Assembly: GCA_950097015.1 (NCBI GenBank)
Contig: CATNEN010000025.1
Location: 2,356,001-2,420,000, forward strand
Source of the DNA: Macrostomum hystrix
Lineage: Eukaryota; Animalia; Platyhelminthes
Length of the DNA stretch: 64,000 nucleotides
Reading direction: 5' to 3'
Position numbers and translations under genes: made by a program. Below the pieces are notes generated by a model, which was not told the origin of the DNA, did not search any database, and saw only the letters and a list, made by a program, of their open reading frames with translations. Below are positions 1-64,000 of the stretch, piece after piece; position 1 is the stretch's first letter, and each line of letters starts with the position of its first letter.

Positions 1-190
1 TGTACAATGAGCTTCATTGCGTGATGGAAGTACTAAATATTTTAAATCTTGAATTAGTTTTAGCTGAATGTAAATTTTATTTTTTCATTTCACAGTAGAA
101 AATCAGGCAATAATAAACTAGAATGACGCTTAATTTAGCTAATTATTGCAATCAGATTAAAGCGAAAGTACAAAAAACCCTCCAAGAACA

Positions 191-631
191 TCACAGCTTA
201 GCAGACACACTGCTATCCTTACTACTAGCGGTAGTAGGTACCTCTGCGACGGCCACAATCTCAACTCTTGCCCCGCCTGGCAGATTTGACACCTGGTAGC
301 ACTCCCTGGCCGGATAAGGTCGTTCAAAGAATTCCGCGTAGACAGCGTTGAAGCGTTCAAAGTCGCGAATGTCGGCTAAGAGGGCCGTGCACTTTAGCAC
401 ATTGTTATAGTGCAGGCCGGCGGCGGACAGGACGGCGCCGACGTTGCGCAACGCCTGCCTAGTCTGGCTCTCAATGTCCAGGCCAGCCAGCTCCCTGGTC
501 TCCGGCCGGAAGCCGCACTGGCCCGCCAGAAACATCAGCCGGGAGGAGGACGAGGATGTCAGCACGGCCTGGCTGAATGGCCCGATTGCGGCAGGCGAGT
601 TCTTTGTCTCTACTACGGTTCGTCCGGACAT
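191..631 (-). CDS. RIDA: RidA/YjgF/UK114 family 2-iminobutanoate/2-iminopropanoate deaminase, single coding exon
   Basis: 146-aa ORF with PAAIGPFSQAV, LAGQ, Q-T-R-Q-A-L-R-N-V, F..FN..YA.FF..PYPAR and LP.GARVEI, including the catalytic Arg (PAR) and Glu (VEI). An acceptor-like tttcag lies 21 nt upstream of the ATG. Confidence 0.95.
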   Translation of the reverse strand: MSGRTVVETKNSPAAIGPFSQAVLTSSSSSRLMFLAGQCGFRPETRELAGLDIESQTRQALRNVGAVLSAAGLHYNNVLKCTALLADIRDFERFNAVYAEFFERPYPARECYQVSNLPGGARVEIVAVAEVPTTASSKDSSVSAKL

Positions 632-729
632 TGCTTAGGGGCCGAACAAATTCTGAAAGCGTTTGTTCATGTATGCCGTAGACGAAAGATAGACATAATC
701 TACTTCATTAATTTGCATTACCACAACAC

Positions 730-1321
730 AGGGAAGCAGCAGACACACTGAAGGCTCAGGGGGGAAACAGCAGACACACTGAAGGCTCAGGGGGGAAACA
801 GCAGACACACTGAAGGCTCAGGGGGGAAACAGCAGACACACTGAAGGCTCAGGGGGGAAACAGCAGACACACTGAAGGCTCAGGGGGGAAACAGCAGACA
901 CACTGAAGGCTCAGGGTGGAGGGAAACAGCAGACACACTGAAGGCTCAGGGTGGAGGGAAACAGCAGACACACTGAAGGCTCAGGGTGGAGGGAAACAGC
1001 AGACACACTGAAGGCTCAGGGGGGAGGGAAACAGCAGACACACTGAAGGCTCAGGGGGGAGGGAAACAGCAGACACACTGAAGGCTCAGGGGGGAGGGAA
1101 ACAGCAGACACACTGAAGGCTCAGGGGGAGGGAAACAGCAGACACACTGAAGGCTCAGGGTGGAGGGAAACAGCAGACACACTGAAGGCTCAGGGGGAGG
1201 GAAACAGCAGACACACTGAAGGCTCAGGGTGGAGGGAAACAGCAGACACACTGAAGGCTCAGGGGGGAGGGAAACAGCAGACACACTGAAGGCTCAGGGT
1301 GGAGGGAAACAGCAGACACAC
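730..1321. repeat. Minisatellite, 31-35 bp unit (cagcagacacactgaaggctcagg(gtggag)ggaaa), about 17 copies
   Basis: Direct tandem repeats; the unit changes from 31 to 35 bp along the array. Confidence 0.95.
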
Positions 1322-2215
1322 CTTAGGGCTTGATGAAACGGTGCGGTATAAAAAGTTTAATTCAAATACACTAATTAAATTACAATTCCATTCGATCACA
1401 AAAACTCACGGCTGTGACGATTGTAAACGTTCGAATTTCAGAATCTGCCTACTGTGGTTTTAAATTAAAATTTTCTTTCTTAAGTAAAATACACTGAATT
1501 AAAATACTCTCTGCATTATAGGAAAATGTGTTATCGCAGTTCTTCAATCAAGTCCAAGGTAAGGCCGAGAAATAGCATTAATTTGCGCCTTGCAAATGAT
1601 AACAGGTAAACCTATGCTTTTAGATAGTTTAAAGGGACTAGGTATGTAACAAGGTCTTCAAGGAGTGTAAAGTGATGTACATTCGACAATGTACGTCTCT
1701 ATAACCAATGTCTGGGATATTTCTGTAACCTGGCCTGGGTAGTTTAGTGAAACTTTTAAAGATAACTCAAAATCAATAGTGTAATAGTGAATTAACACCT
1801 TTCTTCTACTTAAAGTAGACAGAAATGCGACATTTTAACGATAAAAGAAACAAAACATTTTAAAGTAGGTAAAAAACTTAGCTGCTGTCATACCAGCCAA
1901 CAATTCAGCTTGTTTAATTGAAACGCTTTTAACTACTATTTATGAAACAAACCGAGATAGCAATAAAAATTCATTTTATATGATCAAAATACGCAATAAA
2001 GAAACCATACCGAACATTTGTGAATCAATTTGAACAGGAATAATTAAATACGAGTAAGTATACTTACTCATTGTAGAGCCGAAGTAAAAAAGGAAAAAAA
2101 TGCTTTAAAATTTTCAGATAATCAGAGCGTATGCACAGCATTTTTCTTTCAGTTCCTAGTTTAGTAGCCTAAAAATAAATTTCTGTCTGTAAAATTAGCT
2201 TGAAGCCTTAGCAGA

Positions 2216-2584
2216 TTACACTTCCTCATCGCCTACTCCACTGGGCTCTAGTCCCATAGGCTGCTGCTGCTGCTGCGCCTTCACCGCCTCCGCTGTTGAC
2301 CGCAGATGCCTGACAACCTTGGCCAAGGCCTCAGGATTAACCCCGGCTTCAATGAGGTGAGTACATATGCGCAGCTCTTCATAGTGCAGGCCGGTGTTAA
2401 GCAGGCGAGACATGTCAAATAGTGCGCGGTAGGCGGCGCCACTGTTCTCATTGCTGCGCGTGCCAACAGCATCGGGAGAAGCTGATGCAGCTGTGGACGA
2501 TGATGTGGCTCCCTCGGCAGTTGCCAGCGGTGTAGCTCGAGCCCGCCTGGCCGCCGCAGCTGCTGCATCCGCTTTGGTCGACAT
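2216..2584 (-). CDS. MZT1: MOZART1 (mitotic spindle organizing protein 1, gamma-tubulin complex)
   Basis: LFDMSRLLNTGLHYEELRICTHLIEAGVNPEALAKVVRHLR matches the MZT1 signature. The ATG at 2584 follows a tttacag acceptor; the ORF-track extension to 2653 is probably intronic or outron sequence. Confidence 0.9.
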   Translation of the reverse strand: MSTKADAAAAAARRARATPLATAEGATSSSTAASASPDAVGTRSNENSGAAYRALFDMSRLLNTGLHYEELRICTHLIEAGVNPEALAKVVRHLRSTAEAVKAQQQQQPMGLEPSGVGDEEV

Positions 2585-4805
2585 GTCAGCTCTTACTTTA
2601 GCTGTAAAGTAGCAGAGGTGTGAACATTGAGCTTTAAACTCTTTTAAATGCATATAGACTTTCAGTTATTAAAATAGATTTGAGGACTTACAAACAGTCA
2701 GCAGCTCTTCTTTATCTGAGTTTAAATGACTTTATCATTAGTAACTTATTATCTATGTTCTTATTTCCATCGCCTTGACCACTTTGCTAAAATTTGTTTT
2801 TTTAGATTTAAATAATATTTAGCTAGTCAGCTAGCTTAAATTAAGCTAACATTTAAATAATACTAGCAAGATGGAGTTGCTAAACTAGCTAGGCCTATTG
2901 AAAAAGAGTGATAAAGGGTTAAGGCTTTATTCTTGAAAGTTTTTATCCCTACTGCTAAATATAAAATGATATTATTAGAGTGAACAAAATCTACAAAGTC
3001 ATGTTCTCCTAGCCACATAACAAAACACAAACTATTAACTAACTGACCTAACAATAAATAAACTACCAGTAAGAAAAACAAACAGGACAAATGCAAAATT
3101 GACAAAAGAAAAGCAAACACTGTTTTGCAAAGAAAACAAAATATAAATATTGGTGTGAAAATTTTACAGTTCATGAGCTTAAGTTAAAAAGCACAGAAAT
3201 TGTTTACTGATGCATTTTTCCTTCTTTGTAATTTTTAGACATGTCTGAGGTCAAGGCTAATGGCAAAAATGGGACAAAAAGTTTGTTTTTGAGCAAATTA
3301 ACTTAAGGCAATTATCTACAAAACATTTTAAATTCCAAAAATATGTCCGCTGAGAATGATAGAATAAAATGGGATGACTATTTTAATATGATTTTCTATA
3401 ATTATGTATTGGACATAAGTACAAGTCTTCAGAAGAACAGTTAAATAGACAATGCTTAGTTTCGGGTGCGATAGGTGCAAATGCACTGAGCTCCGCTGCC
3501 GGCTCTGGCGTAAGCCGTCAGTGTTGTGCAAGCAGGCTTAAATTCATCGAAAATAAAAAGTTTAAACTATTTAAGTTTGGCTAAGTAACGGTAAAAGAAA
3601 GAGTCGAAATAGATTCGACAGGATCGCAAACAAAAGCAATTAGTTTTTTAAATTTTGCTCTGTAAAAAATTGAATCAAAACAAAAAGTCTATGTAAAAAG
3701 CTAATATACCTTAAGTTTACATGATTCTACGAAAATTAGTCACCCAGCGGCATAAGGCTGCGCAGGGCAGACCTCGCCTTTTCAATAACGTTCTTTCTAT
3801 GATACTTTAGGGATTGTTTCAATTCGCTTTGTTTTCTGAAAAAAAGTTACAGACTCCTACTCATTAGTGTTCTCTCAGTAAACACTAAGCCTTTCTTTTG
3901 TTTCGTAGTTTTTTGCAATCCTAATTGCTTGCCGCAGCCGGTAGCAGCAGCGCGAGTTTTTTATTTACTAAAAAGCTAAATTACTTTACTAGGCCTAACT
4001 TATACGTTATAGTAATTATTTTTATAAATCCATTGTATAGTATTATAAAGAATACAGTCAGGCTTCATTTGCAATGTTAGCTATACCATGGGTTAGGCCT
4101 ATCCAATACAGCTAGTCCTAGATAGCCTAAGTGTTGATATAGAAAAAAATTAGGAATAACAATTCTGCTAGAGTCTCTACTCTGTCAGTGTCTGGATTGC
4201 TCATTAGTCATTACTATTATATATGTGATTTAATATATAGCATTTATGTTTATGTCAGGAAGGCTTCCAGTGTTCACAGGAACCATGGGACAAATAAAAT
4301 GTGCACCAATCTATGCCAATTTCAATGCCCGATTTTGAATGTTACAGCATATACTGAAGTCGTTTTGTCATTATTTTCCTCTTTTAATAGACTTATATTA
4401 CATATGCTTCCAGATATACCTAATATGTAGATTTCCACATTTCCACATTGAACAATCTTACCAAGGTTCTTTGGGAACATAATCAATTGAATGGGCTCTA
4501 TAAAATTAGCTAGGCCTACAAAAAGGATCAAAGTAATTTAGATAAAAAAGGAAAAGATCACAACTAAAAATTAGGGTCTATACTATACTTGCTATGCATA
4601 TATTTGAAGATATTTTGTAGAAGGCAAATAGATAACTAAACTAACTTTGTAGTGGGCAAAAGGTGAACTAAACTAACTGTTAACTTTAATTTTAGTATTA
4701 GGGCCTATATTGTTTAACATTATGTAGTATCTAAATATAGAGTATATAAAAATAAAATAATATGGATGTGAATCTGGGTTTGTATACTTTTTGTTTAATG
4801 GTAAC

Positions 4806-5046
4806 CATACATGCGCAACCTCCCAAATCTTAGCCAGCTGAGCGACTTAGTTTTTGCTCTCATTTGTGACTTAGTTTGTTTCATTGCTCTCTTTTTCTCT
4901 CCCCTTTTTCCTTTTCTTCACGCCTTCCTTTTTTGTCCCTTGGTCCCCCCTTTGATTTTTTTGCACTTGGTTGATTGGTTTTTGCGACTTACCTTGCTTG
5001 GCCCTCGTTTCACCTGGCCAGTTCGGCTGGGTGTTGCACATGTATG
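4806..5046. mobile_element. Non-autonomous DNA transposon (MITE), hAT-like, copy 1
   Basis: TIRs CATACATGCGCAAC / GTTGCACATGTATG and an 8-bp TSD ATGGTAAC on both sides (4798-4805, 5047-5054). It is the reverse complement of the copy at 48339-48587. Confidence 0.85.
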
Positions 5047-5587
5047 ATGGTAACTTATTTGCAGCTAGGCCAAACAAATGAGACTAAATTGAATATGAAA
5101 AAGTTTTTCATCAGGGGACTCATTTCAAAAGGAATTGTAAAAAATATTTAAATATTGTCAGATAAAGCAAATGATTATGCAGGTCATTTTATATTATTTA
5201 TAGACAAATGGCTGACTGATGAAATACCAACATTTAAAACACTGATAGCTAAGCAAAACTTTATGCCATTGTTGTGATAATAACAATTGGCTGGTATTAT
5301 GTATTTTTTGTATACAATTTTTGTATGTAAGAAACTGTTGAGCTCAATAAAATTACTAGCTATAAAATGCATGTTTTTCCTCCTTTTTCTGATATAATAC
5401 ATATAGGTCTAAGATTGTAGGCCTAGCCACAACCTATATAAATGTAGCTATCTTGTAAGTCAAAAAAAATAATTTATAAAATTGCACTAGGCCAGATTGA
5501 TAGGGTACTGACACAGTTTTGAATATTGTTGCCATTAGTTTTCCTTTTGTTTATTCTCTTGTTTATTGTTTATCTACTTTGCAGGGC

Positions 5588-8500
5588 ATGTCTGAAAGAA
5601 TTCAATCACACCTGGAGGTGAAAACTGGTATCCTGGTGAAGCGGTCCCAGAACAAGAGACTATTCACTAGGGAGAATTTCAAAGAAAGATATTTCGTTTT
5701 AACTTCTATGAGCTTGCAATATTTTGAGCGCTCAAAGGCGGTTAGTAGTTTTTTACTTTTCAGATTGATTCTAATAAAAAACTTGGATTCCATTGTTGTA
5801 TGCTTGGATTCATTAGTTTTTTACTATACTATGTGTCTCATGTCATCTATGTTTATCCAGGGCACACCGATTCGAAACACAAAACCGCGCGGTCGCATTT
5901 TTCTGGCTCTGATGAAGGCGGTGGAGAGTGTTGAAAAACTCGATACCGGCTTTGGCGGCGGTCGCTGGCGCTTTGGACTTCAGATAGTGTAGGATTATAT
6001 GTTTCCCTGAAATTCTGTTCTTTTGACATGCTTTCTGCTCTCCCCTGATTCTCCAGTGTTCTCCTCCCCTGATTCTTCAGTGTCCTCCTCCCCTGATTCT
6101 TCAGTGTCCTCCTCCCCTGATTCTTCAGTGTCCTCCTCCCCTGATTCTTCAGTGTCCTCCTCCCCTGATTCTTTAGTGTTCTCCTCCTCTGATTCTTCAG
6201 TGTCCTTCCCTGATTCTTCAGTGTCCTCCTCCCCTGATTCTTCAGTGTCCTCCTCCCCTAATTCTTCAGTGTCCTCCTCCCCTGATTCTTCAGTGTCCTC
6301 CTCCCCTGATTCTTCAGTGTCCTCCTCCCCTAATTCTTCACTGTCCTTCTCCCCTGATTCTTCAGTGTCCTCCTCCCCTGATTCTTCAGTGTCCTCCTCC
6401 CCTGATTCTTCAGTGTCCTCCTCCCCTGATTCTTCAGTGTCCTCCTCCCCTGATTCTTCAGTGTCCTCCTCCCCTGATTCTTCAGTGTCCTCCTCCCCTG
6501 ATTCTTCAGTGTCCTCCTCCCCTGATTCTTCAGTGTCCTCCTCCCCTGATTCTTCAGTGTTCTCCTCCTCTGATTCTTCAGTGTCCTTCCCTGATTCTTC
6601 AGTGTCCTCCCCTGATTCTTCAGTGTCCTCCTCCCCTGATTCTTCAGTGTCCTCCTCCCCTGATTCTTCAGTGTCCTCCTCCCCTGATTCTTCAGTGTTC
6701 TCCTCCTCTGATTCTTCAGTGTCCTCCTCCCCTAATTCTTCAGTGTCCTCCTCCCCTAATTCTTCAGTGTTCTCCTCCCCTAATTCTTCAGTGTTCTCCT
6801 CCTCTGATTCTTCAGTGTCCTCCTCCCCTGATTCTTCAGTGTCCACCTCCCCTAATTCTTCAGTGTTCTCCTCCCCTGATTCCTCAGTGTCCTCCTCCCC
6901 TGATTCTTCAGTGTCCTCCTCCCCTGATTCTTCAGTGTCCTCCTCCCCTGATTCTTTAGTGTCCTCCTCCCCTGATTCTTCAGTGTCCTCCTCCCCTGAT
7001 TCTTTCATGTTCTTTTCTTTTCTGTGTCACCTCTGATTAATCAGATCGAAAATTTCATGTACCCTGAATCTGCAGTACCTTATGTTATAAGTGTTTTACC
7101 TCAATTTTGGACATTTTGGGCAAGTACCTAACTTGCAATGTTTATTAAATACTGCTAGTTTACCTTACACCAGATTTTTTAATAAATATACTAACACCCG
7201 CAGCTATGTAGAAGACGTTCACTTCACGCACTACACTCTGTACGCGCTGGCGTCGACTGAAGCGGAGCGCGCTGATTGGCTGAGACAGATACGAGACTGC
7301 GCCCTGGTCAGAGGGGCCAGATTTGGCGCCCCCTATCATCCAGGGGCCTGGCTCAAACCCGGCCGATTCGCCTGCTGCAACAACAGCGATAGGAAATCCC
7401 TCGGCTGCGCGCCTGCAACAGAGTGGCAGCAGCAGCAGCAACAGGATCCAATCCAATTAGCTGTTCAGCGACAGCAGGGATTGCAGCAGCAGTTGCCGCC
7501 ACAGGCTATGCCCATGCAACAGTCGCATGGCCCACAGCAAACTGGGGTGGGTGTCAAGAATGTGGGATTAATGTCCTGTTTTCTAGCAATATTTATTAAG
7601 TTATGTGATTTTCTACACGAAAATCTCGAATTATTTTATTCTCAAAGTTCCATTATCCCAGAATCCGAACTTCCTTTGTCCTAGACCCCTGATTTCCATT
7701 GTCCCAGATCCTCGAGCTCTATTTTTCTAGATCCCCGAGTTACATTATCCCAGATCCCCGAGTTACATTATCCCAGATCCCCGAGTTATATTATCCCAGA
7801 TCCCCGAGGTACATTATCCCAGGTCCCCGAGTTACATTATCCCAGATCCCCGAGTTACATTATCCCAGATCCCCGAGGTACATTATCCCAGATCCCCGAG
7901 TTACATTATCCCAGATCCCAGAGTTACATTATCCCAGATCCCCGAGTTACCAGATCCCAGATCCGAGAGTATCGCAGATTATCCCAGATTATCTAACACC
8001 CCCGATTTCAATTATCCCATATCCGGAGTTCCATTATCCCAGATCCTTGCGTTCCTTTGTACCACATCCTCGCGCTACATTTTGCCAGATCCGCTATTTC
8101 CATTTTCCTAGATCTCAGAGTTCCATTATCCCACATCCTCGAGTTCTATTATCCCAGAATCCTATTGTTCATAGCTGTCCCGAACCGGTTTGCAGATTGG
8201 TCAGTCTCGTTCAACATCAAACTTTATTGAGTCCGTGGCAACGACCGCGACTGTAACAAACGGAGGCGCCGGACTGCCAGTTGATTCATCCGGAGCAGGC
8301 GATGCGCCAGGCAATGTTGTGGTGGCTATTTACAACTTCAGGCCGATGCGATCCAATCAGATTAGATTGGAAAAGGTATGTTTGTTTTAAAGTGACGATA
8401 GTGGCGCCAAAATCAGTGCTAAGTTACAGTGGCACAAAATGCGCACTTTGGCTGGCGCATGCTTTATCTTGTTAAAATGAAGAATTAATTTAGAATAAAA

Positions 8501-11500
8501 ATTCTCTTTTAGAAAATCTGTTATTTATTTTGTTAGGTACAAATTTAGAATAGTCAAGGCTGAATTAGCATTAGCAGTGCTGATACGATCGCATTGTCGC
8601 TGTTAGCTTTTCGTGCACCGCGAAATCTTGTAGACTTTGTAATTGCATAGATTCTAGTACATTCTTCATGATAACTGCTATCATTTGTATTTCGATAGGG
8701 CGGTCGGTACATGTTAGTTGACGGCTCCAATGCCAAGTGGTGGTATGTTCGCGACTCCTCCGGGTGAGTGACAGTTTACGTTATTACTCTTTCTATCCTC
8801 AGAGTCGCATTCGAATTTGCTAGGCGCGTGCGATTAGCTAGCGGGCTGTTCTTAAAATATGCAGGTCATTTTCAAGGTGTTTAGGTCTTCCTTTAGAAGG
8901 AATACTGTCTGTTTCTCGGTGATATTTGGCAGTTTTTAAGTGATATTGGGCTGTTTCTCGGTGACATTTGGCTGTTTTTAAGTGATATTGGGCTTTTTCT
9001 CGGTAATATTTGGCTGTTTTTAAGTGATATTGGGCTTTTTCTCGGTGATATTTGGCTGTTTTTAAGTGATATTGGGCTGTTTCTCGGTAATATTTGGCTG
9101 TTTTTAAGTGATATTGGGCTGTTTCTCGGTAATATTTGGCTGTTTTTAAGTGATATTGGGCTGTTTATCGGTAATATTTGGCTGTTTTTAAGTGATATTG
9201 GGCTGTTTCTCGGTAATATTTGGCTGTTTTTAAGTGATAAATAATTTGAAACGCTACATTTTCAGAGAGTACGGCTACATACCTGCTAATTACACGCGTA
9301 AACCTGACAGCCTTGAAACATACGAGTAAGTCCTGATCTCGTCTAATCTATTTCATAGTAAAATCTGCTTCACAATAAGGAGCCTAATTGATTCAAATGA
9401 CTCTATTTCGCTTACTCCGCTTCCCGCAGCTGGTACTACAAGAATATCAGTAGGCAGCGAGCTGAGCACATCCTACTCGAGCTGGGCCGCAAAGAGGGCT
9501 GCTTCCTAGTACGCGACTCTGTGTCTAAGAGAAACTCCTACACCCTGTCTGTCATGGCCAAGGATGTCAATAAGTGAGTGCGCTTGTTGCCTGTCTGTCA
9601 TGGCAAAGGATGTCAATAAGTGAGTTTGTGTCTGGCTGTTGTACGTATGTCTGTTCTGGGGATCTGTTGTCTCTCTGTTCTGGGTGTCTGTTGTCTCTAT
9701 ATTCTGGGTGTCTGTTGTCTCTCTGTTCTGGGTGTCTGTTGTCTCTATATTCTTGGTGTCTGTTGTCTCTCTATTCTGGGTGTCTGGTGTCTCTCTATTC
9801 TGGGTGTCTGTTGTCTCTCTATTCTGGGTGTCTGTTGTCTCTCTATTCTGGGTGTCTGTTGTCTCTCTATTCTGGGTGTCTGGTGTCTCTCTGTTCTGGG
9901 TGTCTGTTGTCTCTATATTCTGGGTGTCTGTTGTCTCTCTGTTCTGGGTGTCTGTTGTCTCTCTGTTCTGGGTGTCTGTTGTCTCTCTGTTCTGGGTGTC
10001 TGTTGTCTCTCTATTCTGGGTGTCTGGTGTCTCTCTATTCTGGGTGTCTGTTGTCTCTATTCTGGGTGTCTGTTGACTCTGTTCTGGGTGTCTGTTGTCT
10101 CTATTCTGGGTGTCTGTTGTCTCTCTATTCTGGGTGTCTGTTGTCTCTCTGTTCTGGGTGTCTGTTGTCTCTCTGTTCTGGGTGCCTCTACCATTCAGTC
10201 TGTAGTGTCTGCTACGTGTCTCTACCATTCAGTCTGTAGTGTCTGCTATGTGTCTCTACCATTCAGTCTGTAGTGTCTGCTACGTGTCTCTACCATTCAG
10301 TCTGTAGAGTCTGCTATGTGTCTCTACCATTCAGTCTGTAGTGTCTGCTATGTGTCTCTACCATTCAGTCTGTAGAGTCTGCTATGTGTCTCTACCATTC
10401 AGTCTGTAGAGTCTGCTATGTGTCTCTACCATTCAGTCTGTAGAGTCTGCTATGTGTCTCTACCATTCAGTCTGTAGTGTCTGCTACGTGTCTCTACCAT
10501 TCAGTCTGTAGTGTCTGCTATGTGTCTCTACCATTCAGTCTGTAGAGTCTGCTACGTGTCTCTACCATTCAGTCTGTAGTGTCTGCTATGTGTCTCTACC
10601 ATTCAGTCTGTAGTGTCTGCTATGTGTCTCTACCATTCAGTCTGTAGTGTCTGCTATGTGTCTCTACCATTCAGTCTGTAGTGTCTGCTATGTGTCTCTA
10701 CCATTCAGTCTGTAGTGTCTGCTACGTGTCTCTACCATTCAGTCTGTAGTGTCTGCTATGTGTCTCTACCATTCAGTCTGTAGTGTCTGCTATGTGTCTC
10801 TACCATTCAGTCTGTAGAGTCTGCTATGTGTCTCTACCATTCAGTCTGTAGTTTGTCTGCCTGTTCTGTATGTTGTGTGTCACTCAATCTGTTATCTTCC
10901 TGTCAGTTATACGCCCCCCTGTATTTTGAAGTCAAACTGTCTGTGCCAACCAGAGCAGTCGATGTCCATCTATTAAATTTAATACGAAGCATTAGTACAA
11001 TATCAATCTCTCATCTGTAATGTATCAAATCATCATACAATAGTTTGACGTGAGACAATTCTATTAATTGAAAAGCATGCAAACCCAGGGATGTAGATTC
11101 GCAGTCATGTAAAAAATATGATTCTCATTAATTTTGCATGCTAAACGCAATGACTTGATTTTTCTAGTTCTACGCATTTCGATGCGTGACTTGACAACGA
11201 ATGAACAAACCTTACAAACTTAGAGATATTCAGTTCCATCTCGTATTGTAGTCTTCACTTCACTTTACTGACAAAAATTATCTTAGTGCTTGTATTGCTT
11301 TCTGGGCTAAACTGGTCCGCGAAAAGTAACCTACCGCTGTGCCTTTATTATCAACTCACTGCTTTCCTGTCATCGAGACTGCTTCCATTTCAACCAATTT
11401 TATTGTCTGCTGCGTGACTATTTGTGCCTAATTTCTTTTGAGCAATTATTCTGCTATTATTTTAGTATGCAACTGAAAAATGCTTTTATTTGTCTGAGTT

Positions 11501-14500
11501 AGTATAGACTTGGCTAGTTAAGCGCAATTCGGGTCAGTTACTATTACAAGTATATTAATACTAATTAATACAAGAATTAAAACTAGCTTTTCGCCCCACT
11601 CCAGCAGGCCCAAACATAATCCCTCTGGGCAAGAAACATTACAAAATGTCCCAGAGAACTAAAGAACCAATGACCCCCATTAGCAGAGAACCAATGACCC
11701 CCATTAGCAGAGAAGCAATGACCTTCTTTAGCAGAGAACCAATGACCCCCATTAGCAGAGAAGCAATGACCTTCTTTAGCAGAGAACCAATGACCCCCAT
11801 TAGCAGAGAAGCAATGACCTCCTTTAGCAGAGAAGCAATGACCTTCTTTAGCAGAGAACCAATGACCCCCATTAGCAGAGAAGCAATGACCTCCTTTAGC
11901 AGAGAACCAATGACCTCCTTTAGCAGAGAACCAATGACCTCCTTTAGCAGAGAACCAATGACCTTCTTTAGCAGAGACGTGAGACATGTCCCCTTTAGCA
12001 GAGAACCAATTACCCCTTTAGCATAGACCATTAACCAGGGAAGGTCAGGGCAGAGATTTACACACCTGTTTGAGTGTATGTGCTCTTGGGTCAGCTAAAT
12101 GAGCAGAATTGCCTCCTCGCTGGCTGCGGGTCGACTGTCGTCAGTGATTTACCAGTTCCCGAAAGACCCTATTGTACGAGTACATTTATTTTTATCTGCT
12201 GTCCAACTGATTTAATTTCCGCAGCCGCAGCGAATGGCGAGTGCATCACTACCACATCTACGTTAACGACCAGCGTCAATATTACCTGGCCGAGAAGCAC
12301 GCGTGCGCTTCCATAGCTGAGCTAATTTATTATCATAAGCATAATTCTGGAGGTGAGTTGGCTATATATTTTTGTAACCAAAGTTGTAATATGCTATAGT
12401 AGCTATTTTTCCCGTTAATAAAAGTTGTGTTAAACATCTATTTCCCCATGGCACTACTTAGAGTAGGCTAGATCACAGTAAAAATATTTTACTTATTTTT
12501 TTGTAAAACACAAAATAAACGTTAAAACTGCGTAATTAGAACTCACTAAAGTGATATTTAAGTTCATTCCTATAAAATCATCAGAAATATCCCAAATACC
12601 ATCAACGATAAAGTTGCCTTGTAGCCCAGTGATCAGACCTTCGGACTTATTGTCCTGAGGTCAGGAGTTCGAATCTCGGCCCTAGGGAGTCACTTAGCTC
12701 TCCATTGCTCAAGTGCACCCAACTGTAAACCCAGTACCAGTATTTTGTTTGTGTGTTACTTATCCCTTAGTCCATGGACTGAACAGCTGTACACAGCCTT
12801 TCTAAGAGCCACGCAATAGCTGCAATTGTGACACAAGATGTACATCCGGTTGAATTTCATTTTTCTATTTATCTACTCGTATTACAGTTCGTATCCATAT
12901 CGAGGGGAAAATATTACATTAAAGAACATTGTAAGACATCTAAATTGAAAATAAGTTAAATGAGTTTAAATAAGTTGAACCCCAAATCAAAATAAATTAA
13001 AATTAATTTCGATTTCTGAAAAAAAATCTGAGAATAGCGATCAAACAAGTCAATAAATCCTCATCTTTTAAAGAAAAATCCCAACGACAACGAGAAAAAT
13101 CCCAATTTACAAAGAAAAATTTGTAGGGAAAAATGCCAACCTTTGTTTAAAAATCCCTTCTTTTCAGGGGAAATCCCAATCTAAGTTGAAAAATTCCGAT
13201 CTTTCTGAATAGCCAAATATCCCCAGAAACCCTTAGCCTCCTAGTTAGGATTGACCAGTGCGAGAATGCCAAATTATCCCCATCCGGCAGGCCTAGTAGT
13301 CCGGCTGCGCAATCCGCCCAGCCTGGGCCAGGAGGCTCCAGCCCCGGTCGGCCTCGGCTTCGACGAGCTGGAGGTGGACCCGGCCGAGCTCAAGATGGAT
13401 CGAGATCCCATCGGTCGGGGCCAGTTCGGCGAAGTTCGCCGCGGCTGGCTGCGCGGCACGCAGGTGGCCGTCAAGCTGATGCTGGAGGGCGCCATGGCCG
13501 AAGAGGATTTCATTGAGGAGGCCAGGAATATGCGCAATTTGAATCATTCTAACCTGGTGCAGCTGTTTGGCGTGGTCACTAAATCCAAGCCTGTCATGCT
13601 GGTCACGGACTTCATGCCCTACGGCTCGCTGAAAGACTTCCTGCGCTCTCGCCGTGACAGCTACATGAAGACTAGTCGAGTGGCGGCCCTGCTCGACGTG
13701 TGCAACCAGGTTGCCGTAGCCATGATGTACCTGGAGGAGAGGAATTTCATTCATCGCGACCTCGCCTGCCGCAATATCCTAGTCAAATCCCTGCTGCACC
13801 TGCACGGATATATTGAGGCAAGTGATTGCCAGTGCATATGTTAGATATGTTGGACATGTAGATAAGACAAGCATACCTATACAAGAGGTAGATATATTGA
13901 TAATTAGACATGTAGATAGGCGAGGTAGACATGTTAATACGGCAGGAAGACATACTGATACTGCAGGAAGACATACTGATACTGCAGGAAGACATACTGA
14001 TACTGCAGGAAAACATACTGATACTGCAGGAAAACATACTGATACTGCAGGAAAACATACTGATACTGCAGGAAAACATACTGATACTGCAGGAAGACAT
14101 ACTGATACTGCAGGAAGACATACTGATACTGCAGGAAGACATACTGATACTGCAGGAAGACATACTGATACTGCAGGAAGACATACATATACAGCAGGTT
14201 GACATGATGATACGGCAAGTAGACATGATGATAGGGCAGGTAGACATGTTGATATGGCAAGTAGACGTACTGATACAGCAAATTCGACATGTTGATACAG
14301 CAAATTGACATGTTGATACGGAAGGAAGACATACTGATACGTCAGGAAGTCATGTTGATACGGAAGGAAGACATACTGATACGGCAGGAAGTCATGTTGA
14401 TACGGCAGGTAGACATGTTAATAGGCGAAGTAGATATGTTGATACGGCGGGTAGGCATGTTGATAGGCGAGGTAGACATGTATAGTCGAGGCTGTAGAGG

Positions 14501-14947
14501 TCATTACACACACTTCAGTCATCTCACCTGTCATTCGCCACTGCCCCACCGCAGGTGAAAGTAAGCGACTTCGGCATGGCCCGCTTCCTACTCGGCCAAG
14601 AATACGACGCCTCAGCCGGTTCAAAATTCCCAGTCCGCTGGGCTGCGCCCGAAGTGTTCCAGTGCAATCGGTACAGCGCCAAATCCGATGTCTGGGCATT
14701 CGGCGTCCTCATGTGGGAAGTGTTCACCTGTTGCGACAATCCCTACGGCAACCGCACCAACGCCCAGGTGTGCCAGTACGTAGCCGATGGCGGCGTCCTG
14801 GAGAAGCCCAGACTGTGCCCAGAGCATCAGGTGTACGTGTATATCATGCTGGACTGTTGGAAATCTCAGCCTAGCGATCGGCCTTCATTTAGCGAGACAG
14901 TTGCCAAATTTGACATTGTAATGGAGAACACCAATGTGTTCCGGTAA
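5588..14947 (+). CDS. BTK: Tec/Btk-family non-receptor tyrosine kinase (PH, Btk Zn motif, SH3, SH2, kinase), 10 coding exons
   Basis: Exons 5588-5740, 5861-5988, 7204-7546, 8196-8375, 8699-8763, 9266-9325, 9430-9573, 12225-12352, 13291-13817, 14555-14947 join in phase. Motifs: KRSQNKRLFTRENFKERYF (PH), YHPGAW..CC..C (Btk motif), GYIPANY (SH3), WYY..FLVRDS (SH2), GRGQFG, VAVK, HRDLACRN, DFG, GSKFPVRWAAPE. Confidence 0.95.
6035..7005. repeat. Minisatellite, 27 bp unit (tcctcccctgattcttcagtgtcctcc), in kinase intron 2
   Basis: About 35 tandem copies; source of the spurious 337-aa ORFs on both strands. Confidence 0.95.
7700..8150. repeat. Degenerate minisatellite, 23 bp unit (cattatcccagatccccgagtta), in kinase intron 3
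   Basis: 23-bp periodic core with decayed flanks. Confidence 0.85.
8905..9240. repeat. Minisatellite, 42 bp unit, in kinase intron 5
   Basis: tttctcggt(g/a)atatttggctgtttttaagtgatattgggctg, about 8 copies. Confidence 0.9.
9650..10185. repeat. Minisatellite, 24 bp unit (ctgggtgtctgttgtctctctatt), in kinase intron 7
   Basis: Direct tandem repeats. Confidence 0.92.
10186..10852. repeat. Minisatellite, 34 bp unit (ctaccattcagtctgtagtgtctgctatgtgtct), abutting the 24-bp array
   Basis: About 19 tandem copies. Confidence 0.92.
11655..12022. repeat. Minisatellite, 24 bp unit (ttagcagagaaccaatgaccccca), in kinase intron 7
   Basis: About 15 tandem copies. Confidence 0.92.
12621..12835 (+). mobile_element. 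tRNA-derived SINE
   Basis: A box GTAGCCCAGTGATCAG, B box GGAGTTCGAATCT, a central ...ATTGCTCAAGTGCACCCAACTGTAAACCCAGTACCAG domain and the palindrome AGTCCATGGACT, all shared with the copy at 21140-21352. Confidence 0.7.
13850..14480. repeat. Minisatellite, 21 bp unit (gcaggaagacatactgatact), in kinase intron 9
   Basis: Homogeneous core at about 13945-14180 with degenerate 21-bp periodic flanks. Confidence 0.92.
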
Positions 14948-15174
14948 AATGGCTGGTTTTAAGCTTGCTTTAAATTGTGAATTCATAACAGATTTAATTT
15001 CGCGATCTCATAAAAATCTGGTTAATTATTCTTGATCATATTTGCAGCATTATATAGACACCATTGTTTAACTGAATGAATACTGCCTTCAGTCCAGTGG
15101 GCTGTTCTTTATTTTAGTTCGTCTGTGCAAAAAGTTAGGCACATTAATTGGTTACCGTGTTGGAGACGGTATTC

Positions 15175-16290
15175 GACGGAACATGTTAGACACGGCAGTT
15201 GGTGGAACACGTTAGACACGGCAGTTGGTAGAACATGTTAGACACGGCAGTTGGTAGAACATGTTAGACACGGCAGTGGGTGGAACATGTTAGTCACGGC
15301 AGTTGGTGGAACATGTTAGACACGGCAGTTGGTGGAACATGTTAGACACGGCAGTTGATGGAACATGTTAGACACGGCAGTAGATGGAACATGTTAGACA
15401 CGGCAGTTGGTGGAATATGTTAGACACGGCAGTTGGTGGAACATGTTAGACACGGCAGTTGATGGATCATGTTAGTCACGGCAGTTGGTGGAACATGTTA
15501 GACACGGCAGTTGTTGGAATATGTTAGACACGGCAATTGGTGGAACATGTTAGACACGGCAGTTGATGGATCATGTTAGTCACGGCAGTTGGTGGAACAT
15601 GTTAGACACGGCAGTTGGTGGAATATGTTAGACACGGCAGTTGGTGGAACATGTTAGTCACGGCAGTTGGTGGAACATGTTAGACACGGCAGTTGATGGA
15701 ACATGTTAGACACGGCAGTAGATGGAACATGTTAGACACGGCAGTTGGTGGAACATGTTAGACACGGCAGTTGGTGGAACATGTTAGACACGGCAGTGGG
15801 TGGAACATGTTAGACACGGCAGTTGGTGGAACATGTTAGACACGGCAGTTGGTGGAACATGTTAGACACGGCAGTGGGTGGAACATGTTAGACACGGCAG
15901 TTGGTGGAACATGTTAGACACGGCAGTTGGTGGAACATGTTAGACACTGCAGTGGATGGAACATGTTAGACACGGCAGTTGGTGGAACATGTTAGACACG
16001 GCAGTTGGTGGAACATGTTAGACACTGCAGTGGATGGAACATGTTAGACACGGCAGTTGGTGGAACATGTTAGACACGGCAGTGGGTGGAACATGTTAGA
16101 CACGGCAGTTGGTGGAACTTGTTAGACACGGCAGTTGGTGGAACATGTTAGACACGGCAGTTGGTGGAACATGTTAGACACGGCAGTTGGTGGAACATGT
16201 TAGACACTGCAGTTGGTGGAACATGTTAGACACGGCAGTGGATGGAACATGTTAGACACGGCAGTTGATGGAACATGTTAGACATGGCAA
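15175..16290. repeat. Minisatellite, 26 bp unit (gttagacacggcagttggtggaacat), just 3' of the kinase stop
   Basis: About 42 tandem copies. Confidence 0.95.
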
Positions 16291-17204
16291 TATAATGCTG
16301 CACTATAATGCTTATAACTCTAATTTGACTTGGCAAGCAAAGTCATTTATTTAATGGCGCCTCCCAGCTATCTCTGACCCAGCTTGTTTATTTATACACT
16401 TGTAATAGGCATTGTATTTTTTAATCCAATTTTGTTCTGCAATCACTTCAGATGTCAGCTCTAGACTTTGCAAAGCGATACAAGTACATATTTCAATATG
16501 TTCTTTAAGATGTGTGTAGTTTATATTTTTCTGCTATCTTGTCTTCCTATCCCTCAGACGTCTCTCTTCATATTTCATCATATCTTCTTGTTCTTAATAG
16601 ACATTTTGCACCGCTAGGAAATCAAAACACAGTTGCTTTTCACTTGCTTCTTCTCTGACAATTGCTGCTGTTGCTTATGCCTTGTTTGTGTTGTTTATTT
16701 TTATTTCGAAAACAGCAAACGATATGTTGGCTAAAAGCTATTAATTGTAAATTTGTTGTCTTTCCATGCATAATGGCAATCCATTATTATAACTAATGCA
16801 TAGGCTTAGTTTTTTATTTACTCTTGATTCGTCACAGCTAACGCAATCATGCTACTCTAAGTAGTACAATTAATTATTTATGATGTATTTTTGCGTGCTA
16901 AAAGCCTTTACATAGTGCTATATGTTTTATTCTATATTTTCGCAAACAAATCTTTAGGTTGCTAATTTTTATTTCACATTTTTCAGCTAGCTAATCATTA
17001 TTGCCAGACAATTGTTAGTTTGATAATTGAAAATCTATTAACTGCTAAATATTGTTCTATCATTATTATAGAAAATTAAACTCTGCTTTTTTAATTTAGT
17101 CTTCTTTTACCCTAAATTTACAACTCATCATCCTTTGCTCGATTATCCGAAACCAAAGTATTTTGTGACCTTCCAAATATTGGATGCTTTTTGAGTGGTC
17201 AATT

Positions 17205-18052
17205 ACCTCCCTAATCCTAATTAGAATTTGTCTCTGACCTCCCTAATCCTAATTAGAATTTGTCTCTGACCTCCCTAATCCTAATTAGAATTTGTCTCTG
17301 ACCTCCCTAATCCTAATTAGAATTTGTCTCTGACCTCCCTAATCCTAATTAGAATTTGTCTCTGACCTCCCTAATCCTAATTAGAATTTGTCTCTGACCT
17401 CCCTAATCCTAATTAGAATTTGTCTCTGACCTCCCTAATCCTAATTAGAATTTGTCTCTGACCTCCCTAATCCTAATTAGAATTTGTCTCTGACCTCCCT
17501 AATCCTAATTAGAATTTGTCTCTGACCTCCCTAATCCTAATTAGAATTTGTCTCTGACCTCCCTAATCCTAATTAGAATTTGTCTCTGACCTCCCTAATC
17601 CTAATTAGAATTTGTCTCTGACCTCCCTAATCCTAATTAGAATTTGTCTCTGACCTCCCTAATCCTAATTAGAATTTGTCTCTGACCTCCCTAATCCTAA
17701 TTAGAATTTGTCTCTGACCTCCCTAATCCTAATTAGAATTTGTCTCTGACCTCCCTAATCCTAATTAGAATTTGTCTCTGACCTCCCTAATCCTAATTAG
17801 AATTTGTCTCTGACCTCCCTAATCCTAATTAGAATTTGTCTCTGACCTCCCTAATCCTAATTAGAATTTGTCTCTGACCTCCCTAATCCTAATTAGAATT
17901 TGTCTCTGACCTCCCTAATCCTAATTAGAATTTGTCTCTGACCTCCCTAATCCTAATTAGAATTTGTCTCTGACCTCCCTAATCCTAATTAGAATTTGTC
18001 TCTGACCTCCCTAATCCTAATTGGAATTTGTCTCTGACCTCCCTAATCCTGA
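17205..18052. repeat. Near-perfect minisatellite, 32 bp unit (acctccctaatcctaattagaatttgtctctg)
   Basis: About 26 almost invariant copies; degenerate tgacct-periodic flank to about 18220. Confidence 0.95.
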
Positions 18053-19724
18053 TTATAGGATTATACTTAATTGTGTAAGTGGAAGTGGTCTAATTGTGTA
18101 AGTGGTCATCGACCTTATTTATTCTAATTAGAAGTTGTCATTGACCTCGCTTGTTTTGATTTTGAAGGGGTCACTGACCTCCATAATCCAGGGTATGGAT
18201 TTGGTCATTGGACCTCACTTATTCAGGTTATTGGGGTGCTAATTTTACTAACTAGTTTCTAAGAAACAGCATGACTCAATCAAAAGCTGACTTGCCTAAA
18301 GAACAATGATTTATTCCAAAGTGGTTCTGCTAAAAGCTAACTTGCGTGGCCACATGCATGTACATTGTAGGCAGTTATAGACTTTTTGGTCTTCTCTGTC
18401 AGTTTTTTTATTGTTAATATTTTGTACGATATTTGTTTAACATAGCATCGACAGTTTCCTGCTAAGCCTACTTATAGTAGCAGTTTGTGTTTCTCTGTGC
18501 TAGCGCGCGTGGTTTTGTCGTAATATTTTTCTTTTGTCTAGAAGTAATTAGTGTGCGATATTTATATTTATATTTTTTCAGCCGACTATGCTTGTAAATT
18601 GGCAATCAATGTCTTGAATGCAAAATATATTTGTTTAGTTTGCCTTTGACAATGCAATAATTGTTTCAGAGATATGGGTATTTTGTGTTGCCCTGTTCTT
18701 TTTCTGATACCCTTACATGCTATATAAATAAACAATGTGCCTGCATGTCTTTGTTCTATTTTGCTCTGCTTTTTTAATTCACTTGCTGTTTTTTTACTGA
18801 GCTCAAGTTCTTCAGGTTACACTAATTAACCTGGTGGTGACGAAAACACCTCAACTTAATATCTTAAAACATGCTATCTACAGAGGTCCTTAGATCGCAA
18901 ATTTGTATCCAATTCATATTATTTTCTAAATCTCAAAAAGTATTATAAGACAGTCAGACAGTCAGACAATTTTGTGAATAGAAGTAGTTCACTTATTTTT
19001 GTTGATTTTCAGTTTATTTATTGTTCTATTACTGGCAATAAAATATGTGTATATAGAGCAGGCTAAAATGAATGTGGGAAACGGTAAGATTATGCTTGGT
19101 TGAATTTTTTTAATTTTCTTTAACGTATAATGCATAATAATTGGTATTATAGCGGAGCTTGTTAATCTAACACTGGCTACACAAAGGCTGGTACCTGGCT
19201 GCATTCTCTGGTGGGAAATATTTAATTTGCCAATTGCAGATTGGTTTGTAGTTTGCAGATCTGCAACTAGTTTATACCAGCCTTGAAAAGTTTAGATTTA
19301 GAGTTTAGACTAAAATAAAATTGCTAAGTCCGTACAACACAGATGGGATTATAAAGACAATAGAATTAAAAATGACAAAACAATAACCATATTAACAGTT
19401 AGAGTCGGTAATGGATAATAATTATTAAAACACTAAATAGCGATGTGAGGACACGCATTGCACTTGCACTTGTCTAAACTACTCGTATGATAATTAAGCG
19501 GAAAATCGTTTCTTGTGAGGAACTTATTGCAGTCCAGAGAAAAATAGAAGAATTGAGATTTTAGAGAGGGATCGAAAAAATGATACACGAAGATGACAAC
19601 ACGGACAGACTGACAGACGCCACAACATAAATGAAGACAACGAATTACTCGAGTGTGAATATTATGCACGGTGGAGTGGGCGTAAGGAAGGTTTTTCGGA
19701 GGAAAGCGTCTCTTATTCAAGCGT

Positions 19725-19935
19725 ATTGAGGCTCTCGACGTTGTTTTGAAGCTCTCGAGGTTGTATTGAGGTTCTCGAGGTTGTATTGAGGCTCTCGATG
19801 TTGTATTGAGGCTCTCGAGGTTGTATTGAGGCTCTCGAGGTTGTATTGAGGCTCTCGAGGTTGTATTGAGGCTCTCGAGGTTGTATTGAGGCTCTCGAGG
19901 TTTTATTGAGGCTCTTGATATTTCATTGAGGCTTT
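19725..19935. repeat. Minisatellite, 20 bp unit (tgaggctctcgaggttgtat)
   Basis: About 9 copies. Confidence 0.9.
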
Positions 19936-20924
19936 CAAAGTTACTTCGAGGTTTCAAAGTTACATTTTAGTATGATCAAAGTTTGTGCCTAATAAACTTT
20001 AATATCAAGAGCCCTTTATCCATATTGTATTAAAACTATGTCACCCAGAAGAAACTCGGCCGCTGGGCTGGTAGGGGCGGTAGATTTGACAGAGCACGTA
20101 CACAGACAAGAGAATACGGATGACACTTGATTATAGCGATGATTAGACGCTTCAAACAGGAGAGTACGCTAATCGAAAGAAAAAATCATTTAACATTGAA
20201 TGTGTGAATGAGGTTGCAACCTTGAATAGCAGCGCGTGTAAATGTGGGATATTTTTCCAATATAATAAACACTTAGCTAGCATATGTCCTTTGATGGAAG
20301 GGATCCAAAGCTCGTGTCCGTTAGCTGAAGAGCATCCTAGATTCAAATTAGCTAGTCATAAAACAAAGCTTGAAGTTTAGAGGCGCAGGAACAAAAACTG
20401 AAAATAAAATTATATAATATAAAATTAACTAAAACAGCAGAGGATTAAAATTTAGCATATCTATAGAGAGCTGATATTGACAAAAAACTGAGGAAAGAAA
20501 CGAATAATTGTATAAATTCGGGACTAAATGTACTAATTGGAATTCCATTACTGTCAATACCTGTTTAATTTTGAGTTCTTGAGTCTGTACTCGCAGAGTT
20601 TTTAATCAGGTTTTACCCATCTGTCTTTATGGACTATAAGTTAAAGTTACACTTTATCGGATGTAATGAAATGGTATCAAACACTCTAGATAGAGATAAG
20701 ACCATACTAGTCATATATATCATTCGTACTAATGCGTAACTGTGGGTGCACAATTAGATAATTTCGGTGTGCTGTCTAGTATAAGTTGCGGCTAGTTGAA
20801 GTCGCTAAATTTAGATTTCGGTCCTGATAAACGGGAAGTACAAGTTTTTGGTTAGCCGTTCGAATCTTTGTTTAAACAGCGTCGTTGTCTCTTATCAATG
20901 TTTTTGTCGCCACACATCTCGGCT

Positions 20925-23900
20925 TCACTTTAAATCAACAGCATCAGCCTCGGCGACTGGGCCGGCGTTATCGGCTCCGGCGGCCGCGTCTCCGCCGCTG
21001 AATTTCGAGGCCGCCTTGGACTGCAGGCCGGTGAAGAAACCCGACATGGCGCTGCGAGCGTTGAAGATGGCGCCGCCTGGGTGCGAAGGAATTTCATGAC
21101 TGCCTGCAGTTCTTAACAGTAGAAATACCACGCGATTTCCCCCTGCGTACGGCTGTTCAGTCCATGGACTGGGGGGGACGCCACACCCACCCTCAATCAC
21201 CCCAGCTGATGCTGGTACCCATTTAACAGCTGGGTGAACTGAAGCAATGCAGAGTTAAGTTTCTTGCTAAGGGACACAAATTGTTCCAGTGGAGTCAAGA
21301 ATCGAACCCCAGACCTTTAAGTACTGAGTCCAATGCCCTAACCACTAGGCTACAACCATCTCTGGAGATACAGAAAAAATGGGGGTATTTGAAATACCCC
21401 ATGCTCTTTTTACTGCTAAACATAAAATATAATGAGGTGCTTTTTAAAGAACTTTTAAACCTTTAAATAGTACTTTCTTGTGCACTTTGAAAATGTGGTT
21501 TTGTACTTTTAGATTGATGCCAGGATGGCACTGGCACATTATTTTATGACAGTCGCCCCGCAGCTAGCGAGGACACACTCTTGAGCACACACTCACACAG
21601 GTGTGTACATCTGCCCTGACTTTCTCATCGTCAGGCAGTGTACACTTTCACTGAGCCTTGGAGGTTGGCCCTTAAGGGCATAAATTGCACTACAAGCCTA
21701 GGTACACGCTCATCAGTGATGGTGACCTACCGACAGCTTTGCCCGTATCCTCAATAACCCGGCCAGTGGACTGCACGGCGTTCGTGACCTTTCGGCCCTG
21801 CTCCGTGCCCGTCAGCAGCTGGTTGAACTTCATGCCGATGGCCGACTGGCCGTGACACGGGTGCTGATGGTTCTCCATGCTGGCTAGGCCGCGGTGATCG
21901 TGAGCGGACCACACCTTGAAGTGGTAGGTTTTCTGCAGGGCGCGGATGAACGAGGCGTTGAAATCCTGCCACTCCTCTGAGTCGTTGCTCTTGGCGGCCA
22001 GGAGTGCCGACAGCAGGTACATGCGGAACTGGGCTCGCAGCCAGTCGTCTGAGCCCTCCGACTCTGAGGCGAGTGGGTGAGCAGTGCGGGAATCAGAGGT
22101 TGAGCAACACGTCGGCGATTCGCGGATTATTTGTTCGGATGAATATAAAGGTGCGACGGGATGGGTGTGACAGATTCTGATGGGTAGGGTGTGACAGTTC
22201 CTGATGGGTAGGGTGTGACAGTTCCTGATGGGTAGGGTGTGACAGTTCCTGATGGGTAGGGTGTGACAGTTCCTGATGGGTAGGGTGTGACAGTTCCTGA
22301 TGGGTAGGGTGTGACAGTTCCTGATGGGTAGGGTGTGACAGTTCCTGATGGGTAGGGTGTGACAGTTCCTGATGGGTAGGGTGTGACAGTTCCTGATGGG
22401 TAGGGTGTGACAGCTCCTGATGGGTAGGGTGTGACAGTTCCTGATGGGTAGGGTGTGACAGTTCCTGATGGGTAGGGTGTGACAGTTCCTGATGGGTAGG
22501 GTGTGACAGTTCCTGATGGGTAGGGTGTGACAGCTCCTGATGGGTAGGGTGTGACAGTTCCTGATGGGTAGGGTGTGACAGTTCCTGATGGGTAGGGTGT
22601 GACAGTTCCTGATGGGTAGGGTGTGACAGTTCCTGATGGGTAGGGTGTGACAGTTCCTGATGGGTAGGGTGTGACAGTTCCTGATGGGTAGGGTGTGACA
22701 GTTCCTGATGGGTAGGGTGTGACAGTTCCTGATGGGTAGGGTGTGACAGTTCCTGATGAGTAGGGCGACAGATTCCGATGGGTTTTTGGAACCAATATGC
22801 GCGAAGGTGCATGCTGACACTTGGTGTTGATAAAAGAATCATGCAGCAATTCAATCAGGATTGTTTACTATCAATAGTTAGAGTTATCTAACTGATTCAA
22901 ATAAAGTTATTAGGAGTTTTCGGTTTATCGAACCTATATATGAAAACAATGTCACTAGCAGAAAATCGATTTATCCAAACGAAACCTTTTCATTAACAGA
23001 CGGACTTGTCAGACTTAAGCTCCAATGAATGGAAGTGGCACGTTTGTTATTAAACATTTGACATTGGGATAGGAAATCTACGAATGCTATGATTAACTTA
23101 TATATTCGCTGTAAAAACTCTTACAGTCCTACTGCAAGTAGCTGCTATCTGAAAGTTGCGAATATTGAACTCCCAGATACTCGTATTTTAGAAGCATTTT
23201 TATCAGCACATCATCTGATGAGGAGACAGCAGAGGATAAGAGATGCAATCGGTAGCAGGATAATCCTTCTGCCCCGCACCACCGCGGTAGCGTCTTCCCA
23301 TTGATGGATCATTAATCCTCACTGGGATAACTGATCAACTGTCCCTGGGCTGGGAACGGAATGAAGCGATAGAAAATGATAGGAAGCGAAAAAATGCCCA
23401 ACTTGATAGCTGAAGAGATTTTTCATTTCCTGTTGGCAGTGCTCAGACTAGGTCACAGGCGGAAATACTGATAAGAGATACTTGGACTCGTCCTGAAAAT
23501 TAGATTGATAATACATCTATAACCAACAGAACAGTGAAAAAAAGAATTTCAGCTCTGGTTTGACAACAGCACTTTTTTTAAACGAATTTCAGAAGTCTCC
23601 CGTAGCGGGGAAACGATAACTGTGGGAGTTAGGGGAGTTAGGAGAACACGCAGGGGCTGAAGGGAAAGCTTGTGCTATGTGGGGTGAGAGAAGGGTAGGG
23701 ATAGAGGATTATTGATTGATTCGGCTCGCGGGAATGGCGCTTTGGGAAGGGGGGAGGTAAAGGTGGGCGGAGGCGGGTCGTGGCTGAGCAGGCGGGGCAG
23801 GAGAGAGCTGGGGAAACAGAAGCTAGGATGGGGATTTCGGGTGTTGGTGGGCAGTGTGTCGGCCCAACTTTCCCTATTTCCGCCGGTGTCTGAGGTTATT

Positions 23901-26900
23901 AAATAGTGATTCGTTAAAGATTTACTGCGACCGACTGTGAATTCTCGAATGTATTTTCGGATCCTCAAAATTCAGCTGTTCAAAGGGCGAGGGGTTGGGC
24001 GGAAACAAAAACCCGCTGACCTCCGCAAGGAAAGCCTCCCCAGGGATTTGCCATTTAAGCTCCTGGGAGAAAACAACAGCTGGATTGAGTACTGTTCTCA
24101 ATCTCAATCTCCCAGTCTAAGCCCTGCCCTGTGGTCAGCCTTAAAGTGCTTCACGAGATAAATACAGAGAGTTGGTGGTGAGATAGAAATATTTGGTTGA
24201 GAACTCAGCTCAGAAGACAACTGCTTTGAGTTGCTTTCCTTCGCCCAGTTTTCCAGGGTCAGATCGATGCATCCCATGCGCTCTTATCCGTGTGTCCATG
24301 CGGCTGTTGCAATCGAAAATTGGCGAGGGAAAGCAATGTAGGGGGAGAGTGGGACATTCTTTTAATCCCCACTCGTGCTTCTGACTGGAATTTCCCCTCC
24401 TAGAAGAGATTTTGGTCAGGCAGAGAAGTGTGAGTGAATGAGGAGCGCAGACCGCGGCGAGAAGACGGGGGCTGTGAGGAAGGAAGGCTGGGAGAATGTT
24501 GAATTTGGGTTGGCAGTGTTCGATCTGAGGCGAGATGTCTCGATTGGGGGATTGAGGGTTGGGATTTGGGATTTGAGCAGACGTGCCTGGCAGCGAGAGA
24601 AATAGTGAGAAAGTGTGGCCTCACACAACTGGGTGGGGGCTGAAATTTCAGACCGGCTCGGCTGAGAAACCAGAGAAAACGCGTGGGTGAGTTTGGAGAT
24701 GGACTGGATTGAATGAAAGTACGACTGAGGGAGAGAGGGAGAGAGAGAGGGAAGGGAGAGAAAAAAGTGGACATGAAAAATGAGGAACGCCCCCCCACCT
24801 AGTAATAGGCCCAACCGAGGAAAGAATGAAGTTGTAAAGAGAGGCTTGCGGACTAGCGGTCTCAGAAGTGGAACGGGATTGCAGGGAAGGGGAGTTAGAC
24901 AAGGAGATGAGCTGGAGAGAGCAGTTTGAGACTGGGGACAAGCTCTAGAATTCTATTCGATTTTCTTCAATAAATTTCTTCTACTTTCGCGTCTGCTGTC
25001 GGATGTTCGATCCGCGGTTGGTGTTAACGAGTGAAGGCTGGCAGGAAATATAAGAAGAATGATGCTCCCAGTGTCCCAGACGTGCAAGCTTTGGACCCAC
25101 ATGGAGGCTCAATTTCAGGAATTAGGTCGTCTGTCATCTTCACTGGGCTCCGAACAGAGTCTACGAGTTTGCTGAAAAAATAACTCGGCAGACAGAGAAT
25201 GATGTCCTCCGCACTCCGTTTATTTTAGTGTAGCTAAAAACCTAGACTGACCGCGGGTTCTAAGCTGCCTTTGGAGGCCCGATGGAAAGAACCGGGAACC
25301 GACAGGAGGGGGGAGGGAAGACGGGAGTGCGTCCCACACTGAAGAGACGAGAGTAAGGACAGACTGCGCATGAGAAATGTACTCACTCCTGGAAGCCTGG
25401 GGATTATAATGAGGATTTGGGAGAACTCCGCGCCGCGCTGTACCTTATCTCTCTTCTCGTCTTCTCCTCTCCTGTTCATCTCTGTCCACTCTCTGCCCCA
25501 AATTCTTCAGCTTCCTTCGTCGGCCTCTCTAGTCGATCTCTCTCTCTCTCTCTAGTCTAGAGCGGAGAGAAATACACTCGGCGCTTTGAGCATAGTGAGT
25601 AGACTGGGGGGTACGCTGAGGCCCGGCGAGGTTTCCATGCGGGCAGAGAAGCATTTCAAAGGAGAGCGCCCGAGAAGAAGGCCGGCGGGTAACCGGGAAG
25701 GGGAGAGTGAGAAGGCTGCCGGCGAGGGGAAGCGAAGTTAAGTTGGAGAATGGGAAGCGGAGAGTGAGTATTGTGAGTATTCAAGCTCAGTAGAACGCAG
25801 GCGAGCGAGAAGCTGCCGCCTTTTTTATTTCGGTTAGCTTCTAGTACTTTCTGTGCTTTCATGTGTCACTCCCTCAGTGTGTCACTCCCTCAGTCTGTCA
25901 CTCCCTCAGTGTGTCACTCCCTCAGTGTGTCACTCCCTCAGTGTGTCACTCCCTCAGTGTGTCACTCCCTCAGTGTGTCACTCCCTCAGTGTGTCACTCC
26001 CTCAGTGTGTCACTCCCTCAGTGTGTCACTCCCTCAGTATGTCACTCCCTCAGTGTGTCACTCCCTCAGTGTGTCACTCCCTCAGTGTGTCACTCCTTCA
26101 GTGTGTCACTCCCTCAGTGTGTCACTCCCTCAGTGTGTCACTCCTTCAGTGTGTCACTCCCTCAGTCTGTGACACATTCCTTGAGTCACTTCCTCAGTCC
26201 ATCACTCTCTCATTGTGTGGAGCGTAAATGTAAATATGTTTAGGGCTCAAAAATGGCGACTACTATTGATGAATCTGCTTAAGAGCGAAAATTTCTTTGA
26301 TTTGATCAATAACTCATATCTATAAACAGAACTAATTGTTATTGAAAATTCATAAATCATGTATTGAATGCGGTGCAGCTAAGATTAACGAGATTTTGTG
26401 AAAATGTGAATGTAAACAAAAAAGTTATTTTAACTTTTTTTAAAATAATCTAAAACTTCACTAGTCAGTAATGCAAAAATAACAAAATTTTTAAATAACT
26501 TCCATTTAAACCCATTCCTAGATGAAGTAACAATTTTCTTAATTCAACTCACGCTATCACAAATTGGACGTGTGACTAATGTGAAGGAAGGCATAATTGC
26601 TTATATGCATTCATGGTTTTTACAACTAAATTGCTAAATATTAGTAGGAAATTTAAATATGCGCCAGTGCATGCCGAACTATAAATATGATAACAAACAA
26701 TAAATATTGTTAACTCCTCGAAGTAGGAAGTCGAAAATAAACATTTTCGCGTTAGCAATAAAACAAATTAATTAATAATTTTAAACAAAGAGAATTTTGT
26801 TTAAAACCGCACCGCCAGATGACACCGTCGGGACGAACGCTCCGGACTGGTCGAATCCGGCCTCGCCTAAATTGTGTCGCGTAGAGAATGTCTTGCATTC

Positions 26901-29900
26901 ACCTTCAGCACTTGCAGTCCCTCGGGTTGGACATGGTAATTATTTGATACATCGCTATTTAATTTGGCACTCTACAGGCTGGACAGACCAATGCAGGTGC
27001 TCTTTTTCATTCCGATCCCCGCTGAATAGCTCATTACCCTCAATCACTACGACTGTTACCCACTCCCTCACCAGCGCATAGTTACTCTAACACCCCAATA
27101 TTCGGTATGTGAATCAGCCAGTCATGTCCAGACTAGGTCGCGAGTTCTGTACTAATAATACTGAGGTCCCTGTGAGGCCGCCAGTTGCTCTCGGCCTTCC
27201 AATCCCCCGGTCTGAAATCCTCTGCAGGCTCCCATCAGCTGAGAGGAATCGCAGCCAGGGTGGTAGGAGTGTTGGTTGGGGGGGGATTTAGATAGCGCGC
27301 TCATCCCATTAATGCTGTTATGGCCTAGATGCAAGCATTGGGCGAGCCGCGGCATGGGAAGAGCAAAGGAGAGACACTGGGAAGAGGTCGAGATGAAGGA
27401 GAAGGTCGGGTTTTTTTTCGCTGGGAGCAGGATGCTGGCTATATTCTGGCCTATTCCCAAGAGAGTGTGGGCAAAGGAGCGGGCGGATAACAAAGGAGGA
27501 TCAGCCCGGCCGAGTCCGCTCATGCATAATTCACATCGGTTACGGGGTCGGCTGGTTTTACAAAGAATTTTTCGTTGTAAATTCCCCCAACGACTGCTAT
27601 CAGACGACTAAAGTGCCACATCATTAGTTTCGCTTTCAGTATTATTTAGTTACAAATGGCTAGATAAGATTCACCATTTAATATCTATAATATATAACAG
27701 TGCAGGCGCGTGTACATTTGGGGTAGGAAGATTGGCAAGTGGTTATGTAATTAGTTTCTAGCCAATCAACGCCCAGGTAGGGTTAGATAATCATAAATAA
27801 CGTTATAACGGGAGTGAGAATGGAAAGTCCTTAAACGTACGTTCGACACCAAGCATAGATAAGCGATCGATATTTTGACATTTTATTGCGGCTATGTACG
27901 AGCAAAACTGCCCAATTATTATGTAAGTCTAGACTACAGGCAAACAGAGCTTCAGCAAAAGCACGGAAGCAATAATTATGACGACGAAAAGCATATTTGA
28001 TTTAAATATGAATGAGTTCTCACCGTGAGGAGCTCCATCGTTGCCGCTGGGAATGATCTTGTTGATGAGCAGCTGCATGAACACTTCATCGGCACCAGTG
28101 AGTTTCAGCTGCTTGGCCAAGGCTTTGTCCTGCACAGTGAAGTCACCCTGGTCTGACCCGATCAGGGCGTCAAGCTTCTGCCTGTTGTCCTTGAACACGG
28201 AGTTGTTTGCGCCGATGAGGCAGGCGCGAACGTTCGGATCGTCCAGCAGCTCGATCTGCTGCAGGGCCGCGTATGGCAGAAACACTGCCGACTCGGCGAA
28301 CAGCGGCAGCGGAAAGCCGTAGTCGTCGGTGATAAACGGACTCTGCAGATCGTCCGTTGGCATCTCGCCGGCTCCGGGGGCTCCGGCCTGCGGTCCCACC
28401 TTGGCCAAGAAGTTGGTCTTGACGCTGGAGAACAGGCTGCTGGCTCCGCTCAGCGCTTCCTGCAGCTTGGCGCCGGCACCGCCAGCGGCTCCGGGAAGGC
28501 CACCGGACTCGCCACTGGCTGCAGCATCGGCTCCGGCCGCATGCTCTCCGTGCCCCTGCTGCTGCTGCTGCTGACCGTGCTGGCCATGCTGCTGCTGCTG
28601 GCTCAGCAGGTCGCTGCAGTCGTCAACAGAGGCGTCAGAGTCAGCGTCTTTTTCTACGCTGACGAAGTCAGTGCCAGTCAGGTTCCTTTGAGGATGAGGA
28701 AGACGGGATCGAGAATTTACTCTACTGTCAGCGTTTCATGTCTTTTTTGGTGTACTAAAATGTTCGTTTATCTGTACTCGACTTGTTAAGGGCTCATCTG
28801 TACGCGTAATTTGGGTCGTCATAGATACAGATGTGTGGCAACTCACTTCACATTGTACTTGCTGTTGATGATGCTGGCGCAGCGGTCGAGACCGTCCTCC
28901 AGGATGTTGGGAAACATCGAAACCAGAGTGACCAGGGTGTTGGTCAGATCCGAAGCCGGGTTCATGAAGAACATCACACGGCGCTCCAGCATGAGCAGCT
29001 TGAACAGCACCAGCAGCTTCTGCCTGTAGCGCAGCAGCAGGTCCTTGACAGACAGGCCCATGTACATCTGGCCCATCACGGAGCCTTTGCTAAATGACCG
29101 GCGCAGGTCGCTAAACGTCTCCTGCAGAACATCGATGCGACTGAAGTCGCGCATCTCGAAGTAGGCCTGGGCGGCCTGGCTCAGTCGCTCCCGGATGGCT
29201 CCGAACAACGGCACCTTGCTGACCACAACAACAGACTTCTGCACCGAGCTGCGCGTCACATCGTCGGTCTTGGCCACCAGCTGCTGCTCGACAGTTTATT
29301 GTAAAAAAATCGGGTTAAAATTGTTTCGCGATTAAAAAAAATCACAGATTCTACGCTGTGATTCTACATTGCGATTCTACATTGTATCATTTTGTAATTT
29401 TTTGGGTCTATCAATAAATTAAGTCTGTTTGTTGGATACATTTAATGTCTATGGCAATGACTAGCTATAACTGTCTTGCAAGCTGTCCATAGCTTTGGGC
29501 CATAGACAATTGGAGCGTGAACCAATGATATTAGGCTGTACGCTCAGAAATACTTCCTTTTGCGCGCTCTAACTGTCTATGGGTAAGAGGCAACAGCGTA
29601 GCTATGCTACATTAGAGTAATGCTACATTAGACCAATGCTACATTTGAGCTACCTACATTAGAGCAATGCTACATTAGACCAATGCTACATTTGAGCTAC
29701 CTACATTAGACCAATGCTACATTTGAGCTACCTACATTAGAGCAATGCTACATTAGAGCCAATGCTACATTTGAGCTACCTACATTAGACCAATGCTACA
29801 TTAGACCAATGCTACATTTGAGCTACCTACATTAGACCAATGCTACATTTGAGCTACCTACATTAGAGCAATGCTAGATTTGAGCTACCTACATTAGAGC

Positions 29901-31698
29901 AATGCTACATTAGACCAATGCTACATTTGAGCTACCTACATTAGACCAATGCTACATTTGAGCTACCTACATTAGACCAATGCTACATTTGAGCTACCTA
30001 CATTAGACCAATGCTACATTTGAGCTACCTACATTAGACCAATGCTACATTAGACCAATGCTACATTTGAGCTACCTACATTAGACCAATGCTACATTTG
30101 AGCTACCTACATTAGAGCAATGCTAGATTTGAGCTACCTACATTAGAGCAATGCTACATTAGACCAATGCTACATTTGAGCTACCTACATTAGACCAATG
30201 CTACATTTGAGCTACCTACATTAGACCAATGCTACATTAGACCAATGCTACATTTGAGCTACCTACATTAGACCAATGCTACATTTGAGCTACCTACATT
30301 AGACCAATGCTACATTTGAGCTACCTACATTAGACCAATGCTACATTTGAGCTACCTACATTAGAACAATGCTACATTAGACCAATGCTAGATTTGAGCT
30401 ACCTACATTAGACCAATGCTAGATTTGAGCTACATACATTAGACCAATGCTAGATTTGAGCTACCTACATTAGACCAATGCTAGATTTGAGCTACATACA
30501 TTAGACCAATGCTAGATTTGAGCTACCTACATTAGAGCAATGCTAGATTTGAGCTACATACATTAGACCAATGCTAGATTTGAGCTACCTACATTATAAC
30601 GATGTTAGATTTGAGCTACCTACATTAGGCCTATATACTACTAAAAGAATGTACTCACAGACGAGTCGATCTGGCGATAGCAGGACACACAGAACACTGA
30701 ACGTTCTTTCTTGATGAGCGAAGGCAGCACAAAGTACACATTGTCTGCGGAACAGAATGTGTTAGACTCTCTCCTATTAAAGCTTTGCTTTCTTAGAAGT
30801 GCATGTCACATCTGGCGCACTCACCCTCTTCATAGTTGTGCGCTCCGTCTGGCAGGGCGAGTCCTGGCAGGTTCTTCCACTCGTCCGGCAGGTAGCCTGA
30901 GTCAGGTCTCTGGCCGGGCGCCAGCGGCGGGAAGCAGAACTCCAGCTAAGGATTGAGAATGCAGAAATGAGTTTTTTTACAATTTGTTTAAGTGTTTGAG
31001 TTCTTTTATGAACTGAATTTAGTAAGCAATAGTAAGCAATACATAAACTGACAAAAAATAAGGTTCAGATTCACTTATCTGGGCTAGATTTTTTAAAACC
31101 AAAAAAAGAAATTATGATTTAGTTGTATCTAAAAAGACTTACTTTAGTTACATCAAATATGCGTAATTTAAAAGAATTGAATAATACTGTCAACAATTTT
31201 TTACAATTAAAAAAATGTTTGTATCAACTATACAAATATTCAATAGACACAGAATTAGCTTTCTGCTCATCTAATTTTACCTGTTCAGCCTTTGAATAGT
31301 TTTGGCAATAAATGTACATAATTTTTTCTATTGCAAATAGTGAAAACACTTATCCTGACATTTTTATTTTTCTTATTTTTCTAGATTTTTTTCTTGGTAA
31401 AAAACAAAATATTCTACCTTAATTAAACTGATTAAATATGAAAAAAGGAAAACTAAAAAGCCTACATATTATTACTAAAAAACTACACCAGAATATATTA
31501 TTATTTATTTGTTACGCTCCTCTTTGGAAGCGAAACGAATGTAACGGTTAAATAAAATTTCATCTAAACCAAGTATCCTTTACGGAGCACAAATATTATA
31601 ATATAGAAATATTTTACCTGTGATCCATGCTTATGATGGAAGCCAATAGTCAAGATATGCAGGATAAAACCTGCATCTTCACCACTGGGACTAGCCAT
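20925..31698 (-). CDS. AVL9: AVL9 (late secretory pathway, DENN-related protein), 7 coding exons
   Basis: Exons 31698-31618, 30945-30825, 30744-30659, 29280-28847, 28724-28024, 22063-21731, 21076-20925 join in phase with GT-AG. Motifs: ILHILTIGFHHKHGSQ, EWKNLPGLALPDGAHN, SCYRQI, VQKSVVV, LFKLLMLERRVMF, DDYGFPL, LPYAALQQ, EGSDDWLRAQF. Confidence 0.95.
21140..21352 (-). mobile_element. tRNA-derived SINE in the last AVL9 intron
   Basis: The minus strand reads TAGCCTAGTGGTTAGGGCATTGGACTC (A box), then GGGGTTCGATTC (B box), then TGTGTCCCTTAGCAAGAAACTTAACTCTGCATTGCTTCAGTTCACCCAGCTGTTAAATGGGTACC, then CAGTCCATGGACTG. Confidence 0.8.
21585..21690. repeat. Dispersed repeat fragment, second family
   Basis: About 100 bp closely matching 37258-37356 (cacacactcacacaggtgtgtacatct...ccttggaggttggccct.aagggc.taaattgcac). 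Confidence 0.8.
22155..22790. repeat. Minisatellite, 24 bp unit (gggtgtgacagttcctgatgggta), in AVL9 intron 5
   Basis: About 26 near-identical copies. Confidence 0.95.
23300..25800 (-). mobile_element. Probable decayed non-LTR retrotransposon ORF2 fragment (AP endonuclease region)
   Basis: C-rich minus strand with broken frames resembling APE landmarks: PILQLNF (~25750), VWDTGS-[D]H (~25075, needs a 1-nt gap), RRNLLKKIE*N (~24960; compare KKADW) and RAESINN (~23720). Manual recognition only. Confidence 0.35.
25861..26190. repeat. Minisatellite, 16 bp unit (gtgtcactccctcagt)
   Basis: About 19 copies. Confidence 0.93.
27150..27525 (-). mobile_element. Possible degenerate RNase H remnant of a retroelement
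   Basis: FISTSSQCL resembles IY(T/S)DSQSAL. GHNSING followed by frameshifted (N)ERA(D) resembles GHxGIxGNERAD. Confidence 0.3.
29580..30625. repeat. Compound minisatellite (31-bp and 16-bp units, atgctacatttgagctacctacattagacca) in AVL9 intron 3
   Basis: Interleaved 31-bp and 16-bp units beginning about 35 nt from the exon 3 donor. Confidence 0.93.
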
Positions 31699-32392
31699 CG
31701 CGAGTGCGAAAAGCCTAGCGAAAAAAATTATTGAATTTTCGCTCAAATTTATCACTCTATGCACATTTTTTCTGAAGAAAAATAATCTATAATTATGCTT
31801 GCTTTATGTGTTTAAGTTACTATATAAAAACACAACAACGCGTTAGGATTTTGTAAACAAAATTCATTTTACATTTCTTTGTTTTTCTGCACTTGGGCTA
31901 GTTTGGAATTACCGGCGATTTAGAGGAAAAAAAACACATTAAACTATTAAGTTTCTAACTAAGAGGATATAAATGACCTGTTAATTTTTTTCGATAATTA
32001 GAGGTCTAAAAATAAATAAATATTCATAATTCGCTAAATATATTCATTTTGTAAAAAAAAACGTTTCCTTTTAATAAAGTTAGTTGATTACATGTAACTC
32101 TATGCTATAATTCATACCATTCCATTTATTCTCATTTTTTTCGTAGCCATCGAGTTAGAGATAAAAAATCGTTTTTTTTCAGACATTTAGCAGAATCTAT
32201 TGTCCGCTTTCGGAAAACTAAACTGTTTTCGTGCATTACTGTGATCATCCTTTTTTGCTTTGCGAATGAGAACGCATTATAAGTGATTTGCTGAGCCAAT
32301 CGGCAAGTGCCTTTGCTTGCATGCTTTTCGCCGACTCCGATTCGTATATATTGGGTAATTTTGCTTGACAAGTAACAAGGAAATCAAGAAAC
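31699..32392. promoter_or_regulatory. Candidate bidirectional promoter between AVL9 and the NELL-like gene
   Basis: Divergent ATGs 695 bp apart (31698 minus, 32393 plus) and a CCAAT box (GCCAATCG) near 32295. Confidence 0.45.
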
Positions 32393-35300
32393 ATGCCTCG
32401 AGTTAATTCTTTGATGCAGTTCTCATTGTCTGTCATACTAACTTTAAGTATATCTGCGCTTCCAACAGACAAGACAAGTGAGTCAATTTAAAATAATAAT
32501 ACACAAATTGCTACACAAAAACAATTGATTTGCAGATCAAAGCTTCAAGATATTTTCACTACCTTGATCTCTAACTCAATACTTTTCTCGATCAAATTCG
32601 TTGAGTTTCACAAACGTCAGGAGCCCAAAATTTTAATTCATTCCAATGTTGTGTTTGAACGAAAAGAGCCAAAAATTTTCATGAGGCCTATAAACTACGG
32701 GAGAAATTGTGTGCTATAATTACTAATCTTCATTAAACAACGCAAAAAACTGACTGAGCTTATTTCGATAAAACTCATGACTTTCTATATGCGTTCTCAA
32801 TAAGTAAGCAGGGCTGAATTTAGTCGAACCCGTCAAATTTTCGGCCATTGCTTGCTATGTAAACCGCGCTCATCTTTCGCGTCCGTCATTATGCAAGCAT
32901 TGATTCCGCTCCAGACCAACTTGCATGCTTGATTGCCTCCTCTAGAGTCATTACCGACGCGACCTCGCCTGACCTTCTGAACTCAACAACAGTTCGCATT
33001 CATTTCACTTTTACACCTAATACCCGCACACAATGTCCCAAGTTAAGGGAATGATGGCATTAACTGAAATTGTCAAAGCGTCAGATTAGCAAATATCATC
33101 TTCACAATATATGGGTGAACTGAAGCAGTGTCTTTCTATAGGACACAAAATTGTTCCAATATAGTCGGGAATCGAACCCTCGACCTTCAAGTTCTAAGTC
33201 CGACACAAATTTAAAAGTTAAAATGAATAATTTAAGTTTATATCGCTAGCCATAGTGTTAACGTGATTATATTTATGACTAAACCTGTAAACTTCGTTAA
33301 GAAGTTCCTGGCAACAGCTGGCAACAACAGAAAGTCGGCTTCGTTAACCTGCCAATCAGCGGCCAGGTGCAACTCAGTCTATCAAGAACTCGAGCATTCG
33401 CTGTGCTGCTTGATGCCAGACTGCGGCAGAAGTCAGTAACTCCTGGAGTCTTCCAGTCGCTGATAGCCATTTCTGACCCAGCTGGACGAAGGTAACAGAA
33501 ATGGGTAGTTGAAATGCCCGCGAGGTCTTCCTAGTACTATTGATTTGAGAATACTTTTCGAACTTATCCTTAAAGGCTTCTGGAATTGAGCATCAGGAAT
33601 CAAAGACTCTACCTGCGCCACCATCTGACAAGACGCCATTTGATCGGCAAATTTAAGCTACCTGACACACTCTTCGACGGATCTTGGCATCGTCTGGGCC
33701 TTGAAGTCAACCATCGTCAGCTCAGACTGGATGCTGATTGTCGATTAATAGTTGATCGATTAATTCTATGGCCAATTAGGTGGAATCTGCTGCGAGATGA
33801 ACGGCGAATTGGGCAGCTTTTGACGAGACGGAGACGACCCCAGATTGCGCAAGTTCAGGTGAGAAAGCTAGCAAAATCTACTGCTGTGATGACAGATGGG
33901 TCAAGGTAGATGCTGCGATGACAGATGGGTCAAGGCAGATGCTGTGATGACAGATGGGTCAAGGTAGATGCTGTGATGACAGATGGGTCAAGGTAGATGC
34001 TGCGATGACAGATGGGTCAAGGTAGATGCTGTGATGACAGATGGGTCAAGGTAGATGCTGTGATGACAGATGGGTCAAGGTAGATGCTGCGATGACAGAT
34101 GGGTCAAGGTAGATGCTGTGATGACAGATGGGTCAAGGTAGATGCTGCGATGACAGATGGGTCAAGGTAGATGCTGTGATGACAGATGGGTCAAGGCAGA
34201 TGCTGTGGTGACAGATGGGTCAAGGTAGATGCTGTGATGACAGATGGGTCAAGGTAGATGCTGCGATGACAGATGGGTCAAGGTAGATGCTGCGATGACA
34301 GATGGGTCAAGGTAGATGCTGTGATGACAGATGGGTCAAGGCAGATGCTGTGATGACAGATGGGTCAAGGTAGATGCTGTGATGACAGATGGGTCAAGGC
34401 AGATGCTGTGATGACAGATGGGTCAAGGTAGATGCTGTGATGACAGATGGGTCAAGGCAGATGCTGTGATGACAGATGGGTCAAGGTAGATGCTGTGATG
34501 ACAGATGGGTCAAGGCAGATGCTGTGATGACAGATGGGTCAAGGCAGATGCTGTGATGTCAGATGGGTCAAGGTAGATGCTGTGATGACAGATGGGTCAA
34601 GGCAGATGCTGTGATGTCAGATGGGTCAAGGTAGATGCTGTGATGACAGATGGGTCAAGGTGGGTTCTGTGATCAATGGATCATTTTTTATGTTGTTCGA
34701 TCGTTAAAAAAATTGGTCAACTTTCGCTTTAACTTTTTAAATAATTTTACGAATTCTGAAAATGGCAGACAGAAATTCGGAATGTAATCTTTCTGGTCGG
34801 TGAGAACGGACTCGTCAAACAATGCCCCGAACTAAAACCAGGCAAGAGCTTATTGTTTGCAGATGCAGTGTGCAATAGCGAGCTCTCGTAATATTTCGAA
34901 TCTGACAAAAAAAATTTTCTGACCAATCTTGCAGATGTTCATGACACCTCGAAACGGAGGAGCTCAACTACTCGAGTTTTGCATCGCCTTCAATCTGAAA
35001 TGCGACAGCTCAAAGATCAGGTAGGTTTAATTCGTGTCAATCGATTGAAATATTTCTGAGAATGATAGAAAAACAAAAATGATATTATTTTTTTACAGCT
35101 GAAGTCTATCAAAGAACAGTTTTCGGACTTCTCTAAGCCTGGTTATTGGAACCAACAATGTTCTCACAATGGTATTCGTTACGATCATGGACAGTCGTGG
35201 GAAGTGAATGGTTGCAAATATTGTCGCTGCATTGTGAGTGTTGCTTGCTTCTAAAAAACATTCAAGACAAGAACTCCGCCAACAGATTCTGATTCCTGCG

Positions 35301-37725
35301 ATTGGCTAGCGGGGGACGAGAAGATTTGGGTGGTGGGTCATCTGAGTGAACAGTGGAGGGCTAGTGGGGGGCGAGAAGATTTGGGTGGTGGGTCATCTGA
35401 GTGAACAGTGGAGGGCTAGTGGGGGGCGAGAAGATTGGGGTGGTGGGTCATCTGAGTGAACAGTGGAGGGCTAGTGGGGGGCGAGAAGATTGGGGTGGTG
35501 GGTCATCTGAGTGAACAGTGGAGAGCTAGTGGGGAACAAGAAGATTAATGCTTAATCAGGTGTATTGCGAGACAACTTGGATTTGGTCATAATTGATAAG
35601 TCGAAAAGATCTTATTGAAAAATCAACGTCTCCAATCAAGAGAGGTCGCATTGACTGCAGCCCTGTGGTTTGCCCATCGGTTCTGTGCTCAAATCCGACT
35701 CTACCGCCGGGCTCTTGTTGCCCGATCTGTCTCAAATCTTGCGAACTGCAAACTGGAGCAGTCGGTGCGCTTGAGCACGGAAGCAATGCGACAATCTTGG
35801 CAGAGACGGGCTCTGGTGGATTGCGGCTCTGCGTCACTTGTCACTGTCAGGTAATGATTTAATGATTCAATGAGTCAGGAGTCAATGAGTAAGGGGTCAA
35901 TGAGTAAGGAGTCAATGAGTCAGGAGTCAATGAGTCAGGGGACAATGAGTCAGGGGACAATGAGTCAGGAGTCAATGAGTCGAGTCAATGAGTCAGGAGT
36001 CAATGAGTCAGGGGTCAATGAGTCAGGAGTCAATGAGTCAGGAGTCAATGAGTCAGGGGTCAATGAGTCAGGAGTCAATGAGTCAGGAGTCAATGAGTCA
36101 GGAGTCAATGAGTCAGGAGTCAATGAGTCAGGAGTCAATGAGTCAGGAGTCAATGAGTCAGGAGTCAATGAGTCAGGGGACAATGAGTCAGGAGTCAATG
36201 AGTCAGGAGTCAATGAGTCAGGAGTCAATGAGTCAGGAGTCAATGAGTCAGGAGTCAATGAGTCAGGAGTCAATGAGTCAGGGGTCAATGAATCAGGAGT
36301 CAATGAGTCAGGAGTCAATGAGTCAGGAGTCAATGAGTCAGGAGTCAATGAGTCAGGAGTCAATGAGTCAGGAGTCAATGAGTCAGGAGTCAATGAGTCA
36401 GGGGTCAATGAGTCAGGAGTCAATGAGTCAGGAGTCAATGAGTCAGGAGTCAATGAGTCAGGAGTCAATGAGTCAGGAGTCAATGAGTCAGGAGTCAATG
36501 AGTCAGGAGTCAATGAGTCAGGAGTCAATGAGTCAGGAGTCAATGAGTCAGGAGTCAATGAGTCAGGGGTCAATGAGTCAGGAGTCAATGAGTCAGGAGT
36601 CAATGAGTCAGGGGTCAATGAGTCAGGAGTCAATGAGTCAGGCGTCAATGAGTCAGGAGTCAATGAGTCAGGGGTCAATGAGTCAGGGGTCAATGAGTCA
36701 GCAGTTAATGAGTCAAATCCAAAGAACTCTCAAAAATACTGTCTTGCAGAACGGTCACTTGGAGTGCTCAGAGCCAGTGGACTACATGCATATCTGTCCA
36801 CCGATAGAATTTTGTCCATCTGAAAAACAAAGACTCGGCAACACTGACTGCTGTCCCTACTGTGAAGGTTGGTTAGTTTATTTTGCTTGTTTTCTGAGCT
36901 GTGTCGGCTTTTCTTCTTAGGCTCATGTTATGGGGTGAGTGGCCTCTCTCAGCATGGTCCCGGAGCTCGAATCCAGAGGAGAAAGTGTGGGTTTGTGATA
37001 GAACTTTTGCCATTGTTAGCCAACCTCCAACTGACCGAGAGAGTGTTCACTGCCTGACAATGAAACTGTCACGACAGTACACCCTTGTGGGAGTGTGGCT
37101 TCGTGCAGTGTCTGTGTGCGTGTGTGCTCAGGACTTAGCCGAAATGGTAGAATCGTCTCCTCGTTGGCTGTGGGTCGAATGTCACCAAATTGATGTAGCA
37201 ATTCTGCCCGTTTCGCTGACTCCTGGGTACACACGCACACAGATACTGTACGCAGGCACACACTCACACAGGTGTGTACATCTCCCCTGACTATCGTCAG
37301 GCAGTGTACACTCTCACTGTGCCTTGGAGGTTGGCCCTCAAGGGCGTAAATTGCACGACAAGCCCCCAAGCCTTTTCTGCGCGGCTGCGCCCCAATTTAA
37401 TGTGGCCTCGCCGCGGAATCGAGCTGAGGGACCTTGGTGCCAGTAACCCTCCGCCTTCCTGTAAATATTATCCGGGCTTCTGAAAAATCACAAATTAAAA
37501 TCTCATTTTTCAGGCCACAACTATTGCGGCCCGGGACACGGCTGTTCGTCAGCGGCCGACTGCGTCAACTTGCACAATCGGCGCTATTGCGTCTGTCGGA
37601 CTGGTTACCAAGGCGACGGACTGACCTGCGACGATATAGACGAGTGCTCTATGCCCGGAGGTCGGAAACTGTGCGGCATTGACGGCCAGTGCATCAACAC
37701 ACCGGGTGGCTACCAGTGCCGCTGA
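32393..37725 (+). CDS. NELL: NELL-like secreted protein (signal peptide, TSPN/LamG, coiled coil, 2 vWC, 2 EGF), truncated or readthrough at an in-frame TGA
   Basis: Exons: 32393-32477 (MPRVNSLMQFSLSVILTLSISALP), ~33302-33491 (acceptor uncertain), 33576-33858 (DGSWHRLGL..LDADC), 34769-34841 (LVKQCPEL), 34935-35020, 35099-35233, 35641-35850, 36750-36867, 37514-37725 (GHNYC..DIDEC..CINTPGGYQCR*). The domain order matches the N-terminal half of NELL1/2. Confidence 0.8.
33100..33205 (-). mobile_element. Partial tRNA-derived SINE
   Basis: gggtgaactgaagca...ggacacaaaattgttcc...gggaatcgaaccctcgacc parallels the 21235-21320 segment. Confidence 0.55.
33882..34660. repeat. Minisatellite, 29 bp unit (gatgacagatgggtcaaggtagatgctgt), in a NELL intron
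   Basis: About 26 copies starting about 25 nt after the donor at 33859. Confidence 0.95.
35310..35545. repeat. Tandem repeat, 55 bp unit, about 4 copies, in a NELL intron
   Basis: gagaagatt recurs at 35318, 35373, 35428 and about 35483. Confidence 0.9.
35866..36716. repeat. Minisatellite, 15 bp unit (atgagtcaggagtca), filling a NELL intron
   Basis: About 56 copies spanning nearly the whole 35851-36749 intron. Confidence 0.95.
37200..37450 (-). mobile_element. SINE-like dispersed repeat, second family
   Basis: B-box-like GCTCGATTCC on the minus strand near 37420. The body is shared with 21585-21690 and 52965-53035. Confidence 0.55.
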
Positions 37726-38999
37726 GAAAGCTCCCTTCGGTTCTATGATTCCTATAAAAGATGCATCGTTTAACAGGCACTATTCGACCATCCTTGATGC
37801 CAGCTAGGAGGCAAAACGGTCCAATACAGTCCTAAACGATAGATACTACTTAACCAGACGAAAACTACCTGACTTGCTCGTAGAGATTACTGCTCCTATT
37901 GAAGCTCACTGCATGACTCCAGTGGATGGCAGTTGAGATAATATTTACCATGCCACAACGTGCATATTTTGCATCAACAGGAGTCTTTTTCTGAGTAAAA
38001 CGTAGTTAGCGCATATTTACTCCCCAATGGGAATTGTTTATTTAACGAATTTCTTTGAAAAAATCAACACGAAAGTGAAAACTGTTTCAACATCCAAGCA
38101 CACACTTGCTTGTACGCTCAGTTGGTGTAGGAGTGTATGTAGAGATTCCAAAATATATTTTGGAGCGTTAAATTTGATTTTAGGTTTTTTTCGCATCGTT
38201 CACGGTGTTCCAATAAACATGACATAAACATAAAACTTAACGTTTTTCAAGACAAAAGACAATTATTTCATTCATAGAAAACAAATCAGTCAGTATAACT
38301 ATCGCCTTGTCTAGGATGTACGAGACTAGACTAAGCTAGATTATAAGAAGGGCCTCTTAAAAGTAGAAAGACCACGGAGGGGTGCTTCAAATACCTACAT
38401 TTCTCTTTTTCTGTATCTCCAGAAATATATTCAAGCAATGGCCATGAAAATTAAGAAAACTGGCTACAATTTCCCACTATTTCCGGTGAAACAACTTCCA
38501 GAGTCACAAAACAAAACATAAATTCCATTGCTGACACGCGGCTGTCAACCGGTGTCCGAGAGAGCCGGGGAGTACAATAGGTGTGCAGTCCCCACCTGCT
38601 AGTGTGCTTGACACACAACACCTGCACTGGCCCTTGGGTCTAGTGTCATTATTATTATTATTATAATTATTATTAATGTTAGTTGTCCATGTCCGCAGGG
38701 TCTTCGACAAGAACCGCTTTGGCTTTGAAAACGACAAGGACAGTTCGTATAGGGCGGAAAAGTTTGGTTTATATCGCGGACTTTCACGAAAATCAGTCGT
38801 CATTCGGTTTGGGAGCTATCGTGAAGTGGGCAGGTGTTATTTTGAATAATAATCCGTGGTCTTTCCCCAGGGGGAAAATAGTGTAGTAAATATTCTGTTA
38901 ATGGTTATTGCGCTACAATTACGTACTATGCGTCCGAAGTAACACCAAAGGTTTAATCGACAACTTGATCACCGACTCCTTAATTGCAGCCTTCGAATT

Positions 39000-39764
39000 T
39001 CAATTAAAAGGTGACACGCACTCGCTCATCGCCCCGTCGAAGCCCTCATATCTGCGGTCGCCATCCACCATTCTCTCAAAGTCACTCCCGGCCAGGGTGA
39101 CGCACTCGGTGCCGCCATAGTTATTTGGTTCACCGGCGGACCAGGGACCGGTGAAGCTGGTGTTGCAGCCGATCCACGTCCAGCCTACCGAGGCATTCAT
39201 GCCGTTTGACAGACGAAGACCACCCAGCAGCACACGCCTGATCTGCCTGGAGTCAAACAGTCCCTTCAGGTGGGCCATCTCTGTGTTGTCAATCACATCG
39301 GCCATGATGACGAGGCCGGGCTCCGCGTCCATCGCAAATCGGAAGGCATCCCAGTCCGTCGACTTGTTGTGGAACTTGTACTTGGTGCCGCACAGGTCGT
39401 CAGCGTAGCCAGCGGGACACAGAGCTCCGGGCGGCAGTCGGGACTGCTGCTTTACGAACACTCGACCAGTTCGGTTGCAGCTGCAGTCCCTCACGTACTT
39501 GCTGCACCTGTCGAACACGAACAGCTTGCATGGACCGTCGGCAGTGGAGAACGCCTGACATCGCTGCCTCAGGCTGCACTGACTGGCGCACGCCACATTC
39601 GTTAGAGCCTCAGCGTGGGTCTCGGTGAAGGCGCTCATCATGCACAGCGGGCCGTAGATGCTGTTGTAGAAACTAACTGATGTCGCTTGCGACAACGACT
39701 GGGCATTTGCCATCAGAAACAGGTGCCAAAGCAAAGCGACTTTTAAAGTCCTCAGGTTCTGCAT
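39000..39764 (-). CDS. Secreted PAN/apple-like + C-type lectin domain protein, paralogue 1
   Basis: Intronless 254 aa: signal peptide, Cys-rich CASQCSLRQRCQAF..C..C module, then a CTLD-like fold with LGG, W-W and the EPN motif (GEPNN..ECV). Confidence 0.85.
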   Translation of the reverse strand: MQNLRTLKVALLWHLFLMANAQSLSQATSVSFYNSIYGPLCMMSAFTETHAEALTNVACASQCSLRQRCQAFSTADGPCKLFVFDRCSKYVRDCSCNRTGRVFVKQQSRLPPGALCPAGYADDLCGTKYKFHNKSTDWDAFRFAMDAEPGLVIMADVIDNTEMAHLKGLFDSRQIRRVLLGGLRLSNGMNASVGWTWIGCNTSFTGPWSAGEPNNYGGTECVTLAGSDFERMVDGDRRYEGFDGAMSECVSPFN

Positions 39765-40364
39765 GCTTACTCTGAATGTATTTCGTGGTTCAGAGTTCTG
39801 CTCAAATACATCAACCTATGTTCTACTGGCTGCTATATGGCCCTTGTCCTGCGTCCGAAAAAAATTTTACATTGTGTTGCTTTTTTAAAGAACTTAAGTC
39901 CTCAAGCACTCATTATCGTACGCTCGTACTTCAACTCTTCTCTTTCTTGCACAGCCAATAATAGGCATACCGGCTGCGTTAAATCTAGCAAAAACCTGTT
40001 GGAGTTCTCTAAAGCATGTTCTGAGTGGCGTTAAGTTTGCAACTGTTGGCCCGCCTAATTGTTAAGGCAGTTGGTGAGACTAGCAACTTTTTATAGGCAT
40101 GGGCCATGTCATTCTTAAAGCACCAGTATAGGCTGCCATTAATTTTGGAAAAGGACTGAACGATTCTAACTAACAATTGAAGATGCTTCTGTCAGTTTTT
40201 TTGAGCAGTTCAGCCTCGCTTTCTTAATTGGATAGACGACCTTGAAGCGAGAACTGAAACGTTCTGGCTGTCCCTAAGCACGCACGCAGGAACGAACTCA
40301 GGTCAAAGTAATTTCCGTACTTTGAAATTGAAACAAGATCGCAAAATGAAACGCCGACAAAAAC

Positions 40365-40850
40365 AATGTTCTTTGCCCCGCTCTGCCAAGCATCGAGGCC
40401 CAGCGAGTTGTCGATGTTCTAATCAGACAGGTGGTTCTTCGAGATGGCGTTCCGGATTCGATTCACAGCGACCAAGGCCATCAGTTTGAGAGCCAGCTGT
40501 CTCAGTCACTGTGCGAGCAGCTCGGCATGCAGAAAAGCCGGACGTCACCCATCCACCCCAGCGGCAACGGTCTGGTGGAGCGTTGCTACCGAAATCTGCT
40601 GCAGGCCTCACAGATGGAACGCAGCGAGAGAGAGACACTCGGTTCCAACGGTACGAAAAAGTGACCTGGTGATGCTGAACAGCAAGGTGGTGGAGCCTGG
40701 CAAATCAAAGAGCCTTAGAAACCGCTGGATAGGGCCGTACATCGTTCTCAAGAGGCTCGGCGAAGTCAACTATCGAGTACGCCTGGCCCCGGGCCCAGAC
40801 GTGCGGAAGAGGCGCAAACAGGCACCATGACCGCCTCAAACGTGGAGCGG
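40365..40850 (+). mobile_element. Ty3/gypsy LTR retrotransposon integrase fragment, internally deleted
   Basis: GVPDSIHSDQGHQFES..LC..LG..KSRTSPIHPSGNGLVER (rve core), then, after a deletion or frameshift, KSLRNRWIGPYIVLKRLGEVNYRV (GPY/F motif). Confidence 0.9.
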
Positions 40851-41406
40851 CAAAATTCCTTACTGCCTAGCGACAATCCTCAGGCAGCTCAAACCGAGAC
40901 AACCGCTACTAATAGCGGCCTGAAATATCTTTTCGTAACTCAAGTCACGCTGGCATTTCACTGTATTCAAGGGAAAGCTATCATTGCATACGTTTGATAC
41001 TTTCGTATTCAAAGCTGTGTCAGCTTATATCACTCAAAGAATCGACAAATTTCCAATTCTTAAGACTACGAGCGCTCGTAAATGAAATCAATTTTTTTTC
41101 AGTTGGTAGTTACGCTCGTATATAGTCTACTTTTACTATCGCTATTTTATTCAAAGAAAACATATTTGCGACGTGCAGCTAAGCGCTTTAGGCGATTCGT
41201 GTTGTACTACTTATTTGTAACTCAAGTAGCATTCTAAAATAGCCGAAAGTTTCATTGACATGCAGCTAAGTAAGGAAGACTTTGAATTCAGATAATCAAA
41301 CTATGTATTCAGAGCAGAAAAAGTCTGTAAACCTAATATAATCTGCTAGAGTTCCTAAGCAGAAGCACCGTTGGAAGCTGAGAGACATTGTTGTACTGTC
41401 GCAATT

Positions 41407-42138
41407 ATGAAGCCATTCTGCGCATTGCTATTTGCCACATTGCTCGCTCAGGCATCTTCCGATGCACAAACGTTTAACGAAATCAACGGACTCTTGTGCA
41501 TTAAGAGTGAATTCACTGAAACGCATTCAGATGTACTTAGGAATGTGGCGTGCGCCAGTCAGTGCAGCCTGAGGCAGCGCTGTCAGGCATTCTCCACGGC
41601 CGACGGTCCATGCAAGCTGTTCGTGTTCGACAGGTGCAGCAAGTACGTGAGGGACTGCAGCTGCAACCGAACTGGTCGAGTGTTCGTAAAGCAGCAGTCC
41701 CGACTGCCGCCCGGAGCTCTGTGCCCCGCTGGCTACGCTGACGACCTGTGCGGCACAAAGTACAAGTTTTTCAATGGCATCACTAGCTGGGACGAATTCA
41801 AGAAAGCAGTCAGCGCGGAGCCCGGCCTCGTTATCATGGCTGACATAACTGATTCGAACGAGCTGGACCACGCCAGGTACATAATGAACGGTCGGAACGT
41901 GATTTTCCTTGGTGGTCGCCAGCAGCCGCTCAGTCCTGAGCCATCTGGCGGCTGGTTCTGGGCCAGCTGCAACACGAGCATTGACGGCAGCTTGTGGTAC
42001 ACTGGCGAGCCAAACAACGGGGGAAGCACCGAGTGCGTGACCCTTCTGAGCAGGTTCCACACGGCCATTAGCGATGGTGATGTGTCTTGGAATGGAATGT
42101 CTGGCGGCCTTGCCAAGTGTCTGGCACCATTCAGCTGA
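41407..42138 (+). CDS. Secreted PAN/apple-like + C-type lectin domain protein, paralogue 2 (inverted)
   Basis: ATG at 41407 (MKPFCALLFATLLAQASS signal peptide), 243 aa, same core, GEPNNGGSTECV. Confidence 0.85.
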   Translation: MKPFCALLFATLLAQASSDAQTFNEINGLLCIKSEFTETHSDVLRNVACASQCSLRQRCQAFSTADGPCKLFVFDRCSKYVRDCSCNRTGRVFVKQQSRLPPGALCPAGYADDLCGTKYKFFNGITSWDEFKKAVSAEPGLVIMADITDSNELDHARYIMNGRNVIFLGGRQQPLSPEPSGGWFWASCNTSIDGSLWYTGEPNNGGSTECVTLLSRFHTAISDGDVSWNGMSGGLAKCLAPFS

Positions 42139-42922
42139 GTCGATGGATTAAAATCTAATGATGAAAAACTTTCCATGCTTTGAAATGAACTTTTGAATTT
42201 ACTTTTCTATCCTTCGTATTGGTTGCTCCAAGATTTGCTCGTATATAAAAACATTACAACAAAAAGCAGAAACAGTAAACGAACTGCGAGTCTAAAAAGG
42301 TCTACAAAAATCGAAAGAGGGAAAAATACGAGTCTATTTGGCTCTATGCTGATTCGCTCATTGCTGAAAGCCCGGCTCTAAAAGTGAAAATTGTCAAAAT
42401 GTTTCGTCTCGTCAAAATAGTTTCCTTAAGCTTCCATTAAGATCCGGTGCTGAAAGAGCTAACAAAGTTTCGTGCTGTCTATGACATGTCCTAGCAATGT
42501 CTGGGCAAACTTTTTTAAAGGCAAACATTGCTGTTAATCCAGCTTGACAGGAAAGCTACTGATTGATGGCTTGGCGAGTGCTAACAAAGACGCTTTCCCG
42601 CACTTCCGACATTAGAAAACTTGGAATACTGAATTCGTCTGTATAATGACTCCAACTCTCGTATCATGGACCATAAGTTCAAATTCTCAGTTGGCTACAT
42701 TAGTTTAGGGTGCAATTAACCAAACACCAATTTTTGTAGCCGAAGCTGCTCTTAAACTGTCGCATTAACTTTTGAGTATGAACTGTCTTAATTATTTGCC
42801 AATTTAAACTCAAATCACATATTCAACAAAAGCAGAGCTGGCTTTTGCAACACTTGTGAAAATCAATAAAAACGACTTTCAGCACAAAATTCATCTTCAA
42901 CACCTCCAAAGTAGCTGATAGT

Positions 42923-43688
42923 TTAGCCGAATGGCGACACGCACTCGCAGTAGCCGCCAGCTGTGAAGTTATAGATTTCAGTGGGAACATCGATAAATTT
43001 TCCTTTGTTGTCGATACCAGCTCGGTCCTCTTTTCCAGCGATTGCGCTGTTACCATTGTTGGGCTCGCCGCTGCCCCACAGGCTGCCAGAGATGTTCAGA
43101 CGGCAGCTGGCCAACTGCCAGCCTCCCGATGGCTCCTGACTGCCCCGAAGCTGCCAACCGCCAACGTAAATTGAGTAGTAGCCAGACATGCTTGACAACT
43201 TGCTGTCAACCAGCTGTCCCACTCTGACCAGCTCGGTGCTGTCCATCACGTCAGCCATGATGACGAGTCCTGACTCCGCATCGCACATTTCCTTGCACTT
43301 TGTCCAGTTTCCCACACAGCTCATGAACTTGTACTTGGTGCCGCACAGGTCTTCAGCGTAGCCAGCAGGACACAGAGCTCCGGGCGGCAGTCCCGACTGC
43401 TGTCTCACAAACACCTGAGCTGTGCGAGTGCAGCTGCAGTCTCTCACGTTCTTGCTGCACCTGTGGAACACGAACAGCTTACACGGACCATCGGATATGC
43501 TGAATGCCTGACAATGCTGCCTAATGCTGCACAGACTGGCACATCTCATTTGTGAATTGGTGTCGGAGTGGGTCTCAACGAATACTTTCTGCACAGTAGT
43601 CCGCTGATGCTTTGGTAGGTGATGGCAATGGTTTTACGGAAACCAGCATTGCCAGAGCGTTGATCGTCCAAATCCAGCCTATTTTCAT
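42923..43688 (-). pseudogene. PAN/apple-like + C-type lectin paralogue 3, with a frameshift near 43585
   Basis: ATG at 43688 gives MKIGWIWTINALAMLVSVKTIAITYQSISGLLCRK. The homologous VFVETHSD..CASLCSIRQHCQAF..GEPNN..YCECVSPFG continues in the -1 frame, while the ATG frame stops about 12 codons later. Confidence 0.75.
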
Positions 43689-44296
43689 AGCAACAATGTT
43701 TTGTTTCGATACCCTAAGTCAGTGCTTTAAGTCAGTCAATTCTACAGATCAAACCTCTTCATTGAAAAGTGTGCCAGATTACCTTATAAGTTCGATTGGC
43801 ACACATTTTCTTCTGAATCTCTCTCAACACACAGGTACAGTTATCATTTTATCACGAAAAATCAGGCAAGCCGTGCCAGAAGTTTCCTGTCTGCCTGTTC
43901 ATTTTGTTTGTTGTGGAGCTTGCGACTCTATCGTTAAAACCCCCGCATTTTTAAGTCAACCATTTTCTTGGGCTAAAAATTCTGCGAACTATCATTTCAA
44001 TCTAAGCCTTCTAAGCCTCTGTGTGTTCTATTTTAATGCATTTAAACCACTGTGGCAAGCACTCACAAGACACACATAAGATGCTAAGCTTAATTTATTT
44101 CAAGTAGAGTACGCAACAGTATGGGCTAAGATAAATTTAGAGGCCTTATTTAAATAGTTTCGGATATTCAAATCATATAAATATTTTATTTACCAATTCT
44201 CCTCTGACAAAGGAGTAAACAAACTAATATAATTTTTTGTAGATGCGTACTTCAAAATTGACCCTATTTTCGATCGTCTCGTTAGTCCTTAGAAAC

Positions 44297-45031
44297 TCAG
44301 TGAAACGGTGACACGCACTCGCTCATGGCGCCGTCCATGCCTGACCAGATGCGGTCACCATCGATGAGAGCCGTGTACAAGCTGCCGGCCACCGTGACGC
44401 ACTCGGTGCCGTGACTGTTGTTCGGTTCACCGGTGGACCAAGGACCGGTGAAGCTGGTGTTGCAGCCGATCCACACCCAGTTCTCAGCGGGACTCGTGCC
44501 GTTCGACAGTCGAAGACCTCCAAGAAACACTCGATCTCTGCTCCTGGCGTTAAACAGTCCCTTCAGATGGGCCATCTCTGTGTTGTCAATCACATCGGCC
44601 ATGATGACGAGGCCGGGCTCCGCGTCTATCTCAAATCGGAAGGCATCCCAGTCCGTCGACTTGTTGTGGAACTTGTACTTGGTGCCGCACAGGTCGTCAG
44701 CGTAGCCAGCGGGACACAGAGCTCCGGGCGGCAGTCGGGACTGCTGCTTTACGAACACTCGACCAGTTCGGTTGCAGCTGCAGTCCCTCACGTACTTGCT
44801 GCACCTGTCGAACACAAACAGCTTGCATGGACCGTCGGCAGTGGAGAACGCCTGACAGCGCTGCCTCAGGCTGCACTGACTGGCGCACTCTACGCTGGAT
44901 TGAGCAGATGGATAGATCTCAATAAATCGGCTACTTACGCACTGCAAACCGTTGATTTGGGTGTATTGCAAACTAGAGGAAACGACAGTGGCAAATGCCG
45001 CGGTTAGCCAGAGGCTGAAAAACATCCTCAT
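44297..45031 (-). CDS. Secreted PAN/apple-like + C-type lectin domain protein, paralogue 4
   Basis: 244 aa with signal MRMFFSLWLTAAFATVVSS, a core nearly identical to paralogue 1, and GEPNNSHGTECV. Confidence 0.85.
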   Translation of the reverse strand: MRMFFSLWLTAAFATVVSSSLQYTQINGLQCVSSRFIEIYPSAQSSVECASQCSLRQRCQAFSTADGPCKLFVFDRCSKYVRDCSCNRTGRVFVKQQSRLPPGALCPAGYADDLCGTKYKFHNKSTDWDAFRFEIDAEPGLVIMADVIDNTEMAHLKGLFNARSRDRVFLGGLRLSNGTSPAENWVWIGCNTSFTGPWSTGEPNNSHGTECVTVAGSLYTALIDGDRIWSGMDGAMSECVSPFH

Positions 45032-45284
45032 TTTGGCAAATGGTTTGGAATATGCGGCTCTGAAACAGTCAACCGTTTATATTGACATTCTTTCTGCCCA
45101 TTTGCTATTTGTATGCATAGCATTTAACGCTGCATGGGGGCCAATAATTTAGATGACAGTCAGGTGTTGGATGTTTCGCTTCTGTGGCAACTTGCATTCA
45201 TAATCTATTGAAACATCAGTGTGAGGAGTTTAATGCGAGCAAAAGTTTTAATGTGTAGGCAAATATCAGGACTGTTTGACAGGA

Positions 45285-45470
45285 CTGGTAAGCCACCCAC
45301 CCACAAAAAAATCTGTCCTTATTAATGCTAGTACCTATTTTACACCTGGAAGCAATGCCGAATTAAGTTTCTTTTGCTCAAGGACATTGATGCTTTATTT
45401 TGTGCTAAGATTCGAACTCACAACTTCTTGGTCAAGAGTTGATTTTGAACTTTACCCGCGTCGATTGCTG
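45285..45470 (-). mobile_element. Degenerate tRNA-derived SINE
   Basis: ttaagtttcttttgctcaaggaca and gattcgaactc parallel the 21250-21310 segment. Confidence 0.4.
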
Positions 45471-46212
45471 CTTGCTAACTGGTTGACCCACTTTTGGTGC
45501 ATAAATTTTATATGAATTTTAAAATAAATTACCATACAAAAAACGAGTAAGCGTGTGTTTAACCTCTAATTCTGATGGCTTAACCTCTTTTTATTGTTTG
45601 TAGAAAACTGAATGATTATAACTTTCTGAAGTACATTTTATTGATAATTGAACTTTTTGAATAGCTTGCACATACTTATTCGCTGACTGGCTAGCTGCTG
45701 GCGTCACTCTGAGTGAATGAGCTCATATGACTCTCCGGGCACTGTACATGATTTGTTGTTCTTTTCTTGCTCTTAAAGATCGTTGCCAAAATTAAAAAAA
45801 TCGGAAATTATTAGATTATGACCGCAAGAAATCAACAAAAAACGATTGAAGAACAGTTCTAGCCCCATGTCCAAGCACCATTTCTAACTGAATAAGTTTG
45901 CGTGAATTTATTCAACTTTGTGCTTTCCTGCAAGCAAGACTGCTTTTAAAAAGCCTTCTTATCTGAGCAGCAATTTACCTTATTGATACGAAGACTAGTT
46001 TACTACAGCTTTAAGTGACCATAAAATAAAGGGCCGTAATCTCCGTGACTCTATCGAATACTGGACCGCAAAAGCTGCTCAAGCCAGCCACCGAAGATTA
46101 GCCAGACAACTCATAGGCTGCGGACAAGGCACGGCAATAAAACCAGCAATTGCGAAGGTTATAAGGCATTCATGATTATACAGTGCGCGCTGCGTGTGTT
46201 ACAAATACGTAA

Positions 46213-46557
46213 ATGTCGCTCATTTTGGTGCTAGCACTGCTGTTACTGGCTGACGCGGCTGTTTCAGCAGTGCCGAGGCCAACGGAAACAGTCGCCTGCA
46301 GGGCGGAATACTCCGGCAAATCTGGTTCGCCAGCAATGATCGTTCAAAATCTTCTGATTCCGCGACAGATTCCAAGGGCTCCGCGCCGCTGCCAATGTCG
46401 GGCGGGCAGCTCGGTAGAATGTGAGCTCAATAACTTACCGCAAGTATACGCAATCATCGACTCAATAGAACCAAGCAACTCATACTGGCTAGTGAAGGCT
46501 GACGATGATCACAAGCTGTTTCACCTTGAAAATTGTGCAGCATATGCTAAATCCTAA
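46213..46557 (+). CDS. Small secreted Cys-containing protein of unknown function
   Basis: 114-aa ATG-initiated ORF in AT-rich surroundings with a clear hydrophobic signal peptide (MSLILVLALLLLADAAVSA) and five Cys. Confidence 0.65.
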   Translation: MSLILVLALLLLADAAVSAVPRPTETVACRAEYSGKSGSPAMIVQNLLIPRQIPRAPRRCQCRAGSSVECELNNLPQVYAIIDSIEPSNSYWLVKADDDHKLFHLENCAAYAKS

Positions 46558-48338
46558 TCACGACTAGCCGTTTGATTTTCCTCAGGCTTCAGATTTGAAT
46601 TCTTTGTATCTAAAGTGAAGGCCAGATTTTAGTATTAATTTTCATTCCGCTTGAAAGCATTACAGGCGGCTAAAGCCGAGTTTCCTTTTTTGCGTCGCTA
46701 CTCTTTTTAATATTTTTGCTTGTTGTTGATTTCTGTAAATTTTCTGTAACCAGGCTATCCCAACCGACTTCTAGTAGTTAGTTAAAGTATTGCACATTAC
46801 AAAATTGCAACAGACTATACTAAATTCGAAGGAGGCAAAACAATCGGTTTGTGGAAAAAGTAAAAAATAATACCTACTTTAAGCAAAATTCATCAATCAT
46901 ACGCCATACCTCTTTTTTCTTCATGCTTAAATCAGCCTTGAGAATATGTTATCATGAGTCGCGAGTCTTTCTTCCTACTACTACTACTTTTAGTAGTTCT
47001 TGACTACAATTGCTATCCTTGTAAAAGATCGAGATATAATTTTGCTTGGTAAGATAATTCACACATTTTTACTCACACAGAAGTAAATTAAGATATATTT
47101 ATTTTTTCTTTATTCACATATTAATTCAGCGCATAAGGTACGAATATAAATGTACTGAATGAAGATGTACACTCTAATATAGAATAAAAATTTGAGGCTT
47201 CGTCGGAGGCGCTAATAGTTGGCTAAATTTCTTATGAAAGAAAAATGCACTTGCTTTGGTAACTTCGTTCATTGGCAATGAAATGAAATCACTTCACTTT
47301 CAAAATACAATGAACACTTTTTAAAGATCGAACACCATTCTTTGTTTTAGAACGCAAACGATAGTATTGGAAGTAATATGTACGAATCGCATAAATTTTA
47401 AATACAAATCTGAATTAGAATAAGTTTTGAAAAATAGATTTATAAATATTATTCTAAACATTATCAAAATAAATTTCAAGCTCTAAAAACCGAATTGTTC
47501 ATTTCATCAGACTAAACAATAAACTTCATTTGTTTTACCGTTGAATACAAATTAAAAAGATTTCTAAGATTTTTTTAGTAAAAGGCTGAATAGATAGTTA
47601 CCGTCTTAACTACCCCGGTAAGTGTTTAATATCGGCACAAGACCTGTAAGTGACATATTATATCACCAATGCCATTAATAGGCTTGCAACTTTTTTCCCC
47701 GGAAAATGTGATACATATTTAGTGCTATTCATTGCTTTCAGACTTTGTTTAAACTTTGTTTTGTTTTGTTTTGTTTGTTTTGATGTTTTAGAGCCAATAG
47801 CCGACTAGCAGCTAGCCTTGGACTACCAAAAACATTTTATGTTAAAGGGTATTGCTATTTGATAAAAGTAGTAATGAAGATTTACTGTATAAAACAAATA
47901 TCTTAAACAGTTAATGCAATGATGTACAAAGTAGCCTACAACCACATTACATGTACAAAAAAACAAAAAACTTCCAAATATTGCTATATGCAACTAGGAT
48001 GATAATGAAAAAGGTAAAACAAAAATAAACATTGAATAAATGCATAGAGCTTTAGCACTGATACAAAGGTTCAGGCATTAATAATCTAAGCTTTGCAGCT
48101 GATGCTACTTACTGTACTGCAGCAGTAAGTTGATATTTTAGCAAGCTATTAGAAATTGAGATTTAATCCAAAATGAGATTTTGCTATGAGATTTGAAAAT
48201 TGTATACATTGTCATTACATTATAAACTATTGTGAAATGTGGCCTTATTTCTTAAAATATGAATGGTACATAAATCCCAGTTTTTTTCCATCTATTTTGA
48301 TATTTGACATTCATTATTATTTATTAATGAATCTATAG

Positions 48339-48587
48339 CATACATGCGCAACACCTGGCTGACCTGGCCAAACTGGCCAGGTGAAACAAGGGCCAAGCAA
48401 GGTAAGTCGCGAAAACCAATCAACCAAGTGCAAAAAAATCAAAGGGGGGACTAAGGGACAAAAATGAAGGTGTGAAGATTAGGAAAAAGGGGAGAGATAA
48501 AGAGACCAAATGAGAGCAAACTAAGTCGTAAATAGAGCAAAAACTAAGTTGCACGGCCGCTAAGATTTGGGAGGTTGCACATGTATG
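48339..48587. mobile_element. Non-autonomous DNA transposon (MITE), hAT-like, copy 2
   Basis: Same TIRs as 4806-5046, with an 8-bp TSD ATCTATAG on both sides (48331-48338, 48588-48595). Confidence 0.85.
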
Positions 48588-50694
48588 ATCTATAGTTAGG
48601 AAGGTGGCCTCTGAGGGGGAAAATTCCCATGCACACAAAGGGTCTTGGCGCACATTAGTGCATAAGCACAGCACATACAAAGGGTCTCGGCGCACATCAT
48701 ATACCCTTACCCTTAGGGTTAACATAGGGTGCTTTTCTATGTAGGGTCAGGGTTAGGGGACAGAAACAGCACATAGATGGGGCACAGATTGTCCCTCCAA
48801 AATTTATTCCAGCGCATGCTATGCCACCTTCCTGACTATGGTATTGAATTAGAATTAAGTTTGTTGAATTGTTGTAGTTATATGCATATTTAATTACAAT
48901 ACAATACTAGTAGACACAGATATACTCAATAATTTGCAGAATACATTTGAGTCTTCTGCTTAATCATATTATCCTTAAACTGATGTTATCAAATTAATAA
49001 CAAGTTGATATATGAGTATAATAATATGCAAGCTTGTATGTCAGAATTTATAGTGATATTAATTAAATTATTTAAAACTGTTCCACCTATTATAAGATTA
49101 TTAAAAATATATATTTCAAAGTTGCCTTGCTCAAACATCATTTTTAAACATTCTAAAATATTGTCTTTATTTTTTTCTTAAAAAACTTATTTGATTATAT
49201 TTGTTTAGACAATTGTAGATATAGAAAACCCAAGTGAAGAATTGGATAGGTTAATAATTATTAGAGATAATGAATATTTTTTCTATTGCTTACAAACCTT
49301 GAGCAACCTAATCCATCCTAGACAATGCATGTCTCTGACCTAAAAATTTGTAAATTGATGTTAATATTCCTTTACTTGTTTTATCAACTGCCCTAATAGA
49401 GTAAAAAAGCTGCGGACACTCTAGCTAGGTGCGCAGGGGCGCAGTTGGTTTCAAGACAAAGAGTGCAAATGCCCAATTGCTATATATCTTCTGTCTGACT
49501 CAATGTAATGATTGATTTTGCAAAAAAATGTCGAAAGACCTTTTGTTTTATCTATGTAGTGTATTTCTAAAAATAGAACAGCTAAGGTTGTCTTTTCGCA
49601 CTCAGGCACTATGGAGCATGTAGTTGTGTTTGCGAATAAATGTGCGCCCCTTCATCACAAAATTTCTGTAACTGTGCCTGGCTAGAATTGCACCTACATG
49701 TACATGTAAGTTTATTTTAATATGTAAATGTATACCTCAGTGAACAATAGCATGGATGTATGGCATGGGTGCACACTGCTATACCATGTGCACCTACATG
49801 TACATTTAAATGTATTTTATAATGTGTCGTAATGTACATATATTTAAACACACAAGGTGCGAGTACAGAGGCACTGGCATTCACTACTAGCATCGCATCT
49901 ACATGTACTTGTACATGTAAATGTATTACAAAATATAAATTTATAAAGAACACAAGACATTAGTGTAGGGGCACAAGGGTGCGCTGTTTCTTATATATCT
50001 ACATACTTCAACAACTTTATGCACACAAGGCGTGGCCGCACGGACAGAAATTTCTTTCTGCGCAGCCGCGCAGGCAATTTTTCACAAGCGCACTGGATGC
50101 TGTCTGTGAAAACCCCTATTGTCTCCAATAGGGATCAACTGTAGCTATTGAAAAATGTTAATATTAGCCTTATGACCATTTTGGTCCTGCATCCTATAGA
50201 TACAAGTAATTTGGTACATTAATATTCTTATTCTATGGATGTACAGTATTTGTCTATAGCTATATTAATTTACTTATATTTAGCAAATTTGAAAATCACA
50301 TAATCAAGTGACCAATATTATTTAGCTAAAATGAAAACATTTTTAGGTAACGTTTTTTAAACAAACTCTAGGCCCCTAAATTCCTAACATAAAAATATAG
50401 TTGATGGTTAACTACTTTTTATTACTTTGCTATATAATTATATCATTTTTTCTTGAAAAAAAATCTTCTTTTTGTTTTTTTGTTTCAAAAGGCTAGTTTT
50501 TGTAAATTTGTATGTATCTACAAAATTTAGTTTGTCAAGCTCCTAGCAGCTAGGGAAACTTAGATATGAGATAGTCATGAGTATCCACTCAATTGCTAGA
50601 ATGCTATTGTAGAGCCTGATATTTAACTCTCAACACATAATTCCAGTCGATTCGACCAGAATTAAGTGCTAATCGTCTGCGTCGGTTGCTACAG

Positions 50695-52604
50695 CCGACA
50701 GCTTCTGCAACAGCAGCAGCAGCAGCAGCAGCAGATGCGGGATTAAGTAAGCCACGATTGGGCCAGAAGCGCAAGGCCAGCAGTGAAGGCCAGAAGCGCC
50801 AAGAGGTGAAATCTGCCTTTGCGGAGTCAGGTACAGCTGATGAAGCTGTGATAAAGCAGAAGCGTCACAGACGGAAGCTGTCCAAAAAGCGATTGGAATC
50901 TTCTTCAGTTCGAGGCGGCGCCAGTAGTATAGACAATACCAGTAATCAGTCTAGTAAAGATCAAAAGCGACAGAGAAAAGTCCCAGCGAAGATCATTGCG
51001 GGTGACCCGGGCCTCCTGGCGTCTAAATTTCGCTACCTAAACGAGCAGCTGTACACTTTGAGCAGTGCGGATGCGTACGCCATGTTCAAAGCCGATCCAG
51101 GCGCTTTTGAGGTTCTTTTAATTCTCTATTTAAAGCTGCAGCCCAGAACCTTTTCCAGAATCTAATCTACCTGTTCTATCATCTAATCTACCTGTTCTAT
51201 CTTCTCATCTACCTGTTCTATCATCTAATCTACCTGTTCTATCATCTAATCTACCTGTTCTATAATCTAATCTACCTGTTCTATCTTCTCATCTACCTGT
51301 TCTATCATCTAATCTACCTGTTCTATCTTCTCATCTACCTGTTCTATCATCTAATCTACCTGTTCTATCTTCTCATCTACCTGTTCTATCATCTAATCTA
51401 CCTGTTCTATCATCTGATCTACCTGTTCTATCTTCTCATCTACCTGTTCTATCATCTAATCTACCTGTTCTATCATCTAATCCATATGTTCTATCATCTA
51501 ATCTACCTGTTCTATCATCTAATCTACCTGTTCTATCATCTAATCTACCTGTTCCGTCATCTAATCTCCTTTTTCTACCATCTAATCTACCTGTTCTATC
51601 ATCTAGTCCACCTGTTCTATCATCTAATCTACCTGTTCTATCATCTAATCTACCCTTTATACGAGTATAATATCATCTACGTGTTCTATTAACAGCTCTA
51701 ATCCACCTGTTGTCTAATTTACCATTTACCTGTTCTCTAATCTACCAGTTTTTTAATCTACCTTTTCTCTCATACTCATGTTCTCTAATCCACCTGTTCT
51801 CTAATCCACCTGTTCTTTAATCCACCTGTTCTCTAATTCACCTGTTCTTTAATCTACCTGTTTTCTAATCCACCTGTTCTCTAATCCACCTGTTCTCTAA
51901 TCCACCTGTTCTCTAATTCACCTGTTCTCTAATCTACCTGTTTTTTAATCTACCTGTTCTCTGATACTCATGTTCTCGAATCTAGATGTTCTTTAATCTA
52001 ATCTACTTGTTATTGTTATTTAGCAGATAACTAGAATTTTTTTGCTCTAAAATCTGTTCACCAGGCCTACCACGCGGGCTATTCGGCCCAGCGTCAGCGC
52101 TGGACGGAAGACCCAATCGACTGGGTCGCCAAGCAGTGCCGTCTTCGCCTACCGGCCGGCTCAGTGCTGGTCGATTTCGGCTGCGGAGACGCTCGACTGG
52201 CCAGCAGGCTGGAGGGCCAGTGCTCCAAGGTGCACAGTCTGGACCTGGTGGCTCTGAACGATCGCGTCACCGCCTGCGACATGGCCCACTGTCCGCTTGG
52301 CAACGCCGTTGCTAACGGCGCCGTGTTCTGCCTGTCCCTAATGAACGCCAACCTATCCGACTTCTTGATTGAAGCCTCTCGCGTCCTGCGCCTGAAGGGC
52401 CTGCTGTGCATAGTAGAGGCGCGCAGTAGGATTGAACGAACCCAACGCTTTGTTAATCTAGTTGAACGGTTCGGTTATCAATGCGAGCGCAGGCGCGAGG
52501 ACAATTATCTGGTGTACCTGCTGTTCGTTAAGAATCGAAAGCGTCTGCCAAACGAGCCTGCGCCGGAGATTCGCCTGAAGCCCTGCCTTTATAAGAAGCG
52601 CTAA
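50695..52604 (+). CDS. RRP8: RRP8/nucleomethylin, SAM-dependent rRNA methyltransferase; start codon not located
   Basis: Exons 50695-51111 and 52065-52604. Motifs: SKFRYLNEQLYT, FKADPGAFEAYHAGY, VDFGCGDARL, CDMAH.PL, AVFCLSLM, EASRVL, LKPCLYKKR. Confidence 0.93.
51160..52000. repeat. Minisatellite, 21-22 bp unit (ctaatctacctgttctatcat), filling the RRP8 intron
   Basis: Tandem copies, degenerating towards the 3' end. Confidence 0.92.
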
Positions 52605-53257
52605 AAATTGTCGTTTTCTATTTTTGTGTCAGTTTAAAGTTTTGGGTATCATTATTATTGTTCAGTGTGCCATTGTGGTGTAAGTAACTCCGTCTGTGTG
52701 TATAACGAGTAATTTTATCATGGCATTTTTAGCACTCTTTGCTGCTCTAAAATAATCGAGCTAATAAATGTAAAGTGTCTGACAGCATTTCTGGAGTTGA
52801 AGTTTGCCTTTGGGTTGATTGTTGTCTAACTTTTTTGTTGGTAATAATTAAGATATAGATAGCTAAACAAATAGAAATGAGATCTAACCTAATAATAATA
52901 ATAATTAGGGCTGCGGTCAATAACACATAATTTGGTGACACTAGACCGCTTGCGAGGAGGCAGTTTCCCCCATTTCGCTGACTCCTGATCACACAGCCAC
53001 ACACGCACACATACTGTACGCAGGCGCATACTGTCCAAGCCTTCTCTTCCACGGCTACACCCCAAATGAAGGCAAACGCGTTAGACCGCTCATTCCCCTG
53101 ACACCTAACCTAGGTATGCAGCGGTTCAGTCCATGGACTGTGAAGCTGTAACCAAGCTACATGTAATACTAGAACCCATTCTGGTTGAACTGAACTCAGA
53201 GACAATGTCGACAATAAGTCTAAAAAATATCGGGATTAAACAGTTGCAGCTGACCAG

Positions 53258-54588
53258 ATGTCCTTAATCAATCACGCCTATCACGACGATCGCGTTGATC
53301 AAGACGGTGTCGGTGTCGGCGGGCTGCTGTTCGCGGCTGTGGCCCGCGGCACCACAATCTTGGCCAAGCAGGCCATGGCAGCTGGCAATTTTGTTGAAGT
53401 GACAGAGCAAGTGCTGGCCCGCATCACGCCGGAGAATGCCAAGATGAGCCTGTCGCAAGGATCCTACATGTTGCACTACGCATCGGAGGACCGTCTGGTG
53501 TACTTTTGCGTAACGCCGGACTCTTTTGAAAGATCGCGCGCTTTCCTATTTCTGGCTGATGTTAAGCAGAGATTTGTGCAACGCTACGGTAGGCGAGCGC
53601 TGACCGCTCTACCGTACGCAATGAATTCTGAGTTTGCCCACACCCTAGCCCAGCTAATGACGAGGTACTCGTCATTGGGTGCTACTGCTGCTACTGATCC
53701 CGTCAGTGTTGGCATCGGCGCCGCGGAAGCCTACAGCCAGCGTCAACAGTCGACGGAGCGCACGGAACAGATGGATCGGGTCAGACAGCAGGTCAACGAA
53801 CTGCAGGGCATCATGGTCAGAAATGTCGGTGAGTGCTTGATGATTTCATTATTGATTGCTCTTCATATGCCTGCGAACTTTAGGCTAGTTCATTTCCGAA
53901 TCCACCTTGCACTTCAGGCTAGTTCATTTCCTATAAACTTCAGGCTAGTTCATTTCCTATAAACTTCAGGCTAGTTCATTTCCAAATCCCCCCGCACTTC
54001 AGGCTAGTTCATTTCCAAATCCCCCCGCACTTCAGGCTAGTTCATTTCCGAATCCACCTTGCACTTCAGGCTAGTTCATTTCCGAATCCACCTTTCACTT
54101 CAGGCTAGTTCATTTCCTATAAACTTCAGGCTAGTTCATTTCCTATAAACTTCAGGCTAGTTCATTTCCTATAAACTTCAGGCTAGTTCATTTCCTATAA
54201 ACTTCAGGCTAGTTCATTTCCAAATCCCCCCGCACTTCAGGCTAGTTCATTTCCAAATCCACCTTGCACTTCAGGCTAGTTCATTTCCTATAAACTTCAG
54301 GCTACTTCGTTTCCGAATCCCCTGAACTTTAGGCCATTTCATTTCCGAATCACTGCAGACTCGCTGATCACCCGAGGCGAGCGTATCGAGCTGCTAGTGG
54401 ACAAGGCGGACGAGTTAGCCGGCAGTTCGATTCAGTTCAGCAGCGCCAGCCGTCGGGTGGCTCGGCGATATTGGTGGCGGAATGCCAAGGTCACTGTGGC
54501 GCTGGTTGTGGCCGCAATTCTGGTCCTGTACTTTATTGTGTCAGCTGCCTGCGGCGGCCTCGACTGGCCCTGCACCAGGAAGAAGTAG
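53258..54588 (+). CDS. VAMP7: VAMP7/TI-VAMP, longin R-SNARE
   Basis: Exons 53258-53828 and 54359-54588: longin domain (LLFAAVARGTTILAK..RAFLFL..ALPYAMNSEF), SNARE motif (VNELQGIMVRNVDSLITRGERIELLVDK) and a C-terminal TM helix. Confidence 0.95.
53875..54345. repeat. Minisatellite, 26-34 bp units (cttcaggctagttcatttcc...), filling the VAMP7 intron
   Basis: Tandem copies with a variable tail. Confidence 0.92.
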
Positions 54589-55299
54589 ATGATTCTCACT
54601 CCACATTGTTTATTTGTGCGTGACATTGTTTGTGAATTCCATTCTCGCAGTGTGTGACGATGTTCTCATATTGCCGCAGGTTTTCAATACGTTGATATGT
54701 ACTGAGATAATCGATCAAAACTCAATAGTTTAGATGGCATATTGATTACCATATACATAACAAGTTTACATAAGAAATCATATTTGCCGCCAGAACATAG
54801 CGGCATTCTGTCTTTCCATTATTTGGCAATGCTCGTATTTATTTGTATAATTATACCTATTAATAAATTATTGACTAAGTACTGCATGCACATTTTATTT
54901 TTACACCGAAGCTATCTATTGGGCATTAGCATTGTTTCTTGTTCACTGTCAGAATTTAGCATGTCCAAAGTTATCTATAACTTTTTTTTATGAGCTAAGT
55001 TTTCGCTACTCAAGTTTGTTAATTCTTAAGTTTCCTCATGTCTGGGGTGGGTGTAGTACATTTTTTCGCTTGAGTCTGATGGTTTGTACTTTTGTTGTCA
55101 TCCTGGTGTATTATTTAATAACCCGTTTTTAGTAAGGCACGGTAATACAGTGTGTTTAAGTATTTACTTGTACTCGTATTTAAATTATCAGCTCTTTTTA
55201 ATGTAAAGTTGTCTATAAATTATATTCTTTTCATAAGCAACAGAATTTCCCTCACTTTTGATATCGATCTGCTATTTTCGTCTTGATGTGTTCTGAGAG

Positions 55300-56845
55300 T
55301 TCAGGTGGCCAACTGAAGGAATAGGGGGGTTCAATCAGCCAACTGAAGGGTTTGGAAGAGGGTGCAGGCAGCCAACTGAAGGGTTGGAAGAGGGTGCAGG
55401 CAGCCAACTGAAGGGTTGGAAGAGGGTGCAGGCAGCCAACTGAAGGGTTGGAAGAGGGTTCAGCCAGCCAACTGAAGGGTTGGAAGAGGGTTCAGGCAGC
55501 CAACTGAAGGGTTGGAAGAGGGTGCAGGCAGCCAACTGAAGGGTTAGAAGAGGGTTCAGGCAGCCAACTGAAGGGTTGGAAGAGGGTGCAGGCAGCCAAC
55601 TGAAGGGTTGGAAGAGGGTTCAGGCAGCCAACTAAAGGGTTGGAAGAGGGTTCAGCCAGCCAACTGAAGGGTTGGAAGAGGGTTCAGCCAGCCAACTGAA
55701 GGGTTGGAAGAGGGTTCAGCCAGCCAACTGAAGGGTTGGAAGAGGGTTCAGGCAGCCAACTGAAGGGTTGGAAGAGGGTTCAGCCAGCCAACTGAAGGGT
55801 TGGAAGAGGGTTCAGCCAGCCAACTGAAGGGTTGGAAGAGGGTGCAGGCAGCCAACTGAAGGGTTGGAAGAGGGTTCAGGCAGCCAACTGAAGGGTTTGG
55901 AAGAGGGTTCAGCCAGCCAACTGAAGGTTTTGGAAGAGGGTTCAGGCAGCCAAGAGCCAACTGAAGGGTTAGAAGAGGGTTCAGGCAGCCAACTGAAGGG
56001 TTGGAAGAGGGTGCAGGCAGCCAACTGAAGGGTTGGAAGAGGGTGCAGGCAGCCAACTGAAGGGTTGGAAGAGGGTGCAGGCAGCCAACTGAAGGGTTGG
56101 AAGAGGGTGCAGGCAGCCAACTGAAGGGTTGGAAGAGGGTTCAGCCAGCCAACTGAAGGGTTGGAAGAGGGTGCAGGCAGCCAACTGAAGGGTTGGAAGA
56201 GGGTTCAGGCAGCCAACTGAAGGGTTTGGAAGAGGGTTCAGCCAGCCAACTGAAGGTTTTGGAAGAGGGTTCAGGCAGCCAACTGAAGGGTTAGAAGAGG
56301 GTTCAGGCAGCCAACTGAAGGGTTGGAAGAGGGTGCAGGCAGCCAACTGAAGGGTTGGAAAAGGGTTCAGGCAGCCAACTGAAGGGTTGGAAGAGGGTTC
56401 AGGCAGCCAACTGAAGGGTTGGAAGAGGGTTCAGGCAGCCAACTGAAGGGTTGGAAGAGGGTGCAGGCAGCCAACTGAAGGGTTGGAAGAGGGTGCAGGC
56501 AGCCAACTGAAGGGTTTGGAAGAGGGTTCAGCCAGCCAACTGAAGGTTTTGGAAGAGGGTTCAGGCAGCCAACTGAAGGGTTCGAAGAGGGTGCAGGCAG
56601 CCAACTGAAGGGTTTGGAAGAGGGTTCAGCCAGCCAACTGAAGGGTTGGAAGAGGGTGCAGGCAGCCAACTGAAGGGTTGGCAGAGGGTTCAGGCAGCCA
56701 ACTGAAGGTTTTGGAAGAGGGTTCAGGCAGCCAACTGAAGGGTTGGAAGAGGGTGCAGGCAGCCAACTGAAGGGTTGGAAGAGGGTTCAGCCAGCCAACT
56801 GAAGGGTTGGAAGAGGGTTCAGCCAGCCAACTGAAGGGTTGAAAG
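55300..56845. repeat. Minisatellite, 32-33 bp unit (cagccaactgaagggttggaagagggttcagg)
   Basis: About 47 copies. Confidence 0.95.
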
Positions 56846-57460
56846 AGGGGTGCCGATGCTTTTTTGCATTATTTGTTTCTAAGAAAAACGCATGTGATTG
56901 TACAGTTTTTCCGCATAATGTTTTGATATGTTTTATTTTCATATCACAGTGGATCCAGCTGATTGGCTCTGTTAATTAATACTTCAGCCAATTGCACTGA
57001 AATAATTTTTTGCCTCTGATTTGTTATTTGTAATTTTCCTACATAAATTTGAAACCTATCTGAAGAGTTTATTTTTTTCGAATTTTATAACTATATATAA
57101 CTATTATTGCTAGTGCTATTGTGTGGTCTCCCAGTCCATGGACTGAGAAGCTGTACACAGCCTCAGAAGTGTCATTAGTATTCTTATTCTATTATCTTTA
57201 TTATCTAAAAGAGAACCATTTATTAAAATATTTAGAAATTCATTCGCAAGAATTAAAAAAGTCATCATTGCAATTGTAGTGCGAGCAGACAGACAGTTAA
57301 TTTTACAGGATTATAATAAAGCTAGATTATTTGCTTTGGTGGTTAAAAGTCCCTCATTTTTTTAGTAATAAGATGGCGATGATAATAAAGGCATAGTTAC
57401 TCGCGATGTTTACCCAGTCTAAATGATCTGTTAGATTGCTCCTGTACAGAAAGATTAGCG

Positions 57461-57770
57461 CTAGATGTGACAGTCGCCGGCCAGTTCTGCAGCGATCAGC
57501 GGCTGGCCGGACTGACTGGCTGGGATTCGGCCGCGGTTGCAGCCGACTCGTACGCTGAAGACCCGGCTGCAGTCGTCCGTCTGAAAGCAGAGCTCAGTGA
57601 CTCCGTCGTCGGCCGCAGTCGCCGATCCAGACGTCGCCGGGACTGTTTCTTCGACTTCGACGACTCGGTCGAGATGCGACGCGGCGACGACAGCGTTGGC
57701 TGATCGGCTTGGTCGACTACGAACTGCCGAAGGCAGCAGGCGGCGAAGCCAGCCAATGAAAGTACCTGCA
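57461..57770. CDS. GC-rich probable coding exon of an unidentified gene; strand and frame unresolved
   Basis: A GC island of about 300 nt, open in two minus frames (57461-, 57496-) and one plus frame (57467-57703). A minus-strand acceptor aattgcag ends at 57766. No family recognised. Confidence 0.4.
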
Positions 57771-57789
57771 ATTCGTATGGGCACACCAT

Positions 57790-58050
57790 TCTGTCATCCT
57801 GAAACCCAGATCCTCAGGCTGTACCATCCTGAACCCCAGACCCTCAGACTGTTCCATCCTGAACCCCAGACTCTCAGGCTGTACCATTCTGAACCCCAGA
57901 CTCTCAGGCTGTTCCATCCTGAACCCTAGACCCTCAGACTGTACCATCCTGAACCCCAGACTCTCAGGCTGTACCATTCTGAACCCCAGATCCTCAGGCT
58001 GTTCCATCCTGAACCCCAGACCCTCAGGCTGTTCCATTTTGAACCCCAGA
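57790..58050. repeat. Minisatellite, 30 bp unit (catcctgaaccccagactctcaggctgtac)
   Basis: About 8 copies. Confidence 0.9.
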
Positions 58051-58306
58051 TAATTAATTTAAGGATGTGGGTTTCAACTGACTTAAAATATATACTTTAG
58101 AAAAGAAGTGTACACTCTCTTAAACATCTGCATTGCCCTACTATAGTTAGTAGCATGATGAGTATCAGTAGCGATAAGTTTCTTTGACGAAAATTGAACA
58201 ATTAGCGACATTAGTTTCTGTATCAAGTTAAAATATCGGGATTTTCAATGCAAAAATCGTGTTTGCTTGTATTATATCGCCTACTGCGCGCTTTTTTATA
58301 GCTTTA

Positions 58307-58320
58307 GTTGCCATGGTAAC
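58307..58320. promoter_or_regulatory. RFX X-box (GTTGCCATGGTAAC)
   Basis: Matches the X-box consensus GTYNCY-AT-RGNAAC. It sits beside a CpG-rich patch, with TATAAAA directly downstream on the minus strand (58300-58294). Confidence 0.65.
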
Positions 58321-58824
58321 CAGCTGTACGCGCGGCCGCTCGATGCAGTTTATTGGTTAAGTCTCTAAAAATCTATTTCCGTGCATCAATGAGGACTGCA
58401 AACACTGAGCATTCTACTAATAGTAGGCGCTGCGCTTAAGTTGGGCTTAATTCAATGGACTCATTTGGAAAGGCTTCATAACGCGTGCTTTGTATATAAG
58501 CTGAAAGAAATATGTTTTTCATTTTGCGTTATAAGTGCATAGCATTTTTACAGGTGTATACGCGAGTATATGTAACTTTTTTAAAGTTACCGAAGAAAAA
58601 AGCTTGTATGAACCACGCAAGTTATATGTACTCGAACATAATGCAGAAGAATACATGATTCGTAAACAACACGCATCGAAAAAACCGGTAATGAATTAAT
58701 CAAAGTAAATCTAACTTTCTAGGAAGTTCTCAACTTCTAGATACTAGTTGGAACCTTTTGAAATGAGTCAGGAAGCGGTGATGCTCATGATTCAGAAAGC
58801 TCATAAATACGTCCGATATAGCTT

Positions 58825-59815
58825 AGGAATGTGTCAGGTAGATCAGGAATGTGTCAGGTAGCTTATGAATGTATCAGGACGTAGCTTAGGAATGTTTGAG
58901 GTAGCTCTGGAATCTCAGGAATGTGTGAGGTATCTGTCATGTATCTAAGGAATGTGTCAGGTAGCTTAGGAGTGTGTCACGTAGGTCAGGTATCTTAGGA
59001 ATGTGTCAGGTAGCTTATGAATGTATCGGCGTAGCTCAGGGATGTGTCAGGTAGTTCAGAAATGTGTCGGGTATCTTAGGAATGTGTCAGGTAGTTCAGA
59101 AATGTGTCAGGTATCTTCGGAATGTGTCAGGTAGTTCAGGAATGTGTCAGGTAGTTCAGGAATGTGTCAGGTAGTTCAGAAATGTGTCATGTATCTTAGG
59201 AATGTGTCAGGTAGCTCAGAAATGTGTCATGTATCTTAGGAATGTGTCAGGTAGCTCAGAAATGTGTCAGGTAGTTCAGTAATATGTCGGGTATCTTAGG
59301 AATGTGTCAGGTAGTTCAGAAATGTGTCAGGTAGTTCAGTAATATGTCGGGTATCTTAGGAATGTGTCAGGTAGTTCAGAAATGTGTCAGGTATCTTCGG
59401 AATGTGTCAGGTAGTTCAGAAATGTGTCAGGTATCTTCGGAATGTGCCAGGTAGTTCAGAAATGTGTCAGGTATCTTCGGAATGTGTCAGGTAGTTCAGG
59501 AATGTGTCAGGTAGTTCAGGAATGTGTCAGGTAGTTCAGGAATGTGTCAGGGTAGTTTAGGAATGTGTCAGGTAGTTCAGGAATGTGTCAGGGTAGTTTA
59601 GGAATGTGTCAGGTAGTTCAGGAATGTGTCAGGTAGCTCTAGAATGTGTCAGGTAGTTCAGGAATGTGTCAGGTAGTTCAGGAATGTGTCAGGTAGTTCA
59701 GGAATGTGTCAGGTAGTTCAGGAATGTGTCAGGTCGTTCAGAAATGTGTCAGGTAGTTCAGGAATGTGTCAGGTAGTTCAGGAATGTGTCAGGTAGCTCT
59801 AGAATGTGCCAGAAA
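58825..59815. repeat. Minisatellite, 20 bp unit (aggaatgtgtcaggtagttc)
   Basis: Degenerate 5' part and homogeneous 3' part. Confidence 0.93.
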
Positions 59816-60073
59816 GCTATTCAGAGTGTCAAGAAGCAGTGTAGAGGTTTTAAGCCAGAAGTAAAAAATGTAAGTACATTAGTGCATTACGCTTCAATTA
59901 CGAGCTGCAATGATTGAGCATTTCAAGCTAGGCACAGCAAAAGCAGCACAAACACAAGTACTCTTACCGATTCAAAATGGAAAGAAGGAATTAGCGCCTT
60001 GCATAGCTGTGAGTACAGGCAGCCTGTCGCATTGTCCAGCTGGCGGGGGGGAATTCAATTCTAATTTTTGGCA

Positions 60074-61449
60074 TCATCGGTTAAGCAGCCGTGAGGAGGA
60101 ACGCAGCCAAAATCGAGAGGCTGTGGCCTCGTCGTCATCATCATCGTCGTCATCATCTGGAACGAGAGATTTACGCGTTTGCGCTTGCGAAAACTTTTGT
60201 TTGAAAAATAGTTCAAGTTGCGCTGAATTATTCGCAATTCATGTTAGATGTTAATTTAGTACTAATTTATTTTTACAGTTCTGCGCTTAAACTTGTAGAT
60301 ATGCACAATACAACAGCTAGATCTGAGGTGTCAGGGGTGTCTGACTGAATCGGGTCTGAGGTGTCAGGGGTGTCTGACTGAATCGGGTCTGGGGTGTCAG
60401 GGGTGTCTGACTGAATCGGGTCTGAGGTGTCAGGGGTGTCTGACTGAATCGGGTCTGAGGTGTCAGGGGTGTCTGACTGAATTGGATCTGAGGTGTCAGG
60501 GGTGTCTGACTGAATTGGATCTGAGGTGTCAGGGGTGTCTGATTGAATCGGGTCTGAGGTGTCAGGGGTGTCTGACTGAATCGGGTCTGAGGTGTCAGGG
60601 GTGTCTGACTGAATTGGATCTGAGGTGTCAGGGGTGTCTGACTGAATCGGGTCTGAGGTGTCAGGGGTGTCTGACTGAATTGGATCTGAGGTGTCAGGAG
60701 TGTCTGACTGAATCGGGTCTGAGGTGTCAGGAGTGTCTGACTGAATTGGATCTGAGGTGTCAGGAGTGTCTGACTGAATTGGATCTGAGGTGTCAGGAGT
60801 GTCTGACTGAATTGGATCTGAGGTGTCAGGAGTGTCTGACTGAATTGGATCTAACGTGTCAGGGGTGTCTGACTGAATCGGGTCTAAGGTGTCATGGTTT
60901 GTGAACGCCGTTGAAAAATGTATATTTTGCAGAAACAACATAAATTATTAAGGTGTGCAAAAAGAATTGTTTGCATACTTTGCTAGTGTAATAAGCTAAT
61001 TAGTTGGTCAGTTAGAAGAACATTAGTAAAAAGCTAACGAAGCAAGTTATTTGTGCTTGATAAAAATGTAAAAGTGCAAGTTGGGGGTCCAAAAATACGG
61101 TTGAAGGTGGATGCATGAAATTATTAATCTGTTGTGCGAGTTTTCTTACCTCACAAGTTGCAGAATTTCTAACTATAAACTTGAACAAAAGCTTCGGACC
61201 AAGACCCCTTTTTTCAATTTCTATATTGCAACTGATATTGCATTACCATTCTCACTGGTCGATGAGGATGAGTAGGCTGACACGGCGAAGCTGCCGCCGC
61301 CGCCGCCGCCGACGCCGCAGGCGCCTTCATCCTCGCCGTCGCTGATGATGTCTGTCTCGCGGAGGCTGGCGTGCAACGCGGGCAGACGGGCCAAACCCGG
61401 ATAGGACGGGGTGCGCGGCGGCGGTGGCGGCAGCTGCTGCTGCGATGTT
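60074..61449 (-). CDS. Last two exons of an unidentified low-complexity protein whose gene extends beyond the window
   Basis: Exon 61449-61247 (TSQQQLPPPPPRTPSYPG..DGEDEG..GGGGGG) with donor G|GTAATG joins in phase to exon 60156-60074 (D9-EATASRFWLRSSSRLLNR*). Confidence 0.55.
60320..60895. repeat. Minisatellite, 33 bp unit (tctgaggtgtcaggggtgtctgactgaatcggg), intronic
   Basis: About 17 copies. Confidence 0.95.
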
Positions 61450-61659
61450 CTTGCATTCCAAGAAGGCGGAGGAAGCAAATAAATAGAGCATGCAATTATT
61501 TCTAGATTTTTTGCTTTATTACGAGCTTAGTTCAAAAATGCGAGTCAGGTGTGAAGGATGGAGGTTGAGGCGATTTCATTGGGGACTGCTGCATGCGCTA
61601 CTCCTCACTTTTCTGTTATCACTGGTCTAATTCGCTTTACTGTCTCGTATCTCTTGTCT

Positions 61660-64000
61660 AGTATTATCACGTGTATCTTATCTTTTATCACTGTAATCAC
61701 GTGTCTCTTATCTTTTATCACTATAATCACGTGTCTCTTATCTTTTATCACTATAATCACGTGTATCTTATCTTTTATCACTATAATCACGTGTATCTTA
61801 TCTTTTATCACTATAATCACGTGTCTCTTATCTTTTATCACTATAATCACGTGTCTCTTATATTTTATCACTATAATCACGTGTCTCTTATCTTTTATCA
61901 CTATAATCACGTGTATCTTATCTTTTATCACTATAATCACGTGTCTCTTATCTTTTATCACTATAATCACGTGTCTCTTATCTTTTATCACTATAATCAC
62001 GTGTCTCTTATCTTTTATCACTATAATCACGTGTCTCTTATCTTTTATCACTATAATCACATGTCTCTTATCTTTTATCACTATAATCACGTGTCTCTTA
62101 TCTTTTATCACTATAATCACGTGTCTCTTATCTTTTATCACTATATTCACGTGTCTCTTATCTTTTATCACTATAATCACGTGTCTCTTATCTTTTATCA
62201 CTATAATCACGTGTCTCTTATCTTTTATCACTATAATCACGTGTCTCTTATCTTTTATCACTATAATCACGTGTCTCTTATCTTCTATCACTAATATCAC
62301 GTGTCTCTTATCTTTTATCACTATAATCACGTGTCTCTTATCTTTTATCACTATAATCACGTGTCTCTTATCTTTTATCACTATAATCACGTGTCTCTTA
62401 TCTTTTATCACTATAATCACGTGTCTCTTATCTTTTATCACTATAATCACGTGTATCTTATCTTTTATCACTATAATCACGTGTCTCTTATCTTTTATCA
62501 CTATAATCACGTGTCTCTTATCTTTTATCACTATAATCACGTGTCTCTTATCTTTTATCACTATAATCACGTGTCTCTTATCTTTTATCACTATAATCAC
62601 GTGTCTCTTATCTTTTATCACTATAATCACGTGTCTCTTATCTTTTATCACTATAATCACGTGTCTCTTATCTTTTATCACTATAATCACGTGTCTCTTA
62701 TCTTTTATCACTATAATCACGTGTCTCTTATCTTTTATCACTATATTCACGTGTCTCTTATCTTTTATCACTATATTCACGTGTCTCTTATCTTTTATCA
62801 CTATAATCAAGTTTCTCTTACCTTTTATCACTATAATCACGTGTCTCTTATCTTTTATCACTATAATCACGTGTCTCTTATCTTTTATCACTATAATCAC
62901 GTGTCTCTTATCTTTTATCACTATAATCACGTGTCTCTTATCTTTTATCACTATAATCACGTGTCTCTTATCTTTTATCACTATAATCACGTGTCTCTTA
63001 TCTTTTATCACTATATTCACGTGTCTCTTATCTTTTATCACTATAATCACGTGTCTCTTATCTTTTATCACTATAATCACGTGTCTCTTATCTTTTATCA
63101 CTATAATCACGTGTCTCTTATCTTTTATCACTATATTCACGTGTCTCTTATATTTTATCACTATAATCACGTGTCTCTTATCTTTTATCACTATAATCAC
63201 GTGTCTCTTATCTTTTATCACTATAATCACGTGTCTCTTATCTTTTATCACTATATTCACGTGTCTCTTATCTTTTATCACTATAATCACGTGTCTCTTA
63301 TCTTTTATCACTATAATCACGTGTCTCTTATCTTTTATCACTATATTCACGTGTCTCTTATCTTTTATCACTATAATCACGTGTCTCTTATCTTTTATCA
63401 CTATAATCACGTGTCTCTTATCTTTTATCACTATAATCACGTGTCTCTTATCTTTTATCACTATAATCACGTGTATCTTATCTTTTATCACTATAATCAC
63501 GTGTCTCTTATCTTTTATCACTATAATCACGTGTCTCTTATCTTTTATCACTATAATCACGTGTCTCTTATCTTTTATCACTATATTCACGTGTCTCTTA
63601 TCTTTTATCACTATAATCACGTGTCTCTTATCTTTTATCACTATAATCACGTGTCTCTTATCTTTTATCACTATAATCACGTGTCTCTTATCTTTTATCA
63701 CTATAATCACGTGTCTCTTATCTTTTATCACTATAATCACGTGTCTCTTATCTTTTATCACTATATTCACGTGTCTCTTATATTTTATCACTATAATCAC
63801 GTGTCTCTTATCTTTTATCACTATAATCACGTGTCTCTTATCTTTTATCACTATAATCACGTGTCTCTTATCTTTTATCACTATAATCACGTGTCTCTTA
63901 TCTTTTATCACTATAATCACGTGTCTCTTATCTTTTATCACTATAATCACGTGTCTCTTATCTTTTATCACTATAATCACGTGTCTCTTATCTTTTATCA
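61660..64000. repeat. Minisatellite, 30 bp unit (atcacgtgtctcttatcttttatcactata), running off the window end
   Basis: At least about 78 near-identical copies; source of the spurious 791-aa ORF. Confidence 0.97.

What the first reader, a model, noticed from the sequence alone, without database searches (positions are those of the whole stretch)
39000..45031. PAN/C-type lectin cluster with homogenised cores and variable binding loops: candidate diversifying recognition system
Seen: four intronless secreted paralogues in 6 kb. Paralogues 1 and 4 differ at only about 5 of about 335 nt (39255-39590 vs 44552-44888). Paralogue 2 shares about 225 nt of this tract (41543-41768) and then diverges abruptly at KYKF. 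Tract ends differ between pairs: 1 and 2 share NVAC while 4 has SVEC, but 1 and 4 share through AHLKGLF. Signal and N-terminal regions barely align. In the 1-vs-4 CTLD, changes are mostly amino-acid-altering and cluster around LGG/EPN and the region after ECV (DSRQIRR/NARSRDR, MNASVG/TSPAEN, NYGG/NSHG, SDFERMV/SLYTALI). Established: EPN marks mannose/GlcNAc-type Ca2+ sites, and these loops set specificity. Inference: segmental gene conversion keeps a constant PAN scaffold while ligand loops diversify, loosely analogous to FREPs or Sp185/333. I do not know this architecture as a described flatworm family.
Basis: partly seen in the sequence, partly recalled or inferred. Interest (0 to 1): 0.8.

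Follow-up and report, generated by a model that had tools for sequence, protein, structure and literature searches.

The report
Flatworm lectin genes sharing copied cores
Four neighbouring genes (three intact, one broken) for small secreted PAN-plus-C-type-lectin proteins of a Macrostomum-type flatworm are old, very diverged copies. A 230-430-base middle stretch has recently been copied from gene to gene, a real but well-precedented case of gene conversion and not a shown diversity-generating immune system.

Summary
P1 (39000-39764, -) and P4 (44297-45031, -) differ at 5 of 337 nt (39255-39591 vs 44552-44888). P2 (41407-42138, +) shares 228 nt of that tract and diverges abruptly after KYKF. 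Everything around the tracts, including the signal peptides and the non-coding flanks, is saturated.

Synonymous divergence is 0.04-0.13 inside the tracts and 0.6 to over 2 outside (Fisher p 1e-7 to 1e-11). That points to gene conversion between old paralogues, not to selection alone. Contigs from other runs cross the tract edges of P4 and the whole of P2, so an assembly artefact is unlikely.

P3 has a frameshifted N-terminus. Its own tract matches paralogues 0.33-0.5 Mb away.

The genes belong to a family of at least 150 intronless members. A PAN/apple fold plus a CTLD fold is confirmed by structure prediction, although Pfam is silent. The same mosaic recurs across the family. The closest public relatives are uncharacterised Macrostomum lignano proteins.

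Diversifying selection is not shown: omega is 0.49 in the loops and below 1 everywhere. The Asn of the WND motif is missing in the window's genes. No evidence supports a FREP- or Sp185/333-like mechanism.

This scan had already reported the same phenomenon on other DNA of this genome.

The parts
39000..39764 (-). P1: intact intronless gene, 254 aa. Hydrophobic signal peptide, PAN/apple module (about aa 30-110), linker, C-type lectin-like domain (about aa 116-254) with EPN.
   Evidence: ORF. AF2 model pLDDT 93.7. CTLD fold TM 0.73-0.80 to langerin and codakine. PAN fold Z 7.6-5.3.
39255..39591 (-). Conversion tract shared by P1 and P4: 337 nt with 5 differences.
   Evidence: dS is 0.04 here, 0.62 downstream and over 2 upstream. 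Fisher p=7.6e-8.
39373..39600 (-). Part of the tract that is also shared with P2: 228 nt with 5 differences.
   Evidence: Genome-wide, only P1, P2 and P4 carry this stretch at 98-100% identity; the next best copy is 85-89%.
41407..42138 (+). P2: intact gene, 243 aa from the ATG (the ORF is open from 41371). It is inverted relative to P1, P3 and P4.
   Evidence: A 1171-nt contig of run X2 spans the whole gene and both flanks.
41541..41768 (+). P2 copy of the homogenised tract. It ends abruptly after KYKF.
   Evidence: dS is 0.13 here and about 1.8 in the rest of the gene. At 41589 and 41598 the allele in run X2 carries the P1/P4 base.
42923..43690 (-). P3: probable pseudogene of a different subfamily. 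The ORF 42923-43594 lacks the signal peptide and the first conserved Cys, which lie upstream in other reading frames.
   Evidence: Three-frame translation. Alignment to its nearest paralogues. A 2-bp indel polymorphism at 43481 in run X2.
43061..43495 (-). P3 tract that is about 99% identical to paralogues at C25:1.90 Mb (L033, L034). The sub-part 43232-43495 also matches L027 and L031 at 2.73 and 1.90 Mb.
   Evidence: Difference maps, coordinates, and the highest k-mer depth of the stretch in run X1.
44297..45031 (-). P4: intact gene, 244 aa. It is the only one of the four covered, gene body only, by contigs of runs from a separate 2020 study, so it looks transcribed.
   Evidence: Contigs of X4 and X8 lie on 44246-45035 only, with 0-1 differences.
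44552..44888 (-). P4 copy of the homogenised tract.
   Evidence: Both edges are crossed by independent contigs: X4 at 44261-44827 and 44798-45032, X8 at 44454-44827 and 44836-45035.

Best explanation
The cluster holds three intact genes and one decayed gene of a large, intronless family restricted to Macrostomum-type flatworms. There are at least 150 copies in this 220-Mb genome. Each gene encodes a secreted protein of about 250 aa made of a PAN/apple module packed against a C-type lectin-like domain.

The copies are ancient duplicates. Signal peptides, the first third of PAN, the C-terminal part of the CTLD and all non-coding flanks are saturated with change.

The most conserved protein segment is the rest of PAN, the linker and the first CTLD strands. 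It keeps enough DNA identity to serve as substrate for non-allelic (ectopic) gene conversion. Recent events copied 230-340 nt among P1, P2 and P4, and about 260-430 nt between P3 and paralogues 0.33-0.5 Mb away. This reset synonymous and non-synonymous divergence alike. The tracts stop where divergence becomes too high. The same region serves as the breakpoint for occasional whole-module chimeras.

Shown: the mosaic, the synonymous-site contrast, the folds, the family size, and recombinants elsewhere in the family.

Inferred: the mechanism (conversion seeded by homology and limited by mismatches), and the function. I take these to be soluble glycan- or ligand-binding proteins forming a germline-encoded repertoire. 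Immune or microbial recognition is the most likely role, perhaps 45%; a reproductive, mucus or digestive role is not excluded.
For: Synonymous-site contrast:
- dS is 0.04-0.13 in the tracts and 0.6 to over 2 outside, with Fisher p from 7.6e-8 to 3.4e-11.
- At identical amino acids, codons are identical in 0.91 of cases in the core and 0.46 in the CTLD for P1/P2. In six disjoint pairs of a C3/C39 group the figures are 0.96 and 0.57.
- ML omega of the core (0.28) is about that of the CTLD scaffold (0.30), while the core's tree is 3-5 times shorter. Divergence was reset as a whole, not merely kept down by selection on the protein.

Tract geometry:
- Tract ends differ between pairs.
- The 98-100% tract occurs only in the three neighbours.

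Recombination elsewhere in the family:
- L005 follows L020 upstream (78:0) and L006 downstream (6:132).
- L055 shows 63:0 upstream and 1:76 downstream.
- Both breakpoints lie inside the core. Many further pairs have cores 93-100% identical beside CTLDs 55-80% identical.

Against an artefact: contigs from other runs cross the tract edges.

Protein identity:
- Folds. Profile hits: codakine 5e-6, Eimeria MIC5 PAN 3.4e-4.
- Family size and intact ORFs; signal peptides.
- Named relatives are all M. lignano 'Apple domain-containing' or 'C-type lectin domain-containing' proteins, with the core conserved across species.
Against: - Within the window trio the core tree and the CTLD tree agree. The case there rests on rate contrast, not on topology.
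- Only contigs, not raw long reads, could be laid, and no single independent contig spans a whole tract of P1 or P4.
- The core's synonymous divergence is also reduced between clades on different contigs (identical-codon fraction 0.73 against 0.48). That needs either rare long-range conversion or some extra constraint such as codon bias; GC3 is 0.76-0.85 in the core.
- Function is entirely inferred. Pfam does not recognise either domain, and one canonical Ca2+/sugar ligand is missing.
Confidence: 0.8

Rival explanations
1. The genes are recent duplicates. What is unusual is accelerated, possibly targeted, divergence of the N-terminal module and the CTLD, including synonymous sites. This would be a hypermutation or cassette-replacement type of diversifying system, with the core simply showing the true young age.
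For: The P1/P4 differences in the CTLD fall in dense patches where nearly every base differs, next to identical stretches. The patches lie around the EPN loop and the beta3-beta4 region. The family also varies EPN, QPD and EPS.
Against: - Non-coding flanks on both sides are unalignable right up to the coding sequence.
- There is no strand- or base-specific spectrum: 28 transitions, 41 transversions, all codon positions affected.
- Tract partners and tract ends differ from gene to gene, and P3's partners lie 0.3-0.5 Mb away.
- Some pairs show the reverse pattern, with the CTLD 97% identical and the core 93% (L057/L063).
- Omega stays below 1.
Confidence: 0.07
2. The identical tracts are an assembly or polishing artefact, produced by paralogous reads homogenising or collapsing the copies.
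For: Short-read contigs of the probable source sample (X1) break inside the tracts, and k-mer depth rises there 4- to 14-fold. So short reads alone cannot phase the copies.
Against: - Contigs of runs from a different study (X4, X8) reproduce P4 with 0-1 differences across both tract edges.
- An X2 contig spans all of P2 with its flanks.
- Each copy carries private differences inside the tract.
- Tracts of 230-430 nt are far shorter than long reads.
- The same pattern is seen in dozens of loci.
Confidence: 0.04
3. The core is kept identical by selection on the nucleotide sequence itself: an RNA structure, a small-RNA target or a regulatory element inside the coding region.
For: Synonymous divergence of the core is reduced even between clades. 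Long antisense ORFs run across the cores. A transcript-like contig may run antisense over P2.
Against: - The core RNA folds no better than shuffles (z=0.07), and there is no Rfam match.
- Cores differ between clades (median pS 0.48), so no single sequence is required.
- Identity extends to different lengths in different pairs.
Confidence: 0.04
4. This is a programmed or somatic diversification system as in snail FREPs or sea-urchin Sp185/333: chimeric transcripts or somatic conversion generate individual repertoires.
For: The germline has mosaic constant and variable parts. A lectin-type binding domain is present and the family is large.
Against: Nothing in the data shows more variants than genes. 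Transcript-like contigs of P4 match the genome with 0-1 differences. No immune context is known.
Confidence: 0.04

Closest known systems
Uncharacterised Macrostomum lignano proteins (UniProt A0A1I8HTM9, A0A1I8H311, A0A267EP21, A0A267EAK8; automatic names 'C-type lectin domain-containing' or 'Apple domain-containing')
   Same: Same two-domain architecture and same length of about 250-270 aa. Same conserved core motif block. These are the best hits of the family profile, with E from 1e-90 to 1e-15.
   Different: Only 23-40% identical to P1. They come from another species. Nothing has been published on their function or evolution that I could find.
Region-limited ectopic gene conversion and concerted evolution in tandem multigene families (general knowledge: MHC and KIR genes, plant NLR clusters, Plasmodium var and trypanosome VSG segmental conversion)
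   Same: Short tracts of near identity sit inside old paralogues. Tract ends vary. Homogenisation is stronger between close neighbours. Occasional chimeras arise.
   Different: Here the homogenised part is always the same central segment of an intronless gene of about 750 nt. It recurs through at least 150 genes, including groups megabases apart or on different contigs.
Conotoxin superfamilies (general knowledge: conserved signal region, hypervariable mature toxin, low synonymous change in the conserved part)
   Same: A constant/variable layout within one small secreted protein, with synonymous conservation of the constant part.
   Different: In this family the signal peptide is the most variable part and the constant part is internal. 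Positive selection, which is strong in conotoxins, is not detected here.
Biomphalaria FREPs and sea-urchin Sp185/333
   Same: Secreted lectin-type or recognition proteins in large, clustered, mosaic families.
   Different: The defining features of those systems are transcript or somatic diversity exceeding the gene number and immune induction. These are untested or unsupported here, and the domains are different (PAN plus CTLD, not IgSF plus fibrinogen).
Invertebrate CTLD expansions (general knowledge: C. elegans clec genes, mosquito CTLs; solved examples codakine, mosGCTL-1 and mosGCTL-6)
   Same: Soluble single-CTLD proteins with EPN or QPD motifs, greatly expanded in one lineage.
   Different: An N-terminal PAN/apple module is fused and packed onto the CTLD. 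Most members lack the canonical beta3 Cys and the Asn of WND. Pfam Lectin_C does not detect them.

Membership tests
C-type lectin-like domain (CTLD) superfamily | The CTLD fold: two helices, two sheets and a long loop region. | tested here: met
   AF2 pLDDT 93.7. Foldseek E from 1e-6, TM by target 0.73-0.80 to langerin, codakine and snake-venom lectins.
C-type lectin-like domain (CTLD) superfamily | Significant sequence match to CTLD profiles. | tested here: inconclusive
   Pfam Lectin_C gives no hit even at E<=1. The 53-sequence family profile against the PDB gives codakine 5e-6 and mosGCTL-1 3.6e-5. UniProt names the M. lignano homologues as C-type lectin domain-containing.
Ca2+-dependent mannose-type C-type lectins (EPN class) | The full Ca2+ site 2 ligand set: EPN, then Glu at +8, then Asn-Asp of WND. 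| tested here: not met
   E212-P-N214, E220 and D234 are present in P1, P2 and P4. The Asn position (233) is V, S and I respectively. P3 aligns differently there, with D at 233 and V at 234. Family-wide, Asn is found in only 19 of 71 members. The tripeptide is EPN in about 47, QPD in about 13 and EPS in about 8.
Ca2+-dependent mannose-type C-type lectins (EPN class) | Measured Ca2+-dependent sugar binding. | not testable with these tools
   Needs recombinant protein and a glycan array.
PAN/apple domain | The PAN fold: a central helix packed on an antiparallel sheet, cross-linked by disulfides. | tested here: met
   N-domain model pLDDT 88.9. The top eight VIA hits are all PAN/apple modules, Z 7.6-5.3 (plant SRK PAN, leech antiplatelet protein, plasminogen, HGF N domain, MANEC). 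Foldseek hits are weak but of the same kind.
PAN/apple domain | Sequence match to PAN profiles. | tested here: inconclusive
   Pfam PAN_1 scores 10.8 bits against a cut-off of 21.4, for P4 only. The family profile against Eimeria MIC5 PAN gives E=3.4e-4. One M. lignano homologue is named 'Apple domain-containing'.
Interlocus (ectopic) gene conversion | A tract with near-zero synonymous divergence inside paralogues that are otherwise anciently diverged. | tested here: met
Interlocus (ectopic) gene conversion | Tract ends differ between pairs, and phylogenies of the segments are incongruent. | tested here: met
   Different ends. Incongruence is shown for L005, L055, L054 and L057. It is not seen among the window trio itself.
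Interlocus (ectopic) gene conversion | Not an assembly artefact; the event is visible in independent data. | tested here: inconclusive
   Independent contigs cross the edges of P4 and span P2. In X2, two P2-specific sites carry the P1/P4 base. Only contigs were available, not raw long reads.
FREP / Sp185/333-type diversifying recognition systems | Positive selection or hypervariability focused on the binding surface. | tested here: not met
   The loops evolve fastest (tree length 80 against 46 for the scaffold), but omega is 0.49 by ML and at most 0.97 in pooled pairs.
FREP / Sp185/333-type diversifying recognition systems | More transcript or somatic variants than germline genes; induction by immune challenge. 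| not testable with these tools
   Only one read-laying run was allowed and only contigs were served.
Diversity-generating retroelement-like mutagenesis of a CTLD | Adenine-specific differences against a template repeat, with a nearby reverse transcriptase. | tested here: not met
   The spectrum is unbiased. The only retroelement piece nearby is an integrase remnant at 40444-40830.

The most novel reading that the evidence does not exclude
The invariant core is more than a passive target of conversion. It would work as a built-in 'homology handle' that lets a family of at least 150 genes keep exchanging its two variable ends, the N-terminal PAN part and the CTLD ligand loops, across clusters and chromosomes. 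That would make a germline combinatorial repertoire of secreted recognition proteins, maintained by selection in a flatworm that has no known adaptive system. The two recent N/C chimeras with breakpoints inside the core (L005, L055), the EPN/QPD/EPS switching, and the reduced synonymous divergence of the core even between clades all fit this reading. None of them proves it.
Probability: 0.2. Interest if true: 0.6.

Novelty: new member of a known kind. Interest (0 to 1): 0.36.

Why it matters
The finding documents a very large secreted PAN-CTLD family, restricted to one lineage, in a model flatworm genus used for work on regeneration and sexual selection. It gives a clean, quantifiable example of hierarchical concerted evolution confined to one segment of a small intronless gene.

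Practical consequences:
- Gene trees, orthology calls and dN/dS scans of this family, and of other lectin-like families in this genome, will mislead unless the core is analysed separately.
- Short-read expression or variant calls will cross-map in the cores.

If the family proves to be a recognition repertoire, it would be a starting point for flatworm innate immunity or gamete and seminal-fluid interaction studies. That is not shown here.

Tried and rejected
- Pfam on the four proteins gave nothing significant. The domain calls therefore rest on profile-to-PDB searches and folds.
- The word-based protein search found a single relative. The exhaustive profile search was needed to find the M. 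lignano homologues.
- Foldseek on the N-domain alone gave only weak hits. VIA-align settled it.
- RNA-structure and Rfam checks of the core were negative.
- A DGR-like adenine bias was looked for and not found.
- Elevated GC3 in the core (0.76-0.85 against 0.55-0.70 elsewhere) fits biased conversion or codon bias, but decides nothing.
- A 'joint' in run X1 (44335 to 39040) looked like a P4/P1 recombinant. It is most simply an effect of my cutting the laid stretch at 39040, because the two 3' ends are 82% alike. I did not count it.
- An 18-letter loose end at 41134 in X2 looked like a possible splice. It is only a diverged allele of the adjacent genomic sequence.
- The first IQ-TREE runs failed for technical reasons; the result is.
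- Site-wise codon tests (PAML, HyPhy), GENECONV and RDP are not installed. I used synonymous-site Fisher tests, triplet informative-site tests and partition-wise ML omega instead.
- Three literature searches found no description of the family.
- The species was not identified beyond 'Macrostomum-type, not M. lignano itself'.

Full report
**1. What is there**

The interval holds four ORFs of one family:
- P1, 39000-39764 (-), 254 aa.
- P2, 41407-42138 (+), 243 aa from the ATG; the ORF is open from 41371.
- P3, 42923-43594 (-).
- P4, 44297-45031 (-), 244 aa.

P1, P2 and P4 start with hydrophobic signal-peptide-like N-termini, as do nearly all relatives.

P3 does not. The stretch that should encode the conserved 'I-x-G-L-L-C' start of the PAN module, and a possible signal peptide, lie upstream in two other reading frames. 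In run X2 the ORF carries a further 2-bp indel at 43481. I read P3 as a pseudogene.

A remnant of an LTR-retrotransposon integrase lies between P1 and P2, at 40444-40830.

**2. The observation**

On a codon alignment, P1 and P4 differ at 5 positions over P1 CDS nt 174-510. This is window 39591-39255 against 44888-44552. P1 and P2 differ at 5 positions over nt 165-392 (P2 41541-41768) and then diverge abruptly.

Upstream of the tract all pairs are about 45% identical. The flanks outside the ORFs are about 30% identical, which is random.

Inside the tract each copy has private changes: P1 at nt 204 and 348; P2 at 213, 222 and 381; P4 at 246, 431, 435 and 495. Most are G/C to A/T, as expected for mutations that arose after homogenisation.

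**3. Conversion or constraint?**

Nei-Gojobori dS:

| Pair | In the tract | Outside the tract |
|---|---|---|
| P1/P4 | 0.04 | 0.62 in the remaining CTLD; over 2 in the N-terminal part |
| P1/P2 | 0.13 | about 1.8 |

- Fisher tests on synonymous sites give 7.6e-8, 3.4e-11 and 2.5e-10.
- I then restricted the count to codons that encode the same degenerate amino acid in both genes. The fraction of identical codons is 0.91 in the core against 0.46 in the CTLD for P1/P2.
- A one-ratio ML codon model on 65 genes gives omega 0.28 for the core and 0.30 for the CTLD scaffold, while the core tree is 3-5 times shorter (14.5 against 46-80 substitutions per codon). The core is therefore short in both dS and dN. 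That is what resetting by conversion predicts, and selection on the protein alone does not.
- The core RNA shows no excess structure (z=0.07), and there is no Rfam hit.
- Tract divergence (1.5-2.2%) is of the order of the difference between the reference and run X2 at this locus (1.4%). The events are therefore recent.

**4. Is it an artefact?**

Only contigs were served.
- Contigs of X4 and X8 come from a separate 2020 study. They lie on 44246-45035 only and match P4 with 0-1 differences. They cross the 3' tract edge (44261-44827, 44454-44827) and the 5' edge (44798-45032, 44836-45035).
- A 1171-nt X2 contig spans all of P2 with both flanks.
- Contigs of X1, the probable source sample, break inside the tracts with raised k-mer depth, as expected for shared words. 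Unique parts sit at an even depth of 72-82.
- In X2, the two sites 41589 and 41598 carry the P1/P4 base. These are two of the three sites where the reference P2 differs from both P1 and P4. This hints that the tract state is polymorphic, although a contig path through a repeat can be chimeric.

**5. The family**

- The window's genome (220 Mb, 42 contigs) holds at least 150 matches: 242 candidates, of which 149 were scored. Nearly all are single uninterrupted ORFs. They sit in tandem clusters on many contigs.
- Among 71 members studied, aa 68-131 are almost invariant.
- Many pairs have cores 93-100% identical in DNA next to CTLDs that are 55-80% identical.
- The core tree and the CTLD tree recover the same clades, but the core collapses within clades.
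- True incongruence exists. L005 follows L020 upstream (78:0 informative sites) and L006 downstream (6:132). L055 follows L054 (63:0) and then L058 (1:76). The breakpoints lie at nt 322-351 and 261-403, inside the core.
- The reverse mosaic also occurs: L057/L063 have CTLDs 97.5% identical and cores 93% identical.
- The 98-100% tract of this window is confined to P1, P2 and P4.
- P3 belongs to another subfamily. It is about 99% identical over 43061-43495 to paralogues 0.5 Mb away, and over 43232-43495 to others 0.33-0.5 Mb away.
- A C3/C39 group spread over megabases has identical codons at 0.96 of core sites against 0.57 in the CTLD. Even between clades the figures are 0.73 against 0.48.

**6. 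What the proteins are**

- Pfam finds nothing significant.
- A 53-member profile matches CTLDs (codakine 5e-6) and the Eimeria MIC5 PAN module (3.4e-4) in the PDB.
- The AF2 model of P1 has pLDDT 93.7 and pTM 0.83, so the two modules appear to pack in a fixed way.
- The C-half superposes on langerin, codakine and similar lectins (TM 0.73-0.80).
- The N-half, folded alone (pLDDT 88.9), hits PAN/apple modules almost exclusively (Z 7.6-5.3).
- The homogenised core covers the PAN helix and its last three strands, the Pro/Gly-rich linker with two Cys, and the first CTLD strands.
- In the CTLD, E212-P-N214, E220 and D234 are kept in P1, P2 and P4. The Asn of 'WND' is V, S and I respectively. In P3 the alignment differs here, with D at 233 and V at 234.
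- Family-wide the tripeptide is EPN (about 47 of 71), QPD (about 13) or EPS (about 8).
- P1, P2 and P4 uniquely lack C145 and C247 and have C221 instead. A canonical mannose site is therefore not established for these genes.

**7. Selection**

For P1/P4, omega in the CTLD remainder is 0.44.

Pooling 18 disjoint close pairs gives this profile of pS along the gene: about 0.5 in the signal peptide, 0.01-0.10 over aa 71-210, and about 0.25 at the C-terminal end. Omega in the loops is 0.7-0.97 and in the strands 0.14-0.45.

ML gives 0.49 for the loops. The loops are the least constrained part, but positive selection is not shown. The difference spectrum is unbiased.

**8. Relatives and literature**

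The exhaustive profile search finds 222 proteins at E<=1e-10. Most are multi-CTLD giants that match only the lectin half. About 20 are two-domain proteins of about 250 aa.

All named ones are uncharacterised Macrostomum lignano proteins, automatically called 'Apple domain-containing' or 'C-type lectin domain-containing'. The closest of them conserves the core block. The genome is therefore a Macrostomum-type flatworm, but not M. lignano itself.

No paper in the held library joins Macrostomum with PAN/apple and lectin families or with gene conversion.

**9. Earlier notes of this scan**

Other windows of the same genome have already been read as region-limited gene conversion in PAN-CTLD, PAN/LamG-like and fibrinogen-type lectin clusters. 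My analysis reaches the same verdict independently for this locus. It adds the family-wide codon tests, the long-range partners of P3, the core-located chimera breakpoints and the fold evidence. The phenomenon is a property of this genome's secreted lectin-like families, not of this locus alone.

**10. Verdict**

Conversion and the domain architecture are supported. The 'diversifying recognition system' is not supported beyond analogy. I class this as a new member of a known kind, of moderate interest.

Noticed in passing
window 40444-40830 (+): Remnant of an LTR-retrotransposon integrase C-terminus between P1 and P2 (Pfam SH3_Tf2-1 6e-8, Integrase_p58_C 6e-7).
   Followed up: partly
window 41134-42267 and 42720-43819 (run X2): The X2 contigs end in letters that, from memory, are the SMART template-switch primer followed by GGG (at 42267 and 43819) and a Nextera adaptor (at 42720). 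X2 may therefore be cDNA and not DNA. If so, P3 is transcribed in sense from about 43819, and a transcript runs antisense across P2 from about 42267. Contigs cannot prove strand or ends.
   Followed up: partly
window 44411-45007 (+), 41527-42060 (-), 39270-39605 (+): Long ORFs (111-198 aa) run antisense across the homogenised cores of P4, P2 and P1. They are probably a by-product of GC3-rich codon usage.
   Followed up: no
P1 aa 145, 221, 247 (window about 39330-39332, 39102-39104, 39024-39026) and the same columns in P2 and P4: The trio P1/P2/P4 has lost the two Cys that most family members have (alpha1 and 'LCEC') and gained a Cys right after E220. This looks like a rewired disulfide that defines the subfamily.
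   Followed up: partly
family-wide, column of P1 aa 212-214: The sugar-specificity tripeptide varies among paralogues: EPN in about 47, QPD in about 13 and EPS in about 8 of 71.
   Followed up: partly
window 53258-53962 (+): An ORF with a clear Longin (regulated-SNARE-like) domain, E=1.6e-21. It is probably an exon of a housekeeping SNARE gene.
   Followed up: no
window 46213-46557 (+): A 114-aa ORF with a signal-peptide-like start and several Cys, with no Pfam match. It may be another small secreted protein next to the cluster.
   Followed up: no
window 6001-8000 and 62001-64000: Strongly strand-skewed stretches that are partly AT-rich (GC skew -0.36 and -0.56; GC 0.30 at the window's end). 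Overlapping long ORFs on both strands at 5995-7036 suggest repeats.
   Followed up: no
L005 (G000:C7:2909469-2913161) and L055 (G000:C3:8233700-8235450): Two recent chimeric family members. The 5' half is 99-100% identical to one paralogue and the CTLD 96% identical to another, with the breakpoint inside the conserved core.
   Followed up: yes
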